Shown one piece after another: positions 1-64,000 of a DNA stretch of 64,000 nucleotides. Position 1 is the stretch's first letter. Each line of letters starts with the position of its first letter. The stretch covers positions 2,922 through 66,921 of the forward strand of contig JAMPFR010000011.1 in assembly GCA_023664365.1 (NCBI GenBank), in the 5' to 3' direction. The DNA is from Acetatifactor muris (GTDB lineage Bacteria > Bacillota > Clostridia > Lachnospirales > Lachnospiraceae). The position numbers were made by a program, and so were the translations under genes. Below the pieces are notes generated by a model. That model was not told where the DNA came from. It searched no databases and worked only from the letters and a program-made list of their open reading frames with translations.

Positions 1-10
1 AATCAGTGCT

Positions 11-1516
11 ATGGATCATAAACTGCATATTCCTAAGCGTAATCGTCATAACAGTTGGATATCTGAAGTTAATGGATGGACAAGGAATCGGATTGAGTAC
101 AGTTTTCGGCCCGCTTCATGGAAACAATATGTGTCCGAAATTGATGATATGAGAAGGAATGTCAATGAGTTGATTTTAGAAACGATTAAGCTGATTGATG
201 ATATTTACAAAAGAGGGCATTATACAAAAGAAAGGTGGAAGCGGGTTGAACATCGAATAAAAACATTTAAAAACCATATATTTGCGGAAAACAGACTTCC
301 ATTTTTGGCTGTTGATCCATACTGTCTCTATTCGGAGGGGAACGTCAAATGTCCGATATTGGATTATTTGCCGACACGTCAATTACTTTCCGTTGAGAAA
401 TATGAAAAGTTTAGAAAATTGCTGAACGATGTATATTCTTCTATAAAAAAATTTTATGATCAGTTTGCTGAAGTTCTTGTGGTAAGGATTCAAAAACAGG
501 ATATTAGTACCGTCAATAATCCAAGACTTGCGATGTTTAACTTATTTTCAGCAGCAAAAACCATTGTCAGTTTCCAACAAGAGTATATTTCGTTGTTTTC
601 CAGATATAGTTCTCTTAAGGAATCTTTTGCACAACAAGAACTCGAAAATGTGTTGACCTTAGTCAATGTCTGGCGGCATGTACTTGATAATCAACCGAAG
701 GGATATGCGATTGCCTATGATGCAAAACAAAAATATCGAAAAGGTTATGATTATTTTGAAAATGCTCTTGCGAAAGCCGTATGTGAGATGAAGGGTACAC
801 TTGTGAAAACGGAGCATTATGCATATATTATTGTTGATTGCGATGTTTTACAAGGAGAGACTTTTGAAAGTAAATATTTAAGTACTGTGTTGCAGATTAG
901 GAGTGTGTTTAGCGGTGCATTGATGCCATCCAGTGACAGGTGGTATGTTGAGACACAATCGTTAGAACTTGCGTATATTCCCAGCATATCAGGAATATAT
1001 TTTCCGGCTGCATTTAGGATTTCGTTTTACAAAGTTTTTGATGTAGATGAATCACAAATAATGGATACGATGTTTCCATGCGAAATTGAACAAGGACTGG
1101 AAGGACGCATTTCATCTGGGGGAATGCATAACAGATGGATAGAGGCAATGCAGAAAATTAGTATGATAAAGCTTTATTTACAATGTTATAAGCAAGTTTT
1201 GCAAGTCCCTGTTGATGAAAAATGCAATAATAGTATAATTGCGTTTCGGGTATCTCTTGTGGAGAAAATAGGACTTTTTTGGAGGGAATTGGCATCCTGC
1301 GAAGTATTGGTCAAGAAGCTTGCAGAAGAGGCGGACGGAGAGAGTAAACAGTATTTGGAAATGGTAAAATTATTCTTTGATATTTTTGATGATGTAAAAA
1401 ACTGTATTGAGGATCATAGCGATCCAAGTGAAATTATGCAGGTGATAGACAGTGTTTTCGGTTTAATGATTTTGCTTTTGCCATATGTAATAGAGCATAG
1501 CCTTGAGTGTGAATGA
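11..1516 (+). CDS. Hypothetical protein, 501 aa in window. The frame is open back to position 2, so the true N-terminus may lie upstream of the window
   Basis: Long uninterrupted ORF in AT-rich DNA with no competing ORF. I recognise no catalytic, NTP-binding or transmembrane motif. Confidence 0.6.
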   Translation: MDHKLHIPKRNRHNSWISEVNGWTRNRIEYSFRPASWKQYVSEIDDMRRNVNELILETIKLIDDIYKRGHYTKERWKRVEHRIKTFKNHIFAENRLPFLAVDPYCLYSEGNVKCPILDYLPTRQLLSVEKYEKFRKLLNDVYSSIKKFYDQFAEVLVVRIQKQDISTVNNPRLAMFNLFSAAKTIVSFQQEYISLFSRYSSLKESFAQQELENVLTLVNVWRHVLDNQPKGYAIAYDAKQKYRKGYDYFENALAKAVCEMKGTLVKTEHYAYIIVDCDVLQGETFESKYLSTVLQIRSVFSGALMPSSDRWYVETQSLELAYIPSISGIYFPAAFRISFYKVFDVDESQIMDTMFPCEIEQGLEGRISSGGMHNRWIEAMQKISMIKLYLQCYKQVLQVPVDEKCNNSIIAFRVSLVEKIGLFWRELASCEVLVKKLAEEADGESKQYLEMVKLFFDIFDDVKNCIEDHSDPSEIMQVIDSVFGLMILLLPYVIEHSLECE

Positions 1517-1802
1517 ATTTGAGATGCCCGGTTGATAATACATACGGTTTAGCTTCGGCTATTAGTGAAGTAGAAGTCGAAAAATCAAAGATTTCCACCC
1601 GTGCGACTGCGCAAACGAATTTATAAAAAGGGTTAGTCCTTACTTGACAGCAGGGTACGGGGAGAAGGTGAAGGCGTATTTAAGGAAGGGGGCCAGGCCT
1701 TTGAGGGGAGAGGCGGAGGTTCCCAATGCAAGAGTCGGATGGGGAGCGGTCTGCGTCAGCGAGAGCCTGCCGGAGTGAGATTATTTATAAAGCGGGTATA
1801 AT

Positions 1803-1843
1803 TAGGGAAAATTTTGAAATTGTATATAGCAAAGTTTTCCCTA
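1803..1843. promoter_or_regulatory. Operator candidate 1: 41-bp palindrome TAGGGAA(A)-N-(T)TTCCCTA
   Basis: TAGGGAAA at 1803-1810 and its complement TTTCCCTA at 1836-1843, in the leader of the Fic/Doc-like gene. Confidence 0.45.
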
Positions 1844-1851
1844 CAATGTTA

Positions 1852-1880
1852 TTGAAATATAGGGAATTTTTTGTTAATAT
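1852..1880 (+). promoter_or_regulatory. Candidate sigma-A promoter of the Fic/Doc-like gene
   Basis: TTGAAA (1852-1857), 17-nt spacer, TAATAT (1875-1880). The left half-site of palindrome 2 lies in the spacer. Confidence 0.4.
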
Positions 1881-1901
1881 ATATTTTAATAAAGTTCCCT
1901 A
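1860..1901. promoter_or_regulatory. Operator candidate 2: 42-bp palindrome TAGGGAA-N-TTCCCTA
   Basis: TAGGGAA at 1860-1866 and TTCCCTA at 1895-1901, ending 4 nt before the GAAGGAG RBS (1906-1912). Confidence 0.45.
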
Positions 1902-1918
1902 TATGAAGGAGTATAAAA

Positions 1919-2857
1919 ATGGAGGCCAATTTTATAGAGATACAGGAACTTTTACAACAGAGAGCGGACTATCAGGCAAGATTAAAGCTTATGCCTTATG
2001 ACGGAACGCCTGAAATAAAAGAACAGGGCAGCGGTAAGTATCTATATATAAGGAAACGTATTGCCGGAAAACTGACATCTACATATGTGGGTGTTTACTC
2101 AGATGAGTTATATCAGCTGCTCTTGCGGAATGTCAGAGAAGCCAGGGAACTGAATAAGAACATTCGCCATGTAAATAAGAAACTGTCTTCATTAGGATAT
2201 GAGGATAAGGGGCTTTCCGGAAGAGTTTTGGATAATATGGAATTTGCCAGAGCAAACATGAAAGCAAACATTTATGATCAGGCAGTTTTGGAGGGAGTAG
2301 CGACATCTTTCCCGCAAACGGAAGAAATCATAGAGAATGGAATTGTCAATGGAGTATCTGCAGCAGATGTACAGAAAATTTTGAATTTAAAGCATGCGTG
2401 GGAATTTATATTAGATCAGGATGTGCTTCAAAGTGAGACGAATTATTACATGTTATGCCATGTTGCAAAGATCGTAAATGAAGGTTTTTTTTATGACGGA
2501 GGAAGAATCAGAGGAGTGCCGGTCACAATCGGGGCTTCCAGTTATATTCCGCCGCTGCCTGTGGAATCAGTGGTAAAGGAACAAATAGCCATAATAACCG
2601 GACAGGAGAAAGAAGCAATAGATGTTGCGATTGAATTATGCCTGTATTGCATGAAAACGCAAGTGTTTTTAGACGGAAATAAAAGAGCGTCCGTGATTTT
2701 TGCAAACCATTATTTGATTGCGCATGGAATGGGAGTTTTGGTGATACCGGAAAAAGAAGTGCCGGAGTTCAAGAAACTTCTTGTAGCATTTTATGAGGGC
2801 GAAGATGCCAGTGTACTATATGATTTTATGAAAGAGCGATGCTGGAAAAATTTTTGA
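1919..2857 (+). CDS. Fic/Doc-fold protein with a Doc-like core motif and Gln in place of the catalytic His
   Basis: Core motif QVFLDGNKRAS (aa 248-258) against Fic HPFxDGNGRxxR and Doc HxFx[DN][AG]NKR. An upstream LEG motif (aa 124-126) resembles the Fic inhibitory-helix [ST]xxxE[GN] with Gln121 at the S/T position. Strong RBS GAAGGAG. Confidence 0.75.
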   Translation: MEANFIEIQELLQQRADYQARLKLMPYDGTPEIKEQGSGKYLYIRKRIAGKLTSTYVGVYSDELYQLLLRNVREARELNKNIRHVNKKLSSLGYEDKGLSGRVLDNMEFARANMKANIYDQAVLEGVATSFPQTEEIIENGIVNGVSAADVQKILNLKHAWEFILDQDVLQSETNYYMLCHVAKIVNEGFFYDGGRIRGVPVTIGASSYIPPLPVESVVKEQIAIITGQEKEAIDVAIELCLYCMKTQVFLDGNKRASVIFANHYLIAHGMGVLVIPEKEVPEFKKLLVAFYEGEDASVLYDFMKERCWKNF

Positions 2858-2924
2858 CAGGATAGTTCTAATATAGAAAACGGAATCTGCAGTTTGGTTA
2901 TTTCGCGGGCAGAAAGGACACTTT

Positions 2925-3818
2925 ATGAAAAAGACCGTAAAAGATATTATACTCATTTTGTTGGTTGTGACATTGGGCGTTACCACTGCTCTTTTTGCAT
3001 ATTTGCATTTTTCCCGGCCGGACGACAGGAATCTTACCGGAGAGTGGGTGGCGGAGCTGGACATGACGGAACAGGCTGCTGTCACGGCTCTGGGCTGGCT
3101 GCAGGAGATAGAAGCCGTCTCCGTCTCTCTGGAGGATATGGAGGCATATATGCAGGATTTGACTGTTCAGGTCAGTCTCACTATGGAGCAGACCGGCCGT
3201 GCCGGGGGAAGCTTCCGCTGCCGGGTGCTGCCGGAAAGCTATGAGGCCTGCAGGCAGGCTGCCTATGAAGGCTTTGCCGGGGTCTTTCTGGAGCTTTTGA
3301 CCGAAAGGCTTCATATGGCGGGCTATACGGGCAGTACGGACAGGGAAACTCTGGAAGGACTGGTAACCGAGACCTTCGGCATGTCTGCGGCGTCCTATCT
3401 GATGGCCTGCGGCCCTGCCCTTTTGCCGTCGTTGGAGGAATTACAGGCGAAATATGAAGGCAGCGGCACCTATGAAGCAGCGGATGGCATCCTTATCAGG
3501 CGGTTTGCCGCGGACGGGTCTGCAGTCGGTGAGCCTGCCGCTGCCGGTTCTGCTGTCGGAGCGTCCGCATCCGGCGGTCCCGCCGTGGGAGAGAGTGCAA
3601 TCAGCGGAACAGTTGTAATATCCGCGTACTATATCCGGCAGGCATCCGGCCTGATCGTGACCGGACCAGTCAATGAAGAGGCTGATATTGACGCCGATAC
3701 GACCGTCGGCAGAGAAGCCGATACTGACAGTGATACAGCCGCCGGCAGAGCTGCCCTGCCGGGCGGATATTTTGACGATTACCCTATACTATATACCTTA
3801 AAACAGTCTCAGGAATAA
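2925..3818 (+). CDS. Membrane-anchored hypothetical protein with a low-complexity Ala/Gly/Ser-rich segment
   Basis: N-terminal hydrophobic helix (ILILLVVTLGVTTALFAY). Repeats such as GSAVGEPAAAGSAVGASASGGPAVGES. The shift to GC-rich DNA starts about 2880. Confidence 0.7.
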   Translation: MKKTVKDIILILLVVTLGVTTALFAYLHFSRPDDRNLTGEWVAELDMTEQAAVTALGWLQEIEAVSVSLEDMEAYMQDLTVQVSLTMEQTGRAGGSFRCRVLPESYEACRQAAYEGFAGVFLELLTERLHMAGYTGSTDRETLEGLVTETFGMSAASYLMACGPALLPSLEELQAKYEGSGTYEAADGILIRRFAADGSAVGEPAAAGSAVGASASGGPAVGESAISGTVVISAYYIRQASGLIVTGPVNEEADIDADTTVGREADTDSDTAAGRAALPGGYFDDYPILYTLKQSQE

Positions 3819-3829
3819 AAGGAGCTTCC

Positions 3830-5308
3830 ATGAAAAGAATGTTACGAAAGTTAAGTCCGTTTATTATGTCCGCAGTTATGGTGTGTTATATGATGTGGGC
3901 CGCCCTGCCTGTCAGCGCGGCCAATTATGAGATTCCCGGAACCTGTCAGGTACAGACGGATACCGGTATCTCCCGCAGGGTGAAAACCCTGGATTACAGC
4001 TATGAGAATAATACCTATCTCTCCCTCCGGGATATGGCCGTGGCGCTGAAAGGTACGGACAAAGCATTCTCCCTGGAGATTAAGAAAAGTGCCGTTTCCC
4101 TGAACATTGGGGGCGAATATGCTCCTGTGGGAACGGAAGAATTTTTCTGGGAGAACAGTGAAAATCCGGATATCACCCTGCGGCGGAATGAATTTAAGGT
4201 AAACGGACAGGACGTATATTATTATACCATGATTACGAAGCTGCCCTCCGGCTATTATGACTGCTTTATGATGGCGGCGGATCTGGCTATGATTCTGGAT
4301 ACGGATATCCATGTCTCTGAGGAAGGTTCTGTGGAAATCAATACGGGAGAGCCCTTCAGCGTTTCTCCTGCCGAACTGGAACAGGACGGATATTTTTACG
4401 GGGTGAACAGTGTGCTGGTGGGGGACGCAGGCACCGGAGAAATTTATTATCGGTACCAGTCTGACGAGGCATATCCCATAGCCAGCACCACCAAGCTTAT
4501 GACATGCCTTCTGACCTTGGAAGCCATTTCGGAGGGGCGGCTTGCCCCGGAGGAACAGGTGACGGTTTCGGAGGCGGCCCAGACTCTGGCCGCCTCGTCG
4601 GACGGTGTGCTGCCGCTGGAAGCGGGACAACGGATCACGGTGCGGGAGCTGCTGTTGGGCGCTCTTCTGCCCTCCAGCAACGAGTGCGCGCTGTGCCTGG
4701 CGGAAAGAATTGACGGTTCGGAGGAAGCCTTTGTGGAAAGGATGAATCAGAAAGCCCTGGATTTGGGACTTTCTCAGGCAATTTTCTTCAACAGCCACGG
4801 CCTGCCTTACTATACCGAGGAGGCTGTTCCCGCAAAGTGCCAGAACCGTATGAGCGCGGAGGATATGTTCCGGCTGGTATCTTATCTTTTAAAGGTGTAT
4901 CCCCAGATTACGGACATGACTTCCCTGAAATCCGCCACCCTGGAATCCCTTGGCCGGGAAGTGCGCAATACCAACCCGCTTCTGTATAATCTGCCGGGGG
5001 TTACCGGGTTAAAAACCGGAACCACCAATAAAGCAGGCGCCTGCCTGATTACGTCTCTGCCTGTGGACGACGGAGTTATGGAGCATGATCTGGTGGTGAT
5101 CGTGCTGGGGACGGAGGATTCCATAGAGCGGGGCCGGGTCTCGGGGCTGCTGGCAAGATATGCCATGCAGGCTTTTGCAACGGGAACCGAAGGCGTCATG
5201 GACGGAGAGCAGTCTGAAACCGGAGAAGCCCTGCAGACGCCCGGGAAGCTGCCGGTAAATGCGGAGGCGGCGGTAGACTGCATTTTGCGGACGGCAAAAA
5301 AGCGCTGA
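3830..5308 (+). CDS. Serine-type D-Ala-D-Ala carboxypeptidase (S11/PBP5-like) with an N-terminal extra domain of about 200 aa
   Basis: Signal peptide. SxxK (STTK), SxN (SSNE) and KTG (KTGTT) motifs in the canonical order. Confidence 0.88.
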   Translation: MKRMLRKLSPFIMSAVMVCYMMWAALPVSAANYEIPGTCQVQTDTGISRRVKTLDYSYENNTYLSLRDMAVALKGTDKAFSLEIKKSAVSLNIGGEYAPVGTEEFFWENSENPDITLRRNEFKVNGQDVYYYTMITKLPSGYYDCFMMAADLAMILDTDIHVSEEGSVEINTGEPFSVSPAELEQDGYFYGVNSVLVGDAGTGEIYYRYQSDEAYPIASTTKLMTCLLTLEAISEGRLAPEEQVTVSEAAQTLAASSDGVLPLEAGQRITVRELLLGALLPSSNECALCLAERIDGSEEAFVERMNQKALDLGLSQAIFFNSHGLPYYTEEAVPAKCQNRMSAEDMFRLVSYLLKVYPQITDMTSLKSATLESLGREVRNTNPLLYNLPGVTGLKTGTTNKAGACLITSLPVDDGVMEHDLVVIVLGTEDSIERGRVSGLLARYAMQAFATGTEGVMDGEQSETGEALQTPGKLPVNAEAAVDCILRTAKKR

Positions 5309-5398
5309 AGGTTGTTTTTTTTCATAGATGCTGATATACTTATGATATTCGGGTAGTGATACCCGCATTTTGAGTGGAAAGAAATAAGAGGTACTATT

Positions 5399-8300
5399 AT
5401 GAACATGAAGAAACAAAAGCCGTTACGAGGAATCCTTTACGCCGTTTTTCTGATGGCGGGTATTATTCTGTTGTTCTTCTGGTTTACGAAGCAGAACAGC
5501 AGACGGACAGAAGAGCAGAACCGGGATTATGCCGCGGATTCCGCCCGTATGAAGGCGGAGCATATCGATCACGAGCTGACCAATGCCCTGAACAGGATCA
5601 GGACCTATTCCTATTTTGTGGGAGAAAGTCTGACAGAGCCGACGATTACCGCGGAGCTGCTGGCGAGGCTGGAGGAAAATTCCCAGTTTGACGCCATTAT
5701 GTATACGGACGTAAACGGTACGGACTATATTTCCGACGGGCGGACCGCGGATGTGACATATCGGGAGTTCTATATTGAAGGCATCAAGGGAAACAGCGGC
5801 GTTGAGATCATATTCAATCCGCACTTTTTTCCGGGGACAAAGGTGGCCTGCTTTTACACGCCGGTCTATTATAAGGGAGAGCTCATAGGGGTGCTGCGGG
5901 GGGCTTTCCTGGCGGAGGAATATCTGCAGGATATGCTTGCCACTACTTACTTCGGAGAAACGGCGCAGGTGTATCTGTGTATGACGGACGGCAGGCTGAT
6001 GGCCAGTTCAGACGGAACGGCTTATGACGGGCATCTTCTTGATATGCTGACGGAGGAAGAGATGATTGACCGGAAGGCTGCGGAGCAGGTGCGTAATATT
6101 CTGGAAAATGGCGGGGAGGGTGCGTTCAACTGCGATTCTTCCAGCAGTACGGACAATATATGTGTTATGCATCTGCCCAATAATCCCTATGTTCTGGTAC
6201 AGACATTTCCCAAAAACGTGACACAGAGCATGATAGCCAAAGAAAATCTGGTGGGCGTCCAGCTGGAGGCCATGCTCATTGCGCTGTTTGTGGTCTATAT
6301 TGCTATCATCCTGCTTCGGGCAGGGCGCAGGCGTAAGCTGCTGGAGAAGGAAAACCGGGAGATGGGTTACATCATAAGCGGCGTGAATACGTTATTTACC
6401 CGATTTGCCATGGTTGATTTTGAAGAAAATACTTATCAGTATCTGGCGGAAACAAAGCCGGAGGGAGAAATTGCGGAAAGCGGAAATTATCAGGATCTTA
6501 TCGTTTACCTGGCTTCCCCCCTGGTAGAAGGCAGTTGTCAGGACTTTATGGATTTCATGGACAGAGACGCCATTATCAGCGCCATGTCAAAACGGGACGA
6601 TCTGCGGTATGAGTGCTGTGTCATCAGAAACGGGCGTCAGGAATGGGAGCATATGAACTTGGTGTGTCTGGAGAGAAAGGACAATCAGGTTTCAAAGGTT
6701 CTGTTTATTCGCCAGAATGTAACGGAATTGAAGGAAAGAGAACTGCGCATCCAGGCGGAGAGAGCTACTGCAAACCGCAAGGAGAGACAGTATCAGATAG
6801 CAATCATGTCCAATTCCTTCTGCAGCTTCGAGTTCAATCTGACTCAGGATATTGTGGAACAGGACATTGTCAGAGTGGTAGACGGGCAGAAGGTGTCGCT
6901 TCTGGAGCAGGCGGGGTTGAAGGCTCCCTGCAGGGCTTCCGAGTGCTTTGAAAAATGGAAACGGTTTGTCCTTGAGGAATCGCTGGAGGAGTATTCCGCC
7001 GTCGTAAATACGGAGAATCTGCTTCGCTGCTATGCCCGGGGAGAAAGAGAAGTGGTGGCCGAATACTGGGGAACGGATTCGGACGGGGGACAGATGTGCG
7101 TGCGGCAGTCCTTTGTGATGACCCAGGACGACAACACGGGAGACGTCCTGGTCATGGTGGTGTCCAAAGACATTACGGAGCAGGTGAGAAAGCAGCGTGA
7201 GCAGACCCAGGCCCTGCAGGACGCGCTGCTCCAGGCGCAGCATGCCAATAAGGCAAAGACTACGTTCCTGTCCAATATGTCTCATGACATCCGCACTCCC
7301 ATGAATGCCATTATCGGCTTTTCCACCATTGCCGTCAGCCATATTGACAACAGGGAGCAGGTTCTGGACTGCCTGCAGAAGGTTCTCTCCTCCAGCAATC
7401 ATCTGCTCAGCCTGATTAACGATATTCTGGACATGAGCAGGATCGAGAGCGGTAAGGTACAGATTAAGGAGCAGGAGTGCAATATCTCCGAGCTGATGCA
7501 CAATCTGGTAAATATTATCCAGCCTCAGATCAAGGCAAAGCAGCTGGAGCTGTTTATCGATACCTTTGAAGTTGCCAATGAGGATGTGATTGCCGACCCG
7601 TTGAAGCTGAATCAGGTGTTCATCAATCTGTTGAGCAATGCGGTGAAATACACGCCGGCGGGAGGCACGGTCTCCTTCCGGATCATGCAGAAGACCACCT
7701 TCCGACACGGATACGGGGATTACACGTTTATCATTAAAGACAACGGCATCGGTATGTCTCCCGAGTTTGTGGAGCATATTTTTGAACCCTTTGAGCGGGA
7801 ATCCACGGTGACCCAGAGCGGTATCCAGGGAACGGGACTGGGCATGGCCATCACCGAGAATATAGTAGAGATGATGAACGGCACCATTAACGTGGAGAGC
7901 GAAGCAGGTAAGGGCAGCACCTTTACGGTGAACCTGGAGCTGAAGCTCCAGGATACGGAAAAGAATGCGGAGCAGATCAAGGAGCTGGAAGGGCTGCGGG
8001 CATTGGTGGTGGACGATGATTTCAATACCTGTGACAGTGTCAGCCGGATGCTGAAGCAGATCGGCCTGCGCTCCGAGTGGACAACCTCCGGCAAGGAGGC
8101 GGTGTATCGTGCGAAGGGTGCCCGTGCGGAGGGAGATTCCTACCATACCTTCATTATCGACTGGCAGATGCCGGGCTTAAGCGGCGTGGAAACTGCCCGG
8201 CAGATTCGGCAGGTGATTGGCAGCGAGGCGGCCATTATCATTCTCACTGCCTATGAGTGGTCGGATATAGAGGATGAGGCAAGGGCTGCAGGGGTGACTG

Positions 8301-8791
8301 CCTTCTGCGCCAAGCCCATGTTTATGTCGGATTTGAAAAATGTGCTGCTGGCCGCTAACAATCTGCAGGAGAAACAGGAGGAAGTACCGGAATGGACCCT
8401 GGCTGATTTCAGCGGGAAACGGGTTCTCCTGGTGGAGGACAACGAGCTGAACCGGGAGATAGCCCAGGTGATCCTGGAGGAGTCCGGCTTTCTGGTGGAT
8501 ACGGCGCCGGACGGAACGGATGCAGTGGCCATTATGGAAAAGGCGGAGGAGCATTACTATGACGCCATACTGATGGATGTGCAGATGCCGATCATGAACG
8601 GTTATGAGGCCACCAGAACAATCCGCAGGCTTCCCAGAGAGGATGTGAAGGATCTGCCCATTATCGCCATGACTGCCAACGCCATGGAGGAGGACAAGGA
8701 GACGGCGTTAATGAACGGCATGAACGCCCATATTGCAAAGCCGCTGGATATGGACATCTTTATCGGGGTGCTGAAAAAGTTTATGGGGTAA
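5399..8791 (+). CDS. Hybrid sensor histidine kinase with an extracytoplasmic sensor region and two C-terminal receiver domains
   Basis: Two TM segments flank a sensor region. H-box SHDIRTPMNAI, N-box LLSNAVKYTPAGG, G-boxes DNGIGM and GTGLGM. Two REC domains (VVDDD...DWQMPGLSG and LVEDN...MDVQMPIMNG). Confidence 0.92.
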   Translation: MNMKKQKPLRGILYAVFLMAGIILLFFWFTKQNSRRTEEQNRDYAADSARMKAEHIDHELTNALNRIRTYSYFVGESLTEPTITAELLARLEENSQFDAIMYTDVNGTDYISDGRTADVTYREFYIEGIKGNSGVEIIFNPHFFPGTKVACFYTPVYYKGELIGVLRGAFLAEEYLQDMLATTYFGETAQVYLCMTDGRLMASSDGTAYDGHLLDMLTEEEMIDRKAAEQVRNILENGGEGAFNCDSSSSTDNICVMHLPNNPYVLVQTFPKNVTQSMIAKENLVGVQLEAMLIALFVVYIAIILLRAGRRRKLLEKENREMGYIISGVNTLFTRFAMVDFEENTYQYLAETKPEGEIAESGNYQDLIVYLASPLVEGSCQDFMDFMDRDAIISAMSKRDDLRYECCVIRNGRQEWEHMNLVCLERKDNQVSKVLFIRQNVTELKERELRIQAERATANRKERQYQIAIMSNSFCSFEFNLTQDIVEQDIVRVVDGQKVSLLEQAGLKAPCRASECFEKWKRFVLEESLEEYSAVVNTENLLRCYARGEREVVAEYWGTDSDGGQMCVRQSFVMTQDDNTGDVLVMVVSKDITEQVRKQREQTQALQDALLQAQHANKAKTTFLSNMSHDIRTPMNAIIGFSTIAVSHIDNREQVLDCLQKVLSSSNHLLSLINDILDMSRIESGKVQIKEQECNISELMHNLVNIIQPQIKAKQLELFIDTFEVANEDVIADPLKLNQVFINLLSNAVKYTPAGGTVSFRIMQKTTFRHGYGDYTFIIKDNGIGMSPEFVEHIFEPFERESTVTQSGIQGTGLGMAITENIVEMMNGTINVESEAGKGSTFTVNLELKLQDTEKNAEQIKELEGLRALVVDDDFNTCDSVSRMLKQIGLRSEWTTSGKEAVYRAKGARAEGDSYHTFIIDWQMPGLSGVETARQIRQVIGSEAAIIILTAYEWSDIEDEARAAGVTAFCAKPMFMSDLKNVLLAANNLQEKQEEVPEWTLADFSGKRVLLVEDNELNREIAQVILEESGFLVDTAPDGTDAVAIMEKAEEHYYDAILMDVQMPIMNGYEATRTIRRLPREDVKDLPIIAMTANAMEEDKETALMNGMNAHIAKPLDMDIFIGVLKKFMG

Positions 8792-8815
8792 GGAAAGGGA
8801 GCTGACAATCAATAA

Positions 8816-9152
8816 ATGATCACAGGCGAATTAAAAAATAAGATTGACAATATGTGGGATGTGTTTGCAGCGGGCGGCCTGGTAAATCCGCTGGAGGTCA
8901 TTGAACAGGTCACCTATTTGATGTTTATTCATGACATGGATGACGCAGATAACATCAGGGCGGAACGGCCAATTTAGAACTCCCCGCCATATTATTCGCA
9001 TGATGGTGGAATTAATGGCCCCCAAGCCGGAGGATACCATTTGTGACCTGGCCTGCGGTACATCCGGGTTTCTGGTGACGGCAGGGGAATACCTGAAAGA
9101 AATCTGGCTGGATTTGATTTTGAGCCGGGAACTTCACATGGTGGTGGATTGA
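8816..9152 (+). pseudogene. hsdM: Type I restriction-modification methyltransferase (HsdM) remnant, frameshifted and truncated
   Basis: Frame 2 reads ...[35 protein letters not shown] then a stop. Frame 0 reads [42 protein letters not shown] then ends early. Both are typical HsdM N-terminal and AdoMet-motif blocks. Confidence 0.8.
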
Positions 9153-9224
9153 AGCGAGGATGATAATATAGTCTTGAAAGCATTTTTGTAACATGACATA
9201 GGGGATGCAGAAGGAGTGCGGAAA

Positions 9225-9506
9225 ATGAACAACGAATTAATAAGGGAAAAAGTATTGTCAATTGTGGATGAATATCCAATAAAAAGGATTACTTTGTTTG
9301 GATCGCGTGCAGAAGAAACAAATCAGGAGAACAGTGATGTGGATCTGATTATGGAGTTTTCAGAACCAATCTCGCTTTTGATGTTATCAGATATCAAATT
9401 GCAATTAGAAGATATTTTAGGCTTGAAGGTAGATATTGTCCACGGCCCGATTCGAGAGGGGGATTTGCTTGAGGTGGGGAAGGAGATAGAATTATATGCC
9501 GCATAG
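9225..9506 (+). CDS. mntA: Nucleotidyltransferase-domain antitoxin (MNT/MntA type)
   Basis: GSRAEETNQENSDVDL matches the GS-x(9-10)-DxD minimal nucleotidyltransferase motif. RBS AAGGAG is 8 nt upstream. The gene overlaps the downstream HEPN gene by 11 nt. Confidence 0.85.
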   Translation: MNNELIREKVLSIVDEYPIKRITLFGSRAEETNQENSDVDLIMEFSEPISLLMLSDIKLQLEDILGLKVDIVHGPIREGDLLEVGKEIELYAA

Positions 9507-9834
9507 GGATAGAATTATCATACAGAAGATATTATCAGAAATTGATATTGGGATTGATATGGTGGGAGAAGAAGAATTGAAGGGTTTTCTGAGCGATGAA
9601 AAGCTAAAAAGAGCAATAGGCATGACTGTGCTAAATATAGGATAATTAGTAAAAAACATTACAGAAGAAACCCGTAAAAGATATACGCAAATACCATGGA
9701 GAGCTATTGCGGGGATGAGAGATATTACGGCACATAAATATCAGACGCTGAGAATGGAAGATGTGTATTATATGGTTCAAAATGATTTTCCGACGTTAAG
9801 GGAGCAGTTAAGAGAGATATTGTCTAAGGAATAG
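9496..9834 (+). pseudogene. hepT: HEPN-domain (DUF86/HepT-type) toxin gene interrupted by an in-frame TAA
   Basis: Reads MPHRDRIIIQKILSEI...TVLNIG-TAA(9643-9645)-LVKNITEE...AGMRDITAHKY. The Rx4H HEPN motif (RDITAH) lies downstream of the stop. Related proteins usually have Glu at the stop position (from memory), so GAA->TAA is likely. Confidence 0.8.
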
Positions 9835-9866
9835 TATAAAAGTACAGATTTGTAGGAGACAAATAG

Positions 9867-10290
9867 ATGTCAAAAATAAAGATATCGGATGTAGCTGAGC
9901 AAATAAGAGGTGTTTCATATAAACCTGAAGATGTTCTGGATGGCCCAGGAGTGAATGCAAGTGGAATTGCTAAGAAAAGGGGATATTTTGATATGTGCTT
10001 CAAACGGAAGCAAGCATCTTGTTGGAAAAGCGGCGCAAATTGAAGCTGATTCTGAATATAGTTTTTTGGAATGTATTTTCAAAGCGATTTGTATCGGCGG
10101 TATATTTCGGGGGTATCACAAGGAGCAGACATTAGCAATATAAGGAATGAAGATATAGAGGCAATCAAAATTCGAGAATATTCTGATGTAGAGCAAGTAA
10201 AAATTGCCAAGTTGTTGCAAATGATTACTAATATAATCAGACATCAAAAAAACAACTTGTTGCGCTGGATGAATAATGGACATGCACTTG
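9867..10290 (+). pseudogene. hsdS: Type I R-M specificity subunit (HsdS) remnant with frameshifts and an internal deletion
   Basis: Three frames carry HsdS-like blocks: MSKIKISDVAEQIRGVSYKPEDV, then LRKGDILICASNGSKHLVGKAAQIE, then SQGADISNIRNEDIEAIKI...EQVKIAKLL. No second target-recognition domain is present. Confidence 0.7.
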
Positions 10291-10485
10291 GATTCGTAGA
10301 GGCCATAGGAATTGGTGAATCTATCTTGGCTTTTTGGAATATTATGGGCGGAGCGGAAAATGCGTTGAATATGCAGATGACAGCCGCGAACCAAACAGAT
10401 ATAGATATGTTGGAAGAGGTACAGTGACAGGGAGATGCTTTTAAAAGTAAAATGTAATATGATTGTTGATATTATACGAGGAGGA

Positions 10486-10761
10486 ATGGCTATGATGTAT
10501 CCGTTTATGACGTTGGAGGACAATACAGAAATTGTTCACTCAGAGCAATTGGAAAATGGGGAGGTAAAAGTTTATATTGAAACACCGGATGAAAAGGATT
10601 GTTTCCATAACATGACTTGCTATTTACCCTCCTATCGGTTGGAGGTAAATGGCTATTCAGAGGATGAGGTTAGTTATTACATGGAAATTATTAAATCTAC
10701 GGCACATCTGATAATAGAGTTTTCAAAAGAGGGGGGATTTATGAATGCCTCAGGTTTTTAA
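10486..10761 (+). CDS. Small hypothetical protein (about 91 aa), first gene of an overlapping pair
   Basis: RBS GAGGAGGA immediately upstream of the ATG. A 17-nt overlap with the next ORF suggests translational coupling. Confidence 0.55.
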   Translation: MAMMYPFMTLEDNTEIVHSEQLENGEVKVYIETPDEKDCFHNMTCYLPSYRLEVNGYSEDEVSYYMEIIKSTAHLIIEFSKEGGFMNASGF

Positions 10762-11023
10762 GATAGGTTCCTATTGGGTATATTTTTGGGCAAATGAGGG
10801 GAAGCCTAATGAACCGGTACATGTGCATATATCGGAAGGCAGCCCATCAGAAAATGCCACAAAAATATGGATTACGGCTTCGGGGAAATGTCTGCTGGCA
10901 CATAATAATTCCCAGATACCGCCCAAAATATTGCGAAATATCATGAGAATCATTGAAGCACGCAGTTCTCAAGTGATTCAAAAGTGGATTTCCTTTTTTG
11001 GGTCTGCAACGTATTATTGTTGA
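10745..11023 (+). CDS. DUF4160-like small protein
   Basis: YWVYFWANEGKPNEPVHVHI resembles the DUF4160 signature (F-Y/F-x-x-E-x-x-x-P-H-V/I-H-V), recalled from memory. Confidence 0.6.
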   Translation: MPQVFKIGSYWVYFWANEGKPNEPVHVHISEGSPSENATKIWITASGKCLLAHNNSQIPPKILRNIMRIIEARSSQVIQKWISFFGSATYYC

Positions 11024-11076
11024 CGAGAACTTCCGTTCAGAGAACAGGACGTAGAATAACGGGGAGGAAAATTCCG

Positions 11077-11280
11077 GTGACGAACTTCGATTACTTAAAG
11101 GCGGGCTATGGAATTTGACGTTTGCTTATTGCAGGCTCAGCCGCAAACAGGCATATTGCAGGATACATACGCGGATGATGCGGCGGCATGAGCTCGACTT
11201 TCCTAAAGGGAAGGTAACAAGCAAAGAACTTGCAGCCGAACCCCCCGGGCGCTGGCGGAATGGATCTTTTGCGTGAACTG
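11077..11280 (+). pseudogene. hsdR: Possible remnant of the N-terminus of a type I restriction endonuclease subunit (HsdR)
   Basis: RBS GGGGAGGAAA then GTG, reading VTNFDYLKAGYGI-stop, like the MxNFxFLK start of HsdR. A later block reads RALAEWIF in another frame. The evidence is weak and fragmentary. Confidence 0.3.
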
Positions 11281-11312
11281 TGTTAGGATATCAGAAGGAG
11301 GCAGCTTGCATC

Positions 11313-12215
11313 ATGGCAGGATATTTATTTGTACATTTTATCGGGGAGGAAAAGGACGGGGAGCAGATTTATTTCTCCTTAAGCAGGGACGGCCTGCACT
11401 GGAATGACTTGAATGGCGGAAAGCCGGTGCTGTATTCCAAGACGGGTACAAAGGGGGTTCGGGATCCGTATCCTGTCAGAGATCCCGGGAACGGAAAGAT
11501 CTATCTGATTGCCACGGATCTGCGCATTGAGGCAGGGAACGGCTGGACAGCCGCCCAGGAAGCGGGAAGCCGGGATCTGATTGTGTGGGAAACGGAGGAT
11601 CTGATTCATTGGAGCGGGGAGCGCGCCTGCACGGTGGGAGTGCCGGGGGCAGGCTGCGTATGGGCGCCGGAGGCAGTGTTTGACCGGGAAAAGGGTAAAT
11701 TCCTTGTGTTTTTCGCCTCCAAGGTAAAAAGAGACGGAGAAGCGGAGGGCAGGCACCGGATATATGCCGCCTACACGGATGATTTCCGGGAATTTACAGA
11801 AACCTTTCTCTATATGGAGCGGGACAACCATGTGATTGACGCCACCATACTGGAAAGCAAGGGACATTTCTACCGGGTGTCAAAGGACGAGACGGTGAAA
11901 CGGCTGATTCTGGAGAAGGCGGATTCTCTTCTGGGTGAGTTTACCCGGATAGAATCGCCGGTGCTGGACGCCCTGGAAGGGGTGGAGGGGCCGGAGGGCT
12001 ATCTGCTGCCTGGCGGAGAATGGTGTCTGATTGCAGATCAATTCGCGGCAGGCAAGGGGTATCTGCCGCTGGTAACCGATGATTTGGGTTCCGGCAGATT
12101 CAGAATACTGAAGCCGGATCAGTATGATATGGGCAAAACAAAAAAGCGCCATGGCGGAATCCTGGAAATTACGGATGAGGAGTATGGCAGGCTGGAAGGT
12201 GCATACGGAATTTGA
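11313..12215 (+). CDS. Glycoside hydrolase family 43-like protein
   Basis: Five-bladed-propeller style blocks (GVRDPYPVRD, LIATDLR, CVWAPEAVFD, KGHFYRVSKDE). RBS AGGAGG. Confidence 0.75.
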   Translation: MAGYLFVHFIGEEKDGEQIYFSLSRDGLHWNDLNGGKPVLYSKTGTKGVRDPYPVRDPGNGKIYLIATDLRIEAGNGWTAAQEAGSRDLIVWETEDLIHWSGERACTVGVPGAGCVWAPEAVFDREKGKFLVFFASKVKRDGEAEGRHRIYAAYTDDFREFTETFLYMERDNHVIDATILESKGHFYRVSKDETVKRLILEKADSLLGEFTRIESPVLDALEGVEGPEGYLLPGGEWCLIADQFAAGKGYLPLVTDDLGSGRFRILKPDQYDMGKTKKRHGGILEITDEEYGRLEGAYGI

Positions 12216-12237
12216 CAGGGAAACGGAAGATATGTTG

Positions 12238-12474
12238 TTATGGCTCCCTTAAAACCTCGATCCCGGTATCGGAGTACATATCCAGCAGTCCCACGATCTC
12301 ATTTGCGGGGCGGCCGTATACATGGCAGCATTTACGGTCAGTTTTGCTGTGTTCTTCCTGGGTCTCATCCATGCCCACGCTCATGCGGGCAGCCCCCAGA
12401 CCCGTTTCACTGTCCAGGTGGCGGATGATTTCGTCTATCAGATAGTCTCGGTTTTGATTTTTTTGATTTTCCAT
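12238..12474 (-). CDS. Small hypothetical protein (78 aa)
   Basis: ORF with an AAAGGAAAA RBS upstream on the minus strand. No motif recognised. Confidence 0.5.
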   Translation of the reverse strand: MENQKNQNRDYLIDEIIRHLDSETGLGAARMSVGMDETQEEHSKTDRKCCHVYGRPANEIVGLLDMYSDTGIEVLREP

Positions 12475-12556
12475 GGCGGGTTATTTTCCTTTCCTGTTGC
12501 GGCGGCCTGTGCCGCCTGTTTTTAATGCCTGCTTTGTGATGCCTGCTTTGCAACGC

Positions 12557-13234
12557 TTATTTTGTGATGCGGTTGAGAATGCCGTCCACGTCGATTCCCG
12601 GATGGGTTGAGTACATACGGCAGATCTGTTCCGTCAATTCACAGGAGATGCCGCACTTTGCCGCAATGTCCCCCAAGGGCCTGCCCCTGTCAAACTCCCT
12701 TATCACCGCTCTGACAGCGGCGGCCCGGTCTATAGAGCTTTCCGGCAGGGCGACGCTCCTTTCCCCTGCAATATCCTTTCTGATGATCCGGCAGCGGCCG
12801 TTTTCGTCTATTTCCGCTACGGCCATGGTGATGGGCAGGGTAAAACGCCGTTTGCCGCAGCTGCCGGGGTTCAGCCGGATCTGCCCGTCCTTTTTCTCCA
12901 GAGCGTATTTGTGGGAATGGCCGTAAATGATAAAGTCTGCGTCCGCGGCGTCTGCGGAACTTTCTTTTTTGTTGTGAATCATGTAGAAGCGGTGCCCGAA
13001 TAAGTCTGTTGTCAATTCCGCGGGCAGGCCTTCAGCCCACTCCTTGTCGGCGTTTCCCCGCACCGCATACAGCGGCTTCAGCTTCCGCAGGCTGTCCAGA
13101 ATGTCCTGCCGGTCAATGTCTCCGGCATGGAAAATAACGTCGCAGGTCTGCAGTATCTCTGTGACCTCCGGCCGAAGCAGGCCGTGTGTGTCCGAAATAA
13201 TCCCAATTCGATGCAACGTGAGTTCCTCCCGCAA
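12557..13234 (-). CDS. YfcE/MJ0936-type metallophosphoesterase with a C-terminal extension of about 65 aa
   Basis: Motifs SDTHG, HAGD, GNAD and GHSH in the canonical calcineurin-like order. Confidence 0.85.
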   Translation of the reverse strand: MREELTLHRIGIISDTHGLLRPEVTEILQTCDVIFHAGDIDRQDILDSLRKLKPLYAVRGNADKEWAEGLPAELTTDLFGHRFYMIHNKKESSADAADADFIIYGHSHKYALEKKDGQIRLNPGSCGKRRFTLPITMAVAEIDENGRCRIIRKDIAGERSVALPESSIDRAAAVRAVIREFDRGRPLGDIAAKCGISCELTEQICRMYSTHPGIDVDGILNRITK

Positions 13235-13345
13235 AACAATTGTCGAATATAAAGGCGGTGGCAGCGGTTACAGCTCCAATGCGGCCGGACGCCTTCAACT
13301 GCAGATATTGTATCACAATCCGGCCTGTCTGCGCCAGATATTTTA

Positions 13346-13438
13346 GTAACAGTTCAGCCATGGAATGGTCTGCAATCAGTGCTTTGTGCGCAAGCGCCCA
13401 CGCACAGTTTGCAGATCATTCCATGGCTGAACTGTTAC
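13346..13438. mobile_element. 93-bp nested-palindrome MITE-like element (copy 1), flanked by an 8-bp direct repeat
   Basis: The 30-nt arms at 13346-13375 and 13409-13438 are complementary at 29/30 positions. ATATTTTA occurs immediately outside both ends (13338-13345 and 13439-13446). Confidence 0.7.
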
Positions 13439-13546
13439 ATATTTTACGAAATTCAGGTGCAGAGGGGTTGTTGATTTTCCGCGCATATAGTACAATACAC
13501 TCATGAAGCGGCCGGATATAAGTAAAGGAAGGGAGCGTGTAAATAA

Positions 13547-15352
13547 ATGGCGGAGGAATTGAAGGACAGAAAAGACATACCGGAGGAGCTGACCTGGGAT
13601 TTGACGCAGATATATGCTGCGGAGGAGGACATGCTTCGGGACGTGGAGGAAGTGAAGCGTCTGGTAAAGTATATTGAGGAAACCTATCGGGGAAAGCTGG
13701 ATACACCGGAGCGGATCGAAGCCTGTGTGACGCAGTACCGCAGGGTGGAGGAGTTGATGACCCTGGTGGGAAATTACTGCAATCTGGCGGTGGAAGTGGA
13801 TTATTACGACAACTGCAACCAGCAGCGCATGGGAAAAATAAGCCGTCTGGGGGACGAGTTCAACAGCCGCTTAAGCTTTGTGCGCAGTGAGATCATGGAG
13901 CAGCCGGATGAGATCATCAAAGGGGCGATTGAGATCAGCCGGGGCAACAAATATTATTTACAGGATATTCTGCGGGACAAGGCCCACAGGCTGCATCCGG
14001 AGGCGGAGCGGGTAATGTCCGCCCTGGGGCGGAGCATCTACGGAACCCCCTATGAGATTTACAACATTACCAAGCTGGCGGATATTAAATTTGCCCCTTT
14101 TACCGTGGACGGAAAGGAGTATCCGCTGGGGTATACCCTGTTTGAGGACGATTACGAGTATGAGCCGGACACGGCAGTGCGCCGGGCGGCCTTTGCCGCT
14201 TTTTCCGCAAAGATCAAAGAGTATGAGAATGTGACGGCCGCGGCGTACAATGCCAATGTACAGACAGAGAAGGTGCTGTCAAAGCTCCGGGGCTTTGATT
14301 CCGTATTTGATTATCTGCTCTATGGGCAGAAGGTGGGCAGGGATCTTTACGAACGCCAGATTGATTTGATTACGGAAAAGCTGGCGCCCCATATGCGTAA
14401 ATATGCGAAGCTGATACAGAAGGTACATCACCTGGATAAGGTGACATTTGCGGACTTAAAGCTGCCGGTGGATCCCGGCTATACGCCGGAGGTTACCATT
14501 GAAGGCTCCAGAGAATACATAGAAAAGGGGCTTGCCGTTCTGGGTGAGGATTATGTGGAAATGGTGCGCACGGCATATCGGGACCGCTGGGTGGATTTTG
14601 CCCAGAATAAGGGAAAGGCCACAGGCGGCTTCTGTGCCAGCCCTTACGGCAGCCACTCCTATATCCTGATGACATGGAACAATAAGATGTCGGATGTGTT
14701 TACCCTGGCTCATGAACTGGGACACGCGGGGCATTTTAAAATCTGCAACAGCACGCAGTCCATTTTTGACACAGATGTATCCACCTATTTCGTGGAAGCG
14801 CCGTCTACCATGAATGAACTGCTGATGGCACACTACCTGATGAAGACCAGTGATGATAAACGGTTCAGACGCTGGGTGCTGTCCTGTATGGTGAGCAATA
14901 CCTATTACCATAATTTTGTGACGCACCTGCTGGAGGCGGCTTACCAGCGGGAGGTATACAGGCTGGTGGACGCGGGGGAGAGTGTGCAGGCGGAGCAGCT
15001 GAGCGGCATTATGCGCAGCACTCTGGAAAAATTCTGGGGGGATGCGGTGGAGATAAACCCGGGCGCAGAGCTGACATGGATGCGCCAGCCTCATTATTAT
15101 ATGGGGCTGTATTCTTACACTTACAGCGCGGGACTGACCGTTGCCACCCAGGTCTGCAAGCGTCTGGAAAAGGAAGGGGAAGCTGTTGCGGAGGACTGGA
15201 AGAAAGTGCTGGCAGCAGGAAGCACCCTGGACCCGGTGGGGCTTGCGGCCCTGGCGGGAATCGATATTACCACGGATGCACCCCTGCTGGATACCATTGA
15301 AACCATAGGTTCCATGATTGATGAAATCTGTGAACTGACGGAAGAACTGTGA
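13547..15352 (+). CDS. pepF: Oligoendopeptidase F (M3B family)
   Basis: HELGH zinc motif (FTLAHELGHAGH). Length and overall block pattern match PepF. Confidence 0.9.
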   Translation: MAEELKDRKDIPEELTWDLTQIYAAEEDMLRDVEEVKRLVKYIEETYRGKLDTPERIEACVTQYRRVEELMTLVGNYCNLAVEVDYYDNCNQQRMGKISRLGDEFNSRLSFVRSEIMEQPDEIIKGAIEISRGNKYYLQDILRDKAHRLHPEAERVMSALGRSIYGTPYEIYNITKLADIKFAPFTVDGKEYPLGYTLFEDDYEYEPDTAVRRAAFAAFSAKIKEYENVTAAAYNANVQTEKVLSKLRGFDSVFDYLLYGQKVGRDLYERQIDLITEKLAPHMRKYAKLIQKVHHLDKVTFADLKLPVDPGYTPEVTIEGSREYIEKGLAVLGEDYVEMVRTAYRDRWVDFAQNKGKATGGFCASPYGSHSYILMTWNNKMSDVFTLAHELGHAGHFKICNSTQSIFDTDVSTYFVEAPSTMNELLMAHYLMKTSDDKRFRRWVLSCMVSNTYYHNFVTHLLEAAYQREVYRLVDAGESVQAEQLSGIMRSTLEKFWGDAVEINPGAELTWMRQPHYYMGLYSYTYSAGLTVATQVCKRLEKEGEAVAEDWKKVLAAGSTLDPVGLAALAGIDITTDAPLLDTIETIGSMIDEICELTEEL

Positions 15353-15394
15353 GGATACGGAGAATCATTCTACTGCTGATTTATACTTATTTTA

Positions 15395-15428
15395 GAAAAG
15401 AGGGGGCAGGCGCTCCCTCTTTTCTGTC
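15395..15428. terminator. Bidirectional rho-independent terminator between convergent genes
   Basis: GAAAAGAGGGGG-caggcg-CTCCCTCTTTTC, a 12-bp stem with one mismatch, with A-rich and T-rich flanks. Confidence 0.7.
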
Positions 15429-15454
15429 GTGCGCCAGACAGCGCAGACTTGTAC

Positions 15455-16606
15455 TTATCCTTCCTCCTCCGGGTCTTCCGCAGCTCCCGGACGCACTGTG
15501 ATGCCGTTGACTACAACACCGCCGTCCAGGCGGATGACAAGGCATTGCCGGCCGCCTATGCTGCGGGTTTCAATCAGATCGGTGCGGTCGGGGCTGACCC
15601 TGATGACTACGTCGGGGGTTTTAACCTCAAAGGTCCGGGTATTCATGACATTGCTGGCCAGAAGGGAAGCAGTCTCCCCGGCGGTCTCATCATAGCGGGT
15701 ATCAAAGGTTTCCAGCTTTTCGTTGGAGACGCCGCTGTCGGCAAGTATGGTTTTCACTTCCTTTTTGTCCAGTACCAGAGGCTCCGGCTCCTCCTTGTGT
15801 TCCTCCGTCATCTCAGTGAGCTTGTCGTGGATGTTTTTCACGATTTCAATGTCGCAGTCCTCACCCAGAGTTTCTTCAATGAGAGCCTGAAAGGTTTCCA
15901 TCTGATTGCCTGCGGACAGGGGCAGGGGGCAGCCTAAGAGCTCGCTTACAAAGCCTTCCTTCAGCTCCTCCGGATCCTTGGAATAATATAGGGTGCTGTG
16001 AAGGTCGCAGCTGCGGTCGGTAAATGCCGGGAAGAGGAAGCCTGCATCCGGAAGGCCCACCACCCAGTCCCGGATGCGGTTCCGGAAGGTGTTTTCCGCC
16101 GCGTCATAGGACAGACCGGGCTTGGACAGCTCCACCGGACAGATACAGGTCAGCAGGTACTCATAAACCTCGTCGGAGGCATCCTCCAGTTCTATGCCGT
16201 CCCGGGTGCGTCCGGGCACGTCATAGACGTCGTGTACCACCAGAATCAGGTAGTTGCCTACAAATTCATAGTTGGCGATGATTCTGTCGTAGAATTCCTC
16301 CAGCAGAGCGTCGTCCTTCAGCTTGCTGTCCCTGAGGCGCAGCAGGAACTCCTGGGCGCCTCCTTCCTCTTCGCTGTTTAAGGGAAAATCCAGGGTCAGC
16401 AGATTTTTGCCTAACGTGCCGGACAGGGTCTTGCGCAGAATTTCAAAATATTTGAACATTTCTTCCTCCGGCAGCGCCAGAAATGCCTGTTTTAACTCTG
16501 TTTTCTTGTTCTTCTCTCCGTCCACATAACAGCCGCAGATGCGGGTAATGGAGCAGTTTTTCGGGGTGAGCAGCTTTTTGATTTCGGAGATTTCCTGTTT
16601 TGTCAT
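15455..16606 (-). CDS. Conserved Firmicutes protein, resembles the DUF4317 family (from memory)
   Basis: Begins MTKQEISEIKKLLTPKNCSITRICGCYVDGEKNKK. An internal Met with a GAGGT-type RBS was chosen over the longer ORF start at 16669. Confidence 0.75.
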   Translation of the reverse strand: MTKQEISEIKKLLTPKNCSITRICGCYVDGEKNKKTELKQAFLALPEEEMFKYFEILRKTLSGTLGKNLLTLDFPLNSEEEGGAQEFLLRLRDSKLKDDALLEEFYDRIIANYEFVGNYLILVVHDVYDVPGRTRDGIELEDASDEVYEYLLTCICPVELSKPGLSYDAAENTFRNRIRDWVVGLPDAGFLFPAFTDRSCDLHSTLYYSKDPEELKEGFVSELLGCPLPLSAGNQMETFQALIEETLGEDCDIEIVKNIHDKLTEMTEEHKEEPEPLVLDKKEVKTILADSGVSNEKLETFDTRYDETAGETASLLASNVMNTRTFEVKTPDVVIRVSPDRTDLIETRSIGGRQCLVIRLDGGVVVNGITVRPGAAEDPEEEG

Positions 16607-16728
16607 ACTATATGTACCTCTTTCATTTGAAATATGTATATTATACCACAGCCGAACGAAGCCGGGCAAGTCCCGGACGGGAACTGCGAATTTTTATATC
16701 TTTAAATCTTTAAATATTGACAAAAAAG

Positions 16729-16756
16729 TTGCTTTATCTCCCGGCTTTGATATAAT
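16729..16756 (+). promoter_or_regulatory. Candidate sigma-A promoter of mscL with an extended -10
   Basis: TTGCTT (16729-16734), 16-nt spacer ending in TGa, TATAAT (16751-16756). Confidence 0.45.
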
Positions 16757-16808
16757 AATAAATATGGCTGTTGAACTGCAAAATGATAAAAGAAAGGACA
16801 GGCTGCAA

Positions 16809-17261
16809 ATGAGTAAAGGTAAAGGAAAAGAAAAGGGCTTTATCGCGGAGTTTAAGAAATTCATCACCCGTGGCAACGTGATGGATATGGCGGTGGGCGT
16901 GATTGTGGGAGGCGCATTTACCGCTATCGTGACGTCACTGAATCAGGATATACTGACTCCCATTCTGGCGATTTTCGGCGGAACGGATTTCAGCTATCTG
17001 ACGCTGACGCTGGGCAGCGGCGCAGATGCGCCGGTGTTGAATTACGGTAATTTTATCACGGCGATTATCAACTTCCTGATTACGGCGCTGGTGATTTTCC
17101 TGCTGATTAAACTGATTAATAAGGTGGGTGACAAGCTGAGCCATAAAGAGGAAGAGAAGCCCGCCGCGCCCACCACGAAGAAGTGTCCCTTCTGTATGAG
17201 CGAGATTGCAATCGAGGCTACAAGATGTCCTCACTGCACCTCAAAGCTGGACGAGGACTGA
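16809..17261 (+). CDS. mscL: Large-conductance mechanosensitive channel MscL with a C-terminal CxxC...CxxC tail
   Basis: FKKFITRGNVMDMAVGVIVGGAF matches the MscL N-terminal signature. The tail reads KKCPFCMSEIAIEATRCPHCTS. Confidence 0.9.
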   Translation: MSKGKGKEKGFIAEFKKFITRGNVMDMAVGVIVGGAFTAIVTSLNQDILTPILAIFGGTDFSYLTLTLGSGADAPVLNYGNFITAIINFLITALVIFLLIKLINKVGDKLSHKEEEKPAAPTTKKCPFCMSEIAIEATRCPHCTSKLDED

Positions 17262-17442
17262 AACCGGCGGCAGCTTTCAGCCGGAGAAAAGCAGAGCAGG
17301 TGACAAAAAGCCGGAGCCGGCAGCAGCCCTGGGCCGGAGAAGGCAGAGCGGACGACAGAAAGCCTGAACCGGCGGAATGCCGGAGTCTGAGAACAGCCTG
17401 AGTATGGGAAGACCGGAAATATTAAAGCGGAGATAACGTGAA

Positions 17443-18498
17443 ATGGCGCAGAGAAAAATACAAAAGAAGTGCATAAGCATAGCCGTGTGTCTTGTCATGC
17501 TCTGTCTGCTTACGGGCTGCGGAGGAGCCGGAGAGAAGACTGCCAATGCCACACAGATGATACAGAATCTGGACTATGAAGGGGCGCTGGCGGAGCTGGC
17601 AGCGGCGGAGGAAGCAGGTGAGAATCTGCGTCTGATTGAGCGTTCCAGAGGGATCGCCTACATGGGCCTTACGGACTACGGCCGGGCTGCGGAAGCTTTT
17701 CTGCGCTCCCTTGCCCACAGCAACGGGTTTGTGCAGAATATAGATTTTGACACGAATTATTATCTTGCCGCCGCCTATACCAAGGATGGCCGGTACAGTG
17801 AGGCGGAGGACGCCTATAATGCCATTCTGGCCCTGCGGCCCGAAGAGGAGGACGCCTATTTCCTGAGAGGAAACGTGCGGATGCATCTGGGAGATTTCCA
17901 GGGGGCAAAGGAGGATTTTGACAGGGTTCTTGCCATGGACGCCAAAAATTATGACAGGCTCATAGAAATTTATGAGGTACTGGCGTATTTCGGTTACAGG
18001 GAAGAAGGGCAGGAGTATCTGCAGACAGCTCTTGCCGCCGGTGATAAGAAGATGGATAATTTCTCCAGAGGGCGCATTTATTATTATCAGGGAGAATACC
18101 AGAAGGCCTGTCTCGCGCTGGAGGAAGCCAGAGGCGAGGGCAGCGCCGAAAGCTACCTTTATCTGGGCCGGGCCTATGAGGCTACGGGGGATTACAATTA
18201 TGCCGCCAGCGTGTACAGCAGCTATCTGGGGCAGTATGAAGCAAACGCGGAGGTTTACAACCAGCTGGGGCTCTGCGAGATGGCAAAGGGGGAGTATACC
18301 GAAGCACTGGAGGCCTTTCAGGCGGGAATGCAGCTTGAAAACAGCACCATGATGCAGGCGCTGTCCTTCAATGAAATCGTGGCATATGAGTACCTGGGGG
18401 AGTATGAGCGGGCTTATGTGCTGATAAACAACTATCTGAAAAATTATCCCGACGATCTGCAGGCCCGCAGAGAATATGATTTTCTGTCAACCAGATAG
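17443..18498 (+). CDS. TPR-repeat lipoprotein
   Basis: Lipobox LLTGCGG after a signal peptide. Repeated TPR-like A/Y/G spacing follows (AYFLRGNV..., YLYLGRAYEATGDY..., NQLGLCEMAKGEY...). Confidence 0.8.
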   Translation: MAQRKIQKKCISIAVCLVMLCLLTGCGGAGEKTANATQMIQNLDYEGALAELAAAEEAGENLRLIERSRGIAYMGLTDYGRAAEAFLRSLAHSNGFVQNIDFDTNYYLAAAYTKDGRYSEAEDAYNAILALRPEEEDAYFLRGNVRMHLGDFQGAKEDFDRVLAMDAKNYDRLIEIYEVLAYFGYREEGQEYLQTALAAGDKKMDNFSRGRIYYYQGEYQKACLALEEARGEGSAESYLYLGRAYEATGDYNYAASVYSSYLGQYEANAEVYNQLGLCEMAKGEYTEALEAFQAGMQLENSTMMQALSFNEIVAYEYLGEYERAYVLINNYLKNYPDDLQARREYDFLSTR

Positions 18499-18537
18499 CC
18501 CGGCAGGACAGCCTGTCCGGAAAATACGGATTTTCGG

Positions 18538-18885
18538 TCAGAGCAGCGGCCTTGCCTGCAGAAACTTTGCATATTCCATGAGATGATTTACGGTGCCGCT
18601 GTCAAAGGTGAGCACCGTATTTATAATATCCGTCATTGTATATTCGTCGGAGAGCCGCTGATTCAGAACGCCGGGGTTGCCGCGGTAGGTGGTCCGCCCC
18701 AGCAGATAATCCGTCGTCACGCCGAAATAATCAGCCAGCCGGCGAAGCGTCGCAAGGTCGGGCGAATGAACGTTATTCTCATAGTTGGAGACGGTTCCGA
18801 CAGACACTTTCAGGCAGGCGGCAAGTTCTTTCTGGCCAATCTCTTTTTCATGCCGCAGCTGGGCGAGGATTGCTCCTGTTGTCAT
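18538..18885 (-). CDS. XRE-family helix-turn-helix transcriptional regulator
   Basis: IGQKELAACLKVSVGTVSNYENNVHSPDLATLRRLADYFGVTTDYLLG is a canonical Cro/C1 HTH. Confidence 0.88.
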   Translation of the reverse strand: MTTGAILAQLRHEKEIGQKELAACLKVSVGTVSNYENNVHSPDLATLRRLADYFGVTTDYLLGRTTYRGNPGVLNQRLSDEYTMTDIINTVLTFDSGTVNHLMEYAKFLQARPLL

Positions 18886-19085
18886 GGGGTTCCGCCTTCC
18901 TTTCTTTTGTAGTATTCCCGGGACTTTGAAATCTATTTTATATCTTTTTACATTCCGTAAAATAAGATTTCAGATACTCAATAAATTATGAGTTTATAAG
19001 AGAAATAATTTAGTTTTCTTAAAATAACATGTGTTTGCGACATTATGCGTTTTGTCTGAATTATTTGATTATTTTGAACAGAAAG

Positions 19086-19132
19086 ATACAATATATTCTG
19101 CTTTGTAAAAAATAAACCACCATATTTTGTAT
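19086..19132 (+). promoter_or_regulatory. Tandem NrdR boxes upstream of nrdD
   Basis: ATACAATATATTCTGC (19086-19101) and CCACCATATTTTGTAT (19117-19132) match the remembered consensus acaCwAtATaTwGtgt at 13/16 and 12/16. Their starts are 31 bp apart. Confidence 0.65.
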
Positions 19133-19138
19133 CTCTCA

Positions 19139-19167
19139 TTGACTTGTCATCCCAATAATGCTATAAT
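19139..19167 (+). promoter_or_regulatory. Sigma-A promoter of nrdD
   Basis: TTGACT (19139-19144), 17-nt spacer, TATAAT (19162-19167). Confidence 0.7.
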
Positions 19168-19212
19168 AGATACAGTGCCGTTTTACCGGCAAAGACAGGT
19201 GGGAGGTTAGGT

Positions 19213-21600
19213 ATGCAGGTTATCAGGAGAAACGGGGAAAGGGCTGACTTTACGCTTACAAAAATCAATGATGCCATCATGAAGGCGTTTCATGCCACGC
19301 AGATGAGCTATACAAATGACATTATTGATTTGCTTGCACTGCGGGTGACGGCTGATTTCCAGAGTAAGGTGAAGGACGACGGAGTCCATGTGGAGGATAT
19401 CCAGGACAGTGTGGAGCGGGTCCTGGGACAGGCCGGTTACGAGGAAGTGGCGAAGGCCTATATCCTGTACCGCAAGCAGCGGGAGAAAATGCGTACCATG
19501 ACTTCCACGATTCTGGACTACAAAGAGGTTGTGAACGGCTATGTAAAGGTGGAGGACTGGCGGGTAAAGGAGAACTCTACCGTCACCTATTCGGTGGGCG
19601 GGCTTATCTTAAGCAATTCCGGCGCCGTTACCGCCAATTACTGGCTGTCTGAGATTTATGACGAAGAGATTGCCGAGGCGCACCGGAATGCGGACATCCA
19701 CATTCATGACCTCTCCATGCTCACCGGCTACTGTGCGGGCTGGTCCCTGAAGCAGCTGATTCAGGAAGGGCTGGGCGGAATCACAGGCAAGATTACCTCT
19801 GCACCGGCAAGACATCTTTCCGTGCTTTGCAATCAGATGGTGAACTTCCTGGGAATCATGCAGAACGAGTGGGCAGGCGCCCAGGCATTCTCCTCTTTTG
19901 ACACCTATCTTGCGCCTTTTGTCAAGGTGGACGGCTTGGGCTATGACGAGGTAAAAAAGTGTATTGAGGCTTTTGTCTACGGCGTGAATACACCCAGCCG
20001 CTGGGGTACCCAGGCGCCTTTTTCCAATATTACCCTGGACTGGACGGTGCCGGATGATCTGGCGGAGCTGCCGGCCATCGTGGGCGGTAAGGAGATGGAT
20101 TTTAAATATAAGGACTGCAAGCCGGAGATGGATATGGTCAACAGGGCGTTTATCGAGACCATGATTGAAGGCGACGCCAACGGCAGAGGGTTCCAGTATC
20201 CTATTCCCACCTACTCCATTACAAAGGATTTTGACTGGTCTGACACGGAAAACAACCGGCTTTTGTTTGAGATGACGGCAAAGTACGGAACGCCGTATTT
20301 TTCCAATTATATTAATTCCGACATGCAGCCCGGCGACGTGCGGAGCATGTGCTGCCGCCTTCGTCTTGACCTGAGGGAGCTTCGCAAAAAGACGGGCGGA
20401 TTCTTCGGTTCCGGCGAGAGCACGGGCAGCGTGGGCGTTGTCACCATCAATCTGCCCAGGATCGCTTATCTGGCCTCTGACGAGGATGACTTTTTTGCCC
20501 GGCTCAACCATATGATGGATGTGGCGGCCCGTTCCCTGAAAATTAAAAGGGGCGTCATTTCCAAACTGCTGGAAGAGGGCCTGTATCCTTATACTAAGCG
20601 TTATCTGGGATCCTTTGACAATCATTTTTCCACCATCGGGCTTATCGGTATGAACGAGGCAGGACTGAACGCCAATTGGCTCAGGGAGGATATGACCGGC
20701 GTTAAGACCCGGGAGTTTGCCAAAAAGGTTCTGAACCATATGCGCAGCCGACTTTCCGATTATCAGGAGCAGTACGGTGATTTATACAATCTGGAGGCCA
20801 CTCCCGCAGAAAGCACCACCTATCGGCTGGCAAAGCATGACAGGAAGCGCTGGCCTGCAATCAAGACGGCGGGGAAGCAGGGGGATACTCCTTATTATAC
20901 GAATTCCTCCCATTTGCCTGTGGACTATACCACCGACATTTTTGACGCGCTGGATATTCAGGACGAGCTGCAGACCCTGTATACCTCCGGAACGGTGTTC
21001 CATGCCTTTCTGGGAGAGAAGCTGCCTGACTGGAAGGCGGCGGCGGCTCTGGTGCGTAAGATTGCGGAGAATTACAGGCTGCCTTATTATACGTTGTCGC
21101 CCACTTATTCTATCTGTAAGACCCACGGCTATCTGGCGGGAGAGGTGAAGGTCTGTCCTCACTGCGGAGAAAAGACGGAGGTTTACAGCCGTATCACAGG
21201 CTATTATCGTCCCGTGCAGAACTGGAACGACGGCAAGCTGCAGGAGTTTGCAAACCGTAAGGAATATGATATTGAGCATTCGGTGCTGAAGCGCCCTACC
21301 AGAAGCGTTGTCACTTTGTCCAATTTCGCGGAGGACCCGAAAGTGGAGGTGGAACAGCCCAGAGACGTCCGGTACCTGTTTACCACGAAGACCTGTCCTA
21401 ACTGTAAGCTGGCGAAGGAATATCTGAAGGGTGTGCATTATGTGGCCGTTGACGCAGAGGAAAATATGGAGCTGGCAGGCCGTTACGGCGTGATGCAGGC
21501 GCCTACCCTGGTGGTGGTGAACGGCGACAGCCAGAAAAAGTATGTCAATGCCTCCAACATTAAAAAATACGCAGAGCAGTTGAACGGGGTTTTGGTATGA
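19213..21600 (+). CDS. nrdD: Anaerobic ribonucleoside-triphosphate reductase (class III, NrdD) with an N-terminal ATP-cone and a C-terminal thioredoxin-like CxxC domain
   Basis: ATP-cone MQVIRRNGERADF. Zn-ribbon CPHCGEK. Glycyl-radical motif RITGYYRP (Gly663, codon 21199-21201). Extra C-terminal FTTKTCPNCKLAKEYL...APTLVV thioredoxin-fold signature. Confidence 0.93.
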   Translation: MQVIRRNGERADFTLTKINDAIMKAFHATQMSYTNDIIDLLALRVTADFQSKVKDDGVHVEDIQDSVERVLGQAGYEEVAKAYILYRKQREKMRTMTSTILDYKEVVNGYVKVEDWRVKENSTVTYSVGGLILSNSGAVTANYWLSEIYDEEIAEAHRNADIHIHDLSMLTGYCAGWSLKQLIQEGLGGITGKITSAPARHLSVLCNQMVNFLGIMQNEWAGAQAFSSFDTYLAPFVKVDGLGYDEVKKCIEAFVYGVNTPSRWGTQAPFSNITLDWTVPDDLAELPAIVGGKEMDFKYKDCKPEMDMVNRAFIETMIEGDANGRGFQYPIPTYSITKDFDWSDTENNRLLFEMTAKYGTPYFSNYINSDMQPGDVRSMCCRLRLDLRELRKKTGGFFGSGESTGSVGVVTINLPRIAYLASDEDDFFARLNHMMDVAARSLKIKRGVISKLLEEGLYPYTKRYLGSFDNHFSTIGLIGMNEAGLNANWLREDMTGVKTREFAKKVLNHMRSRLSDYQEQYGDLYNLEATPAESTTYRLAKHDRKRWPAIKTAGKQGDTPYYTNSSHLPVDYTTDIFDALDIQDELQTLYTSGTVFHAFLGEKLPDWKAAAALVRKIAENYRLPYYTLSPTYSICKTHGYLAGEVKVCPHCGEKTEVYSRITGYYRPVQNWNDGKLQEFANRKEYDIEHSVLKRPTRSVVTLSNFAEDPKVEVEQPRDVRYLFTTKTCPNCKLAKEYLKGVHYVAVDAEENMELAGRYGVMQAPTLVVVNGDSQKKYVNASNIKKYAEQLNGVLV

Positions 21601-22538
21601 TAAATAAGCTGATTGCAAAGATTCGGAAGACAGACGCTCCCATTGTGGTGGGACTGGATCCCATGCTGAAGTATGTGCCGGAGCATATAAAGCAGAAAGC
21701 CTTTCGGGAGTACGGCGAGACTCCGGAGGGCGCCGGTGAGGCAATCTGGCAGTATAATAAGGGGATAGTGGACGCGGTTTATGACCTGATTCCTGCGGTG
21801 AAGCCCCAGGTTGCCATGTATGAGCAGTTCGGCATTCCGGGCATGATTGCCTTTCAGAAGACGGTGGATTACTGTCGGGAAAAGGATCTGACGGTCATAG
21901 GGGATGTTAAGCGCGGCGACATCGGCTCTACCTCGGAGGCGTATGCAGTGGGCCATCTGGGAAGAGTTCAGGTGGGCAGTAAGGTATGTACAGGCTTTAA
22001 CGAGGACTTTGTGACCGTGAATCCCTATCTGGGTTCTGACGGAGTGAAGCCCTTTACCAAAATATGTGCGCAGGAGAAAAAGGGCATTTTCGTACTGGTG
22101 AAGACGTCCAACCCCAGCAGCGGGGAGTTTCAGGACAGGCTCATTGACGGCAGACCCCTGTATGAGTATGTGGGGGAGCAGGTAGCCGCCTGGGGGGCCG
22201 AATGTATGCCGGAGAGCGGAGAATACAGCTATGTGGGGGCAGTGGTGGGAGCCACTTACCCTGAGCAGGGAAAGATATTGAGAAAGCTGATGCCCAAAAC
22301 CTTTATACTGGTGCCGGGGTACGGCGCCCAGGGCGGAAAAGGCGCGGATTTGGTACACTTTTTTAATCAGGACGGTCTGGGAGCCATTATTAATTCTTCA
22401 AGAGGAATCATAGCGGCATACCAGCAGGAAAAGTACGCAGGGTACGGGCCGGAGGCTTACGCCGACGCCTCCAGGGCGGCGGTGCTGGATATGAAGGCAG
22501 ATATTTTGGAAGCGCTGGAAGCGAAGAACGCCGGGTGA
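21597..22538 (+). CDS. pyrF: Orotidine-5'-phosphate decarboxylase (type 2)
   Basis: VGLDP...GDVKRGDIGST...LVKTSNPSS blocks. The start overlaps the nrdD stop as ATGA (21597-21600). Confidence 0.9.
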   Translation: MINKLIAKIRKTDAPIVVGLDPMLKYVPEHIKQKAFREYGETPEGAGEAIWQYNKGIVDAVYDLIPAVKPQVAMYEQFGIPGMIAFQKTVDYCREKDLTVIGDVKRGDIGSTSEAYAVGHLGRVQVGSKVCTGFNEDFVTVNPYLGSDGVKPFTKICAQEKKGIFVLVKTSNPSSGEFQDRLIDGRPLYEYVGEQVAAWGAECMPESGEYSYVGAVVGATYPEQGKILRKLMPKTFILVPGYGAQGGKGADLVHFFNQDGLGAIINSSRGIIAAYQQEKYAGYGPEAYADASRAAVLDMKADILEALEAKNAG

Positions 22539-22607
22539 GCAGCTTTGCCCGGACGATTGTTGATGCCGAAGAATTGTTGACTGGTATGCGTAAGAGGGGG
22601 TATGAGA

Positions 22608-23213
22608 ATGAATATAGTCTGTCTGGATTTGGAGGGAGTGCTGGTGCCGGAAATCTGGATTGCCTTTGCGGAGGCAAGCGGCATCCCTGAGCTGCGGAGG
22701 ACGACCCGGGACGAGCCGGATTACGACAAGCTGATGCGCTGGCGTATCGGTATTCTGAAGGAACACGGCCTGGGGCTGAAGGAGATTCAGGACACCATTG
22801 CCTCCATTCAGCCGCTGCCGGGGGCAAAGGAATTTCTGGATGAGCTGAGGAGGATTTCCCAGGTTATCATTATCAGCGATACCTTTACACAGTTTGCTTC
22901 CCCGCTCATGGAGAAGCTGGGCTGGCCTACTATTTTCTGCAACTCTCTGGAGGTGGCGGAGAACGGTGAAATTACGGGCTTTAAGATGCGGATTGAAAAT
23001 TCCAAGCTTACCACAGTGCGGGCGCTGCAGTCCATTGGCTACGATACCATTGCCGGTGGAGACAGCTATAACGACCTGGCTATGATTCAGGCAAGCAAGG
23101 CAGGATTCCTGTTCAGAAGCACGGATAAAATCAAAGCGGAGCATCCGGAGCTGCCTGCCTTTGATGATTACGGAGAACTGCTGGCGGCTGTCAAGGCGGC
23201 GCTGCAATCATAA
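22608..23213 (+). CDS. thrH: HAD-family phosphoserine phosphatase / homoserine phosphotransferase (ThrH-like)
   Basis: MNIVCLDLEGVLVPEIWIAFAE...TRDEPDYDKLM...GDSYND closely parallels the Pseudomonas ThrH sequence as I remember it. Confidence 0.8.
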   Translation: MNIVCLDLEGVLVPEIWIAFAEASGIPELRRTTRDEPDYDKLMRWRIGILKEHGLGLKEIQDTIASIQPLPGAKEFLDELRRISQVIIISDTFTQFASPLMEKLGWPTIFCNSLEVAENGEITGFKMRIENSKLTTVRALQSIGYDTIAGGDSYNDLAMIQASKAGFLFRSTDKIKAEHPELPAFDDYGELLAAVKAALQS

Positions 23214-23312
23214 ATTTACTAAACATTACCGGGACTGTGAAGGTGCAGCCCCGGTATTATTATGGACTGACAGGGGCTTGACGGATCCCCGCTGCGAAAA
23301 CCCCTTTGCTGT

Positions 23313-23324
23313 AGTTTCGAAACT
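23313..23324. promoter_or_regulatory. 12-bp perfect palindrome AGTTTCGAAACT upstream of the pullulanase gene
   Basis: Lies 13 bp upstream of a candidate -35 (TTGACG, 23337-23342). The same core recurs upstream of the amylase gene. Confidence 0.4.
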
Positions 23325-23408
23325 GAAAATACCGCATTGACGTTTCCGAAAACCCGTGGTAGGATTCATAAAAACGAGATACGAAACTTAACGAAAGTTG
23401 AGGATGCC

Positions 23409-25493
23409 ATGTTCATTTATACCAGAGAATTCGATGAGCAGTATGAGTATAAAGGAAAGGATTTGGGGGCTGTCTGCGGGGAGAGCGGCACGGTGTTCAA
23501 GCTTTGGGCGCCCTTGGCGGAGCAGGTGGCGCTGTGTCTCTATGGGGACGGGGCCGCCCCGGAAAAGGTCCTTCCCATGGAAAAGGAGGAGCGGGGCGTC
23601 TGGCAGCTGGAATTTTCTGAGAATATGCACGGAGTTTACTATGATTACCTGGTTACCGTGGAAGGGAAAACCCGGCAGACCGCCGACCCGTATGCGAGAG
23701 CCTGCGGCTGCAACGGCAGGCGCAGCATGGCGGTGGATCTGGAACGGACAAATCCGGAGGGCTTCCGGCAGGAGAAGCCGCCGGAGATAAAGCCGGAGAC
23801 GATTATCTATGAGCTGCATGTAAAGGATTTTTCCCATGATCCCGAAAGCGGAATCCCCCGGCAGTTTCGGGGCAGATATAAGGCATTTACGTTTCCAGGC
23901 AAAGAAGGCGGGCCGGGGCAGATGGCTACAGGCGTGGCGTATTTGCGGCAGCTTGGCATAACGCATGTGCATCTGCTCCCTGTTTTTGATTTCGGCTGGC
24001 TGGACGAGTCGGGAGACCACAGGCAGTTTAACTGGGGGTATGACCCGGTGAATTTCAATGTGCCGGAGGGGTCTTTTGCCACGGATGCCGCAGACGGCGC
24101 CGTGCGGATCCGGGAGTGCAAGGAAATGATTCAGGCGCTGCACCGGGCGGGAATCAGAGTGGTGATGGATGTGGTTTACAATCATATGTATGACAGGGAT
24201 TCCTGGTTTGAACGGGTGGCTCCGGGATATTACTGCAGAAGGTGGGAGGACGGAGAACTGTCCGACGGTTCCGCCTGCGGAAATGATATGGCGGCGGGGC
24301 GCGCCATGGTGGATAATTATATTGCGGACTCCGTGCGGTACTGGGCGGGAGAATATCATGTAGACGGGTTCCGGTTTGATTTGATGGGGCTGCTTACCAC
24401 GGATCTGATGAACCGCATCCGCAGGGAACTGGACGCTGTGTTCGGCCCGGGAGAGAAGCTGCTGTACGGGGAGCCCTGGCGGGCGGCGGAGTCGCCTATG
24501 GAAAAGGGCACCCGGGCGGCGCTGAAGGAAAATATAGGTATGCTGCAGGATTCCATTGCGGTATTTTCCGACGACACCAGAGATGTTATAAAGGGAGATG
24601 TGTTTGTGGCGGAGAAGCCCGGCTTTGTCAACGGAGGCAGGGGGCTGGAGGAAAGGATCCTGCACGCCGTCACGGGCTGGCGGGATAATACGGAAGGATT
24701 TCGTCCCAACAGCTGCAGCCAGATTATCAACTATGTCTCCGCCCATGACAATTTTACGCTGTGGGACAAGCTTCTGGTGACTATGGAAGGAAATACCGTC
24801 AGACAGGCGGCGGATTATCTGGAACCAAGACCGGCAATCCTGGCGGCCAACAAGCTTGCCGCCTTTATCTGCTTTACCTGTCAGGGGCGTCTGTTCCTGC
24901 AGGCAGGGGAAGAGTTCGGACGGACGAAATTCGGGGACGACAACAGTTACCGTTCGGCGCCGGAGATTAATATGCTTCGGTGGGGACAGACGGAGCGTTT
25001 CCGGGAGCTGGTGGAGTATTATCGGGGGCTGATTTCCCTGCGCCTGCGGCTGCCGGGGCTGTATGACAAGTCCCGGGACGCCTGGAGGCGGATACAGGCT
25101 CAGACCGTGCACGGCGCGGGCCTGGTATCCTTCCGGGTGGACAACCGCCTGGGGACGGAGGATGGGGAAACGGAATGGGAAGAACTGCTCATATATTACA
25201 ATGCCTCAGACAAAAGCTTCCCGGTAGAGCTGCCCGGGGCATCGAACCTGGGGACGGAACGGCAGGAGACAGGCGGGCGGAAGACGGGCAGCCAGGAAGC
25301 AGGCGATCCGGAGACAGGCGTGCAGAAGATAAGCGGCCGGGAGACAGGCGACGGGGAAAGGCCGTGGGCGGAATGGGAAATCCTGGCGGACGACGCCTGC
25401 GCAGACTGTCGTAAGCCGGCGTCGGGCAGGCCGGAGGTGAAGGCCTGCAGTGGAATACTGCTGGGGAAAAGGGCAAAAATTCATCATTTTTAA
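23409..25493 (+). CDS. pulA: Type I pullulanase (GH13 with an N-terminal CBM48-like domain)
   Basis: Type I signature FNWGYDPVNF. GH13 regions VVMDVVYNHM, GFRFDLMG, YGEPW and YVSAHDN. A low-complexity insert (TGGRKTGSQEAGDPETG...) sits near the C-terminus. Confidence 0.9.
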   Translation: MFIYTREFDEQYEYKGKDLGAVCGESGTVFKLWAPLAEQVALCLYGDGAAPEKVLPMEKEERGVWQLEFSENMHGVYYDYLVTVEGKTRQTADPYARACGCNGRRSMAVDLERTNPEGFRQEKPPEIKPETIIYELHVKDFSHDPESGIPRQFRGRYKAFTFPGKEGGPGQMATGVAYLRQLGITHVHLLPVFDFGWLDESGDHRQFNWGYDPVNFNVPEGSFATDAADGAVRIRECKEMIQALHRAGIRVVMDVVYNHMYDRDSWFERVAPGYYCRRWEDGELSDGSACGNDMAAGRAMVDNYIADSVRYWAGEYHVDGFRFDLMGLLTTDLMNRIRRELDAVFGPGEKLLYGEPWRAAESPMEKGTRAALKENIGMLQDSIAVFSDDTRDVIKGDVFVAEKPGFVNGGRGLEERILHAVTGWRDNTEGFRPNSCSQIINYVSAHDNFTLWDKLLVTMEGNTVRQAADYLEPRPAILAANKLAAFICFTCQGRLFLQAGEEFGRTKFGDDNSYRSAPEINMLRWGQTERFRELVEYYRGLISLRLRLPGLYDKSRDAWRRIQAQTVHGAGLVSFRVDNRLGTEDGETEWEELLIYYNASDKSFPVELPGASNLGTERQETGGRKTGSQEAGDPETGVQKISGRETGDGERPWAEWEILADDACADCRKPASGRPEVKACSGILLGKRAKIHHF

Positions 25494-25651
25494 CAAATAA
25501 AAAACGTTTTCCGAGAGAAAAATGAGCGTCCGGGACGGAGAAAAAGGAATTGTCCACTAAACTTTTCCGGTAATTATCCCGGAAAAAGCCCCAAACAGCG
25601 CGGATTTACAGGGTTGGGGACGGTGAAAAAACGAAAACAGTAAAAGAATTT

Positions 25652-25661
25652 GTTTCGAAAC
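25652..25661. promoter_or_regulatory. Palindrome GTTTCGAAAC upstream of the amylase/ABC genes
   Basis: Same 10-bp core as 23314-23323, inside a 340-bp AT-rich leader that also has TGCACAAAAA twice. Confidence 0.35.
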
Positions 25662-25834
25662 TTTCTTGAAAAAAGGTTCGACAAAGGAAGAAATTTGCAC
25701 AAAAAGTATCAAGATTTTTTGATTTTTTGTAGGAACTGCACAAAAACAGGGTTGACGATAAAGAAAACCTATGCTAACATAAAATCAAGATACAATGAAT
25801 GAAAAGCGATGCGGGTAAGAGAGCAGAGAACAGT

Positions 25835-27451
25835 ATGAAAAGAACAGTTCATTTAAGCAATTTAGGCAGACGGATAGCATGCGGGCTGCTTGCGGCGGGA
25901 ATGATGACAGGACTGGCCGGCTGCGGAGAGAAGCCTGCGGAGGTGGATGGTATTGATGATAATTACCGTGTGTTTTATGAAATATTTACCGGTTCCTTCT
26001 CTGATTCCGACGGTGACGGTATCGGGGATTTAAGGGGCATCATTAACCGAATGGATTACCTGAATGATGGAAATATTAATTCGGGAGAGAGCCTTGGCAT
26101 TCAGGGAATCTGGCTGACGCCGATTTTTTCCTCTCCCTCCTATCATAAATATGATGTGGCCGATTACTATAAGATTGACAGTGACTTCGGCACCCAGGAG
26201 GATTTGACGGAGCTTTTTACCGTATGTCATGAGCGGAATGTGAAGGTGATTCTGGATTTGGTGCTGAATCATACATCCTCCTCAAATCCCTGGTTCATGA
26301 GCTTTACGGACGCCCATAAGAACGGGGATACCTCAAGTCCCTATTATGACTACTATACATGGGTGACGAAGGATACCCAGGTCAGCGGAAGAACCTACCG
26401 TCAGATCCCGGGCTGTGCGGACGAATATTATGAGTGCAACTTCAGCGGGGATATGCCTGAGTTAAATTACGATAACGAGACGGTCAGACAGGAAGCTCTT
26501 AAGATTGCAAAATATTATATTGATTTGGGCGCGGACGGGTTCCGGTTTGATGCAATCAAATATATTTATTACAATGATACAGACAGGTCTTCCGAGTTCT
26601 GGCGCTGGTACATGAACGAACTCCGGGCCTATAAAGAGGACATTTACTGTGTGGGAGAGTGCTGGTCCTCCGATCAGGAAACATTGGAATATGTAGACAG
26701 CCTGAACTGTTTTAACTTCCAGGTGGGCCAAGGAGAAGGCGTGTTGACCAAGGCAGTCAGGAACGGCCAGATCAATGCCTATACCGGCTATATAGAGAGC
26801 TATCAGGATAAGGTTCTCGCCGAGAACAGCGAAGGCGGTATGATTTGTAATTTCCTGGCAAACCATGATACGGACAGGGCCGCAGGCTTTTTGAACGTAA
26901 GCACCGGCAACGCCCACATGGCCGCCAATCTGTTGATTCTGTGCAGCGGTTCGCCCTTTATCTATTACGGCGAAGAGATTGGAATGAAGGGAACCAGAGG
27001 GGCTGCAAATACGGACGCCAACAGACGTCTTGCCATGCTTTGGGGAGACGGCGATACCGTGAAGGATCCGGTGGGAAGCGATTTCCCGTCAGACAAACAG
27101 CAGAACGGAACCGTGGCGGATCAGCTCAGTGACGAGAACAGCCTGTATCATTATTACGCAGAGGTGATTGCAGTCCGCAACCGGCATCCGGAAATCGCCA
27201 GGGGAGATTACGCGGCAGTCAGTTCCAGATACAGCGAGCTGGGCGGATTTGAAATAACCTGCGGGGATTCCGTCATACTGCTTCTGCATAACACATCAGC
27301 GGAAGAAATTGAAATCGATCTTTCTTCCATGACGGGAGTGACCGGAGAATATAAGAGGGTTACGGACTCCGTGGGACTGGGCGGCGGAGTAAGCCTGAAG
27401 GGATCCACATTAAAGATTGGCGCGAGAACCAGCGCCATACTTGAAAAGTAA
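25835..27451 (+). CDS. GH13 alpha-amylase-family lipoprotein
   Basis: Lipobox LAGCGE. GH13 regions DGIGDLRGI, VILDLVLNHTS, GFRFDAIKY, GECW and FLANHD. An alternative start at 25799 is possible. Confidence 0.88.
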   Translation: MKRTVHLSNLGRRIACGLLAAGMMTGLAGCGEKPAEVDGIDDNYRVFYEIFTGSFSDSDGDGIGDLRGIINRMDYLNDGNINSGESLGIQGIWLTPIFSSPSYHKYDVADYYKIDSDFGTQEDLTELFTVCHERNVKVILDLVLNHTSSSNPWFMSFTDAHKNGDTSSPYYDYYTWVTKDTQVSGRTYRQIPGCADEYYECNFSGDMPELNYDNETVRQEALKIAKYYIDLGADGFRFDAIKYIYYNDTDRSSEFWRWYMNELRAYKEDIYCVGECWSSDQETLEYVDSLNCFNFQVGQGEGVLTKAVRNGQINAYTGYIESYQDKVLAENSEGGMICNFLANHDTDRAAGFLNVSTGNAHMAANLLILCSGSPFIYYGEEIGMKGTRGAANTDANRRLAMLWGDGDTVKDPVGSDFPSDKQQNGTVADQLSDENSLYHYYAEVIAVRNRHPEIARGDYAAVSSRYSELGGFEITCGDSVILLLHNTSAEEIEIDLSSMTGVTGEYKRVTDSVGLGGGVSLKGSTLKIGARTSAILEK

Positions 27452-27524
27452 TTTTATTAATATCGGTATTAAGGGATTCGTAAGAATTCCTTTAATATAA
27501 AAATATAAGGAAGAGGAGAGAAAA

Positions 27525-29111
27525 ATGAAAAAGAAGTTAGTAAAATTTCTTGCTGCGGGCTTAGCCCTGACCATGACAATAGGTCTGGCAGCCTGTGGCA
27601 ACAATGACGCAGGATCAAATGGGGGGGGTGCTGACGGTAACGGCACCGGTACGGATCTCAGTTCCCTGGCAGGCACCTACGACATCACGGTATGGGTGTC
27701 CGAGTCAGACGGAATCGCTGAGCTCACCCAGAAGCAGATTAAAAGATTCTGCGATGAAAACTCCGGCATTGTAATCAATGCCACGGTAGAAGGCATTTCC
27801 GAATCAAACTCTGCGTCCAACATGGTGACGGATGTGGAGAGCGGAGCGGACATTTACTGTTTCGCACAGGATCAGCTGAACCGTCTGGTAGAAGCGGGCG
27901 CGCTGAACAAGCTGGGGGAGAAGACAGCGGAGACTATCAGAGCATTGGATACAGATGTGGCTGTTAAAGCAGCATCCGTGGGCAATGAGTTGTACTGCTA
28001 TCCCCTGACCGCAGACAACGGATATTTTATGTACTATGACAAGAGCGTTGTAAAAGAAGAGCATCTGGGAAGCCTGGAAGACATTATCGCTGACTGCGAA
28101 GCGGCGGGAAGAATGTTCTCCATGGAAACCGAGACCAGCGCATGGTATGTGGCGTCCTTCTTCTTTGCAACAGGCTGTAAGTCCGACTGGACGGCCAATA
28201 CAACCGGTTCCTTTACCAGTATCGACGATACCTTCAACAGCCCTGAGGGCCTGATTGCCATGAAGGGTATGGAGAAGCTGGTAAAGTCTCCCATGTATCT
28301 GTCTTCTTCAAATACTGCTGACTTTGCGGCGGCAACGCCTTCAGCAGTGGTTATCTGCGGTACCTGGGGGTCAAAGGATGCCCAGGCAGCCCTTGGCGAC
28401 AATTACGGTGTTGCCGAAATGCCTTCCTTTACCGTTGACGGTCAGACCTACCATATGGGTTCCTATTCAGGCTGTAAGCTGATGGGCGTTAAGCCTCAGG
28501 CGGACGCTGCCAAGGGCGCTGTTCTGCAGCAGCTGGCACTTTACTTAACCAACGCCGAGTGCTCTCTGGAGAGATATGAAGTGCAGGGCTGGGGTCCCGC
28601 AAACAAGGAAGCGCTGGAGAACGAGAAGGTGCAGGCTGACGAAGCCCTGATCGCATTTAACGCACAGGCTCCTTACTCTGTTTCCCAGGGCAACATCCAC
28701 GGTTCCTGGTGGGATATTGCAAAGCTGCTGGGCACCGAGGCAAAGAATGCCAACACCGACGCTGATCTGCAGGCGGCTCTGGACGCCTATGACGTTTCCA
28801 TCGATGCGCTGTTCCAGATGTCTGAGGAAGAGATGAACGCATTCTCCCTGATCGGCGCATTTGGCGGATATAACTGGGATACCGACGTTGCAATGACCGA
28901 GGATCCCGCAGGCACCTGGACCGCAGAGCAGGAGTTCAAGGCAGGCGACGAGTTCAAGGTTCGCCAGGGCGCAAGCTGGGATGTGAACTTCGGTAAGGAC
29001 GGCGCCGCAGGCGGAGACAATATTGTGATTGAAGCCGACGGGACATACGTTGTGACACTGGTTTACGACAGTGCCGCAGGAACCGCTACTCTTACCGTGG
29101 AAGCTAAGTAA
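27525..29111 (+). CDS. ABC transporter sugar (maltodextrin-type) binding lipoprotein with an extra C-terminal domain of about 95 aa
   Basis: Lipobox LAACGN. MalE-like body. The C-terminal segment reads IGAFGGYNWDTDVAMTEDPAGTWTAEQEFKAGDEFKVRQGASWDVNFG. Confidence 0.85.
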   Translation: MKKKLVKFLAAGLALTMTIGLAACGNNDAGSNGGGADGNGTGTDLSSLAGTYDITVWVSESDGIAELTQKQIKRFCDENSGIVINATVEGISESNSASNMVTDVESGADIYCFAQDQLNRLVEAGALNKLGEKTAETIRALDTDVAVKAASVGNELYCYPLTADNGYFMYYDKSVVKEEHLGSLEDIIADCEAAGRMFSMETETSAWYVASFFFATGCKSDWTANTTGSFTSIDDTFNSPEGLIAMKGMEKLVKSPMYLSSSNTADFAAATPSAVVICGTWGSKDAQAALGDNYGVAEMPSFTVDGQTYHMGSYSGCKLMGVKPQADAAKGAVLQQLALYLTNAECSLERYEVQGWGPANKEALENEKVQADEALIAFNAQAPYSVSQGNIHGSWWDIAKLLGTEAKNANTDADLQAALDAYDVSIDALFQMSEEEMNAFSLIGAFGGYNWDTDVAMTEDPAGTWTAEQEFKAGDEFKVRQGASWDVNFGKDGAAGGDNIVIEADGTYVVTLVYDSAAGTATLTVEAK

Positions 29112-29142
29112 TCTCACCGTTGTGGCTTCGGTATGAAGGAAC

Positions 29143-29180
29143 AAAAGCCACCCTGGCGGTAACAGCCCGGGTGGCTTTTT
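29143..29180 (+). terminator. Intra-operon stem-loop/terminator after the binding-protein gene
   Basis: AAAAGCCACCC-N15-GGGTGGCTTTT, ending in a five-T run. Confidence 0.65.
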
Positions 29181-29193
29181 ACAAAAAATATGG

Positions 29194-30729
29194 ATGAGGC
29201 AGATGATTATGGAAAAACTCTCATGGATTGATTATCAGGGTCTGGGAACCTTCCAGCGAATTTTATATAATATCCGTCGATTCCTTGCAGCGATACCTGC
29301 TTTTTTTGTCAGAATCGGCAAGGCCATCGGACGCGGTGCAAAGGCGGCTGCATTTGCAGTGGGCAGAGAACTCAAGGATGTAGTTATGACCTTGATTACA
29401 GGGTCATGGAGAACCAAACTATCTTACCTTATTATGGGCTTCGGCAATCTGACGTGCGGACAGATCGTGCGGGGCGCGGCTTTTTTGCTGTTTGAAATCG
29501 TATTTATCCTGTATACCGTGACAACCGGCGCAGGTTGGATGAGCAAGCTGGGCACCCTGGGGGATGTTCAGGCAGGCGAGGTGTATGACGCCATACTGGA
29601 CACTTACGTCCGGGTAGGCGGAGACGATTCCTTCAAGATTCTCCTGTACGGCGGGCTTTCGGTGGTGTTCTGTATTGCCGCGGTGATCGTCTGGAGGATG
29701 AGCATCCGGCAGAGCAAGGAAAACGACGAACTGATTAAGAGCGGGAAGCGTCCTCAGAAGTTTAAGGAGGATATTCATGATCTGGTGGACGCCAAATTCC
29801 ACAAGACGCTGCTTGCGGTGCCGCTGCTTGGAATTCTTTTATTTACGGTGCTTCCCATTGTGTTCATGATCGTGGTCGCATTTACCAACTACGACGGCGC
29901 CCATGACGGCTTCAGCAACCTGTTCACCTGGGTGGGCTGGAAGAACTTTGCGGAGCTGTTTAATACCACGCAAAGCAATCTGAACTATGCGTTTAAGCAT
30001 ATCCTCGGCTGGACCCTTACCTGGGCGTTCTTTGCTACCTTCTCCAATTATTTCCTTGGGATCGTAGTAGCGCTTCTTATCAATAAGAAGGGGATTAAAT
30101 TCAAGAAGATGTGGCGCGGCATCCTGGTAATGACAAGCGCGGTGCCTCAGTTTATCTCCCTGCTGTATATGTCAAAGCTTTTTGCGAAGAACGGTCTGAT
30201 CAGCAGTTTTCTCGTGAATATGGGAATCCTCAGCGCTCCCTTTGACTTCTGGGGAAACGCGACCTCGGCGCGGATACTTGTTATTCTGATTAACGTCTGG
30301 ATCGGTATTCCTTACCTGATGTTGATTGCCACCGGTATCCTGATGAACATTCCGGAGGATCTGTATGAATCCGCAAAGATCGACGGCGCAAATGCCGTAC
30401 AGCAGTTTGTGAAGATCACTCTTCCCTACATGCTGTTCATCACAGGTCCCTACCTGCTGACAAGCTTTATCGGCAATATCAACAACTTTAACGTGATTTT
30501 CCTGCTGACAGGCGGAGCAGCCTCCAATCCCAAGCTTACGGTGGGCGGAACATCGGCCACGGACACGGATTTGCTGATTACCTGGCTGTATAAGATCACC
30601 ACCGGTGCGGACAGCAACTATAAGCTGGCTTCCGTGGTGGGTATCTTAATATTCATTGTGGTTGCAGGCTTGTCGCTGATTGTATACAATGTACTGCCGT
30701 CAAATAAGAATGAGGAGGATTTCCAATAA
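29194..30729 (+). CDS. Sugar ABC transporter permease (MalF-like)
   Basis: Multiple TM helices and the EAA-type loop (YESAKIDGANAVQQFVKITLP). Confidence 0.88.
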   Translation: MRQMIMEKLSWIDYQGLGTFQRILYNIRRFLAAIPAFFVRIGKAIGRGAKAAAFAVGRELKDVVMTLITGSWRTKLSYLIMGFGNLTCGQIVRGAAFLLFEIVFILYTVTTGAGWMSKLGTLGDVQAGEVYDAILDTYVRVGGDDSFKILLYGGLSVVFCIAAVIVWRMSIRQSKENDELIKSGKRPQKFKEDIHDLVDAKFHKTLLAVPLLGILLFTVLPIVFMIVVAFTNYDGAHDGFSNLFTWVGWKNFAELFNTTQSNLNYAFKHILGWTLTWAFFATFSNYFLGIVVALLINKKGIKFKKMWRGILVMTSAVPQFISLLYMSKLFAKNGLISSFLVNMGILSAPFDFWGNATSARILVILINVWIGIPYLMLIATGILMNIPEDLYESAKIDGANAVQQFVKITLPYMLFITGPYLLTSFIGNINNFNVIFLLTGGAASNPKLTVGGTSATDTDLLITWLYKITTGADSNYKLASVVGILIFIVVAGLSLIVYNVLPSNKNEEDFQ

Positions 30730-31610
30730 TGAGTGAGAAAACTTCCAAAAAATATAAAAGCTTAAAGAAAAAGACCATGGTGGGCAACATCGTCACCTAT
30801 ATTATTCTGACGTTGATTTCCGTGGTCTGGCTGATCCCCTTCGTTATGATCGTGCTGGAGTCCTTCCGGGGTGAGACTACCATGCAGGTGGGCTATGTAT
30901 TCCCCAAGGAGTGGAGCCTGAAGAACTATACTGCGCTTTTCACCTCCTCGGAGATAAAATACCCCAGGTGGTATTTAAACACCCTGATTATCGCCGTTGC
31001 AGTGGCAGTCATTCAGCCCATTATGGTACTTTGCGTGAGTTATACCTTATCCAGGACCAGGTTTGCCTCCAGAAAGCTGCTGATGAACGCCATGCTTGTC
31101 ATCGGTATGTTCCCGGGCTTCCTGTCCATGATTATTATGTATAAGGTGTTGAGCGGTATGGGGCTGACCGGAACCGGCGCTATCTGGGGACTGATTCTTG
31201 TATACACCGCCAGCTCCGGCATGGGATATTATGTATCCAAGGGCTTCTTTGATACGGTGCCCAAATCTCTGGACGAGGCGGCCAGGGTGGACGGGGCTAC
31301 AAGGGCGCGGGTGCTGTTTTCCATTATCATTCCCATGTCAAAGCCCATTATCATTTATACTATCTTAACGGCGTTCATGGCTCCCTGGGGAGATTTCATG
31401 TTTGCCAGCTATATTGCCCATAATACCAGCGACGGCATGAACGTGGCGGTAGGTTTGAATAACATGATTGGCAGTGCTACCAGCCTGTCGGCTCACTACA
31501 CGCAGTTCTGTGCAGGCGGCGTTCTGGTTGCCATTCCCATTACGATTCTGTTCATGTGCCTCCAGAAATACTATGTGGAAGGCGTAACAGGCGGCGCCGT
31601 AAAGGGATAA
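30729..31610 (+). CDS. Sugar ABC transporter permease (MalG-like)
   Basis: TM helices and the EAA loop (LDEAARVDGATRARVLFSIIIP). The start abuts the upstream stop. Confidence 0.88.
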   Translation: MSEKTSKKYKSLKKKTMVGNIVTYIILTLISVVWLIPFVMIVLESFRGETTMQVGYVFPKEWSLKNYTALFTSSEIKYPRWYLNTLIIAVAVAVIQPIMVLCVSYTLSRTRFASRKLLMNAMLVIGMFPGFLSMIIMYKVLSGMGLTGTGAIWGLILVYTASSGMGYYVSKGFFDTVPKSLDEAARVDGATRARVLFSIIIPMSKPIIIYTILTAFMAPWGDFMFASYIAHNTSDGMNVAVGLNNMIGSATSLSAHYTQFCAGGVLVAIPITILFMCLQKYYVEGVTGGAVKG

Positions 31611-31636
31611 AAGCCGTAAAGGATAAAGCTTTGCGT

Positions 31637-31662
31637 AAAAAGGGCGCTTCGGCGTCCTTTTT
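31637..31662 (+). terminator. Rho-independent terminator after the ABC permease genes
   Basis: AAAAAGGGCGC-ttcg-GCGTCCTTTTT. Confidence 0.7.
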
Positions 31663-31740
31663 GCATATGAAAAAAACCATTGAAGAAAACAGGCTCTTGT
31701 GGTAAAGTAAAGAAAGGAAATCAAAGGAGTCTTGAGGTCA

Positions 31741-32415
31741 ATGGAACGGTATAAAGAGGAGTTTATCGGGTTTATGGTGGACAGCCGGGCTCTGAAGTTT
31801 GGTGAGTTTACCTTAAAAAGCGGCAGGAAATCGCCCTTTTTCATGAACGCGGGAGCCTATGTGACAGGCACGCAGCTGCGAAAGCTGGGGGAATATTACG
31901 CCAGGGCTATCCACGAAAATTACGGGGACGATTTTGATGTACTGTTTGGTCCGGCATACAAGGGCATACCCTTAAGCGTGACGACAGCCATTGCATACAG
32001 CAATCTGTACGGCCGGGAGGTGCGCTACTGCTCCAACCGAAAGGAGGAAAAGGATCACGGCGACGGAGGGATTCTTCTGGGCAGCAGTCTTGAAAGCGGA
32101 GACAGGGTGGTTATGATTGAAGACGTCACCACCTCGGGAAAGTCCGTTGAAGAGACGTATCCCATTATCAAGGCCCGGGGGAATGTGGAAATCAAAGGAC
32201 TGATGGTATCCTTAAACCGCATGGAAAAGGGACTGGGCGGACAGCTGAGCGCGCTGGAGGAGATAAAGCAGAAATACGGCTTTGAGGCACACGCCATTGT
32301 AAATATGCAGGAGGTTGTGGAGTATCTGCACAACAGACCGTACAAAGGGCAAAACTATATTGATGATTCGATAAAGGCGGCGATTGATAAATATTATGAA
32401 GCATATGGTGCATAG
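31741..32415 (+). CDS. pyrE: Orotate phosphoribosyltransferase
   Basis: LKFGEFTLKSGRKSPFFMN and the PRPP-binding motif VVMIEDVTTSGKS. Confidence 0.9.
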   Translation: MERYKEEFIGFMVDSRALKFGEFTLKSGRKSPFFMNAGAYVTGTQLRKLGEYYARAIHENYGDDFDVLFGPAYKGIPLSVTTAIAYSNLYGREVRYCSNRKEEKDHGDGGILLGSSLESGDRVVMIEDVTTSGKSVEETYPIIKARGNVEIKGLMVSLNRMEKGLGGQLSALEEIKQKYGFEAHAIVNMQEVVEYLHNRPYKGQNYIDDSIKAAIDKYYEAYGA

Positions 32416-32482
32416 TGAAGAGTTGAGCGAACAAAATGACATTCTGACCACAGGTGAAAAGAAAACCGAAAGGAGCACAGTT

Positions 32483-32635
32483 ATGGAACAGAAGGTTTAT
32501 AAGACCATGAAGTTAGCCGGAGCCACAAATATTGCCATAGGAGTTATCTCCCTTGTGGTGGGGGTTGTGACGGGGATTCTGCTGCTTGTGACCGGCGGCA
32601 GGCTGCTTGCCCGCAAGTCAAATATATTATTTTAA
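32483..32635 (+). CDS. Small membrane protein (50 aa)
   Basis: RBS AAAGGAG. One long hydrophobic segment (ATNIAIGVISLVVGVVTGILLLVTGG). Confidence 0.5.
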   Translation: MEQKVYKTMKLAGATNIAIGVISLVVGVVTGILLLVTGGRLLARKSNILF

Positions 32636-32649
32636 ATAGGAGCAGCTGC

Positions 32650-32700
32650 GGGGCATTTCCTGCGAGGTGGACAACTCGCCCGGAAGTGCCCCTTTAGAGT
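32650..32700 (+). terminator. Long stem-loop followed by a T-rich tract
   Basis: GGGGCATTTCCTGCGAG-gtggacaa-CTCGCCCGGAAGTGCCCC then TTTAGAGTTTT. Confidence 0.55.
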
Positions 32701-32703
32701 TTT

Positions 32704-33024
32704 ATGAGTAAAAGAAAAGGCTATATTTTTACAAATAAAAGACATTCCAACAGGGGGATTATGTCCGTCATTTTGGGCATTATCAGCCTTGCGGCCCTGG
32801 TGGCGGCAGTGTTCCTGTCCTACTTAAGCGGCGGGGAGTCTGTCGCGAAATACGGTTTTACGGGAGTGCTGGCCATGGTATTTTCTCTGGTGGGAGTGGT
32901 GTTGGGATTGCTGACGGCCTGCGACAAAAGCTATTACAGATTTTTTCCCGTGTTGGGAGTGATACTGAATCTGGTGGACTTAGGCGGCGTCAGCCTGATT
33001 TTGTATGCAGGGGTAAACCTTTGA
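32704..33024 (+). CDS. Small integral membrane protein (106 aa)
   Basis: Three predicted TM helices. No recognised motif. Confidence 0.65.
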   Translation: MSKRKGYIFTNKRHSNRGIMSVILGIISLAALVAAVFLSYLSGGESVAKYGFTGVLAMVFSLVGVVLGLLTACDKSYYRFFPVLGVILNLVDLGGVSLILYAGVNL

Positions 33025-33199
33025 TAACAGTTCAGCCATGAAACGATTCAAGGCATGCGCGTGGGTGCTTGCACACAAAGCGCAGGAATTGAATCGCTTC
33101 ATGAGCGGAGCGCCACGCAAATGAAATAAAAGGTGAGCCGCGAAGCGGCGCCGGATGCGCAGCAGCCGCTTTTATGAATTTGTGTGGGCTGAACTGTTG
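33025..33199. mobile_element. 175-bp nested-palindrome element (copy 2 of the family at 13346-13438)
   Basis: Same termini (T)AACAGTTCAGCC at 33025-33037 and GGCTGAACTGTT at 33187-33198. A conserved 24-nt core matches at 21/24 in inverted orientation. Internal hairpins span 33037-33103 and about 33114-33186. Confidence 0.65.
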
Positions 33200-33237
33200 C
33201 ACACGGAGCGTATGATACAGGAAAGGCAGGATTTTAT

Positions 33238-35283
33238 ATGACGGAGGAATTGACGATTTCACAGGAAATATTGGAGGAGCGCTATAATCTTGCAGTAGAG
33301 CGCATCCGCAGTATTCGTGAGGAGAGCTTTGGCCGGAAAGAGCTGAAGCAGTATTTTGACAGGGCGGCAGCCTTTCTGCTGCTGCTGGATGACACGGGGA
33401 AATTTCTTGCGGGGGGAGGCTTGGAGAAGGCGTCCCTGGAGGAACTGCAAAAGCGGAATCATGCATTGTATGCGGATGTGCTTCCGGATCACTATGAGGA
33501 GAGCTACGGCAATCCCGCCTATGCGGTGCGCAGGCTGGGAAAAGAGTACGGCGGGCTGCTGAGCCACCTGTATTACAGGCTTCGGGGGCTGATTGGAGCC
33601 GTGTATGAGAACCGCAGGGAGGATTTGACGATAGGGCTGGAATTGTTCCTGGAGGTATATACGGCCTTTACCTACGCGGAAGCGGAGGGAGGCGGCCTTC
33701 CCGATCCGGCGGAAATCCGGGACATTCTGTACTGGCATGTCAGCGACAATGCGGACAGGGACGAGGAAAATTGGGTTCGGAATTCGGTGAGCCCGGAGAA
33801 TCGTTTCTGTACGGATATTGTCATGCACAGCGATTTAAGCGATGTGAGATACCTGTATGCCTACGGGAAATATGTCAGTGAAAACGAACTGGAGATGGCA
33901 AGATACATGGCGTCTCTTCCGGAGGAGACCATTGCCACCATGGCGGACACCTATACGGAGGGCTATCGCATCGGCTTTGAGGTGACGGGTAAGGATCTGT
34001 CAAAGAAAAAGGCGGCGGGCGTCTACTACCATATGGGCTTCGAGCGGATGATCCGCCGGGCAGTGGAGAACCTGGCAAAGCTGAACCTGAAGCCGGTCAT
34101 CAGCTCAGGCGTGGTGGAAGGGGGTACGGTGAACAGGCAGTACGGCTACGACCACAGGGATGACAACAGCCTGTTCCTGGACAGACGTTATGTGAACCGC
34201 AGGCTGGAAGCGCTGCATACGGGCTTTGAAAAGTATAAAGCGGCGGCAGGGGATTATGCCGGGCCCGCCGTGGTGGAGACCTTTGGAGAGGCGGATTTTA
34301 ATCCGGTGAACAAGGCGGAGAACCTGAAACTGGATGAGGAGCAGAATAAGCTGTGGGTGGAGTTCCGAACGAAACTTAACGAGCTGAAACGGCAGTATAT
34401 CATTGAGGAGGAGCGGAGCTTTACCATCATTTCTTTTCCTGTGCCGGAGGTGGGGCCTGTATTCCGGGAGCTGTTTGACGAGACCGTCCGGCTGAACACC
34501 CTGGATTATATGCTTTACCGGAACGTCCAGCAGAAGCTGATTGACGCTCTGGATACGGCGGATTACTGCGAGGTAAAGGGCTGCGGGGACAACAGGACCG
34601 ATCTGAAGGTAAATTTGTGGAAGCTTCAAAATCCTGAAAAGGAAACTATTTTTGAAAACTGTGTGGCGGACGTGAATATCCCCGTGGGCGAGGTGTTTAC
34701 CTCCCCTGTGCTGGAAGGGACGGAAGGTACGCTCCATGTGACTAGGGTGTTTTTAAACGGCCTGGAGTACAGGGATCTGTGTCTGACATTTGAAGACGGC
34801 ATGATTCGGGATTACACCTGCGGCAATTTTGAAACGGAAGAGGAAAACAGAAGCTTTGTCAAGGAGAACATCCTGTTCCGTCACGAAACCCTTCCCATCG
34901 GAGAGTTTGCCATCGGCACCAATACCACAGCCTATGTGATGGCGAGAAGGCTGGGAGTGGAGGCCAAGCTGCCGATTCTGATTGCGGAGAAGACAGGCCC
35001 TCATTTTGCAGTGGGAGATACCTGCTACGAAGGGACGGAGGATGTGCGGGTGTATAATCCTGACGGCAAAGAAATTGTGGCAAAGGAGAATTCCAGATCC
35101 GCCCGGCGGAAGGAAAATCCGGAGGAAGCTTATTTTAACTGCCATACGGACATTACCATTCCTTATGACGAGCTGGGGGAGCTGACTGCGGTGCGGAAAG
35201 ACGGCGTCAGGATTCCCATTATCAGGGACGGCAGATTTGTGCTGGCCGGAACGGAGCTCCTGAACGAGGCTTTTGAGAAATAA
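33238..35283 (+). CDS. M29-family (aminopeptidase T/S-like) metallopeptidase with a long N-terminal extension
   Basis: C-terminal blocks NIPVGEVFTSPV...GEFAIGTN...GPHFAVGD resemble thermophilic aminopeptidase M29 motifs. The N-terminal 300 aa or so are unassigned. Confidence 0.7.
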   Translation: MTEELTISQEILEERYNLAVERIRSIREESFGRKELKQYFDRAAAFLLLLDDTGKFLAGGGLEKASLEELQKRNHALYADVLPDHYEESYGNPAYAVRRLGKEYGGLLSHLYYRLRGLIGAVYENRREDLTIGLELFLEVYTAFTYAEAEGGGLPDPAEIRDILYWHVSDNADRDEENWVRNSVSPENRFCTDIVMHSDLSDVRYLYAYGKYVSENELEMARYMASLPEETIATMADTYTEGYRIGFEVTGKDLSKKKAAGVYYHMGFERMIRRAVENLAKLNLKPVISSGVVEGGTVNRQYGYDHRDDNSLFLDRRYVNRRLEALHTGFEKYKAAAGDYAGPAVVETFGEADFNPVNKAENLKLDEEQNKLWVEFRTKLNELKRQYIIEEERSFTIISFPVPEVGPVFRELFDETVRLNTLDYMLYRNVQQKLIDALDTADYCEVKGCGDNRTDLKVNLWKLQNPEKETIFENCVADVNIPVGEVFTSPVLEGTEGTLHVTRVFLNGLEYRDLCLTFEDGMIRDYTCGNFETEEENRSFVKENILFRHETLPIGEFAIGTNTTAYVMARRLGVEAKLPILIAEKTGPHFAVGDTCYEGTEDVRVYNPDGKEIVAKENSRSARRKENPEEAYFNCHTDITIPYDELGELTAVRKDGVRIPIIRDGRFVLAGTELLNEAFEK

Positions 35284-35390
35284 ACAAATTGTGACAACTC
35301 TTAAGTTTTTGTTTTTTCGCCGTTAATGGTTGCGAAAAACTTCTTATTTTAGTAAGATAAAAAGGAATGGAGATTTCAGGAAAGGCGTGA

Positions 35391-35915
35391 ATGCTTATGG
35401 CTAAGGCGGACAACGGGCCTCTTGTGGGCATTGTGATGGGAAGCGATTCCGATTTAAAGGTTATGTCGAAGGCGGCGGAGATGCTGGAGGAGCTGGGCGT
35501 CGATTATGAGATCAGGATTATTTCCGCCCATCGGGAGCCGGATATTCTGATGGACTGGTGCAGGGATGCAGAGAAGCGGGGCGTCCGGGTCATCATTGCG
35601 GGGGCAGGTATGGCAGCCGCTCTGCCGGGCATGTGCGGGGCTCTGTTTGCCCTTCCGGTTATCGGCGTACCTCTTTCCGGCAAAAATCTGGACGGTATGG
35701 ACGCGGTATTTTCCATTCTGCAGATGCCCCCCGGGGTTCCGGTTGCCACGGTAGCCATTGACGGGGCGAAGAATGCGGCCATCCTTGCGGCAAAGATTCT
35801 GGCGGCGTCGGATGAGGAACTGCTGGAGAAGCTGAAAAAATACAGCCGGGAGCAGAAAGAGCAGGTTATGGCAAAGGACGGGAAGCTGCAGCAGGCAGGA
35901 TACAGGGAATATTGA
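35391..35915 (+). CDS. purE: N5-carboxyaminoimidazole ribonucleotide mutase (PurE)
   Basis: VGIVMGSDSDLKVM...ISAHREPD...AGMAAALPGM signature. Confidence 0.92.
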   Translation: MLMAKADNGPLVGIVMGSDSDLKVMSKAAEMLEELGVDYEIRIISAHREPDILMDWCRDAEKRGVRVIIAGAGMAAALPGMCGALFALPVIGVPLSGKNLDGMDAVFSILQMPPGVPVATVAIDGAKNAAILAAKILAASDEELLEKLKKYSREQKEQVMAKDGKLQQAGYREY

Positions 35916-36033
35916 CGGGCAGGCTCTAAGGTAAGGACATACGGTTATTTGTTTTGGAGCGAAAACAAATAGCCTTGATGGCAGATGAGAAATCTCTTTC
36001 GCGACAAGGCGCTCAGAAATGGGGATTAGTGTG

Positions 36034-37059
36034 ATGGATTACAAAAAGGCAGGAGTAGACATAGAAGCGGGATACAGGTCCGTGGAGCTGATGAAGCAAT
36101 ATGTGAAGGAGACCATGCGCCCCGAGGTCATAGGCGGGCTGGGAGGCTTTTCCGGCGCATTTTCCATAGAGGCGGCAAAGGGGATGGAAAAGCCTGTGCT
36201 GCTGTCGGGAACAGACGGCGTGGGCACCAAAATCAAGCTGGCGTTTCTGCTGGATAAGCACGATACGGTGGGTATCGACTGCGTTGCCATGTGCGTCAAC
36301 GACGTTGTCTGCGCAGGAGGGGAACCCCTTTTCTTTCTGGATTACATAGCCTGCGGGAAGAATTATCCCGAGAAGATTGCCGCCATCGTAAAGGGTGTGG
36401 CGGAGGGCTGCAGACAGGCGGGAGCAACCCTGATTGGCGGTGAGACGGCGGAGCATCCCGGACTGATGCCGGAGGAGGAGTATGATCTGGCGGGATTTAC
36501 GGTGGGCATTGTGGATGAGAAGGACTTGATTACCGGCGCAGACATTAAGGCGGGAGACGTGCTGATCGGCATTGCGTCTTCGGGCGTTCATTCCAACGGC
36601 TTTTCGCTGGTTCGCAAGGTGTTTGAGATGACCCGGGAAAGTCTGGACACTTATTATGATGAGCTGGGAGCCACCCTGGGAGAGACGCTGCTTCAGCCTA
36701 CCAGGATTTATGTAAAGGCCATGAAGGCATTAAAGGAAGCGGGCGTTACCGTGAAGGGCTGCAGCCATATTACCGGAGGGGGTTTTTACGAGAACATTCC
36801 CAGAATGCTTCCCGAAGGCATCCGGGCCGTGGTGGAGAAGGACAGCTATCCGGTTCCTGCAATCTTCCGGCTTCTGCAGAAGAAAGGCGAAATTGAGGAA
36901 CAGATGATGTATAATACCTATAACATGGGTCTGGGCATGGTGCTGGCAGTGGATGCGGCGGAGGCAGATAAAGCGTCGGAGACCCTGAAGGCCGCAGGAG
37001 AGACCCCTTACATTGTGGGCCGCTGTGAGGCAGGTGAAAAGGGAGTTGTCATATGCTGA
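36034..37059 (+). CDS. purM: Phosphoribosylformylglycinamidine cyclo-ligase (AIR synthetase)
   Basis: [13 protein letters not shown]...[12 protein letters not shown]...GGETAEHPG blocks. Confidence 0.92.
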
Positions 37060-37691
37060 AAATCGTAGTCTGCGTGTCAGGAGGAGGTACTAACCTTCAG
37101 GCGGTTCTGGACGGAATTGACGCAGGAACCGTTACAAATACGGAGGTGCTTGCGGTTATCAGCAATAATGCAGGCGCCGGGGCGCTGAAAAGAGCGGAGG
37201 CCCACGGGATTCCGGGAATCTGCCTCTCCCCTAAAAGCTTCCCGGACAGAGAGGCGTTTAACAGGGCGTTTACGGAGGAGCTGTGCAGGCTGCAGCCGGA
37301 TTTGGTGGTGCTTGCCGGATTTCTGGTGAAGGTTCCGGAGCAGACGCTTGTATACTTTGGCAGCCGTATTATAAATATACACCCGTCCCTGATACCCTCT
37401 TTCTGCGGCGTGGGCTATTACGGCCTGAAGGTTCATGAAAAGGCGCTGGAGCGGGGGGTGAAGGTAACGGGAGCCACGGTGCACTTCGTGAATGCCGGAA
37501 TGGACGAAGGCCCCATTATCGCCCAGAAGGCGGTTCCCGTGGAGGAGGATGATACCCCGGAGATTTTACAGAGACGGGTTATGGAGCAGGCGGAATGGAT
37601 TCTGCTTCCCGGAGCCATTGATGATATTGCCAACGGGCGTATTGCGGTGGTTGACGGAAAGGTACGCAGGACCGGGACGGCGGAATCATGA
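37053..37691 (+). CDS. purN: Phosphoribosylglycinamide formyltransferase
   Basis: [10 protein letters not shown]...[13 protein letters not shown]...GATVHFV blocks. Overlaps the purM stop. Confidence 0.9.
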
Positions 37692-37717
37692 GAAAGTAGT
37701 CAGGAAGAGGTGACGGC

Positions 37718-38995
37718 ATGAAAGTACTGATTGTAGGCGGCGGCGGAAGAGAACACGCCATAGCGCTGTGCATGAAGAAGAGCAGCAGAGTGGATAAGCT
37801 TTACTGCGTGCCCGGCAACGCCGGAATCGCACAGCTTGCGGAGTGCGAGCCTTCCATCGGGGTCATGGAGTTTGACAGGGTCATTGCCTATGCGAAAGAA
37901 AAGGCGGTGGATCTGGTGTTTGTGGCGCCGGACGATCCCCTGGCAGGCGGCCTGACGGACGCGTTGGAGGAAGAGGGCTTCCGGGTGTTCGGCCCCAGGA
38001 AAAATGCGGCGATTTTGGAGGGCAGCAAGGCATTCTCTAAGGATTTGATGAAAAAGTACCACATTCCCACTGCCGACTATGAGATCTTTGACGATCCGCA
38101 GAAAGCCCTGCAGTATCTGGAGACGGCGAAGCTGCCCATTGTGCTGAAGGCGGACGGGCTGGCGCTGGGGAAGGGGGTACTGATTTGCAATACCCTTGAA
38201 GAGGCAAAGGCCGGCGTAAAGGAGATTATGCAGGATAAGCATTTCGGAAGCGCCGGAAACAGAATGGTGATAGAGGAGTTTATGACCGGCAGGGAAGTGT
38301 CCGTTCTGGCATTTGTGGACGGAAAGACCATTAAGCCCATGACGTCAGCCCAGGATCACAAGCGGGCAAAGGACGGAGATCAGGGACTGAACACAGGCGG
38401 TATGGGAACCTTTTCCCCCAGTCCTTTTTATACGAAGGAAACGGACGCCTTCTGCAGGGAACATATTTTTCAGCCTACGGTGGACGCCATGGCGGCGGAG
38501 GGCAGGGAGTTCAAGGGAGTGATTTTCTTCGGACTGATGCTGACGCCGGAGGGCCCCAGGGTGCTGGAATACAATGCGCGGTTCGGAGACCCGGAGACAC
38601 AGGTGGTTCTCTGCAGGATGAAGAACGACATCATGGACGTGGTGGACGCCTGTATTGACGGAACGCTGGACAAAATAGATTTACAGTTTGAAGACAACGC
38701 GGCAGTCTGCGTGGTGCTTGCCTCGAAAGGGTATCCGGAGGCATACGAAAAAGGCTTTGAGATAACGGGGCTTGAGGCTTTTGAGGGAAAGGAAGATTAC
38801 TACTGCTTCCATGCGGGGAGCAAATTCGACGACAGGGGGCGCATTGTCACATCCGGCGGCAGAGTGCTCGGGATAACGGCAAAGGGAGCGGACCTGAAGG
38901 AAGCGAGAGCAAAGGCCTATGAGGCCGTGGAATGGGTGTCCTTTGCCAATAAGTATATGCGCAGGGACATCGGCAGGGCAATCGATGAAGCTTAG
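37718..38995 (+). CDS. purD: Phosphoribosylamine-glycine ligase
   Basis: MKVLIVGGGGREHA...ATP-grasp blocks...EYNARFGDPETQ. Confidence 0.92.
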   Translation: MKVLIVGGGGREHAIALCMKKSSRVDKLYCVPGNAGIAQLAECEPSIGVMEFDRVIAYAKEKAVDLVFVAPDDPLAGGLTDALEEEGFRVFGPRKNAAILEGSKAFSKDLMKKYHIPTADYEIFDDPQKALQYLETAKLPIVLKADGLALGKGVLICNTLEEAKAGVKEIMQDKHFGSAGNRMVIEEFMTGREVSVLAFVDGKTIKPMTSAQDHKRAKDGDQGLNTGGMGTFSPSPFYTKETDAFCREHIFQPTVDAMAAEGREFKGVIFFGLMLTPEGPRVLEYNARFGDPETQVVLCRMKNDIMDVVDACIDGTLDKIDLQFEDNAAVCVVLASKGYPEAYEKGFEITGLEAFEGKEDYYCFHAGSKFDDRGRIVTSGGRVLGITAKGADLKEARAKAYEAVEWVSFANKYMRRDIGRAIDEA

Positions 38996-39050
38996 GCTGT
39001 AAACTGGGTCATGCAATCAGAATTGTGGTTTGACGGGAGGGAGACTGTAT

Positions 39051-39512
39051 ATGAGAACGAACAGACTTCTTTTGGAGGATCAGTATAATATTCCGCGGAT
39101 CTGCAAAAATTGCGGAGGGGTTCTGGTGTTTAAGGGAGTAGGCGAATACTGCTGCGAGGATTGCGGTGCGCCGGACTATGATGACTACGGAAAGGTGAGA
39201 CGTTACATTGAAGAACATAAGGGAGCTACGGCGGCGCAGATTGAAAGCGCCATCGGGGTATCTCAGCGCTCTATCCGCCAGATGCTGAAGGAAGGGCGGC
39301 TGGAGGTGACACAGGATTCCAAGACATTTCTGCGGTGCGAGGTATGCGGGAAAAGCATCCGCAGCGGGCGGTACTGTCCCGAATGCGAGGTGTCGGTACA
39401 CAGAAGCCTGGAAGCAGAGCAGAGAGCACAGATAAAGAAAAATATACACGGGACCGGATTGGCACAGAAAGGAGAAGAAGGACAAAAGCGTTTCAGACGC
39501 GATAACTTCTAG
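39051..39512 (+). CDS. Zinc-ribbon / HTH protein with YvyF-like architecture
   Basis: CKNCGG...CEDCG ribbon, central HTH-like AAQIESAIGVSQRSIRQMLKEGRL, second ribbon CEVCGKSIRSGRYCPEC. RBS GGGAGGGAG. Confidence 0.6.
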   Translation: MRTNRLLLEDQYNIPRICKNCGGVLVFKGVGEYCCEDCGAPDYDDYGKVRRYIEEHKGATAAQIESAIGVSQRSIRQMLKEGRLEVTQDSKTFLRCEVCGKSIRSGRYCPECEVSVHRSLEAEQRAQIKKNIHGTGLAQKGEEGQKRFRRDNF

Positions 39513-39532
39513 AAAACAGGAGAGGAAGACAT

Positions 39533-41041
39533 ATGAGAAAAGCAGGAAAAGTACAGGTAAGACAGGGAATTTGGAAAGGAGTCCTCACGCTGGCGCTGGT
39601 GATGCTGCTGGGGCTGTTGGGAGACGGGTTCGCTACGGTGAGCCATGCGCAGAGCCAGGGCAGAGTGACGGCCAGCAGTGTAAATATCCGAAAGGAGCCC
39701 AGCACCTCCAGCGAGGTTCTGGGAAGCGCCGTACAGGGCAAGGAGATTACCATCAACAACCAGATACTGGGCAGCGACGGCAAAATGTGGTATCAGACCT
39801 TTGTAAACTCAGAGACTCTGGGCTATATCCGGTCGGATTTTGTGGAGATCACTGACGGCACCACGCCGCCCACAGTCACGGCAGTGGAGCCCACCAACCC
39901 TTCCGGCGGAAATACGGCATCTGAGGGCACAACTCCATCGGGCAGTGTGGAGGCTTTAAATCCCGTGAGCGCAACGGTAAAAGGCAGTGACAATGTGCGA
40001 ATCAGGGAAGACGCCTCTACCTCCAGTGAAATTGTCAGGAAAGTTTCCAACGGACTGGTGGTGACGGTGACGGGAAGGTCTACGGACAGCATCGGCAAGG
40101 TCTGGTATCAGGTCAGCTTCAGCGATAACGGCACGGAGGTGCAGGGCTTTATCCGGTCGGATTATCTGACGGTTTCGGGAGAATTGACCCCCTATGTGGA
40201 GGAGCCTGCTGTGACGGATCCGGATCCTGTGGAGGAACCGCCTGTGTCAGATCCGGTTCCTGTATCGAGCAAGAGCTTTGAAACAGAGCTGGACGACGGA
40301 ATATGGTATCTTATAGACAACGAAAAAGATCCGATTACACGGTATGCTATACAGGAAGAGCTTTTTGATAAGGTGGAGAATAATGCCAAGGCATATGAGG
40401 CGGAGCACAAGAAAGCGGAGACGGAAAAGGTTGTGATCATCATTCTGATTTTCCTGTTGGTTGCGGCGGTGTCCGGCATTGCCATGCTGATATTCAAAAT
40501 CAAGGACATGTCCGACGATGCGTATTTTAACCAGGTGGAACGGGAAACCTTAAGGAGACGGGGAGAAGCCAGGACCCAGGGCGGCTCTCAGAAGGTGATG
40601 CATACGGTAGGGGCGGATAAGTCCGGTTCCGGCGCCGGCAGACCCGGAGGAACAAGGCCTGCGGGGGCGTCCCAGGGACAAAAGCCTGCCGGGGCAAGGC
40701 CTGCGGGAAGCGGCCAGGGCCAGAGGCCTGCGGGGGACAGACCTGCGGGAAGCGGCCAGGGCCAGAGGCCTGCGGGGGACAGACCTGCGGGAAGCAGTCA
40801 GGGCCAGAGACCTGCGGGGGATAAGCCTGCGGGAAGCGGCCAGGGCCAGAGGCCGGCAGGAGATCGGCCGGCAGGCAGCAGCCAGGGCCAGAGGCCTGCG
40901 GGAAGCGGCCAGGGCCAGAGCGCCTCGGGACAGAAGCCCGGTCAGGGCCAGCAGGGATGGCAGTCCAAGAATTTCATGTCGGAGGATGACGATGAGTTTG
41001 AATTCGGATTTTTGAATTATGACGGAACCGAGGAAAAGTAG
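39533..41041 (+). CDS. Membrane protein with two extracellular SH3b-like domains and a cytoplasmic Pro/Gly/Gln tandem-repeat tail
   Basis: Signal/anchor sequence. Two VNIRKEPSTSSEV...WYQ...GYIRSDF-type SH3_3 units. A TM helix (VVIIILIFLLVAAVSGIAMLIF), then repeats of (RPAGSGQGQRPAGD)n. Confidence 0.8.
   Translation: MRKAGKVQVRQGIWKGVLTLALVMLLGLLGDGFATVSHAQSQGRVTASSVNIRKEPSTSSEVLGSAVQGKEITINNQILGSDGKMWYQTFVNSETLGYIRSDFVEITDGTTPPTVTAVEPTNPSGGNTASEGTTPSGSVEALNPVSATVKGSDNVRIREDASTSSEIVRKVSNGLVVTVTGRSTDSIGKVWYQVSFSDNGTEVQGFIRSDYLTVSGELTPYVEEPAVTDPDPVEEPPVSDPVPVSSKSFETELDDGIWYLIDNEKDPITRYAIQEELFDKVENNAKAYEAEHKKAETEKVVIIILIFLLVAAVSGIAMLIFKIKDMSDDAYFNQVERETLRRRGEARTQGGSQKVMHTVGADKSGSGAGRPGGTRPAGASQGQKPAGARPAGSGQGQRPAGDRPAGSGQGQRPAGDRPAGSSQGQRPAGDKPAGSGQGQRPAGDRPAGSSQGQRPAGSGQGQSASGQKPGQGQQGWQSKNFMSEDDDEFEFGFLNYDGTEEK
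40700..40909 (+). repeat. Five tandem copies of a 42-bp coding repeat, with degenerate copies on both sides
   Basis: Unit CCTGCGGGAAGCGGCCAGGGCCAGAGGCCTGCGGGGGACAGA. Copies at 40700 and 40742 are identical and later copies diverge. Confidence 0.85.
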
Positions 41042-41055
41042 ACAGCGGTATCGGG

Positions 41056-41090
41056 GGGAAGAAGGCTTTGGCTTTTCTTCCCTTCTCTTT
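41056..41090 (+). terminator. Rho-independent terminator after the SH3-repeat gene
   Basis: GGGAAGAA-N11-TTCTTCCC then TTCTCTTT. Confidence 0.55.
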
Positions 41091-41094
41091 ATGG

Positions 41095-41134
41095 TTGACA
41101 CTTTATCCGCTCTGTTATAATATAGGTATAACAG
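41095..41134 (+). promoter_or_regulatory. Promoter plus GT-N-AC type palindromic operator for the GntR-clpC operon
   Basis: TTGACA (41095-41100), then TATAAT (41116-41121, 15-nt spacer) or TAATAT (41118-41123, 17-nt spacer). Perfect inverted repeat CTGTTATA-N7-TATAACAG (41112-41134) overlaps the -10. Confidence 0.55.
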
Positions 41135-41145
41135 GAGAAGGAAGT

Positions 41146-41514
41146 ATGCTTATAGAGATAGATTTCAACAGTGACGAAGCTCTTTATCTTCAGCTTCGCA
41201 ATCAGATCATCATGGGAATTGCCACGGCACAGTTTCAGGAGGGAGATTCCCTGCCCAGTGTGCGCCAGCTGGCGGATACTATCGGTATCAACATGCACAC
41301 GGTAAACAAGGCATATACTGTTCTGAAGCAGGAGGGGTATGTGAAGGTGGACCGCAGAAAAGGGGCGGTGATTGCCATTGATGTGGACAGAATGAGGACG
41401 CTGGCGGAATTAAAAAAGGAATTACAGGTAATCCTTGCTAAAGGCAGCTGTAAAAATATTTCAAAAGAAGAGATACATGAACTGATTGAGGAAATTTACG
41501 AAGACTATAGATGA
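41146..41514 (+). CDS. GntR-family (YtrA-like, short) transcriptional regulator
   Basis: LYLQLRNQI...GDSLPSVRQLADTIGINMHTVNKAYTVLKQEGYV is a winged-HTH GntR signature. The effector domain is short. Confidence 0.85.
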   Translation: MLIEIDFNSDEALYLQLRNQIIMGIATAQFQEGDSLPSVRQLADTIGINMHTVNKAYTVLKQEGYVKVDRRKGAVIAIDVDRMRTLAELKKELQVILAKGSCKNISKEEIHELIEEIYEDYR

Positions 41515-41529
41515 CGGAGGACATAAGCT

Positions 41530-43968
41530 ATGCAGTCGCAGTTTACGAACAGTGCGCAGGAGGCGCTGAAGGCAGCAGCCCGCTGTGCATCCGCCTTAAA
41601 ACAGGGCTATGTGGGAACGGAACACATTCTGGCAGGGCTTCTGAAGGAGCAGGCAGGAGTGGCCCACAAGGTTCTTACGGATAACGGAGTGGAGCTGAGC
41701 CGGGTCACGGATATGATTCAGGAGTCCATCGCCATGGACGGAGGCGTGGGCATCCGGGAGCGGGAGGGATATTCCCCCAGAGCCAGGAAGATCCTGGAGG
41801 AAGCCCATCGGCAGGCAGCGCGGTTTAACCAGCAGCAGACCGGAACGGAGCATCTTCTGATGGCGATTATCAAAGAGGGTGAAAATGTGGCGGTGCGCCT
41901 GCTCAACACCCTGGGCGCCAATGTGCAGAAAATTTATGTGGACACGCTGATTGCCATCGGCCAGGACGGCAATCTGTATAAGGAGGATCTGGGAAGAAAG
42001 GCTCAGAACAAAAATAAAGGCGCCACTTTAAGCCAGTACAGCCGGGATCTGACCGGAATGGCCAGGGAGGGAAAGCTGGATCCGGTCATCGGAAGAGAGG
42101 ATGAGATCCGCCGCCTGATTCAGATCCTCAGCAGGCGGACCAAGAATAACCCCTGCCTCATCGGCGAGCCCGGCGTGGGTAAGACCGCGGTGGTGGAGGG
42201 ACTTGCTCTCCGCATTGTGGAGGGAAAGGTGCCCTTCACGGTGAAAAATAAAAGGGTGCTTACGCTGGATTTATCGGGCATGGTGGCTGGAAGTAAATAC
42301 AGGGGTGAGTTCGAGGAGCGCATTAAGAAGGTTATCAAAGAGGTGATTGAAGACGGAAATGTGATTCTGTTCCTGGATGAACTGCACACTATCATCGGAG
42401 CGGGAGGCGCGGAGGGCGCCATAGACGCCTCCAATATTTTAAAGCCTTCTCTTGCCAGAGGCGAGCTGCAGATGATTGGCGCTACCACCATAGCGGAATA
42501 TCGCAAATACATTGAGAAGGACGCCGCCCTGGAGCGTCGTTTCCAGCCTGTGAACGTGGAGGAGCCCACGGAGGAGGAGGCAATCCGTATTCTGGAGGGC
42601 ATTAAGGGAAAGTACGAAGAGCATCATCAGGTGGCTATCACCTCGGAGGCGGTGGATGCGGCGGTAAGGCTGTCGGGCCGTTACATCAACGACAGGAACC
42701 TTCCCGACAAGGCCATTGATTTAATCGACGAGGCTGCCGCCGGAGCCAGGCTGCGTTCCTCGGACGTGCCGGATAAGCTGAAGATCCTCACAGAGCAAAT
42801 CAAAAAGATGGATTTACAGATTGAGCGCTCCATCCGTATGGAGGCGTTTGCTCAGGCGGCGGAAATCAAGCGGAATCAGGACGAACTGATAAAGAAGTAC
42901 GAGCGCGCTAAGAAAAGAATGGAAAACAGCGCTTCCGGGAGGCAGATAGTCATCGGTGAGAGCGATATTGCCGATGTGGTGGCTATGTGGACGAAAATCC
43001 CGGTGCAGAAGCTGGCCCAGAAGGAAAGCGAGAGGCTGCTGAAGCTGGAAGGCATCCTGCATAAGCGTGTCATCGGACAGGAGGAGGCCGTGACAGCAGT
43101 AGCCAAGGCTATGCGGCGGGGCAGAGTGGGCTTAAAAGACCCTAAGCGTCCCATTGGCTCCTTCCTGTTTCTGGGGCCTACAGGCGTGGGAAAGACGGAG
43201 CTTTCCAAAGCCCTGGCGGAGGCTATGTTCGGCTCTGAAGACGCCATCATCCGGGTTGACATGTCGGAGTATATGGAGGGACATTCGGTGTCTAAGATGA
43301 TTGGTTCCCCTCCGGGCTATGTGGGCTTTGAAGAGGGAGGACAGCTCAGCGAGAAGGTGCGCAGGAATCCTTATTCAGTAGTGCTCTTTGACGAGATTGA
43401 GAAGGCTCACCCGGACGTGTTCAACATTTTGCTGCAGGTGCTGGATGACGGCCATATCACCGATTCCAAGGGCAGGAAGGTCAGCTTTAAAAATACCATA
43501 CTGATTATGACCTCCAATGCGGGAGCGCAGCGGATTGTTGACCCCAAGAACCTGGGATTCGCGGCGGTGGCGGATGCAAAGCGGGATTATGAAAAGATGA
43601 AGTCCGGCGTGATGGAGGAGGTAAAGAGAACCTTTAAACCGGAGTTCGTCAACCGAATCGATGACATCATTGTGTTCCATCAGCTGAACAATGAGAATAT
43701 GAAGGCCATTGTAAGCCTTCTTGCCGCAGATCTTTATAAGCGGTGCGAGGAGCAGATGGATATCCGGTTATCCGTGACCGCCGCCCTGAAGGAGCATCTG
43801 GTTGCCAAATATGCGGATGTGAGAATGGGCGCAAGACCCTTAAAGCGGGCGATTCAGTCTGTGGTGGAGGACGCTCTGGCGGAGGAAATCCTGATGAAAA
43901 AGGTACAGCCGGGAGACGCGGTGACGGCAGGATACAAAAACGGGAAAGTGGTATTTACCGCAAAGTAA
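41530..43968 (+). CDS. clpC: ATP-dependent Clp protease ATP-binding subunit ClpC
   Basis: Double Clp-N repeat. Walker [10 protein letters not shown] and [13 protein letters not shown]-like linker. 812 aa. Confidence 0.93.
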
Positions 43969-43982
43969 CCGGGCGGCAGATA

Positions 43983-44030
43983 ACGAATGGATTCGATGAT
44001 GAACGGATTTGATAATGAACGGATTCACAA
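43983..44030 (+). repeat. Three tandem 16-bp direct repeats (consensus ATGAACGGATTyGAtA)
   Basis: ACGAATGGATTCGATG / ATGAACGGATTTGATA / ATGAACGGATTCACAA, immediately downstream of clpC. Confidence 0.7.
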
Positions 44031-44144
44031 AAAAAGATGGCACAGCATTTGATTTTCGATTATAATAAAAGTATAAGCAGCGGGCGGCTTGTTTTACGGG
44101 TGCATCCGCTGTATCAGGCGACAAAGGAACAGGAGGATATACAA

Positions 44145-44558
44145 ATGGCAGTTGTGGAAGAGCTGATCCGCAGCGAGGCGGACGGCGCAATCAGTTTCGG
44201 CAATCACAAGTTGGCACAGAAGGCCAAGGTGGAGGATTTTCAGCATGAGGGAGATCTGCTGAAGGTAAAGACATTCAGAGACATTACCAAGCTGGAAAAG
44301 AACGGCATGTTCCTCTACGAATCCGTACCCGGAACCAGTGTCCGGGACTATACCGAAAAGGAAAGCGGCGTGGAGTTTGTGGTGGAAGGGGACGAGGACG
44401 CCCAGATTACCATCGGCCTGGATGATGATACAGAGTATGAAGTGTTTGTAGGCGGCAAAAGCATCGGAACCATGACTACAGGCCTGGGCGGAAAGCTTTC
44501 CCTGAGCGTGGAGCTGGAAGCTGCGGGCGAGGTGCCCGTCAGGGTAGAACGGGCCTGA
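44145..44558 (+). CDS. Hypothetical protein (137 aa)
   Basis: RBS AGGAGGA 7 nt upstream of the ATG. No recognised motif. Confidence 0.65.
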   Translation: MAVVEELIRSEADGAISFGNHKLAQKAKVEDFQHEGDLLKVKTFRDITKLEKNGMFLYESVPGTSVRDYTEKESGVEFVVEGDEDAQITIGLDDDTEYEVFVGGKSIGTMTTGLGGKLSLSVELEAAGEVPVRVERA

Positions 44559-44635
44559 TGCGGGCAAATATATATGCCGGAGAAAACGTGTCGGTGCGGG
44601 CAAATGTACACGTCGGAGGAAACGTGTCGGTGCGG
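44559..44635 (+). repeat. 36-bp tandem direct repeat, 2.1 copies, between the 137-aa gene and radA
   Basis: TGCGGGCAAATATATATGCCGGAGAAAACGTGTCGG and TGCGGGCAAATGTACACGTCGGAGGAAACGTGTCGG match at 31/36, followed by TGCGG. Confidence 0.8.
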
Positions 44636-44658
44636 AATGAAAGAACGTGAGGATGAAT

Positions 44659-46047
44659 ATGGCGAAGAGCAAGTCTGCGACAGTATTTTTCTGTCAGAGC
44701 TGCGGGTATGAGTCCTCAAAGTGGATGGGGCAGTGTCCGGGCTGTAAAGAATGGAATTCCTTTGTGGAGGAGGCAGTGAGCAAGACGCCCCGTATGGGCG
44801 TGGCTTCCGGGGGAGCAGCGGGGCGGAAGGTTTCCGCCTCCGGCGTCCCCAGCGTGCTGGCGGAGATTTCCATAAAGGAGGAGGACAGGATTTCTACGGG
44901 AATCGGAGAATTGGACAGAGTATTGGGGGGCGGCATTGTGCAGGGCTCCCTTACTTTGGTGGGAGGAGACCCGGGAATCGGAAAATCAACCCTGCTTTTA
45001 CAGGTGTGCCGCAACCTTTCGGACAGCGGCCATAAGGTGCTTTACATATCGGGGGAGGAATCCCCTGCCCAGATAAAGATGCGGGCGGACAGAATCGGTT
45101 CCTTTACAAAGGAGATGCTGCTGCTCTGTGAGACAAATCTGGCTGAAATTGCGGAGACCATACGCGTACAGAAGCCGGAAGCCGTGGTGATTGATTCCAT
45201 ACAGACCATGTACAATGAGGAGGTTGCGGCGGCGCCGGGCAGCGTCTCCCAGGTGAGGGAGTCCACGGGTATTCTGCTGCAGCTGGCAAAGGGGCTGGGG
45301 GTTTCCGTCCTGATTGTGGGCCATGTGACAAAGGAAGGGACAGTGGCGGGCCCCAGGGTGCTGGAGCATATGGTGGATGCGGTTTTGTACTTTGAGGGTG
45401 ACAGACACGCCTCCTACCGCATTCTGAGGGGCGTTAAAAACCGCTTCGGTTCCACCAATGAGATCGGTGTGTTTGAAATGCGGGAGCAGGGGCTGGTGGA
45501 GGTACAGAATGCTTCCGAGTACATGCTGGAGGGCAGGCCGGAAAATGCCAGCGGTTCTGTGGTGGCCTGCACCATGGAGGGGACAAGGCCCCTGCTGGTG
45601 GAAATCCAGGCTCTTGTATGCCACAGCAATTTCGGGATTCCCCGCAGACAGACTACGGGAACGGATTTCAACAGAGTAAATCTGCTGATGGCGGTGCTGG
45701 AGAAGCGATCAGGGGTACAGCTGGCAAGCTGTGACGCTTATGTGAATATTACGGGCGGCATGAAGATTATGGAGCCTGCAATCGATTTGGGGATTGTGCT
45801 GGCGATTCTGTCCGGCTTCCGCAACAGGGCGCTTTCTCCAAAGCTGATTGCTTTCGGGGAAGTAGGCTTGAGCGGAGAGGTGCGGGGGGTCAGCATGGCA
45901 AAGCAGCGCGCCGCAGAGGCGGAGAAACTGGGGTTTGACACCTGTATCGTTCCCTTTGTCTGCGCGGAGGAATGCAGGAAGAACAGTAAAATAGAAATCA
46001 TCGGCGTGAAAACAGTGCAGGACGCCATAGACAGGGTATTTGTGTAG
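44659..46047 (+). CDS. radA: DNA repair protein RadA/Sms
   Basis: Zinc finger CQSCGYESSKWMGQCPGC, Walker A GGDPGIGKST, KNRFG motif, Lon-like C-terminal domain. Confidence 0.93.
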   Translation: MAKSKSATVFFCQSCGYESSKWMGQCPGCKEWNSFVEEAVSKTPRMGVASGGAAGRKVSASGVPSVLAEISIKEEDRISTGIGELDRVLGGGIVQGSLTLVGGDPGIGKSTLLLQVCRNLSDSGHKVLYISGEESPAQIKMRADRIGSFTKEMLLLCETNLAEIAETIRVQKPEAVVIDSIQTMYNEEVAAAPGSVSQVRESTGILLQLAKGLGVSVLIVGHVTKEGTVAGPRVLEHMVDAVLYFEGDRHASYRILRGVKNRFGSTNEIGVFEMREQGLVEVQNASEYMLEGRPENASGSVVACTMEGTRPLLVEIQALVCHSNFGIPRRQTTGTDFNRVNLLMAVLEKRSGVQLASCDAYVNITGGMKIMEPAIDLGIVLAILSGFRNRALSPKLIAFGEVGLSGEVRGVSMAKQRAAEAEKLGFDTCIVPFVCAEECRKNSKIEIIGVKTVQDAIDRVFV

Positions 46048-46066
46048 AGCATTTTAAAAAATCTTC

Positions 46067-46096
46067 TTGCTAAAGATACCTGCCCTGTGTTATAAT
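46067..46096 (+). promoter_or_regulatory. Candidate promoter of tRNA-Trp
   Basis: TTGCTA (46067-46072), 18-nt spacer ending in TGt, TATAAT (46091-46096). Confidence 0.5.
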
Positions 46097-46147
46097 GTTT
46101 TTCGTCAGCGAGCCCGGGACGTTGGTTGGGATGTTGGCGAAAAGAAT

Positions 46148-46218
46148 AGGGGAATAGTACAATGGTAGTGCGGCGGTCTCCAAAACCGTTGATGGGAGTT
46201 CGATCCTCTCTTCCCCTG
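46148..46218 (+). tRNA. trnW: tRNA-Trp (anticodon CCA), with no 3' CCA encoded
   Basis: The cloverleaf folds by hand: acceptor AGGGGAA/TTCCCCT, anticodon loop CTCCAAA, T-loop TTCGATC. It is close to the Bacillus tRNA-Trp sequence as I remember it. Confidence 0.9.
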
Positions 46219-46223
46219 CGAAG

Positions 46224-46261
46224 GCTTCAAGTGCTTTATGAAAGGTACTTGAAGCTTTTTT
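46224..46261 (+). terminator. Rho-independent terminator after tRNA-Trp
   Basis: GCTTCAAGT-N14-ACTTGAAGC followed by TTTTTT. Confidence 0.8.
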
Positions 46262-46321
46262 AAACAAAAATTCATTGCAAAAGCTGAATAGCATCATAAG
46301 ATATAGTAGAAAGGTGGCGCC

Positions 46322-46717
46322 ATGGAGCAGGATGAAAGACTGGAGAAAGCGTTGAATACGCTGCAGGAATATGTGCTGTCCCTTGCAGGACAGGCGGGCG
46401 AGACAGAAGAGTACGGCGAGAGGCTGTGGCAGGGGATACTGCATTCAGCAGGTCTTTTGCGTGAACTGGCCTATTACCATGACTACGGAAAGTTTCTCTG
46501 CGAATATGCAGTGGCGGGCTATACCCTTGCGGATGTACTGGTATGGCAGGTAGACCATTTCAAGCTTTACATGGACCGCCCGGAGGAGATGAATCGTTAC
46601 CGCACCCCCAGGCTTTTGCTTTCCGCCTTTGATACCCTTCTGCAAATGGAAACGGACCCCCTTCCGTTTGTGAAAAAAATGGAAGGTGAGTCCGGTCAGG
46701 ATGCCGCCAACGGGTGA
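46322..46717 (+). CDS. Hypothetical protein (131 aa)
   Basis: RBS AAAGGTGG. No recognised motif. Convergent with the 762-aa gene. Confidence 0.6.
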   Translation: MEQDERLEKALNTLQEYVLSLAGQAGETEEYGERLWQGILHSAGLLRELAYYHDYGKFLCEYAVAGYTLADVLVWQVDHFKLYMDRPEEMNRYRTPRLLLSAFDTLLQMETDPLPFVKKMEGESGQDAANG

Positions 46718-46731
46718 GAGGGAAGCTTTTC

Positions 46732-49020
46732 CTACACCTTGCCCTGGGTATAGGCAACCTCCGCTTCCAGGGTATCGGGAACCCCGACGCCGCTGTTGCG
46801 GAACTTTTGCCGCAGCATATTCAGATGGTGGAGCCGCTGGCCCTGCAGAACCTTCTGGCGGCTCATGATCTCCGTGTAAGTGGGATTCTGCTCCATGGAG
46901 GCGGCAAGCTCCGCAGGGAAAGGGCAGTAGGTCAGCAGGATCCGCCTTGCCACCTTGTTCAGCCGGGGAGAACCCGTACCTTCGAACAGTATCCACATAA
47001 TATAATCCCGTACAAACATTTCCTTGAAGCTGTTCTTTGCGCGCTGGAGGCTGTTGCGCAGCCGTTCCTTTGCCTCGGTGGAGAGCTCCTGATTCTTCCG
47101 GTAGAACTGTATATAGTCAAAATACTCGCTGGTGAGAGAACGCTCTGACACGTCGTTCCACCGACTGCTCTGAATCCGCTTGCACATTTCCCAGCGGAAC
47201 TCGCCGGTGAGCCTTACCATGGTGGTGCTGATGTCCTCCATATGGAAGATTGAGAAGAGCATTCTGCCGGGAGAATTTCGCTTTTTCCCTTCAATTTCCT
47301 GCCACATGACGCCGCGGATGCCCACGTTTGGCATAAGGATGACGTCGGGCAGAAATTCCACATGTATGGTTTCCTTTCCCATGATCTCCATATTGTCAAA
47401 GTCCATGCTTTCCCGGTAGAAAGCGGAGTAGTCGATGGCTTTGATTTTTTCCAGAGCCCTGTGAACCTGGGTGGTGGTGACAAAGGCGGATTTTAAATCC
47501 TTCATCACATTGTCCGCCGAGAAGAGAGGGCAGAAGGTGGTGACACGGCCGCAGGTCATCTTGTTGACCTGGGGGAACATATTCTGCATTTCAAAGTCAA
47601 CCTTGCTCATGGGATCCTTTTCCAGCTCCGTGAACTGGGCGGCGGTGATGTGGTGGCCTGCCTTCTGCTTGTGCAGATAGTCCGTATAATCCTCGTCAAA
47701 TTCATTCCGGCTGGGACTCTTTTCACCGTTCAGAATGGCCAGCAGCCAGTGATACAGGGTGTAGACGCCCAGAGAACTCTGATCCTCCATGCCGCAGGCA
47801 AGGGTGTAGAGGGTGGCGCAGTTTGCCGCTCCTGCAAGCTCCTCGTCCACATAGCCGAAGTACAGGAACATCTTCACCGGGACGGGAATGCGGGGGGCAT
47901 TTACGGCAGTCTTGAATACCTTGGAATAGAGGGCGTAAAATTCATCGGTAAGCTGCCTGCGGAGCCGGACGGCGAAATCCTCCATGGAGGTCTTGTCCTC
48001 CAGAGCACGGTAGGCTGCCACATGCTCCCGGAAGCTGCTGCTCTTTTCCGGGTCAAAGTCGGCAAAGCCCAGAATAATATCCAGGGAGCCGGTCAGCTCC
48101 TTCATAACCGCAGTGTCTGCACTGTCCTCTGAAGCCGTCTCCTGCCCGGAGGCGCTCTGGGGGGAGAGTCTGCTGCGGAAGGCGTCGATACGGGAGGATA
48201 CTTTCTGTTTGTTCAGGGCCGGGTCATTTTCAAACTGGCTGATGATTCTTTCAATATCGCCAAGCAGAGCGTCGGAGTCTTCGTTGTTCTGCCCCAGACG
48301 GCTGTACAGGGAGGTGAACATCTCAAATAAATCGTTCCCGGAGGGATTGAAATAATAGCCGGCGATGCTGGAACGGTAGTTCATCTGCTCCTCCAGCACG
48401 GTAAAGGTTCTTCTGAAGTCCAGGCTTCCCTTGCGCAGCATCCCTAAGGACACGCCGGGCTCCAGCATGAAGCTTTTGGAATCCGCCCCCGTGACGGAGT
48501 AGATGTGCTGCAGGCCCAGATAATAGGAGTTCAGCCACATATCTGCGGAGTCTCCCCCCAGATAGGCGGATATTTCCGCAAGCCCCTCCTGGATCTGGGG
48601 CTGGATATGGTAACGGCTGCAGAGCGAGTTATATTTTGCGTAATCCCCCATCAGGTTCTGGTGGAGACTGGTACAGCTCATTTCCGAACTGTAGCTCAGC
48701 TCCAGAAGCATGTTGTTCTGATGGAAGAGAGAGAGCAGAAACAGCCTTGCCACGTCTGGGTGCTTCTGCAGAAGCTCGTCCAGAGCCTCCATACCGTTGA
48801 AACGGTAAGTCAGGATGGTGACCTCCTCCAGAGCGGTATAGCCCAGGAAGTGAACCTCCGAGCAAAGCTCGCAGACGCCGATCACCTCTCCCTTTCCCAG
48901 CTGATAGGTGCCGCCGGGATAGTCCACAAGAACTTTTCCCTTTGTTATCAGGTGAAATGCGGTCATAGGCTGACCGCTGTCATAGATGCGTTTTCCTTTC
49001 TCTAATGTAATTCCTGCCAT
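46732..49020 (-). CDS. Large protein (762 aa) with an N-terminal cyclic-nucleotide-binding-like domain; the remainder is uncharacterised
   Basis: The first 110 aa or so show a CAP-effector beta-roll pattern (IYDSGQPMTAFHLITKGKVLVDYPGGTYQLGKGEVIGVCEL). The following 650 aa or so have no motif I recognise. Confidence 0.8.
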   Translation of the reverse strand: MAGITLEKGKRIYDSGQPMTAFHLITKGKVLVDYPGGTYQLGKGEVIGVCELCSEVHFLGYTALEEVTILTYRFNGMEALDELLQKHPDVARLFLLSLFHQNNMLLELSYSSEMSCTSLHQNLMGDYAKYNSLCSRYHIQPQIQEGLAEISAYLGGDSADMWLNSYYLGLQHIYSVTGADSKSFMLEPGVSLGMLRKGSLDFRRTFTVLEEQMNYRSSIAGYYFNPSGNDLFEMFTSLYSRLGQNNEDSDALLGDIERIISQFENDPALNKQKVSSRIDAFRSRLSPQSASGQETASEDSADTAVMKELTGSLDIILGFADFDPEKSSSFREHVAAYRALEDKTSMEDFAVRLRRQLTDEFYALYSKVFKTAVNAPRIPVPVKMFLYFGYVDEELAGAANCATLYTLACGMEDQSSLGVYTLYHWLLAILNGEKSPSRNEFDEDYTDYLHKQKAGHHITAAQFTELEKDPMSKVDFEMQNMFPQVNKMTCGRVTTFCPLFSADNVMKDLKSAFVTTTQVHRALEKIKAIDYSAFYRESMDFDNMEIMGKETIHVEFLPDVILMPNVGIRGVMWQEIEGKKRNSPGRMLFSIFHMEDISTTMVRLTGEFRWEMCKRIQSSRWNDVSERSLTSEYFDYIQFYRKNQELSTEAKERLRNSLQRAKNSFKEMFVRDYIMWILFEGTGSPRLNKVARRILLTYCPFPAELAASMEQNPTYTEIMSRQKVLQGQRLHHLNMLRQKFRNSGVGVPDTLEAEVAYTQGKV

Positions 49021-49195
49021 AATTATCAGTCCTTCTTTTAGTTAAATAATCAGATAAATACAGTATACACCCAACCCGCCCTATAAGTCCATGTAATTTT
49101 GTGCTGTACTTTTAATAAAAATATGCTAAAATAAAAATACATATGTGTCACTTTTTGTTTTGAGACAGGAAAATACGGGGAGAGGAAGCGTTGGC

Positions 49196-49669
49196 ATGGA
49201 GCAGGATACAGAGTACAGGCAGCAGCAGTTGAACGAATACAAGCAGGAGGTACTGCCTCTTCTGCGGTATATTTCCTGGTTTGAAAATAATGCGGGGCAG
49301 CCGGGCAGCACCTTTTACCAGGGGCCGGAGGCCACGGAGCATTCCATGAGTATCCCTGTGTATGACGCAACGCTGCTGAATTTTGTCAGAGAGGCGTCAA
49401 AGTCCTCGCTGATGGACAGAAATTACTGCTACACCTATACCAGAGGAAGGATCAAGACCCATGACGACGAGCGAAGGGTCATTGCCCGGGCGGAGCTGAA
49501 GGACTGGGACGTTCTGCGGGGCATCCTCTCCAAATATGTGATGGGCGGTATGACGAAGAGTACACTGTGGGCCCAGGGAGTGCAGGAAAATATTTTTTTG
49601 CTGGTACTGAAGAAAATGCAGGAAATTATCGAGTATTGGGATCGGCCTCTGGATATACGGCAGATTTAA
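49196..49669 (+). CDS. Hypothetical protein (157 aa)
   Basis: RBS GGAGAGGAAG. No recognised motif. Divergent from the 762-aa gene. Confidence 0.6.
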   Translation: MEQDTEYRQQQLNEYKQEVLPLLRYISWFENNAGQPGSTFYQGPEATEHSMSIPVYDATLLNFVREASKSSLMDRNYCYTYTRGRIKTHDDERRVIARAELKDWDVLRGILSKYVMGGMTKSTLWAQGVQENIFLLVLKKMQEIIEYWDRPLDIRQI

Positions 49670-49705
49670 GCAGGATACGGAAAATACGCAGGAATGAGGA
49701 GAGAA

Positions 49706-50296
49706 ATGGGAGAGAAATCGATACAGAAGAAGAAGTATATCTTAGAGACGGCAAGACAGGTCTTTGTGGAAAAAGGTTTTAAAAAGGTTACCATGAAGGA
49801 TATTGTGGAAGCCTGCAATATCAGCCGGGGGGGCCTGTACCTGTATTTTGAAAGCACCAGCCAGATTTTTCAGGAAGTGATGAAACTTGAGAGCGAGGAG
49901 ACGGACGACGTCTTTTCCGACAATATAACCGAGGACGCTACGGCTGCGGATATTCTGATGCTTTTTCTGCAGGAGCAGAAGAAGGAACTGCTGCGGAAGA
50001 AGAATACCCTGACCCAGGCAATCTATGAGTATTATTTTGAAAATCAGCCCAATAAGAAAAATAATATTCTGAAAAAGCAGTTTGATTCGGCGGTGAAAAT
50101 TATCGAGAAGCTGATTGAGATCGGCGTGGACAACGGAGAATTTTACTGTGAGGACTGTAAGGGGACGGCCAGGAATATTATGTTTGTTCTGGAGGGCTTA
50201 AAGATTTCCGCCCAGACCATCGGTATTACGGCCGACACGGTGGACAGGGAAATTGTGTTTATTCTGAAGTTTTTGGGGCTTGAAGCGGAAGCGTAA
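49706..50296 (+). CDS. TetR/AcrR-family transcriptional regulator
   Basis: N-terminal HTH ILETARQVFVEKGFKKVTMKDIVEACNISRGGLYLYF. Confidence 0.85.
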   Translation: MGEKSIQKKKYILETARQVFVEKGFKKVTMKDIVEACNISRGGLYLYFESTSQIFQEVMKLESEETDDVFSDNITEDATAADILMLFLQEQKKELLRKKNTLTQAIYEYYFENQPNKKNNILKKQFDSAVKIIEKLIEIGVDNGEFYCEDCKGTARNIMFVLEGLKISAQTIGITADTVDREIVFILKFLGLEAEA

Positions 50297-50307
50297 GGAG
50301 GAAGCAA

Positions 50308-53300
50308 ATGGGAAATGTCAGGCGCATCTATGTGGAAAAGAAGGAGCCCTTCGCCGTGAAGGCAAAAGCGCTGCATGAGGAAATCAGAAATTATCTGGGA
50401 ATTCAGGCGGATGACGTCAGGGTGCTGATTCGGTATGACGTGGAGAATGTGTCGGAGGATGTGTTTGAAACAGCCTGCAGGACCGTTTTTTCAGAGCCGC
50501 CGGTGGATTACCTGTACCGTGAAAGCATAGAGCTTCCGGCAGGCGCAAGGATGTTTTCCGTGGAGTTCCTGCCGGGCCAGTTTGACCAGAGGGCGGATTC
50601 GGCGGTGCAGTGCGTCCGCTTTTTAAAGGAGGACGAGGAGCCTGTTATCCGCACCGCCGTGACATACATAATCCGGGGGGATATTTCTGAGGAGCAGTTT
50701 GCGAAAATCAAGGCCTATTGTATCAATCCCGTGGATTCCAGGGAGACGGGGAGCTGTAAGCCGGACACGCTGATTACCGTATTTGAGGAGCCGGCGGATG
50801 TGGCTGTCCTGGAAAACATGCCGGAGCGGGAAGACTTTGTGGACATGCCGGGGGTGGAGCTGAAGGAGCTGTATGATTCTCTGGGGCTGGCTATGACCTT
50901 TAAGGATTTTCGGCATATTCAGAAGTATTTTGCGGAGGATGAGAAGCGGAATCCTACCATGACGGAAATCAGGGTGCTGGACACCTACTGGTCCGACCAC
51001 TGCCGCCATACCACGTTTTCCACGGAGCTGACGGAGGTGGAGTTCGGCCAAGGCTATTACCGAACCCCTATTGAGACTACTTATCGGAGCTATCTGGACA
51101 CAAGAGAAGAAATCTTTGCAGGCAGGAAGGACAAATTTGTCTGCCTGATGGATCTGGCGCTGATGGCTATGCGAAAGCTGAAAAAGGCCGGTAGGCTGGA
51201 GGATATGGAGGAGTCGGACGAGATTAACGCCTGCTCCGTTGTGGTGCCTGTGGAAATGGACTACGGGGACAGGAAGGAGACGGAGGAATGGCTGGTATTC
51301 TTTAAAAACGAGACCCACAACCACCCCACGGAGATAGAACCCTTCGGCGGCGCGGCCACCTGTCTGGGGGGCGCCATCCGGGATCCGCTGTCCGGCAGAG
51401 GATATGTGTACCAGGCCATGCGGGTCACGGGCGCAGCGGATCCTACGGTTCCCGTGGCGGATACCCTCAAGGGAAAGCTGTCCCAGAAAAAGCTGGTGCG
51501 GGGAGCGGCGGACGGTTATTCCTCCTATGGAAACCAGATCGGCCTTGCCACCGGCCTTGTAAAGGAGATTTACCATCCCGACTATGTGGCGAAGCGCATG
51601 GAGATTGGCGCGGTTATGGGCGCTGCGCCCAGGCGCAATGTGATTCGGGAGTCCTCCGACCCGGGAGATATTATTATCCTTCTGGGAGGACGCACCGGGC
51701 GGGACGGCTGCGGCGGGGCCACAGGCTCCTCCAAGGTGCATACGGAGCAGTCCATTGAGACCTGCGGCGCGGAGGTACAGAAGGGCAACGCACCTACGGA
51801 GCGCAAGATACAGAGGCTGTTCCGCAGAGAGGAAGTGAGCCGCCTCATCAAAAAGTGTAACGATTTCGGGGCGGGAGGCGTGTCCGTGGCTATCGGCGAG
51901 CTGGCCGACGGCCTGACCGTGGATCTGGATAAGGTGCCTAAGAAATACGCGGGCCTGGACGGCACGGAGCTGGCAATCTCCGAATCCCAGGAGCGGATGG
52001 CAGTGGTGGTTGACCCGGAGGACGTGGACAAATTTTTAAGCTATGCGGCGGAGGAGAATCTGGAGGCCGTGGCGGTGGCTGTGGTTACAGAGGAGCCCAG
52101 GCTGGTGCTGAACTGGAGAGGGAAAAAGATTGTTGATTTAAAGCGTTCCTTCCTGGATACCAACGGCGCCCATCAGGAGACGGCCGTAAAGGTGGATATC
52201 CCCGACGAGAAGGACAATTATTTCAGGAAGCCCGCCATACCCGGGGTGCGGGAGAAGCTGGAGGCTGGGGATGTAAAGGGGGCGTGGCTGGCCCTGTTAA
52301 ACGATTTGAACGTATGCTCCCAGAAGGGGCTTGTGGAGATGTTTGACGCTTCCATCGGCGCAGGCAGCGTGCTGATGCCCTATGGCGGAAAGCATCAGCT
52401 GACGGAGACCCAGACCATGGTTGCAAAGCTGCCCGTGCTGAAAGGAAAGACGGATACCGTCACCATGATGAGCTTTGGCTTTGACCCGTATCTTTCCTCC
52501 TGGAGCCCTTACCATGGCGCGATTTATGCCGTGGTGGAGTCCATGGCAAAGATCGTGGCCTCCGGCGGAGACTTTACAAAGATCCGCTTTACCTTCCAGG
52601 AGTATTTCCGCAGGATGACGGAGGAACCCGGGCGTTGGAGTCAGCCCTTTGCCGCTCTGCTGGGGGCCTATGACGCCCAGCTTGGCTTCGGCCTGCCCTC
52701 CATCGGCGGCAAGGACAGCATGTCCGGCACCTTTAACGATATTGACGTGCCGCCCACCCTGGTATCCTTTGCAGTGGACATTGCAAAGAGCGGCGATATT
52801 GTGACGCCGGAGCTGAAGAGAGCGGGAAACAAGCTGGTGCGCTTTGAAATCGAGGCGGATGAATACGATATTCCCAAATATGACAGGGTGGCAAAGCTTT
52901 ATGCCTACATCCGGCAGCTGATGCAGGAGAAAAAGATTCTTTCGGCCTATGCCCCGGATGCAAGGGGAATTGCAGCGGCTGTGGCGAAGATGGCCTTCGG
53001 AAATAAGCTGGGCGTGGAGATAGACGGCGGTGTGCAGGCAGCCGAACTCTTTGAAAGCCGGGCGCTGGGAGACATTCTGGCGGAGGTTCCGGCGGAGGAA
53101 GTGCCCGGCCTCATGGATGCAGGATTCGACTGTAAGGTATACGGCAGCGTGACGGAAGAACCCGTTTTTGTATACGGAGACGTGAGAATTACCATGGAAG
53201 AAGCGCTGGACGCCTGGACTGCAAGGCTGGAGAAGGTGTTTGCCACAAAGGCGGTCAGGGATACCCGGGCGGTGGACAGCCCTCTGTATGAGGCGGCTCC

Positions 53301-54132
53301 CGGCAGCGTCTATGTGTGCAGGAACAAGGTGGCAAAGCCCACTGTGTTTATCCCGGTATTCCCGGGAACCAACTGCGAGTATGACAGCACAAAGGCCTTT
53401 GAGCGGGCGGGGGCCGATGTGGTGACGAAGGTATTCAGGAACTTAAGCGCTTCCGACATACGGGAGTCTGTGGATGAATTTGAAAAAGCCATAGCGCAGG
53501 CCCAGATTATCATGTTCCCGGGCGGCTTTTCGGCGGGCGACGAGCCTGACGGCAGCGCCAAATTCTTTGCCACTGCATTCCGGAACGAAAAGATAAAGGA
53601 AGCGGTGATGAAGCTTCTGAATGAGCGGGACGGCCTGGCTCTGGGCATCTGTAACGGTTTCCAGGCGCTGATTAAGCTGGGACTGGTTCCCTGGGGTGAA
53701 ATACGGGGGCAGGGAGAGTTTTCTCCCACCCTGACATTCAACACCATAGGCCGCCACATTTCCAAGATGGTATACACAAGAGTGGTGTCCAATAAATCTC
53801 CCTGGATGCAGAAGGCGGAGCCGGGTGCAACCTACTGTAATCCCGCGTCTCACGGGGAAGGACGCTTTGTGGCAGACAGGGAATGGCTGGACAGACTGTT
53901 TGCAAACGGCCAGGTGGCTACCCAGTACGCGGATCCGGAGGGCAGGGTTTCCATGGACGAGGAGTACAATGTGAACGGTTCCTACTGCGCCATTGAAGGC
54001 ATTACGTCTCCCGACGGGCGTGTGTTGGGCAAGATGGCCCATTCCGAGCGCCGGGGTGAGGCCGTGGCCGTGAATATTTACGGGCAGCAGGATATGGGCA
54101 TCTTTGAAGCAGGTGTGGCTTATTTTAAATAA
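50308..54132 (+). CDS. purL: Phosphoribosylformylglycinamidine synthase, large single-chain form
   Basis: 1274 aa. Contains duplicated AIR-synthase-like domains and a C-terminal glutaminase with the GICNGFQAL nucleophile motif. Confidence 0.92.
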   Translation: MGNVRRIYVEKKEPFAVKAKALHEEIRNYLGIQADDVRVLIRYDVENVSEDVFETACRTVFSEPPVDYLYRESIELPAGARMFSVEFLPGQFDQRADSAVQCVRFLKEDEEPVIRTAVTYIIRGDISEEQFAKIKAYCINPVDSRETGSCKPDTLITVFEEPADVAVLENMPEREDFVDMPGVELKELYDSLGLAMTFKDFRHIQKYFAEDEKRNPTMTEIRVLDTYWSDHCRHTTFSTELTEVEFGQGYYRTPIETTYRSYLDTREEIFAGRKDKFVCLMDLALMAMRKLKKAGRLEDMEESDEINACSVVVPVEMDYGDRKETEEWLVFFKNETHNHPTEIEPFGGAATCLGGAIRDPLSGRGYVYQAMRVTGAADPTVPVADTLKGKLSQKKLVRGAADGYSSYGNQIGLATGLVKEIYHPDYVAKRMEIGAVMGAAPRRNVIRESSDPGDIIILLGGRTGRDGCGGATGSSKVHTEQSIETCGAEVQKGNAPTERKIQRLFRREEVSRLIKKCNDFGAGGVSVAIGELADGLTVDLDKVPKKYAGLDGTELAISESQERMAVVVDPEDVDKFLSYAAEENLEAVAVAVVTEEPRLVLNWRGKKIVDLKRSFLDTNGAHQETAVKVDIPDEKDNYFRKPAIPGVREKLEAGDVKGAWLALLNDLNVCSQKGLVEMFDASIGAGSVLMPYGGKHQLTETQTMVAKLPVLKGKTDTVTMMSFGFDPYLSSWSPYHGAIYAVVESMAKIVASGGDFTKIRFTFQEYFRRMTEEPGRWSQPFAALLGAYDAQLGFGLPSIGGKDSMSGTFNDIDVPPTLVSFAVDIAKSGDIVTPELKRAGNKLVRFEIEADEYDIPKYDRVAKLYAYIRQLMQEKKILSAYAPDARGIAAAVAKMAFGNKLGVEIDGGVQAAELFESRALGDILAEVPAEEVPGLMDAGFDCKVYGSVTEEPVFVYGDVRITMEEALDAWTARLEKVFATKAVRDTRAVDSPLYEAAPGSVYVCRNKVAKPTVFIPVFPGTNCEYDSTKAFERAGADVVTKVFRNLSASDIRESVDEFEKAIAQAQIIMFPGGFSAGDEPDGSAKFFATAFRNEKIKEAVMKLLNERDGLALGICNGFQALIKLGLVPWGEIRGQGEFSPTLTFNTIGRHISKMVYTRVVSNKSPWMQKAEPGATYCNPASHGEGRFVADREWLDRLFANGQVATQYADPEGRVSMDEEYNVNGSYCAIEGITSPDGRVLGKMAHSERRGEAVAVNIYGQQDMGIFEAGVAYFK

Positions 54133-54196
54133 CATGCGTAACAATAACGCGCGTGACTATAAAGAAAGGGCGGCAGTGCCGCGCAGGGTGAAAAAT

Positions 54197-55414
54197 ATGT
54201 TAATGGCTTTGGTGCCGCTTTTTGATGAGAATATGGCAGTGAGGGCATACTCCATTTTCTCACAGAAAGACAATTATTTCCTGAATCCCCTGATGCTGGG
54301 GACAGGACAGAACGACGGGGCAGCGGTGGTAGAAGGGCTGGAGCTTATCGAGAGCATGGGGATTGAGACCGTGTCCGAGGACAAGGAGATATTCGTGCCG
54401 GTGAGTAATATTTCCATTTTCTCTGATGTGGAGAGCCAGTGCAGCGCACCCCACTACAGGATTGTGTTCCTGATTGACAACACCATACCGCCGGTGGAGG
54501 CGTATATTAACCGTCTGCGTGAGCTGAAGGAAAAGGGTTACAAGCTGGCGGTGCGCAAGCTGGCAGTGTCTGATTTCGGAAATTACGCCGAGATCATGAA
54601 GCTGACGGATTATGTCTTCTTGAACAACAAAAAGATTGCCATTGAGAAGGCAAGGCTCTATTTCGGAAAGCTGTATCCCCACATTAAGCTCTGCGCCGGA
54701 GGTATCGATACCATGGAGACCTTTGAGGCGCTGAAGGAGACAGGAGGATATCAGCTGTATGAGGGAGAGTTTTACCGGGTGCCGGTGACGAAAGGCGAGC
54801 ATGTGGTGGCTCCGCTGAAGGTGAACTATATCGAGTTGCTGAATGTTGTAAATGATGATGACTTTGACCTTTTGCAGGCGGCCAATGTCATTGGACGGGA
54901 TACGGCGCTGACTATTTCACTGCTGCAGATGGTGAACCGGATGACGGTGAATTCCGGCATTACCACTATACGTCATGCGGCGGCCATGCTGGGCCAGCGG
55001 GAGCTGAAGAAATGGATCAACACGGCGGTGGCAAACGAGCTGTATGCGGATAAGCCCAGCGAAATCACCAGACTGTCCCTGCTGCGGGCAAAATTTGCGG
55101 AAGGGCTGGCTGACGCTTTCGGAATGAAGGAAAAGTCAGAGGAGCTGTTCCTGCTGGGCCTGTTCTCCGTACTGGACGTGGTATTGGAGAAGACCATGGA
55201 GGAAGCGCTGCAGATGGTTATGGTGGCGGGAGACATCCGGGACGCCCTGACTTCAGGCAAGGGCCCTTATGCCGCCCTGTATGATTTTATGAAAGAATAT
55301 GAGATGGCGGATTGGCAGGAGGTGTCCAGAAAGCTTCTGCTGGGAGACGTCAATGTGGAGGAAGTGCATGGCGCCTATGTGAATGCACTGAAGTGGTATA
55401 AACAACTGGTGTAA
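54197..55414 (+). CDS. Degenerate EAL-like domain plus HDOD domain protein (YuxH-like architecture)
   Basis: The N-terminus reads VPLFDENMAVRAYSIFSQ where active EAL proteins have ...YE(L/A)LxR. The C-terminal HDOD-like block reads ISLLQMVN...TIRHAAAMLGQRELKKW. Confidence 0.65.
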   Translation: MLMALVPLFDENMAVRAYSIFSQKDNYFLNPLMLGTGQNDGAAVVEGLELIESMGIETVSEDKEIFVPVSNISIFSDVESQCSAPHYRIVFLIDNTIPPVEAYINRLRELKEKGYKLAVRKLAVSDFGNYAEIMKLTDYVFLNNKKIAIEKARLYFGKLYPHIKLCAGGIDTMETFEALKETGGYQLYEGEFYRVPVTKGEHVVAPLKVNYIELLNVVNDDDFDLLQAANVIGRDTALTISLLQMVNRMTVNSGITTIRHAAAMLGQRELKKWINTAVANELYADKPSEITRLSLLRAKFAEGLADAFGMKEKSEELFLLGLFSVLDVVLEKTMEEALQMVMVAGDIRDALTSGKGPYAALYDFMKEYEMADWQEVSRKLLLGDVNVEEVHGAYVNALKWYKQLV

Positions 55415-55420
55415 CATGTA

Positions 55421-55454
55421 AAGGTCGGCTTTTTGTTGCCGGCCTTATTTTTTT
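55421..55454 (+). terminator. Rho-independent terminator upstream of carA
   Basis: AAGGTCGGC-tttttgtt-GCCGGCCTT (one G-U pair) then ATTTTTTT. Confidence 0.7.
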
Positions 55455-55490
55455 GTGATATGATAACCGAGGTAATGTGAGGAGGACAGG

Positions 55491-56597
55491 ATGAAGGCTT
55501 TTTTGATTTTGGAGGACGGCGCCGTGTTTGAAGGAACGCACATCGGCGCCGATAAAGAGATTATCAGTGAAATCGTATTTAATACATCCATGGCGGGATA
55601 CCTTGAGGTGCTGACGGATCCTTCCTATGCGGGACAGGCGGTGTGCATGACCTATCCTCTCATTGGCAATTACGGTATCTGCCGGGAGGATATGGAGTCC
55701 TTACAGGCCTGGCCGGATGCGCTCCTTGTGCGGGAGCTTTCCCGCATCCCCAGTAATTTCCGAAGCGATTGCACGATTCAGCAGTTTCTGGAGGAGAATG
55801 GCGTGCCCGGCATCGCCGGTATCGATACCAGAGCGCTGACGAAGCTTCTGCGGGAAAAGGGCACTATGAACGGCATGATTACCACCAATGCAGAGTATGA
55901 TTTTGCCCGGATACAGCCCATGCTGAAGGCATACACCACAGGTAAGGTGGTGGAGAGAGTTACCTGCCGGGAGAAATATGTGGTGAAGCCCGCTTTGGTG
56001 AAGGAACTGAACGGTGCAGGCTTACGGGTTGCGCTTCTGGATTTCGGCGCCAAAAAGAACATTGCTCATTCCCTGGCGGAGCGTGGGTGCGAGGTGACGG
56101 TGTTTCCGGCGGCTACGCCTGCGGAGGAGGTTCTGGCCATGAAGCCTGACGGCATTATGCTCAGCAACGGCCCGGGAGACCCAAAAGAATGCACTTCCAT
56201 TATAGAAGAAATTAAAAAGCTTTACGCGTCGGATATTCCCATTTTTGCCATTTGCCTGGGGCATCAGCTGATGGCGCTTGCCAACGGCTGCGACACCCAC
56301 AGATTGAAATACGGTCACAGAGGAGGCAATCATCCCGTGAAGGATCTGGCTACGGGCAGGGTCTATATTTCCTCCCAGAACCATGGGTATGTAGTGGATA
56401 CGGACAAGCTGGATCCGAAGGTTGCGGTGCCGGCCTTTGTCAATGTAAACGATGGCACCAACGAGGGACTTACATACACCGGAAAGAATATTTTTACGGT
56501 GCAGTATCACCCGGAGGCCTGCCCCGGCCCCCAGGATTCCCGTTACCTGTTTGACAGGTTTATTCGGATGATGAAAGGAGAGAACTGCAATGCCTAA
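55491..56597 (+). CDS. carA: Carbamoyl-phosphate synthase small (glutaminase) subunit
   Basis: Catalytic Cys in FAICLGHQLMALA. Typical CarA N-terminal domain. Confidence 0.93.
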   Translation: MKAFLILEDGAVFEGTHIGADKEIISEIVFNTSMAGYLEVLTDPSYAGQAVCMTYPLIGNYGICREDMESLQAWPDALLVRELSRIPSNFRSDCTIQQFLEENGVPGIAGIDTRALTKLLREKGTMNGMITTNAEYDFARIQPMLKAYTTGKVVERVTCREKYVVKPALVKELNGAGLRVALLDFGAKKNIAHSLAERGCEVTVFPAATPAEEVLAMKPDGIMLSNGPGDPKECTSIIEEIKKLYASDIPIFAICLGHQLMALANGCDTHRLKYGHRGGNHPVKDLATGRVYISSQNHGYVVDTDKLDPKVAVPAFVNVNDGTNEGLTYTGKNIFTVQYHPEACPGPQDSRYLFDRFIRMMKGENCNA

Positions 56598-59500
56598 GAA
56601 TCCTGATGTAAAGCGCGTTATGGTAATCGGCTCCGGCCCCATCGTCATCGGGCAGGCTGCGGAGTTTGACTATGCGGGAACCCAGGCATGCCGTTCCCTG
56701 AAGGAGGAGGGGGTGGAGGTCATTCTGGTGAACTCCAATCCCGCCACCATTATGACGGATAAGGATATTGCGGATAAGGTTTATATCGAGCCTCTGACGG
56801 TGAAGGTGCTGGAGCAGATTATTGAGCAGGAGAAGCCGGACAGCATTCTGCCTACCCTGGGAGGCCAGGCGGGCCTGAACCTGGGGATGGAGCTGGAGGA
56901 ATCCGGATTTCTGGCGGCCCACGGCGTTACGCTGCTTGGAACCACCGCGGCTACCATCCGCAATGCGGAGGGCAGGCAGGAGTTTAAGGATCTGATGGAG
57001 CGGATAGGGGAGCCCTGCGCCGCTTCCCTGGTGGTGGAAAATGTAGCGGACGGCATTGCATTTACCGACAAAATAGGCTACCCTGTGGTGCTCCGTCCCG
57101 CATATACCCTGGGGGGCTCCGGCGGCGGCATCGCCCATAACCGGGCGGAACTGGAAGAAATTCTGGAAAACGGGCTGCGTCTTTCCAGGGTGGGCCAGGT
57201 GCTGGTGGAGCGCTGTATTGCAGGCTGGAAGGAAATCGAGTATGAGGTCATGCGGGACAGCGCCGGTAACTGTATTACGGTTTGTAATATGGAGAACATC
57301 GATCCGGTGGGCGTACATACCGGGGACAGCATCGTGGTTGCACCCTCCCAGACCTTAAGCGACAAGGAGTACCAGATGCTCCGCACCTCCGCCCTGAACA
57401 TTATCAGCGAGCTGAAGATTACCGGGGGCTGCAACGTGCAGTTTGCCCTGCATCCCACCAGCTTTGAGTACTGCGTTATCGAGGTAAATCCCAGAGTGAG
57501 CCGTTCCTCGGCCCTGGCTTCCAAGGCTACGGGGTATCCCATTGCAAAGGTGGCCGCCAAGATAGCCCTGGGCTATACCTTGGATGAGATTCGGAACGCC
57601 ATCACTCAGAAAACCTATGCTTCCTTTGAGCCTGCGCTGGATTACTGCGTGGTGAAGCTTCCCAGGCTGCCCTTTGACAAGTTTCTCACGGCAAAGCGGA
57701 CCCTGACTACACAGATGAAGGCCACCGGCGAGGTCATGAGCATCTGCGACAATTTCGAGGGGGCGCTGATGAAGGCCGTTCGTTCCCTGGAGCAGCATGT
57801 GGACTGTCTGCTGAGTTATGATTTTTCCGCCCTTTCCCGGGAGGAACTGACAGAGCAGCTTAAGGTGGCGGACGATCGGAGGATCTGGGTCATAGCGGAG
57901 GCGATCCGCAAGGGCGTCAGCTATGAGGAAATCCATGAGCTTACCATGATTGATGTCTGGTTTATCGATAAGCTTGCCATCCTGGTGGAAATGGAGGAGG
58001 CGCTGAAAACCCGGGAACTGACGCCGGAGCTTCTGCGGGAGGCAAAACGGCTGGAGTTCCCGGATGCCTGCATTGCCCGGCTTACCGGCAGGACGGAGGA
58101 AGAGATAAAGAGACTGCGGTATGAGAACGGCATCCGGGCAGTTTACAGAATGGTGGACACCTGCGCCGCGGAATTTGCCGCGGCTACGCCTTATTATTAT
58201 TCTGTTTACGGTGGAGAATGTGAAAGCAGTGCAGATAGAAATTCTAATGCCGCCGCTCCCCGGAAAAAGGTTCTGGTATTGGGCTCCGGCCCTATCCGTA
58301 TCGGCCAGGGCATAGAGTTTGACTATTGCTCCGTCCATGCCACCTGGGCTTTTTCCCGGGAGGGCTACGAGACCATTATCATCAACAACAATCCCGAGAC
58401 GGTAAGCACGGATTTTGACATTGCGGATAAGCTGTATTTTGAGCCCCTGACAGCGGAGGATGTGGAAGCCGTCGTAAATATCGAGCATCCTGACGGAGCG
58501 GTGGTGCAGTTTGGCGGACAGACAGCCATCAAGCTGACGGAAAGCCTGATGAAGATGGGAGTGCCTATCTGGGGCACAAAGGCGGAGGATGTGGACGCCG
58601 CCGAGGACAGGGAGCTTTTTGATAAAATTCTGGAGCAGACGGGAATCCCCCGGGCAGCAGGCGGAACGGTGTACACTGCGGAGGAGGCCAAAGAGGTGGC
58701 AAACCGCCTGGGTTACCCTGTGCTGGTAAGGCCCTCCTATGTGCTGGGCGGCCAGGGAATGCAGATTGCCATTTCCGACCGGGAGATTGAGGAATTCATG
58801 GAAATCATCAACCGGATTGCCCAGGATCATCCCATTCTGGTGGACAAGTATCTGCAGGGCAAGGAGATTGAGGTGGACGCAGTCTGCGACGGTACGGACA
58901 TTCTGATTCCGGGAATCATGGAGCATATCGAGAGGACCGGCGTACATTCCGGAGACAGCATCTCCGTATATCCGGCCCATACCATCGGCAAGCTGGTGAA
59001 GGACAAGATTGCGGAGTACACCAGGAGACTTGCCACTGCCCTCCATGTGAAGGGGCTTATTAACATCCAGTTTATCGCTATCGGCGAGGACGTGTATGTC
59101 ATTGAGGTCAATCCCCGCTCCTCCAGGACGGTGCCCTATATCAGCAAGGTGACGGGAATCCCCATTGTGGATCTGGCTGCGGAGGTCATTATCGGGAAGA
59201 CTATCCGGGAGCTGGGCTACAAGCCGGGACTGCAGCCGGAGGCGGAATATTACGCTATCAAGATGCCCGTATTCTCCTTTGAGAAAATCCGGGGTGCGGA
59301 AATCAGCCTGGGGCCGGAGATGAAATCCACCGGCGAATGCCTGGGCGTGGCAAGGACCTTTAACGAGGCGCTGTACAAGGCGTTTCTGGGAGCGGGCGTG
59401 GATCTGCCCAAATATAAAAACCTGATTATGACAGTGAAGGACGCGGACAAGGGAGAAGCCGTTGAAATAGGCAGACGCTTTGAAAGATTAGGCTATACCA

Positions 59501-59808
59501 TTTATGCCACCAGAAGCACTGCCGCGGCCCTGAATGAGGCCGGCGTGAAGGCCAGAAAGGTGAACAAGATTTCCCAGGAGTCCCCTACGGTCATGGATTT
59601 GATTCTGGGCCATAAGATAGACCTTGTTATCGATACCCCCACCCAGGGGCGTGACAAGAGCAGGGACGGCTTCCTGATTCGCCGCACCTCCATCGAGACG
59701 GGCGTAAACGTGATTACCGCCATGGATACCGCCAGGGCGCTGGTGAGCAGCCTGGAGAACAAGGAAAATGACGGGAAACTGACACTGGTGGACATTGCGG
59801 CGCTGTGA
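56590..59808 (+). CDS. carB: Carbamoyl-phosphate synthase large subunit
   Basis: 1072 aa with duplicated ATP-grasp halves and an MGS-like C-terminal domain. Overlaps the carA stop. Confidence 0.95.
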   Translation: MPKNPDVKRVMVIGSGPIVIGQAAEFDYAGTQACRSLKEEGVEVILVNSNPATIMTDKDIADKVYIEPLTVKVLEQIIEQEKPDSILPTLGGQAGLNLGMELEESGFLAAHGVTLLGTTAATIRNAEGRQEFKDLMERIGEPCAASLVVENVADGIAFTDKIGYPVVLRPAYTLGGSGGGIAHNRAELEEILENGLRLSRVGQVLVERCIAGWKEIEYEVMRDSAGNCITVCNMENIDPVGVHTGDSIVVAPSQTLSDKEYQMLRTSALNIISELKITGGCNVQFALHPTSFEYCVIEVNPRVSRSSALASKATGYPIAKVAAKIALGYTLDEIRNAITQKTYASFEPALDYCVVKLPRLPFDKFLTAKRTLTTQMKATGEVMSICDNFEGALMKAVRSLEQHVDCLLSYDFSALSREELTEQLKVADDRRIWVIAEAIRKGVSYEEIHELTMIDVWFIDKLAILVEMEEALKTRELTPELLREAKRLEFPDACIARLTGRTEEEIKRLRYENGIRAVYRMVDTCAAEFAAATPYYYSVYGGECESSADRNSNAAAPRKKVLVLGSGPIRIGQGIEFDYCSVHATWAFSREGYETIIINNNPETVSTDFDIADKLYFEPLTAEDVEAVVNIEHPDGAVVQFGGQTAIKLTESLMKMGVPIWGTKAEDVDAAEDRELFDKILEQTGIPRAAGGTVYTAEEAKEVANRLGYPVLVRPSYVLGGQGMQIAISDREIEEFMEIINRIAQDHPILVDKYLQGKEIEVDAVCDGTDILIPGIMEHIERTGVHSGDSISVYPAHTIGKLVKDKIAEYTRRLATALHVKGLINIQFIAIGEDVYVIEVNPRSSRTVPYISKVTGIPIVDLAAEVIIGKTIRELGYKPGLQPEAEYYAIKMPVFSFEKIRGAEISLGPEMKSTGECLGVARTFNEALYKAFLGAGVDLPKYKNLIMTVKDADKGEAVEIGRRFERLGYTIYATRSTAAALNEAGVKARKVNKISQESPTVMDLILGHKIDLVIDTPTQGRDKSRDGFLIRRTSIETGVNVITAMDTARALVSSLENKENDGKLTLVDIAAL

Positions 59809-59958
59809 GGGGTCACAGCGGTTCGGTCTCCTGCTTAAAAGAGGGCTGAGCTTATTATACAAATTTTGGTTTGGAAATGGGAAAAACTGCATATAATATT
59901 TCCAAAAGCCGCCCGGCCCGGGCCTGAATCCCCGGGCGGGCAGGAATGGAGGAAGAAT

Positions 59959-60624
59959 ATGAAAGCAGAGACTTACCCTTTTATTGTACGTCCCTTACCC
60001 TATGAATATGATGCGCTGGTGCCGGTGCTGGACGAGGAGACCCTGCATTTTCACCATGACAGACATTATAAGACCTATGTGGACAATTTGAACAGCGCGC
60101 TGTCGGATTATCCGGAGCTTCAAAAGAGAAGCCTGAAAGAGCTTTTAAACGGCATAGACAGGCTGCCGCCCCAGATACAGACGGCTGTCCGCAATAACGG
60201 AGGCGGGGTGTTTAATCACGAGCTGTACTTTGATTCCATGAAGAATCCCACAGGCCAGGAGCCGGAAGGAGCGCTGGCGGAAGCCATTGAACGGGATTTC
60301 GGCTCTTACAGGCAGTGGAAGGAGCAGATGAAGCAGGCGGCCCTGGGCAGATTCGGCTCAGGCTGGGCATGGCTGGTAACGGACAGGGACGGCCGCCTCT
60401 CCATTCTTCAGACTGCAAATCAGGATGTGCCGGATCCGGATGAGTTTATACCTGTCCTGTTGGTGGATGTGTGGGAGCATGCCTATTATCTGCAGTATCA
60501 GAACAGGCGGGCGGATTATGTGGACGGCTGGTTTAACCTGATTAACTGGCGCAAGGCAGGCAAACGGTACGAGGAAGCCACGGGAGCAGGCCGTGCTGAC
60601 GCCGGGCACATGGGAAATTTCTGA
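59959..60624 (+). CDS. sodA: Fe/Mn superoxide dismutase
   Basis: HHDRHYKTYVDNLN and DVWEHAYYLQYQNRRADYV signatures. The metal specificity cannot be called. Confidence 0.9.
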   Translation: MKAETYPFIVRPLPYEYDALVPVLDEETLHFHHDRHYKTYVDNLNSALSDYPELQKRSLKELLNGIDRLPPQIQTAVRNNGGGVFNHELYFDSMKNPTGQEPEGALAEAIERDFGSYRQWKEQMKQAALGRFGSGWAWLVTDRDGRLSILQTANQDVPDPDEFIPVLLVDVWEHAYYLQYQNRRADYVDGWFNLINWRKAGKRYEEATGAGRADAGHMGNF

Positions 60625-60921
60625 GGGGTATAGCGTAAGAGCCGAAGAAAGACCGATAAAAAGAGGAGCTGTGCATGAACCCTGTGCCGGCTCCTTTTCT
60701 GCGGAAAATTCTGTTTTTACATTTATGTAACCTGCAGGGTAAAACGGTTGTAAAAAGAAAAAATATGTTATAATATATCCGTAGAACCTGAGATTAAGTC
60801 AAAATTTGACAAAAAACGGAAAATGTCGGGAACCCTTTTCGACTTTTATGTATCTAACATATGTAGGGTGCCATTTTCAAGCGTAAAAGATGCTAAAAGA
60901 TATGGAAAGAGGTTTTGGGCA

Positions 60922-61383
60922 ATGAAACAAATTGAATTTTGTGAACAAGTCAGTCAATACAGGTATCAATTTTACATAACGGCTTATGCCCTCCTGAAGA
61001 ATGAGGCGGATGCGGAGGACGCTGTCTGCAGTGCCATTCTGAACGGATATGAGCATCTGGCGCAGTTAAAGAATCCGAAGAAATTCAAGGCGTGGATGCT
61101 TACCATTACCAGAAACGAGGCATTGAAGCTCCGCAGCAGGAGAATGGGACTGCCGGGAGACGAAACGGTGGAACAGCTGCTGCCGCCGTCCTACGATGAA
61201 CATAACGAGCTGTGGGATATTGTGCAGACATTAAAAGAGGAGTACCGCATCGTCATTGTACTTTTCTATTACAACGGGCTGTCCCTGAAGGACATTTCCG
61301 ATGTGCTGGATATCTCCGTGGGAACGGTAAAGTCCCGTCTGGCCAGGGGAAGGAAGCTTTTGAAGGACGCTTTGGGCGAATAG
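60922..61383 (+). CDS. ECF-type RNA polymerase sigma-70 family factor
   Basis: Region 2 reads AEDAVCSAILNGY...FKAWMLTITRNEA. Region 4 reads LFYYNGLSLKDISDVLDISVGTVKSRLARGRKLL. Confidence 0.88.
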   Translation: MKQIEFCEQVSQYRYQFYITAYALLKNEADAEDAVCSAILNGYEHLAQLKNPKKFKAWMLTITRNEALKLRSRRMGLPGDETVEQLLPPSYDEHNELWDIVQTLKEEYRIVIVLFYYNGLSLKDISDVLDISVGTVKSRLARGRKLLKDALGE

Positions 61384-61405
61384 GTGAAATATAGGTGGAA
61401 TAAAG

Positions 61406-62479
61406 ATGAGTAAATTTGACAGGAAACTGAAAGAACTATCCAAAAACATAGAGGTTCCGAAATCCTATGATGAGAAGGTGGACAAGGTTCTGCTGGATAT
61501 CATGAAAAGAGACGAGGCCGTGCTGCAGAAGAAGAGCGGCAGGCTGCTGCCCCGGCTGGCAGTGTGTCTGATCCTCATTATCTGTGCCATCTCTCTGTAT
61601 ACCATAGACGCCCATGCCCATATCTTTTCTTTCTTTAAGGAATCGATTCTGGATTTTCTGGGAAGAGGGAGCGGGGAAGACAATATCGAGGATATGGGCG
61701 TGGAGAGCGAAAAGCTGTCGGTGAGCAGTAAGCCGGATCTGAAGATGGAGCTGCAGGAAAAGGTGATCGACAGCCACAGCATCTATCTGCTGGTGCAGAT
61801 GGCGGCTCCCTCCGATATCCGGTTTGGGGAAAATGTTGCATTTGATTATTACTGCTTCTGCAGGGGGACAAACTATAGTACGGAGCAGCTTCTGGGCGGT
61901 TCCATTTCCTGTGAGCTGGTGGAGGTCAGTGAGGAAGCGCCCAATCTGGCTACTTATATGGTAAGCCTGGTATTCGACGAGACCTTGGAGGAGGGCAGCA
62001 AGGTGACGGTCTTCTTTGAGGATCTGGCGAAGGATCTTTATACCGAGAGTCAGGAGCTGCTGATAGACGGGGTGTGGAGCATTACCTTCGATTATTACCC
62101 TACGGTTACAGAGCACATAGAGGTGGAGGGGACTCCGGAGATGGAATTTGCCTTTGTCAATACCACGGCGAATCTCATGAACCTGGAAATATCACCCTTC
62201 GGGTTGGTTCTGCAGGCGGATGTCTCCAAATTCCCCGCGGATGAACTGGGGGTCACGGACACAAATATTGCCATCAGGCTGGTGATGATCGACGGAAGTG
62301 AGTTGACAGTGGTGACCCATGACCCTGACGTGCGGGGATATGTCCAGGGCGGCAGCACATCCTTCAGCAATGAGGAGGACAGGACTTATGAGCAGGTAAA
62401 TCTTGAGTTCACCAATATGATCAATCTTGCGAAGATAGTGGGGATCTATATCGAAGATCTGTATCTGCCCCTAAAATAA
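61406..62479 (+). CDS. Putative anti-sigma factor (single-pass membrane protein, DUF4179-like)
   Basis: Immediately downstream of the ECF sigma gene. Short cytoplasmic N-terminus, one TM helix (LAVCLILIICAISLYTI), then an extracytoplasmic domain. Confidence 0.65.
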   Translation: MSKFDRKLKELSKNIEVPKSYDEKVDKVLLDIMKRDEAVLQKKSGRLLPRLAVCLILIICAISLYTIDAHAHIFSFFKESILDFLGRGSGEDNIEDMGVESEKLSVSSKPDLKMELQEKVIDSHSIYLLVQMAAPSDIRFGENVAFDYYCFCRGTNYSTEQLLGGSISCELVEVSEEAPNLATYMVSLVFDETLEEGSKVTVFFEDLAKDLYTESQELLIDGVWSITFDYYPTVTEHIEVEGTPEMEFAFVNTTANLMNLEISPFGLVLQADVSKFPADELGVTDTNIAIRLVMIDGSELTVVTHDPDVRGYVQGGSTSFSNEEDRTYEQVNLEFTNMINLAKIVGIYIEDLYLPLK

Positions 62480-62655
62480 AAATATAAAAAATGCCGGGAA
62501 CCTTTTTACACTCCGCAGTATCTATATATATGAACGGGACAAAGGGACAGTTGTCCCGATCCAAAGCAGCACAGCCCGTTTTGAAAACGGCGGGCTGTGA
62601 CTTTATAGTAAACGGAGGAATAAAAGTATGAAAAAAAGGTTTTTGGCACTGGTTT

Positions 62656-62662
62656 GGGGGGG
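62656..62662 (+). repeat. Homopolymeric G7 tract separating a signal-peptide coding start from the LysM-protein body
   Basis: ctggtttGGGGGGGtaatggc. Removing one G joins the ATG at 62628 to the 62665 frame. Confidence 0.9.
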
Positions 62663-62664
62663 TA

Positions 62665-63648
62665 ATGGCAGCAGGCCTCTGCATGTCTTCGCCCCTCACG
62701 GTACACGCCGACAGTGATCCCTTTGAGGAGGAAGGGCGTGACACATGGGAAGCGGGTCTGGAGGATCCGAACGGCTGGGACTGCAAGGGCTGTACCACGG
62801 ATAAGCATATCACGTCCAGCCGGATCACTGCGGGCAACGGCACCATTACGGTGACGGTGAATCCGGTATACAGCACTGAAGGAAGCGCAACGGCAAGCTG
62901 CAGCATCTGCATTATCAACGAGCAGCAGACGGCGGTATCGGGACTGGATGGCGAGTATTATTATTCGTCGGATCTGAATCCGGGAAATATATATAAGCCT
63001 GCAAAGTGGAGCCAATTTGTGGATCAGTCCAATACGGCGACTTTTTCCGGGCTTCCCAACGGCACCACCTATTATGTGTATTGCATAATGAGAGATTCAC
63101 ACGGAGATTCTGATCATAAAGTACATTATGCAAAATATCTTGGCACGGCTACACCTGCAGCCGGCGCATCTGACGGCAGTGCTTCTTCTGCCAACGTTTC
63201 TTCAGGCAGCAGCAGTCAATCCTTGTGGACTGCTTATGAGGACAAGGTGAACAGCCAGATCAAGACGGCAGAGTCCGGTTCCACTATCGTCATGGACGAG
63301 GGCGTTACTACTTTGTCCAACGCTATGATGCAGGAGCTGCTGGAGAAGGGTGATGTTTCCTTAAGGCTTGAGTTCACCTACGAGGGTACGGATTATGTCA
63401 TCATCATCCCCGCAGGAGCGGCCCTTGACGATGATATTCCCTGGTACGGCCCTCTGTATCTGGCGGCGCACTTCGGAAACAGCGCAGAGGCGGAAGCGGC
63501 TCCCCAGGCAACCTATGTGGTGAAATCCGGCGATACCTTAAGCAAGATCGCGGCGGCAAACCATATGACGCTGAAGGAACTGCTGACAAAGAACCCGCAG
63601 ATCAAGGACGCAAATAAGATCACCGCAGGAAAGAGCATCAACCTGTAA
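62665..63648 (+). CDS. Secreted LysM-domain protein. The body is in this frame; the probable true start at 62628 is out of frame by +1
   Basis: C-terminal LysM YVVKSGDTLSKIAAANHMTLKELLTKNPQIKDANKITAGKSINL. Upstream, RBS GGAGGA plus ATG 62628 encode MKKRFLALVWG..., and minus one G this continues as VMAAGLCMSSPLTVHA-DSD. Confidence 0.8.
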   Translation: MAAGLCMSSPLTVHADSDPFEEEGRDTWEAGLEDPNGWDCKGCTTDKHITSSRITAGNGTITVTVNPVYSTEGSATASCSICIINEQQTAVSGLDGEYYYSSDLNPGNIYKPAKWSQFVDQSNTATFSGLPNGTTYYVYCIMRDSHGDSDHKVHYAKYLGTATPAAGASDGSASSANVSSGSSSQSLWTAYEDKVNSQIKTAESGSTIVMDEGVTTLSNAMMQELLEKGDVSLRLEFTYEGTDYVIIIPAGAALDDDIPWYGPLYLAAHFGNSAEAEAAPQATYVVKSGDTLSKIAAANHMTLKELLTKNPQIKDANKITAGKSINL

Positions 63649-63670
63649 GATAAAGAACCAAGTGTTATAC

Positions 63671-63702
63671 ATAGCGCATCAGCAATGATGCGCTATTTTT
63701 TG
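63671..63702 (+). terminator. Rho-independent terminator after the LysM gene
   Basis: ATAGCGCATCA-gcaa-TGATGCGCTAT followed by TTTTTT. Confidence 0.85.
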
Positions 63703-63731
63703 GTTCCATGGCAAATGCGCTTTGCTTTATC

Positions 63732-63760
63732 TTGCATTTTAGCAAAATGTCCAGTATAAT
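63732..63760 (+). promoter_or_regulatory. Candidate sigma-A promoter of queH
   Basis: TTGCAT (63732-63737), 17-nt spacer, TATAAT (63755-63760). Confidence 0.55.
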
Positions 63761-63814
63761 ACACCACATAATAAAATAGAATTTATTTTCTCAGACTGAA
63801 CAGGAAGCGGGAGT

Positions 63815-64000
63815 ATGAATCGGGTCAATTATCAGAAGGAACTGGATAAGCTGTTAGAGAGGCAGGAAGAGAAAAGGGCGGCGGGAGAAGCGGCGCCCGC
63901 GCTCTTTCTGCACAGCTGCTGCGCGCCCTGCAGCAGTTATGTGCTGGAATATCTGTGCAGCCATTTCCGCATTACGGTTTTTTATTATAATCCCAATATT
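63815..64000 (+). CDS. queH: Epoxyqueuosine reductase QueH (DUF208), 3'-truncated by the window edge
   Basis: LFLHSCCAPCSSYVLEYL...ITVFYYNPNI matches the QueH Cys-rich N-terminal signature. Confidence 0.8.
   Translation, partial: MNRVNYQKELDKLLERQEEKRAAGEAAPALFLHSCCAPCSSYVLEYLCSHFRITVFYYNPNI

Follow-up and report, generated by a model that had tools for sequence, protein, structure and literature searches.

Does the AT-rich DNA at the start of the window (the whole 64,000-nucleotide stretch of Acetatifactor muris DNA analysed here) hold a single two-gene module, or two pieces that came to lie side by side? An earlier reading made from the letters alone (the sequence-only reading) favoured the former and described a horizontally acquired, AT-rich island with an abrupt edge and two ORFs, one encoding an unplaced 501-aa protein and the other a 312-aa Fic/Doc-like protein. 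Composition computed over the full window bore out the island, as bases 1-2900 have 36-40% G+C vs 52% (0.523) in the rest of the window, and the switch falls at 2858-2925, directly past the stop codon of the Fic/Doc-like gene. The first three 1-kb windows have G+C values of 0.36, 0.385, and 0.397, and the others range from 0.46 to 0.59 apart from those at 9001-11000. That second low-G+C block has a G+C of 0.38-0.39. Both ORFs, 11-1516 (501 aa) and 1919-2857 (312 aa), are present as described. The AT-rich stretch is uneven, however, with G+C of 0.361 (1-1516), 0.413 (1517-1654), 0.614 (1655-1781), 0.226 (1782-1918), and 0.399 (1919-2857).

To place this stretch in its genomic setting, we compared it with L100, the closest related genome, in which the flanking core genes show 85-87% nucleotide identity. 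In L100 an intact cspB is followed by YefM/ParE and JetABCD (Wadjet) and then by the 284-aa/dacB/kinase block that it has in common with the window. Its syntenic site holds neither FicL, as we name the 312-aa Fic-like protein here, nor the STAND-like gene to which the 501-aa ORF belongs (see below). Window 1655-1779 corresponds to L100 1260-1384 and window 2912-8961 to L100 9122-15147, with nothing common to both between those two matching blocks. Because neither gene occurs at the syntenic site of the closest relative, the AT-rich stretch is accessory, and with its deviant composition it is real foreign DNA of the horizontally acquired kind that had been proposed. No integrase or flanking direct repeats were found in 1-3000, and the left end of the island lies outside the window. 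The junctions of the FicL cassette (Table 1) are sharp, with no target-site duplication or terminal repeat.

Table 1. Features at the AT-rich start of the window (positions are those of the window)
Feature	Position	Strand	Description
STAND-like gene, 3' end	2..1516	+	last 504 codons and stop, cut by the window edge
Spacer after STAND-like gene	1517..1654	.	138 bp, STAND-side segment, G+C 0.413
cspB relic	1655..1778	+	in-frame 3' end, 41 codons and the original TGA stop, 124 bp
FicL cassette	1780..2911	+	promoter, operators, ORF, and 54-bp tail; delimited by synteny with L100
Palindrome O1	1803..1843	.	TAGGGAAAATTTTG-N13-CAAAGTTTTCCCTA; putative operator upstream of the -35 box
Sigma-70-type promoter-like site	1852..1880	+	TTGAAA, 17 nt, TG-n-TAATAT; consensus scan
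Palindrome O2	1860..1901	.	TAGGGAATTTTTT...AAAGTTCCCTA; putative operator over the -10 box and likely transcription start
FicL	1919..2857	+	312 aa; N-terminal part and Fic fold (about 100-312)

The DNA between the two genes had been taken for a 400-bp non-coding spacer with two palindromes. The palindromes are real, but 1655-1778 is what remains, still in frame, of a gene for a CspB-type subtilisin (Peptidase_S8), a host core sequence. When the L006 and L017 CspB proteins served as tblastn queries, identity was 79-82% (E 4e-17 and 8e-14) with the same stop, and the relic DNA is 84% identical to the end of the intact 732-aa cspB of L100. Its G+C is 0.614 (61%) vs 0.36-0.40 on both sides, and tblastn found the rest of the cspB gene nowhere else in the 64-kb window. 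Upstream of the relic, the spacer at 1517-1654 has no similarity to L006, L017, or L100, no Rfam match, and no terminator-like site. As judged from these alignments, the cspB relic marks a rearrangement junction separating two accessory segments.

This junction bears directly on whether the 501-aa and Fic/Doc-like proteins work together as a novel two-gene module, for toxicity, defence, or addiction, on a single island. The genes are adjacent, AT-rich, and on the same strand, and both are missing at the nearest relative's syntenic site, all of which would suit a module. Co-occurrence tells against it, as tblastn found a STAND homologue in 0 of 92 Fic-like loci (794 kb) and a Fic-like gene in 0 of 7 STAND loci. 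By the test that the sequence-only reading itself proposed, the module reading fails, because homologues of the two genes are never adjacent in these loci; the relic of a host gene, with a G+C like that of the host, also lies between the two genes. FicL has a promoter and putative operators of its own and stands alone in at least 30 contexts, and the first gene is the tail of a protein of about 1,345 aa found without FicL in four other genomes. We therefore regard a joint module as very improbable. The AT-rich region is probably two independent accessory segments, the 3' end of an Avs-like STAND gene and the self-contained FicL cassette, that abut one another.

The suggestion that the 501-aa ORF might be the C-terminal part of something larger held up. 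Its reading frame is open back to base 2, with the ATG at base 11 giving the 501-aa ORF, and the 504 aa encoded in the window align with 59% identity to residues ~846-1349 of a 1,349-aa ORF (L001:7475-11524) and with 30-32% identity to the 1,344/1,346-aa ORFs of L003 and L004. The three full-length homologues (1,344-1,349 aa) are colinear and align end to end. Invariant among them are D..EAVQxK and GVSGQGK (Walker A) motifs, the latter in the region outside the window. Also outside the window is the N-terminus, which in the L001 homologue (residues 12-173) matches the PADLOC LmuA model (E 7.7e-7). Pfam Cap4_nuclease scored 13-18.5 bits in the three homologues, below its curated cut-off of 26.2, and nSTAND3, nSTAND5, and nSTAND6, again in the part outside the window, scored 17-20 bits, under cut-offs of 27-34 bits; no nuclease or NTPase family match of these homologues reaches a curated Pfam cut-off. 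From these alignments, the 501-aa ORF is the C-terminal third of a predicted Cap4/LmuA-like nuclease and P-loop STAND-like NTPase of about 1,345 aa. Searches on this protein, which the sequence-only reading had left without a motif, gave homologues with weak but concordant matches pointing to a putative Cap4/LmuA-nSTAND layout; the C-terminal fold has no counterpart in the PDB. The AlphaFold2 model of the 504 aa (pLDDT 81) is mostly helical with a small alpha/beta insert, its best match in a PDB fold search had an E value of 0.65, and the segment contains no TPR signature.

Alternatively, the 501-aa ORF could be a stand-alone pseudogene fragment starting near base 11 rather than part of an intact 1,345-aa gene. 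The ATG at base 11 would fit this, as would the degraded relatives that occur elsewhere (a C-terminal remnant of 390 + 75 aa in L002, a copy split into three ORFs in L013, and many database homologues of only 300-870 aa). The frame, however, runs open through base 2, and 504 uninterrupted codons align to the whole C-terminal third of the L001 protein. The source contig, at 67,418 bases, extends 3,418 beyond the window; if these lie upstream, they leave room for the missing 2.5 kb. A fragment is accordingly unlikely.

What the complete gene might do is suggested by comparison with known systems. The predicted order, with a Cap4-like PD-(D/E)xK nuclease at the N-terminus, then a P-loop STAND NTPase, and a long C-terminal part last, is also that of Avs3 and Avs7 proteins, in which a Cap4-STAND-sensor order has been described (bioRxiv 10.64898/2026.01.04.697583). 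As with these systems, the STAND-like gene is a single gene amid mobile and defence DNA and spreads horizontally, as the L003 and L004 homologues are 91% identical although they come from different bacterial classes. The neighbours of the full-length homologues differ among L001, L003, L004, and L014, with none in common. Unlike Avs3 and Avs7, the STAND-like protein is matched by sequence neither by any PADLOC AVAST/Avs model nor by a solved Avs structure; its C-terminal 504 aa have no TPR signature or PDB fold match, and its NTPase and nuclease assignments stay below curated thresholds. The likeness of the L001 N-terminus to LmuA recalls Lamassu, but the homologues have no adjacent LmuB/SMC or LmuC partner, and at about 1,345 aa with its own predicted P-loop NTPase the protein differs from LmuA. 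By analogy, the gene would have an Avs-like, single-gene layout of the defence type, and it may act in defence.

The second protein had been read as a Fic fold with a Doc-type motif. The fold and a Doc-like NKR stand, but the catalytic His is a Gln. Pfam Fic matches FicL at 24.3 bits (cut-off 24), the sequence also matches FICD structures, and the AlphaFold2 model (pLDDT 89) retrieves FICD in Foldseek (E 1e-9) and superposes on CdFic with a target-normalised TM of 0.79 and an rmsd of 2.7 Å. On the strength of this model, we are confident in assigning FicL a Fic fold, a helical core with a flap. The active-site loop is QVFLDGNKRASV (QxFxDGNKR), with Gln at the position of the catalytic His and the second Arg missing. 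All 120 close homologues have Gln in place of His. Among more distant representatives, down to about 30% identity, the motif is still recognisable in 64, and 61 of these also have Gln. E125-G126, a residue pair like that of the class II inhibitory helix, aligns to the inhibitory Glu of FICD, and the flap region is conserved. The N-terminal part comprises a helix, a three-stranded beta-sheet (residues 30-59), and a long helix (62-91). This domain gave weak matches to DUF6788, low-probability Foldseek matches to phage integrases, and, in one relative, a marginal match to the SSV1 D-335 family (22.3 bits vs a cut-off of 22).

AMPylation requires the canonical His motif. Since Gln replaces the catalytic His and the second Arg is missing, FicL is unlikely to AMPylate or phosphorylate by the canonical mechanism, a loss that we infer from the alignment. 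Fido-fold proteins without the His can still be enzymes, so FicL may have some catalytic activity. The earlier notion of a classic toxin is weakened by this family-wide substitution and by the lack of a conserved antitoxin-like partner. FicL homologues are numerous, with more than 8,000 in a word-indexed search and 1,763 cluster representatives at E <= 0.001, and dN/dS against six homologues is 0.035-0.082, indicating strong purifying selection with synonymous sites saturated. A defence or toxin gene would not usually be conserved so strongly.

Characterized Fic proteins resemble FicL in part. With Doc of the phage P1 Phd/Doc pair (Fido superfamily), it has in common the Fic/Doc fold, N-K-R rather than N-G-R, the absence of the second Arg, and, as in phd-doc, apparent control through palindromic operator DNA at its own promoter. 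It differs from Doc in the Gln for catalytic His, in scoring only 15.5 bits with NCBIfam DOC_P1 (cut-off 38.65), and in its length of 312 aa, with an extra N-terminal beta-sheet domain and the class-II-like internal inhibitory-helix motif. No Phd-like antitoxin gene is conserved alongside it, nor did the 30 upstream and 20 downstream contexts reveal a small cognate antitoxin gene of the Phd/Doc or FicT/FicA type. The class II Fic AMPylases human FICD/HYPE and Clostridium difficile CdFic are its best structural matches, and the E-G of their inhibitory motif aligns. Sequence identity is only 13-20%, however, the motif HxFx(D/E)GNGRxxR has become QxFxDGNKRxx[VIL], and FicL has no TPR or membrane anchor, while its N-terminal domain is missing from those proteins. 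Like the single-gene anti-phage protein SoFic, which is described as acting by AMPylation (PMC12249575), FicL is a stand-alone Fic-fold gene among defence systems, but it does not match the PADLOC SoFic model and lacks the canonical His. The PADLOC scan returned only weak matches to PDC-S04 (E 5e-4 and 4e-3).

Two palindromes of 41-42 bp, TAGGGAAC...GTTCCCTA, bracket the FicL promoter, which places the -35 box in the gap separating O1 from O2; the -10 box falls at the middle of O2. The pattern TAGGGAA-N20-35-TTCCCTA has 2 matches vs 0.01 expected by chance, and 4/5 TAGGGAA heptamers of the whole window lie within O1 and O2. The position of O1, about -120 from the ATG, is conserved among Fic-like loci, and O2 lies at about -62. 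Both palindromes were present in 59/89 loci and at least one within 140 nt upstream in 86/89, and none occurred elsewhere in about 790 kb of Fic-like loci. The arms in L007 differ from those of the window by paired changes, A to C on the left and T to G on the right, and a TTGAxA box and a central TATAAT-like box are conserved across 56 distinct upstream regions. This conservation suggests that the palindromes are putative FicL operators, specific to the FicL promoter.

Across loci, similarity extends from about 120-190 nt ahead of the ATG to the FicL stop codon and no further. Clustering of the flanks gave 30 groups upstream (78 loci) and 20 downstream (71 loci), and no antitoxin-like or other partner gene is conserved beside FicL in these contexts. 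The 118 neighbour proteins match 139 Pfam families, none of them in more than 3 proteins. One population, in which FicL copies are about 99% identical in nucleotide sequence, has at least 12 different upstream contexts, which lose similarity to one another about 150 nt ahead of the ATG; among the genes found there are IS110 and DDE transposases, a TIR/SEFIR-domain protein, an HsdR/Res helicase, and DUF2971. In other loci FicL lies next to AbiE, a ThsA-like SIR2-STALD gene with a TIR gene, SIR2-TPR, or Wadjet. Many neighbours are housekeeping genes, so the association with defence genes is qualitative, and several contexts adjoin cspB, the spoIIAA-spoIIAB-sigF operon, or spoVAB. FicL itself keeps a G+C of 0.34-0.41 regardless of the host flank. 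FicL of L007/L012 has a tyrosine recombinase and an invertible segment in its vicinity; in most loci no recombinase is close by. FicL is most likely a self-repressing, non-canonical Fic protein, putatively one of defence and mobile-element hotspots.

We propose that two accessory segments came to lie next to each other by chance at a hotspot that varies between strains. Segment A, which spans 1 to about 1654, would be the 3' end of one antiviral-STAND (Avs-like) gene. In the full protein, a Cap4/LmuA-like PD-(D/E)xK nuclease at the N-terminus would be followed by a P-loop NTPase and then by about 800 aa of C-terminal sequence. When this segment arrived or was rearranged, all of the germination-protease-like host cspB but the last 41 codons may have been lost. 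By analogy with Avs, the C-terminal region in the window could be the sensor for a phage-derived trigger, the binding of which would lead to NTP-dependent oligomerisation and switch on the nuclease. Segment B (1780-2911) would be the self-contained, one-gene FicL cassette. FicL would more likely bind a nucleotide or protein through its pocket and flap, and in the most economical reading a FicL dimer would bind the palindromes via its basic N-terminal beta-sheet domain and repress its own transcription; DNA binding and autorepression are thus both inferred. It is possible, though we think it unlikely, that FicL descends from a Fic/Doc toxin-antitoxin pair, now joined in a single chain, and serves as a one-gene, self-repressing addiction or defence element or as an infection sensor. 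If true, one fused protein would combine a His-less Doc-like domain with an internal inhibitory helix and an N-terminal domain that binds the operators, a new kind of one-gene element in the defence-island hotspots of gut Lachnospiraceae that acts through binding or non-canonical chemistry rather than AMPylation or phosphorylation.

Other roles for FicL must be weighed against this proposal. FicL could instead be an active single-gene toxin or abortive-infection effector (cf. SoFic and Doc) with non-canonical chemistry, restrained by its inhibitory helix and released when phage triggers it. The Fic fold, conserved FxDGNKR loop, flap, and E125-G126 would all serve such a protein, as would tight autoregulation, which is typical of toxin genes. 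FicL also occupies slots that otherwise hold TA and defence systems, SoFic offers a precedent for one-gene Fic defence (PMC12249575), and PDC-S04, which it matches weakly (E 5e-4), is a PADLOC defence candidate. That candidate is unverified, however, and one study found no defence activity for PDC-S04. The catalytic His is missing family-wide, yet it is required for toxicity in tested Fic proteins, even in a degenerate one (PMC5651007), and genes in an arms race would be expected to show a dN/dS above 0.04-0.08. An active toxin is consequently a doubtful reading.

Less likely still is a role for FicL as a conserved regulator in Lachnospiraceae cells, of sporulation or germination for instance, with the variable DNA alongside it incidental. 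The very strong purifying selection, the contexts beside sporulation genes and cspB, and thousands of homologues in gut Firmicutes would agree with this, but FicL is missing from the nearest relative's slot, its G+C of 0.40 stands out as foreign against the 0.52 of the genome, and the operator motif occurs at its own promoter only, with no regulon visible in 64 kb + 790 kb. The palindromes could also be something other than FicL operators, either sites bound by an unlinked host factor or sites of recombination by which the cassette moves, which we likewise hold to be improbable. An unlinked factor could bind the palindromes, and both the precise exchange of the cassette between core genes and the recombinase and invertible segment in L007/L012 would suit a recombination site. 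Most loci, however, have no such enzyme nearby; the palindromes sit inside the cassette, O1 starting 23 bp from the left junction with nothing comparable at the right end, and they keep fixed distances from the ATG, bracketing the -35 and -10 boxes.

A 1-kb scan gave G+C contents of 0.36, 0.385, and 0.397 for the first three bins of the window, compared with a mean of 0.523 for its remainder, in which the bins range from 0.46 to 0.59 except for a low block at 9001-11000. The switch falls between 2857, the stop of the second ORF, and 2925, the start of the next gene, and is as abrupt as had been claimed from the sequence alone. Both ORFs on this stretch, the open frame of the first one at the window edge, and the two large palindromes between the genes were all located (table below). 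The stretch described as running from 1 to 2880 is indeed low in G+C, but it is not unbroken, since 1655-1781 interrupts it with 0.614. An Rfam scan of 1-4000 returned no credible RNA, with two sub-threshold eukaryotic families only; the spacer therefore corresponds to no known riboswitch or sRNA.

Coordinates of the features discussed (positions in the window unless a comparison locus is named)
Feature	Position	Length	Remark
First ORF	11-1516	501 aa	frame open to base 2
Second ORF (FicL)	1919-2857	312 aa	
Palindrome O1	1803-1843		
Palindrome O2	1860-1901		
YefM/ParE toxin-antitoxin pair and complete JetABCD (Wadjet) operon	L100 1515-9138		
Full-length STAND homologue	L001:7475-11524		
Full-length STAND homologue	L003:7463-11497		
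Full-length STAND homologue	L004:7226-11266		

The G+C-rich interruption coincides with a gene relic. Positions 1655-1778 are the in-frame last 41 codons and stop of a CspB-type subtilisin gene, with 79-82% amino-acid identity to CspB of two comparison loci (L006 and L017; E 4e-17 and 8e-14) in which a cspB-type gene directly precedes the FicL gene. The relic thus marks a junction between the first gene and FicL. The closest available genome, L100, has a DacB-like protein 85% identical to that of the window, and its gene order runs from an intact 732-aa cspB through YefM/ParE and JetABCD to the same 284-aa/dacB/hybrid-kinase block. DNA alignment pairs window 1655-1779 with L100 1260-1384 and window 2912-8961 with L100 9122-15147, and the two sequences have no DNA in common between these blocks. 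Neither FicL nor the first gene is present in L100, and the junctions are sharp, the left one immediately behind the cspB stop and the right one 13 nt short of the next ATG. Consequently, both AT-rich segments are accessory, as the sequence-only reading had proposed, but they arose as separate events. Segment A (1 to ~1654) would have replaced most of cspB, and segment B (1780-2911) is the FicL cassette, placed in a slot that holds other cargo elsewhere. The cassette ends were compared for target-site duplications and terminal repeats, and only 6-mers turned up.

That reading had also joined the two genes into a Fic/Doc-type module, which our comparisons refute. Homologues of the two were never found together: a tblastn search of 92 FicL loci (794 kb) with the protein of the first gene found nothing, and neither did a search for FicL in seven loci carrying relatives of that gene. 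The flanks of FicL, taken from metagenomic and partly short context sets, form 30 clusters upstream (78 loci) and 20 downstream (71 loci), and each Pfam family is represented by at most 3 of 118 neighbour proteins, with flank genes called by a simple longest-ORF rule. FicL loci resemble one another only from ~120-190 nt before the ATG to the stop codon. Taken together, the lack of co-occurrence, the diversity of neighbours, and the junction between the genes show that the pair is not a module, which saves cloning effort aimed at it.

The first ORF had been described as lacking any motif that could be placed, and this was borne out: Pfam, NCBIfam, PHROGs, and PADLOC gave no meaningful match, the full-length family had no match in the PDB by sequence or by profile, and the best Foldseek match of a C-terminal model in the PDB reached only E 0.65. 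Five relatives were found in a scan of one genome per species. Three of these match with the C-terminal third of a 1,344-1,349-aa ORF; the window would hold the end of a larger protein, as had been suspected. These three full-length homologues align end to end. Their N-termini matched the PADLOC LmuA model (E 7.7e-7), and weaker Pfam matches to Cap4_nuclease and then to nSTAND3, nSTAND5, and nSTAND6, the latter around an invariant Walker A motif (GVSGQGK), all lie below the curated cut-offs. Because of these scores, the nuclease-STAND assignment rests on the motifs and on consistency among three diverged homologues. The predicted domain order of nuclease, P-loop STAND-like NTPase, and large C-terminal region is that of Avs3 and Avs7, antiviral STAND proteins with a Cap4 domain (bioRxiv 10.64898/2026.01.04.697583), although the homologues match neither an Avs model nor a solved Avs structure by sequence. 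We infer that the first gene is a new member of the Avs-like nuclease-STAND kind, with only its tail inside the window. Identity searches with the FicL and DacB-like proteins of the window, aimed at the DNA further upstream, gave no match. An AlphaFold2 model of the 504 residues in the window, built on a 19-sequence alignment, consists mainly of helices with a small alpha/beta insert (pLDDT 81); confidently modelled and without a structural relative, this C-terminal region may represent a further Avs-type sensor.

Each full-length homologue has different neighbours, with none in common, and the gene looks like a one-gene system. The homologues from a Christensenellaceae MAG (L003) and a Desulfosporosinus MAG (L004) are 91% identical over 1,344 aa, which points to recent horizontal transfer between bacterial classes, and remnants of the gene are present in L002 and L013. 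In L001, the closest of the full-length loci, the next gene (11641-12654) codes for a protein of 337 aa that weakly matches Cthe_2314-like HEPN (E 0.0027) and that had no relative in the STAND loci L002, L003, L004, and L014.

FicL scored 24.3 bits against Pfam Fic (cut-off 24), and in phmmer the FICD Fic domain aligned with its residues 117-295. Its AlphaFold2 model, made from a 29-sequence alignment (pLDDT 89), matched FICD with E 1e-9 and a C. difficile Fic protein with a target-normalised TM of 0.79. The active-site loop, QVFLDGNKRASV, has N-K-R in common with Doc and likewise misses the second Arg, but differs from Fic and Doc in having Gln in place of the catalytic His. To our knowledge, that His is present in every active Fic or Doc enzyme. 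The class II inhibitory-helix E-G and the flap region are conserved in FicL. In a degenerate Fic toxin that has been tested, loss of the His abolished toxicity (PMC5651007). Gln is found in 120 of the 120 best FicL homologues and, among 64 cluster representatives that retain the motif, in 61, at identities as low as ~30%; the substitution is therefore a family trait rather than decay in a single genome. The family is large, with more than 8,000 matches and 1,763 cluster representatives at E <= 0.001, mostly from gut Firmicutes, and dN/dS values of 0.035-0.082, at near-saturated synonymous sites, indicate strong purifying selection. A phage origin of FicL was considered and rejected: a relative occurs in only 2 of 50,697 phage records, even though PHROG 11900 shares the domain.

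The first 95 residues of FicL are modelled as a helix followed by a three-stranded sheet and then a long basic helix. They matched DUF6788 locally at 13 bits, a family also listed in precomputed annotations and for which a literature search found no paper. PDC-S04, a PADLOC model that FicL matches weakly, is a computational candidate only, and one study saw no defence activity for it. Foldseek returned low-probability phage integrase matches for this part, one FicL relative scored 22.3 bits against the SSV1 D-335 family (cut-off 22), and a profile of the domain had no significant match in the PDB. Given the marginal DUF6788 match and the PDB result, the putative DNA binding by this domain is suggested by fold shape and context only.

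The palindromes go with FicL. Within the 64 kb, TAGGGAA-N20-35-TTCCCTA matches exactly O1 and O2 (half-sites TAGGGAAC), where 0.01 matches are expected by chance. Sufficient sequence before the ATG was available for 89 FicL loci. One or more TAGGGA[AG]-N-[CT]TCCCTA palindromes (41-42 bp; half-site consensus TAGGGAACTTTT) lie in the last 140 nt before the ATG in 86 of them, and both are present in 59, at fixed positions of about -120 and -62; the remainder of these loci and the STAND loci contain none. Between O1 and O2 there is a conserved TTGAxA box, and the middle of O2 contains a TATAAT-like box, as in a repressor-controlled promoter. Since no gene other than FicL is found with the sites in every case, self-repression through O1 and O2 would be the simplest reading. 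An RNA hairpin formed by the palindromes was considered and rejected: the predicted -10 box within O2 would leave the left arm untranscribed, and the outer 7-12 bp alone are conserved around a variable AT-rich center. A 91-aa ORF in another frame (1726-2001), crossing the cspB relic, the operators, and the ficL start, is almost certainly spurious.

With its His-less motif, extra N-terminal domain, and private putative operators, the second gene belongs to a variant Fic family. This very large, uncharacterized subfamily has the catalytic His swapped for Gln yet is strongly conserved, and it offers a clean test case for the role of a 'dead' Fic domain and a test of Fic domains as ligand-sensing parts of DNA-binding regulators.

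The YefM/ParE pair and JetABCD occupy the FicL slot in L100, and the cspB-to-dacB interval is therefore a defence hotspot in this lineage. The same slot holds AbiEi/AbiEii in L006 and an AlbA_2/HATPase_c_4 regulator with Wadjet in L017; with FicL, YefM/ParE plus Wadjet, and AbiE as alternative cargos, it should be useful for mining systems. FicL lies at hotspots in other places as well. In one abundant population, 38 loci have a common downstream flank and FicL DNA ~99% identical, with at least 12 different upstream contexts that break ~150 nt before the ATG. Upstream occupants there include IS110 and DDE transposases, a TIR/SEFIR-domain protein, an HsdR/Res-type helicase, DUF2971, and an ORF6N protein. 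Across all FicL contexts, PADLOC identified type II REase, PD-T4-6, PDC-S05, AbiEii, bSEFIR, ThsA, SIR2, and mad2 among the neighbours, and Pfam identified JetA; numerous neighbours are ordinary housekeeping genes, and the defence association is qualitative. FicL itself has a G+C of 0.34-0.41 in all loci, with flanks at 0.33-0.54.

Two further loci were noticed. Window 8800-11100 is a second AT-rich block (G+C 0.38-0.39) with no ORF longer than 135 aa. Reading its translations suggested hsdM- and hsdS-like fragments of type I restriction-modification, a small nucleotidyltransferase ORF (9216-9506) followed by a short HEPN-fragment-like ORF, and an ORF resembling DUF4160 (10745-11023), while the DNA at 8816-9102 matches two hsdM genes located after the same kinase gene in L100. 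The block looks like a decayed defence locus. Just downstream of the FicL gene in L007 (9081-11388) and L012 (~2550-4770), whose contigs are 99.9% identical, a 2.2-kb segment carrying a ThsA-like SIR2-STALD gene and a TIR gene is inverted from one contig to the other and is bounded by perfect 85-bp inverted repeats. A XerC-like tyrosine recombinase lies ~2.3 kb beyond this segment, which is a candidate invertible (phase-variable) Thoeris-like locus.

What the first reader, a model, noticed from the sequence alone, without database searches (positions are those of the whole stretch)
13338..13446. 93-bp nested palindrome flanked by an 8-bp direct duplication: a likely MITE insertion
The 30-nt arms at 13346-13375 and 13409-13438 are complementary at 29/30 positions (GTAACAGTTCAGCCATGGAATGGTCTGCAA / TTGCAGATCATTCCATGGCTGAACTGTTAC). 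They enclose a 33-nt core with its own 6-bp stem (TGTGCG/CGCACA). ATATTTTA is present immediately outside both ends (13338-13345 and 13439-13446), as expected for a target-site duplication. The element lies in the divergent intergenic region between the phosphoesterase gene and pepF, just upstream of the candidate pepF promoter, so it could affect expression. No transposase is encoded in this window.
Basis: seen in the sequence. Interest (0 to 1): 0.65.

Follow-up and report, generated by a model that had tools for sequence, protein, structure and literature searches.

The report
Small mobile hairpin element (MITE) insertion
The 93-base palindrome is a recently inserted copy of a small non-coding jumping-DNA element (a MITE). 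Its family is widespread in gut Lachnospiraceae, I found no description of it, and its folded interior resembles an "orphan" RNA family in Rfam.

Summary

- **The element.** Window 13346-13438 is a 93-nt hairpin with perfect 17-nt termini (GTAACAGTTCAGCCATG). It is flanked by ATATTTTA on both sides.
- **Empty site.** A close relative (pepF 96% identical) has one ACATTTTA and no element at the orthologous site. Three further relatives also lack it.
- **The family.** Exact-match scans found the terminus in more than 240 loci, almost all Lachnospiraceae. Of 121 unique two-ended copies (31-390 bp), 44 have identical flanking 8-mers and 24 match at 7/8. A shifted control gave none at 8/8.
- **Sequence versus structure.** The termini are conserved in sequence. 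The interior hairpins are conserved in structure, with compensatory changes at all 16 pairs of the main helix.
- **The two window copies.** Copy A is a deletion derivative of a 174-nt subfamily. A second, ancient copy lies at 33024-33200 and has decayed differently in each relative.
- **Link to Rfam.** The interiors resemble Rfam Clostridiales-1 (RF01699) but score below its threshold. Three bona fide Clostridiales-1 copies also carry perfect 8-bp flanking repeats, so that "sRNA" may itself be a MITE.
- **Not resolved.** No transposase partner was found and no RNA data exist.

This is a new member of a known kind.

The parts
13338..13345 (.). Left copy of the 8-bp target-site duplication, ATATTTTA
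   Evidence: The empty site in L001 holds a single ACATTTTA. The BLAST match between L001 and the window breaks exactly at 13345.
13346..13362 (+). Terminal inverted repeat GTAACAGTTCAGCCATG. In the family's canonical orientation, which is the window's minus strand, this is the right end.
   Evidence: 17/17 match to the family consensus. The sequence is conserved across 35 aligned members with no compensatory changes (helix 1).
13363..13421 (-). Interior, equivalent to 'hairpin 1' of the 174/186-nt subfamilies. The stem is GAATGATCTGCAA.../...TTGCAGACCATTC.
   Evidence: Aligned with family members. The best match is the L056 element, 86% over 80 nt. All 16 pairs of this helix show compensatory changes across the family.
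13386..13402 (-). Conserved apical motif CGTGGGCGCTTGCGCAC, read on the minus strand, with a G(CTTG)C tetraloop. The loop is at plus-strand 13391-13394.
   Evidence: Conserved across subfamilies. The same GCUUGC tip is seen in the Clostridiales-1 seed sequences.
13422..13438 (-). Second terminal inverted repeat, CATGGCTGAACTGTTAC on the plus strand. This is the canonical left end.
   Evidence: 0 mismatches.
13439..13446 (.). Right copy of the 8-bp target-site duplication, ATATTTTA
33024..33200 (+). Second family member (copy B), 177 nt. Its termini are ATAACAGTTCAGCCATG ... GGCTGAACTGTTGC and it folds into four stems. It has no recognisable TSD. It lies between a DUF6142 gene and an M29 aminopeptidase gene.
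   Evidence: The orthologous sites in L262-L265 hold the same insertion with different internal deletions, so it is an old copy. It scores 24.4 bits against RF01699 over the full model.

Best explanation
Window 13346-13438 is a non-autonomous DNA transposon (a MITE).

**Family.** It belongs to a large Lachnospiraceae family defined by the 17-nt terminal inverted repeat GTAACAGTTCAGCCATG.

**Inferred mechanism.** A transposase supplied in trans binds the two termini and makes cuts staggered by 8 bp in an A+T-rich target, here ATATTTTA. It joins the element ends to the target, and gap repair duplicates the 8 bp.

**Origin of this copy.** It is an internal-deletion derivative of a 174-nt subfamily. 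It keeps only the two termini and the first interior hairpin, which is why it looks like a nested palindrome.

**Timing and position.** It inserted after this lineage split from its closest sampled relative. It sits in the spacer between the divergent promoters of a metallophosphoesterase gene and pepF and interrupts neither.

**Shown.** The termini, the duplication, the empty site, many copies with the same duplication length, and derivation from the longer subfamily.

**Inferred.** The cut-and-paste chemistry, and the identity of the transposase. GTAA-type ends plus an 8-bp duplication fit the IS66 family, but this was not demonstrated.

**Interior.** Across the family the interior is kept as a structure, not as a sequence. 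This points to an added constraint at the level of single-stranded DNA or RNA.
For: - **Anatomy.**
- **Empty site.** L001 has a single ACATTTTA, and the L001/window match breaks at 13345. L002-L004 also lack the element.
- **Spread.** The terminus scan reached its 120-locus limit in genome contigs and again in metagenome contigs. The hits are nearly all Lachnospiraceae or gut samples.
- **Duplication.** Of 121 unique two-ended copies, 44 have 8/8 flanking 8-mers, 24 have 7/8 and 11 have 6/8. A shifted control gave 0 at 8/8 and 1 at 7/8. The perfect duplications are 78% A+T.
- **Termini versus interior.** The termini are invariant with no compensatory change. The interior helix covaries at 16 of 16 pairs, 94.6% of cells are paired, and 0 of 500 shuffles reach the observed values.
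- **Subfamily.** Copy A aligns with the 174-nt subfamily; the best match is 86% over 80 nt.
- **Deletions in place.** Copy B shows that internal-deletion derivatives arise in situ.
- **Current state.** The three metagenomes that hold this strain all carry the filled site. Many other contigs match only the element arms.
Against: - No autonomous element or transposase bounded by these termini was found in about 2 Mb of sampled loci.
- No second copy of the exact 93-nt variant was found. So it is not shown whether the short form itself transposed or was shortened after insertion.
- The single 8-mer at the empty site differs from the duplicated one at one base (ACATTTTA against ATATTTTA). The two lineages differ at about 10-13% of nucleotides in the flanks, so one difference in eight is not unexpected.
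- The strong covariation of the interior is not explained by selfish transposition alone.
Confidence: 0.93

Rival explanations
1. The element is primarily a structured non-coding RNA of the Clostridiales-1 type (an sRNA or a cis-acting RNA). The folded transcript would be the selected function, and mobility would be incidental or a means of spreading it.
For: - The interior helices covary strongly.
- The consensus fold is much better on one strand: -28.8 against -15.8 kcal/mol. Single-sequence folds favour that strand in 43 cases against 15.
- A G(CUUG)C tetraloop is conserved.
- There are weak full-length matches to RF01699: 31.0, 24.4 and 33.3 bits.
- A sequence profile built from 17 Clostridiales-1 seeds hits the 163-166-nt subfamily at E = 5e-7 to 1e-4.
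Against: - No match reaches the Rfam gathering score of 48. The 186-nt subfamily gives no RF01699 match at E <= 0.01.
- Copy A lacks stems 3 and 4. It lies upstream of both neighbouring promoters, so nothing obvious would transcribe it.
- Orientation relative to neighbouring genes is only weakly biased: 11 co-directional against 5 antisense.
- The aligned sequences are related to each other, so the strand statistics are not independent.
- No RNA-seq data exist for this organism.
- Copy B decays freely in relatives, which argues against selection on that copy.
Confidence: 0.15
2. It is a palindromic operator or other protein-binding site that regulates the divergent phosphoesterase and pepF genes.
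For: It lies in a divergent promoter region, and long palindromes can be operators.
Against: It is absent from the orthologous region of four related loci that keep both genes. The same sequence occurs at hundreds of unrelated loci with target duplications.
Confidence: 0.02
3. It is an intrinsic terminator or attenuator hairpin.
For: The hairpin is very stable. It is followed on the plus strand by AUAUUUUA.
Against: The terminator scan found none in 13150-13650. The U-rich tail is simply the duplicated target. No gene ends upstream of the element on either strand.
Confidence: 0.02
4. It is a REP/RAYT-type or IS200/IS605-type palindromic element (a PATE), moved as single-stranded DNA by a Y1 (HUH) transposase.
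For: The structure is hairpin-rich and the ends read ...GTTAC. From memory, IS608 inserts 3' of TTAC.
Against: By established knowledge of these families, they make no target-site duplication and have no terminal inverted repeats. Here a fixed 8-bp duplication and 17-nt inverted termini are the rule. The targets are varied A+T-rich 8-mers, not one tetranucleotide.
Confidence: 0.02

Closest known systems
Bacterial MITEs (for example Correia/NEMIS of Neisseria, ERIC/IRU of enterobacteria, RUP of Streptococcus pneumoniae, Nezha of cyanobacteria). The comparison is from general knowledge.
   Same: Short, non-coding and multi-copy. It has terminal inverted repeats and a target-site duplication of fixed length, is intergenic, and can fold into a long hairpin.
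   Different: The termini are different (GTAACAGTTCAGCCATG), the duplication is 8 bp and the host range is Lachnospiraceae. The interior is conserved as a covarying multi-stem structure and is not merely decaying. No partner IS is known. I found no description of this family in the searchable literature.
Rfam RF01699, the Clostridiales-1 RNA motif (Weinberg et al. 2010, PMC2864571)
   Same: Same hosts (Clostridiales, gut). Both have a closing stem plus a long hairpin tipped by G(CUUG)C, followed by further stems. Both show strong covariation and no conserved gene neighbourhood. There are weak full-length model matches and profile matches to the 163-166-nt subfamily. Three bona fide Clostridiales-1 copies also have perfect 8-bp flanking repeats.
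   Different: All scores are below the gathering threshold of 48 bits. The closing-stem and terminus sequences differ: GAT(A/G)CC... and ...GGGGTCAAAAG..CCCCAACATC against GTAACAGTTCAGCC. Copy A has only the first two stems. Rfam files the motif as an sRNA gene, not as a mobile element.
IS66-family insertion sequences
   Same: IS66 termini are 20-30 bp, start with GTAAGCG, and give 8-bp direct repeats (PMC11946415). Here the termini start with GTAACAG and the duplication is 8 bp.
   Different: No tnpA/B/C genes or any transposase lie between such termini in any sampled locus. Similarity of the ends is limited to 5 of the first 7 bases.

Membership tests
MITE (non-autonomous bacterial DNA transposon) | Short and without coding capacity | tested here: met
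   The element is 93 nt, and family copies are 31-390 bp. The ORFs overlapping copy A are short and lie across the palindrome.
MITE (non-autonomous bacterial DNA transposon) | Terminal inverted repeats shared by all copies | tested here: met
   GTAACAGTTCAGCCATG is present at both ends of copy A with 0 mismatches. It is conserved across 35 aligned members.
MITE (non-autonomous bacterial DNA transposon) | Target-site duplication of fixed length at independent copies | tested here: met
   The duplication is 8 bp. Of 121 unique copies, 44 are perfect and 24 match at 7/8. The shifted control gave 0 perfect.
MITE (non-autonomous bacterial DNA transposon) | Presence/absence polymorphism with an intact empty site | tested here: met
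   L001 has a single ACATTTTA with matching flanks on both sides.
MITE (non-autonomous bacterial DNA transposon) | A cognate autonomous IS with the same termini | tested here: inconclusive
   None was found in 240 loci carrying the terminus, about 2 Mb in all. Short-read MAG assemblies often break at IS copies, so absence is weak evidence.
Rfam RF01699 Clostridiales-1 | Covariance-model score at or above the gathering score (48 bits) | tested here: not met
   Copy A scores 31.0 or 23.7 bits on the minus strand, copy B 24.4, and the best family member tested (L107) 33.3. There were no gathering-level hits in the window or in 18 loci.
Rfam RF01699 Clostridiales-1 | Four-stem architecture with a G(CUUG)C-tipped long hairpin | tested here: inconclusive
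   Copy B and the 174/186-nt members have a closing stem plus three interior stems and the GCUUGC tip. Copy A keeps only the closing stem and the first hairpin.
IS66-derived element | Termini starting with GTAAGCG and 8-bp direct repeats (PMC11946415) | tested here: inconclusive
   The 8-bp repeats are met. The termini start with GTAACAG, which matches 5 of 7. No IS66-type ORF was seen, but the motif scan used was crude.
REP/RAYT or IS200/IS605-type palindromic elements | No target-site duplication and no terminal inverted repeats | tested here: not met
   A fixed 8-bp duplication and 17-nt inverted termini are present.
Intrinsic terminator | G+C-rich stem followed by a U tract at the end of a transcription unit | tested here: not met
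   The scan found none in 13150-13650. The element lies between divergent gene starts.

The most novel reading that the evidence does not exclude
The covarying multi-stem interior may be a functional module, at the RNA or single-stranded-DNA level. At least two MITE families with unrelated termini would share it: the GTAACAG family found here, and the elements that Rfam lists as the Clostridiales-1 'sRNA'. On this reading Clostridiales-1, an orphan motif since 2010 that Weinberg et al. 2010 call very common in human-gut sequences, is a mobile element and not a conventional sRNA gene. The fold itself would be needed for transposition or for tolerance by the host.
Probability: 0.3. Interest if true: 0.65.

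Novelty: new member of a known kind. Interest (0 to 1): 0.45.

Why it matters
- **Assembly and annotation.** MITEs create insertion polymorphisms next to promoters and break short-read assemblies. Contigs in the three metagenomes end inside this repeat. They can also be mistaken for RNA genes. A catalogued family with a clear 17-nt signature and an 8-bp duplication would help annotate gut Lachnospiraceae genomes and track strains by presence or absence of copies.
- **The Rfam link.** Bona fide Clostridiales-1 copies also carry 8-bp flanking repeats. This offers a concrete, testable answer to what that orphan Rfam family is.
- **This locus.** The practical question is whether the insertion changes expression of pepF or of the phosphoesterase gene. 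That was not tested.

Tried and rejected
**Searches that found nothing useful**
- A paired-termini pattern in viral contigs gave no hits. The single terminus in viral contigs gave 16 hits, of which only one (L136) resembles a family end and the rest look like unrelated matches.
- BLAST of the element against 72,556 plasmids gave only chance-level hits.
- No RNA sequencing runs hold this organism, so transcription could not be tested.
- Literature searches for the terminus sequences and for MITEs in Lachnospiraceae or Clostridiales found nothing relevant.

**Hunts for an autonomous partner, all negative**
- ORFs next to single termini.
- Pairs of termini 0.4-8 kb apart with a duplication.
- GTAA...TTAC elements.
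- Any inverted-repeat element with an exact 8-bp duplication. This gave only a cobT-containing composite.
- A crude IS66 motif scan.

**Readings considered and rejected**
- Operator, terminator, REP/RAYT or IS200/IS605 element: see the rival explanations.
- Integron attC site: the ends do not fit RYYYAAC / GTTRRRY, and attC sites have no target duplication. This was judged by inspection.
- The miRNA-family matches in Rfam (for example mir-3912, 52.9 bits against a gathering score of 95) are generic long-hairpin matches.

**Uninformative**
- L125 is too distant (52% amino-acid identity) to say anything about copy B.

Full report
**Observation.** The sequence is as described.
- The arms 13346-13375 and 13409-13438 pair at 29/30. 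The repeat finder extends them to 37 nt at 92%.
- ATATTTTA abuts both ends, at 13338-13345 and 13439-13446.
- The fold is far outside chance: RNA -68.6 kcal/mol with z = -12.3, and DNA -40.1 with z = -10.
- The arm motif occurs three times in the window against 0.02 expected. The third occurrence is at 33026.
- The element lies between a 225-aa metallophosphoesterase ORF (12557-13234, minus strand) and a 601-aa oligoendopeptidase F gene (13547-15352, plus strand).

**Empty site.** pepF homologues place the window in an uncultured Lachnospiraceae lineage. Named relatives are Acetatifactor sp. or 'Bacillota bacterium' MAGs. I fetched the orthologous loci and aligned the intergenic regions.
- L001 (GCA_023663285.1, pepF 96% identical) reads ...CTGCGCCAGACATTTTA|CGAAATTCAGATGCAG.
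- The window reads ...CTGCGCCAGATATTTTA[93 nt]ATATTTTACGAAATTCAGGTGCAG.
- The window therefore differs by exactly the element plus one extra 8-mer.
- The BLAST match between L001 and the window breaks at 13345.
- L002-L004 (pepF 93-94% identical) also lack the element.
- The three metagenomes that contain this strain all have the filled site. Many other contigs match only the arms, so related copies are numerous there.

**Family.**
- An exact scan for TAACAGTTCAGCCATG in one genome per species hit the 120-locus limit. Nearly all hits were Lachnospiraceae: Acetatifactor, Blautia, Mediterraneibacter, Muricomes, Eisenbergiella, Roseburia, Lachnoclostridium and others.
- A scan of metagenome contigs for the 17-mer also hit its limit, mostly in gut samples.
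- Most hits are short elements bounded by GTAACAGTTCAGCCATG ... CATGGCTGAACTGTTAC. Common lengths are 151, 163-166, 174 and 186-188 bp.
- Among 121 unique two-ended copies, the flanking 8-mers are identical in 44, match at 7/8 in 24 and at 6/8 in 11. A control with the right flank shifted by 4 bases gave none at 8/8 and one at 7/8.
- The perfect duplications are 78% A+T.
- This is the signature of a transposase that makes 8-bp staggered cuts in A+T-rich targets.

**Where copy A fits.** In the family's canonical orientation, copy A reads on the window's minus strand.
- It aligns with the left terminus and first hairpin of the 174-nt subfamily. It then runs directly into the right terminus.
- Its best match is the L056 element, 86% over 80 nt.
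- It is therefore an internal-deletion derivative.

That such deletions arise in place is shown by the second window copy, 33024-33200 (177 nt, four stems).
- The orthologous sites in four relatives carry the same insertion with different internal deletions.
- In the same MAG as L001 it is reduced to the two terminus halves, about 30 nt.
- Copy B is therefore old and decaying, and it has no recognisable duplication. Copy A is recent, with perfect termini and a perfect duplication.

**Structure.** I aligned 35 members of the 174/186-nt subfamilies.
- The termini (helix 1) are conserved in sequence, with no compensatory change.
- The long interior hairpin has compensatory changes at all 16 pairs.
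- Overall 94.6% of cells are paired, against 81.8% in shuffles and 32-42% for slid partners. None of 500 shuffles reached any of the observed measures.
- The apex, CGTGGGAGCTTGCTCAC with a G(CUUG)C tetraloop, is conserved.
- The consensus fold is better on the canonical strand, -28.8 against -15.8 kcal/mol. Single sequences favour that strand 43 to 15.
- The sequences are related to each other, so these counts overstate independence.
- I conclude that the termini are protein-recognition sites. The interior is under a structural constraint at the single-strand level, DNA or RNA. Which of the two was not resolved, because no RNA runs exist for this organism.

**Relation to Rfam Clostridiales-1.**
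- Apart from generic miRNA-hairpin matches, the Rfam match of interest is RF01699. It is below threshold: copy A 31.0 bits on the minus strand, copy B 24.4 on the plus strand, and the L107 163-nt member 33.3, against a gathering score of 48.
- There were no gathering-level matches in the window or in 18 loci. The 186-nt subfamily gave none at E <= 0.01. Membership is therefore not met.
- Weinberg et al. describe Clostridiales-1 as a four-stem motif, very common in human-gut sequences, with significant covariation. They rate it as probably an RNA and not cis-regulatory, and do not assign it a function.
- An nhmmer profile that I built from 17 of their seed sequences hits the 163-166-nt subfamily at E = 5e-7 to 1e-4. 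The interiors therefore appear to be homologous.
- The same profile found three complete bona fide Clostridiales-1 copies in my loci, in L008, L149 and L172 (70-79 bits), without GTAACAG termini.
- Each of the three is flanked by a perfect 8-bp direct repeat (ATTTTTAT, TCATATAT, GTATGATG) at the same boundaries. The repeat lies just before GAT(A/G)CC and just after a terminal hairpin ending CAACATC. The ends form an imperfect inverted repeat, GATnnnnGGGTCAAAAG.
- For each copy, 2-3% of shuffled flanks gave a perfect 8-mer repeat.
- In five seed rows with flanks the picture is mixed: one at 7/8, one longer repeat with an indel, one weak match, and two with none (by eye).
- This suggests that Clostridiales-1 is itself a MITE-like element. 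It does not establish it.

**Mobilising enzyme.** None was found.
- No transposase lies next to single termini.
- No 0.4-8 kb element has both termini and a duplication.
- A general search for inverted-repeat elements with exact 8-bp duplications found only a cobT-containing composite in L094.
- Plasmid and viral collections were uninformative.
- IS66-family elements have termini starting with GTAAGCG and 8-bp direct repeats (PMC11946415). GTAACAG plus 8 bp resembles this, but it is a lead and not a test.

**Local consequences (inferred only).** The consensus scans found no promoter or terminator. By inspection:
- A TGnTACAAT box on the minus strand at 13307-13315 is conserved in L001 and L002. 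It probably serves the phosphoesterase gene.
- TTGTTG, 17 nt, TACAAT at 13468-13496 is the candidate pepF promoter.
- The insertion lies between the two and interrupts neither.

**Verdict.**
- It is a new member of a known kind.
- The family appears undescribed in the searchable literature.
- Its structured interior and its link to an orphan Rfam motif are the parts worth following.

Noticed in passing
L008 3865-4068; L149 (minus strand, nhmmer hit 4004-4163, the element runs about 35 nt beyond it); L172 2951-3153: Bona fide Clostridiales-1 (RF01699-like) copies are each flanked by a perfect 8-bp direct repeat. They carry an extra terminal hairpin (GGGGTCAAAAG..CTTTTGACCCC AACATC) that lies outside the Rfam model. 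This suggests the Rfam 'sRNA' is a MITE with its own termini.
   Followed up: partly
window 33024-33200: A second, 177-nt family member lies between a DUF6142 gene and an M29 aminopeptidase gene. The insertion is shared with relatives, which carry different internal deletions of it (L262-L265).
   Followed up: yes
L114 2469-2935: Five tandem 79-nt units are followed by one complete element. Each unit consists of the 8-mer CTGCTATT plus the left 71 nt of a 151-type element. This is an unusual tandem amplification of a half-element together with its target duplication.
   Followed up: no
L228 8825-9081: Two family copies lie head to tail, and the same 8-mer ATAAAGTT is present three times. This could be repeated insertion into the same target or duplication of an element together with its target duplication.
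   Followed up: no
L094 3908-5114: A cobT-like gene (375 aa) lies between a solo family terminus and a 100-nt family copy. TCATTTTC is repeated outside both. This may be a composite that mobilised a host gene. The boundaries are ambiguous by 1-2 nt.
   Followed up: partly
L084 2378-4238: An rtcB-like ORF lies between two family termini 1861 bp apart. There is no matching duplication.
   Followed up: no
window 13447-13546 compared with L001 2795-2975 and L002-L004: The pepF upstream region has been remodelled between close relatives. L001-L004 carry a TGGTATAAT box that the window lacks. L001 also has about 115 extra nucleotides and a second such box.
   Followed up: no
window 1857-1904: A 24-nt-arm palindrome with no spacer, ATATAGGGAATTTTTTGTTAATAT / ATATTTTAATAAAGTTCCCTATAT, 79% complementary.
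   Followed up: no
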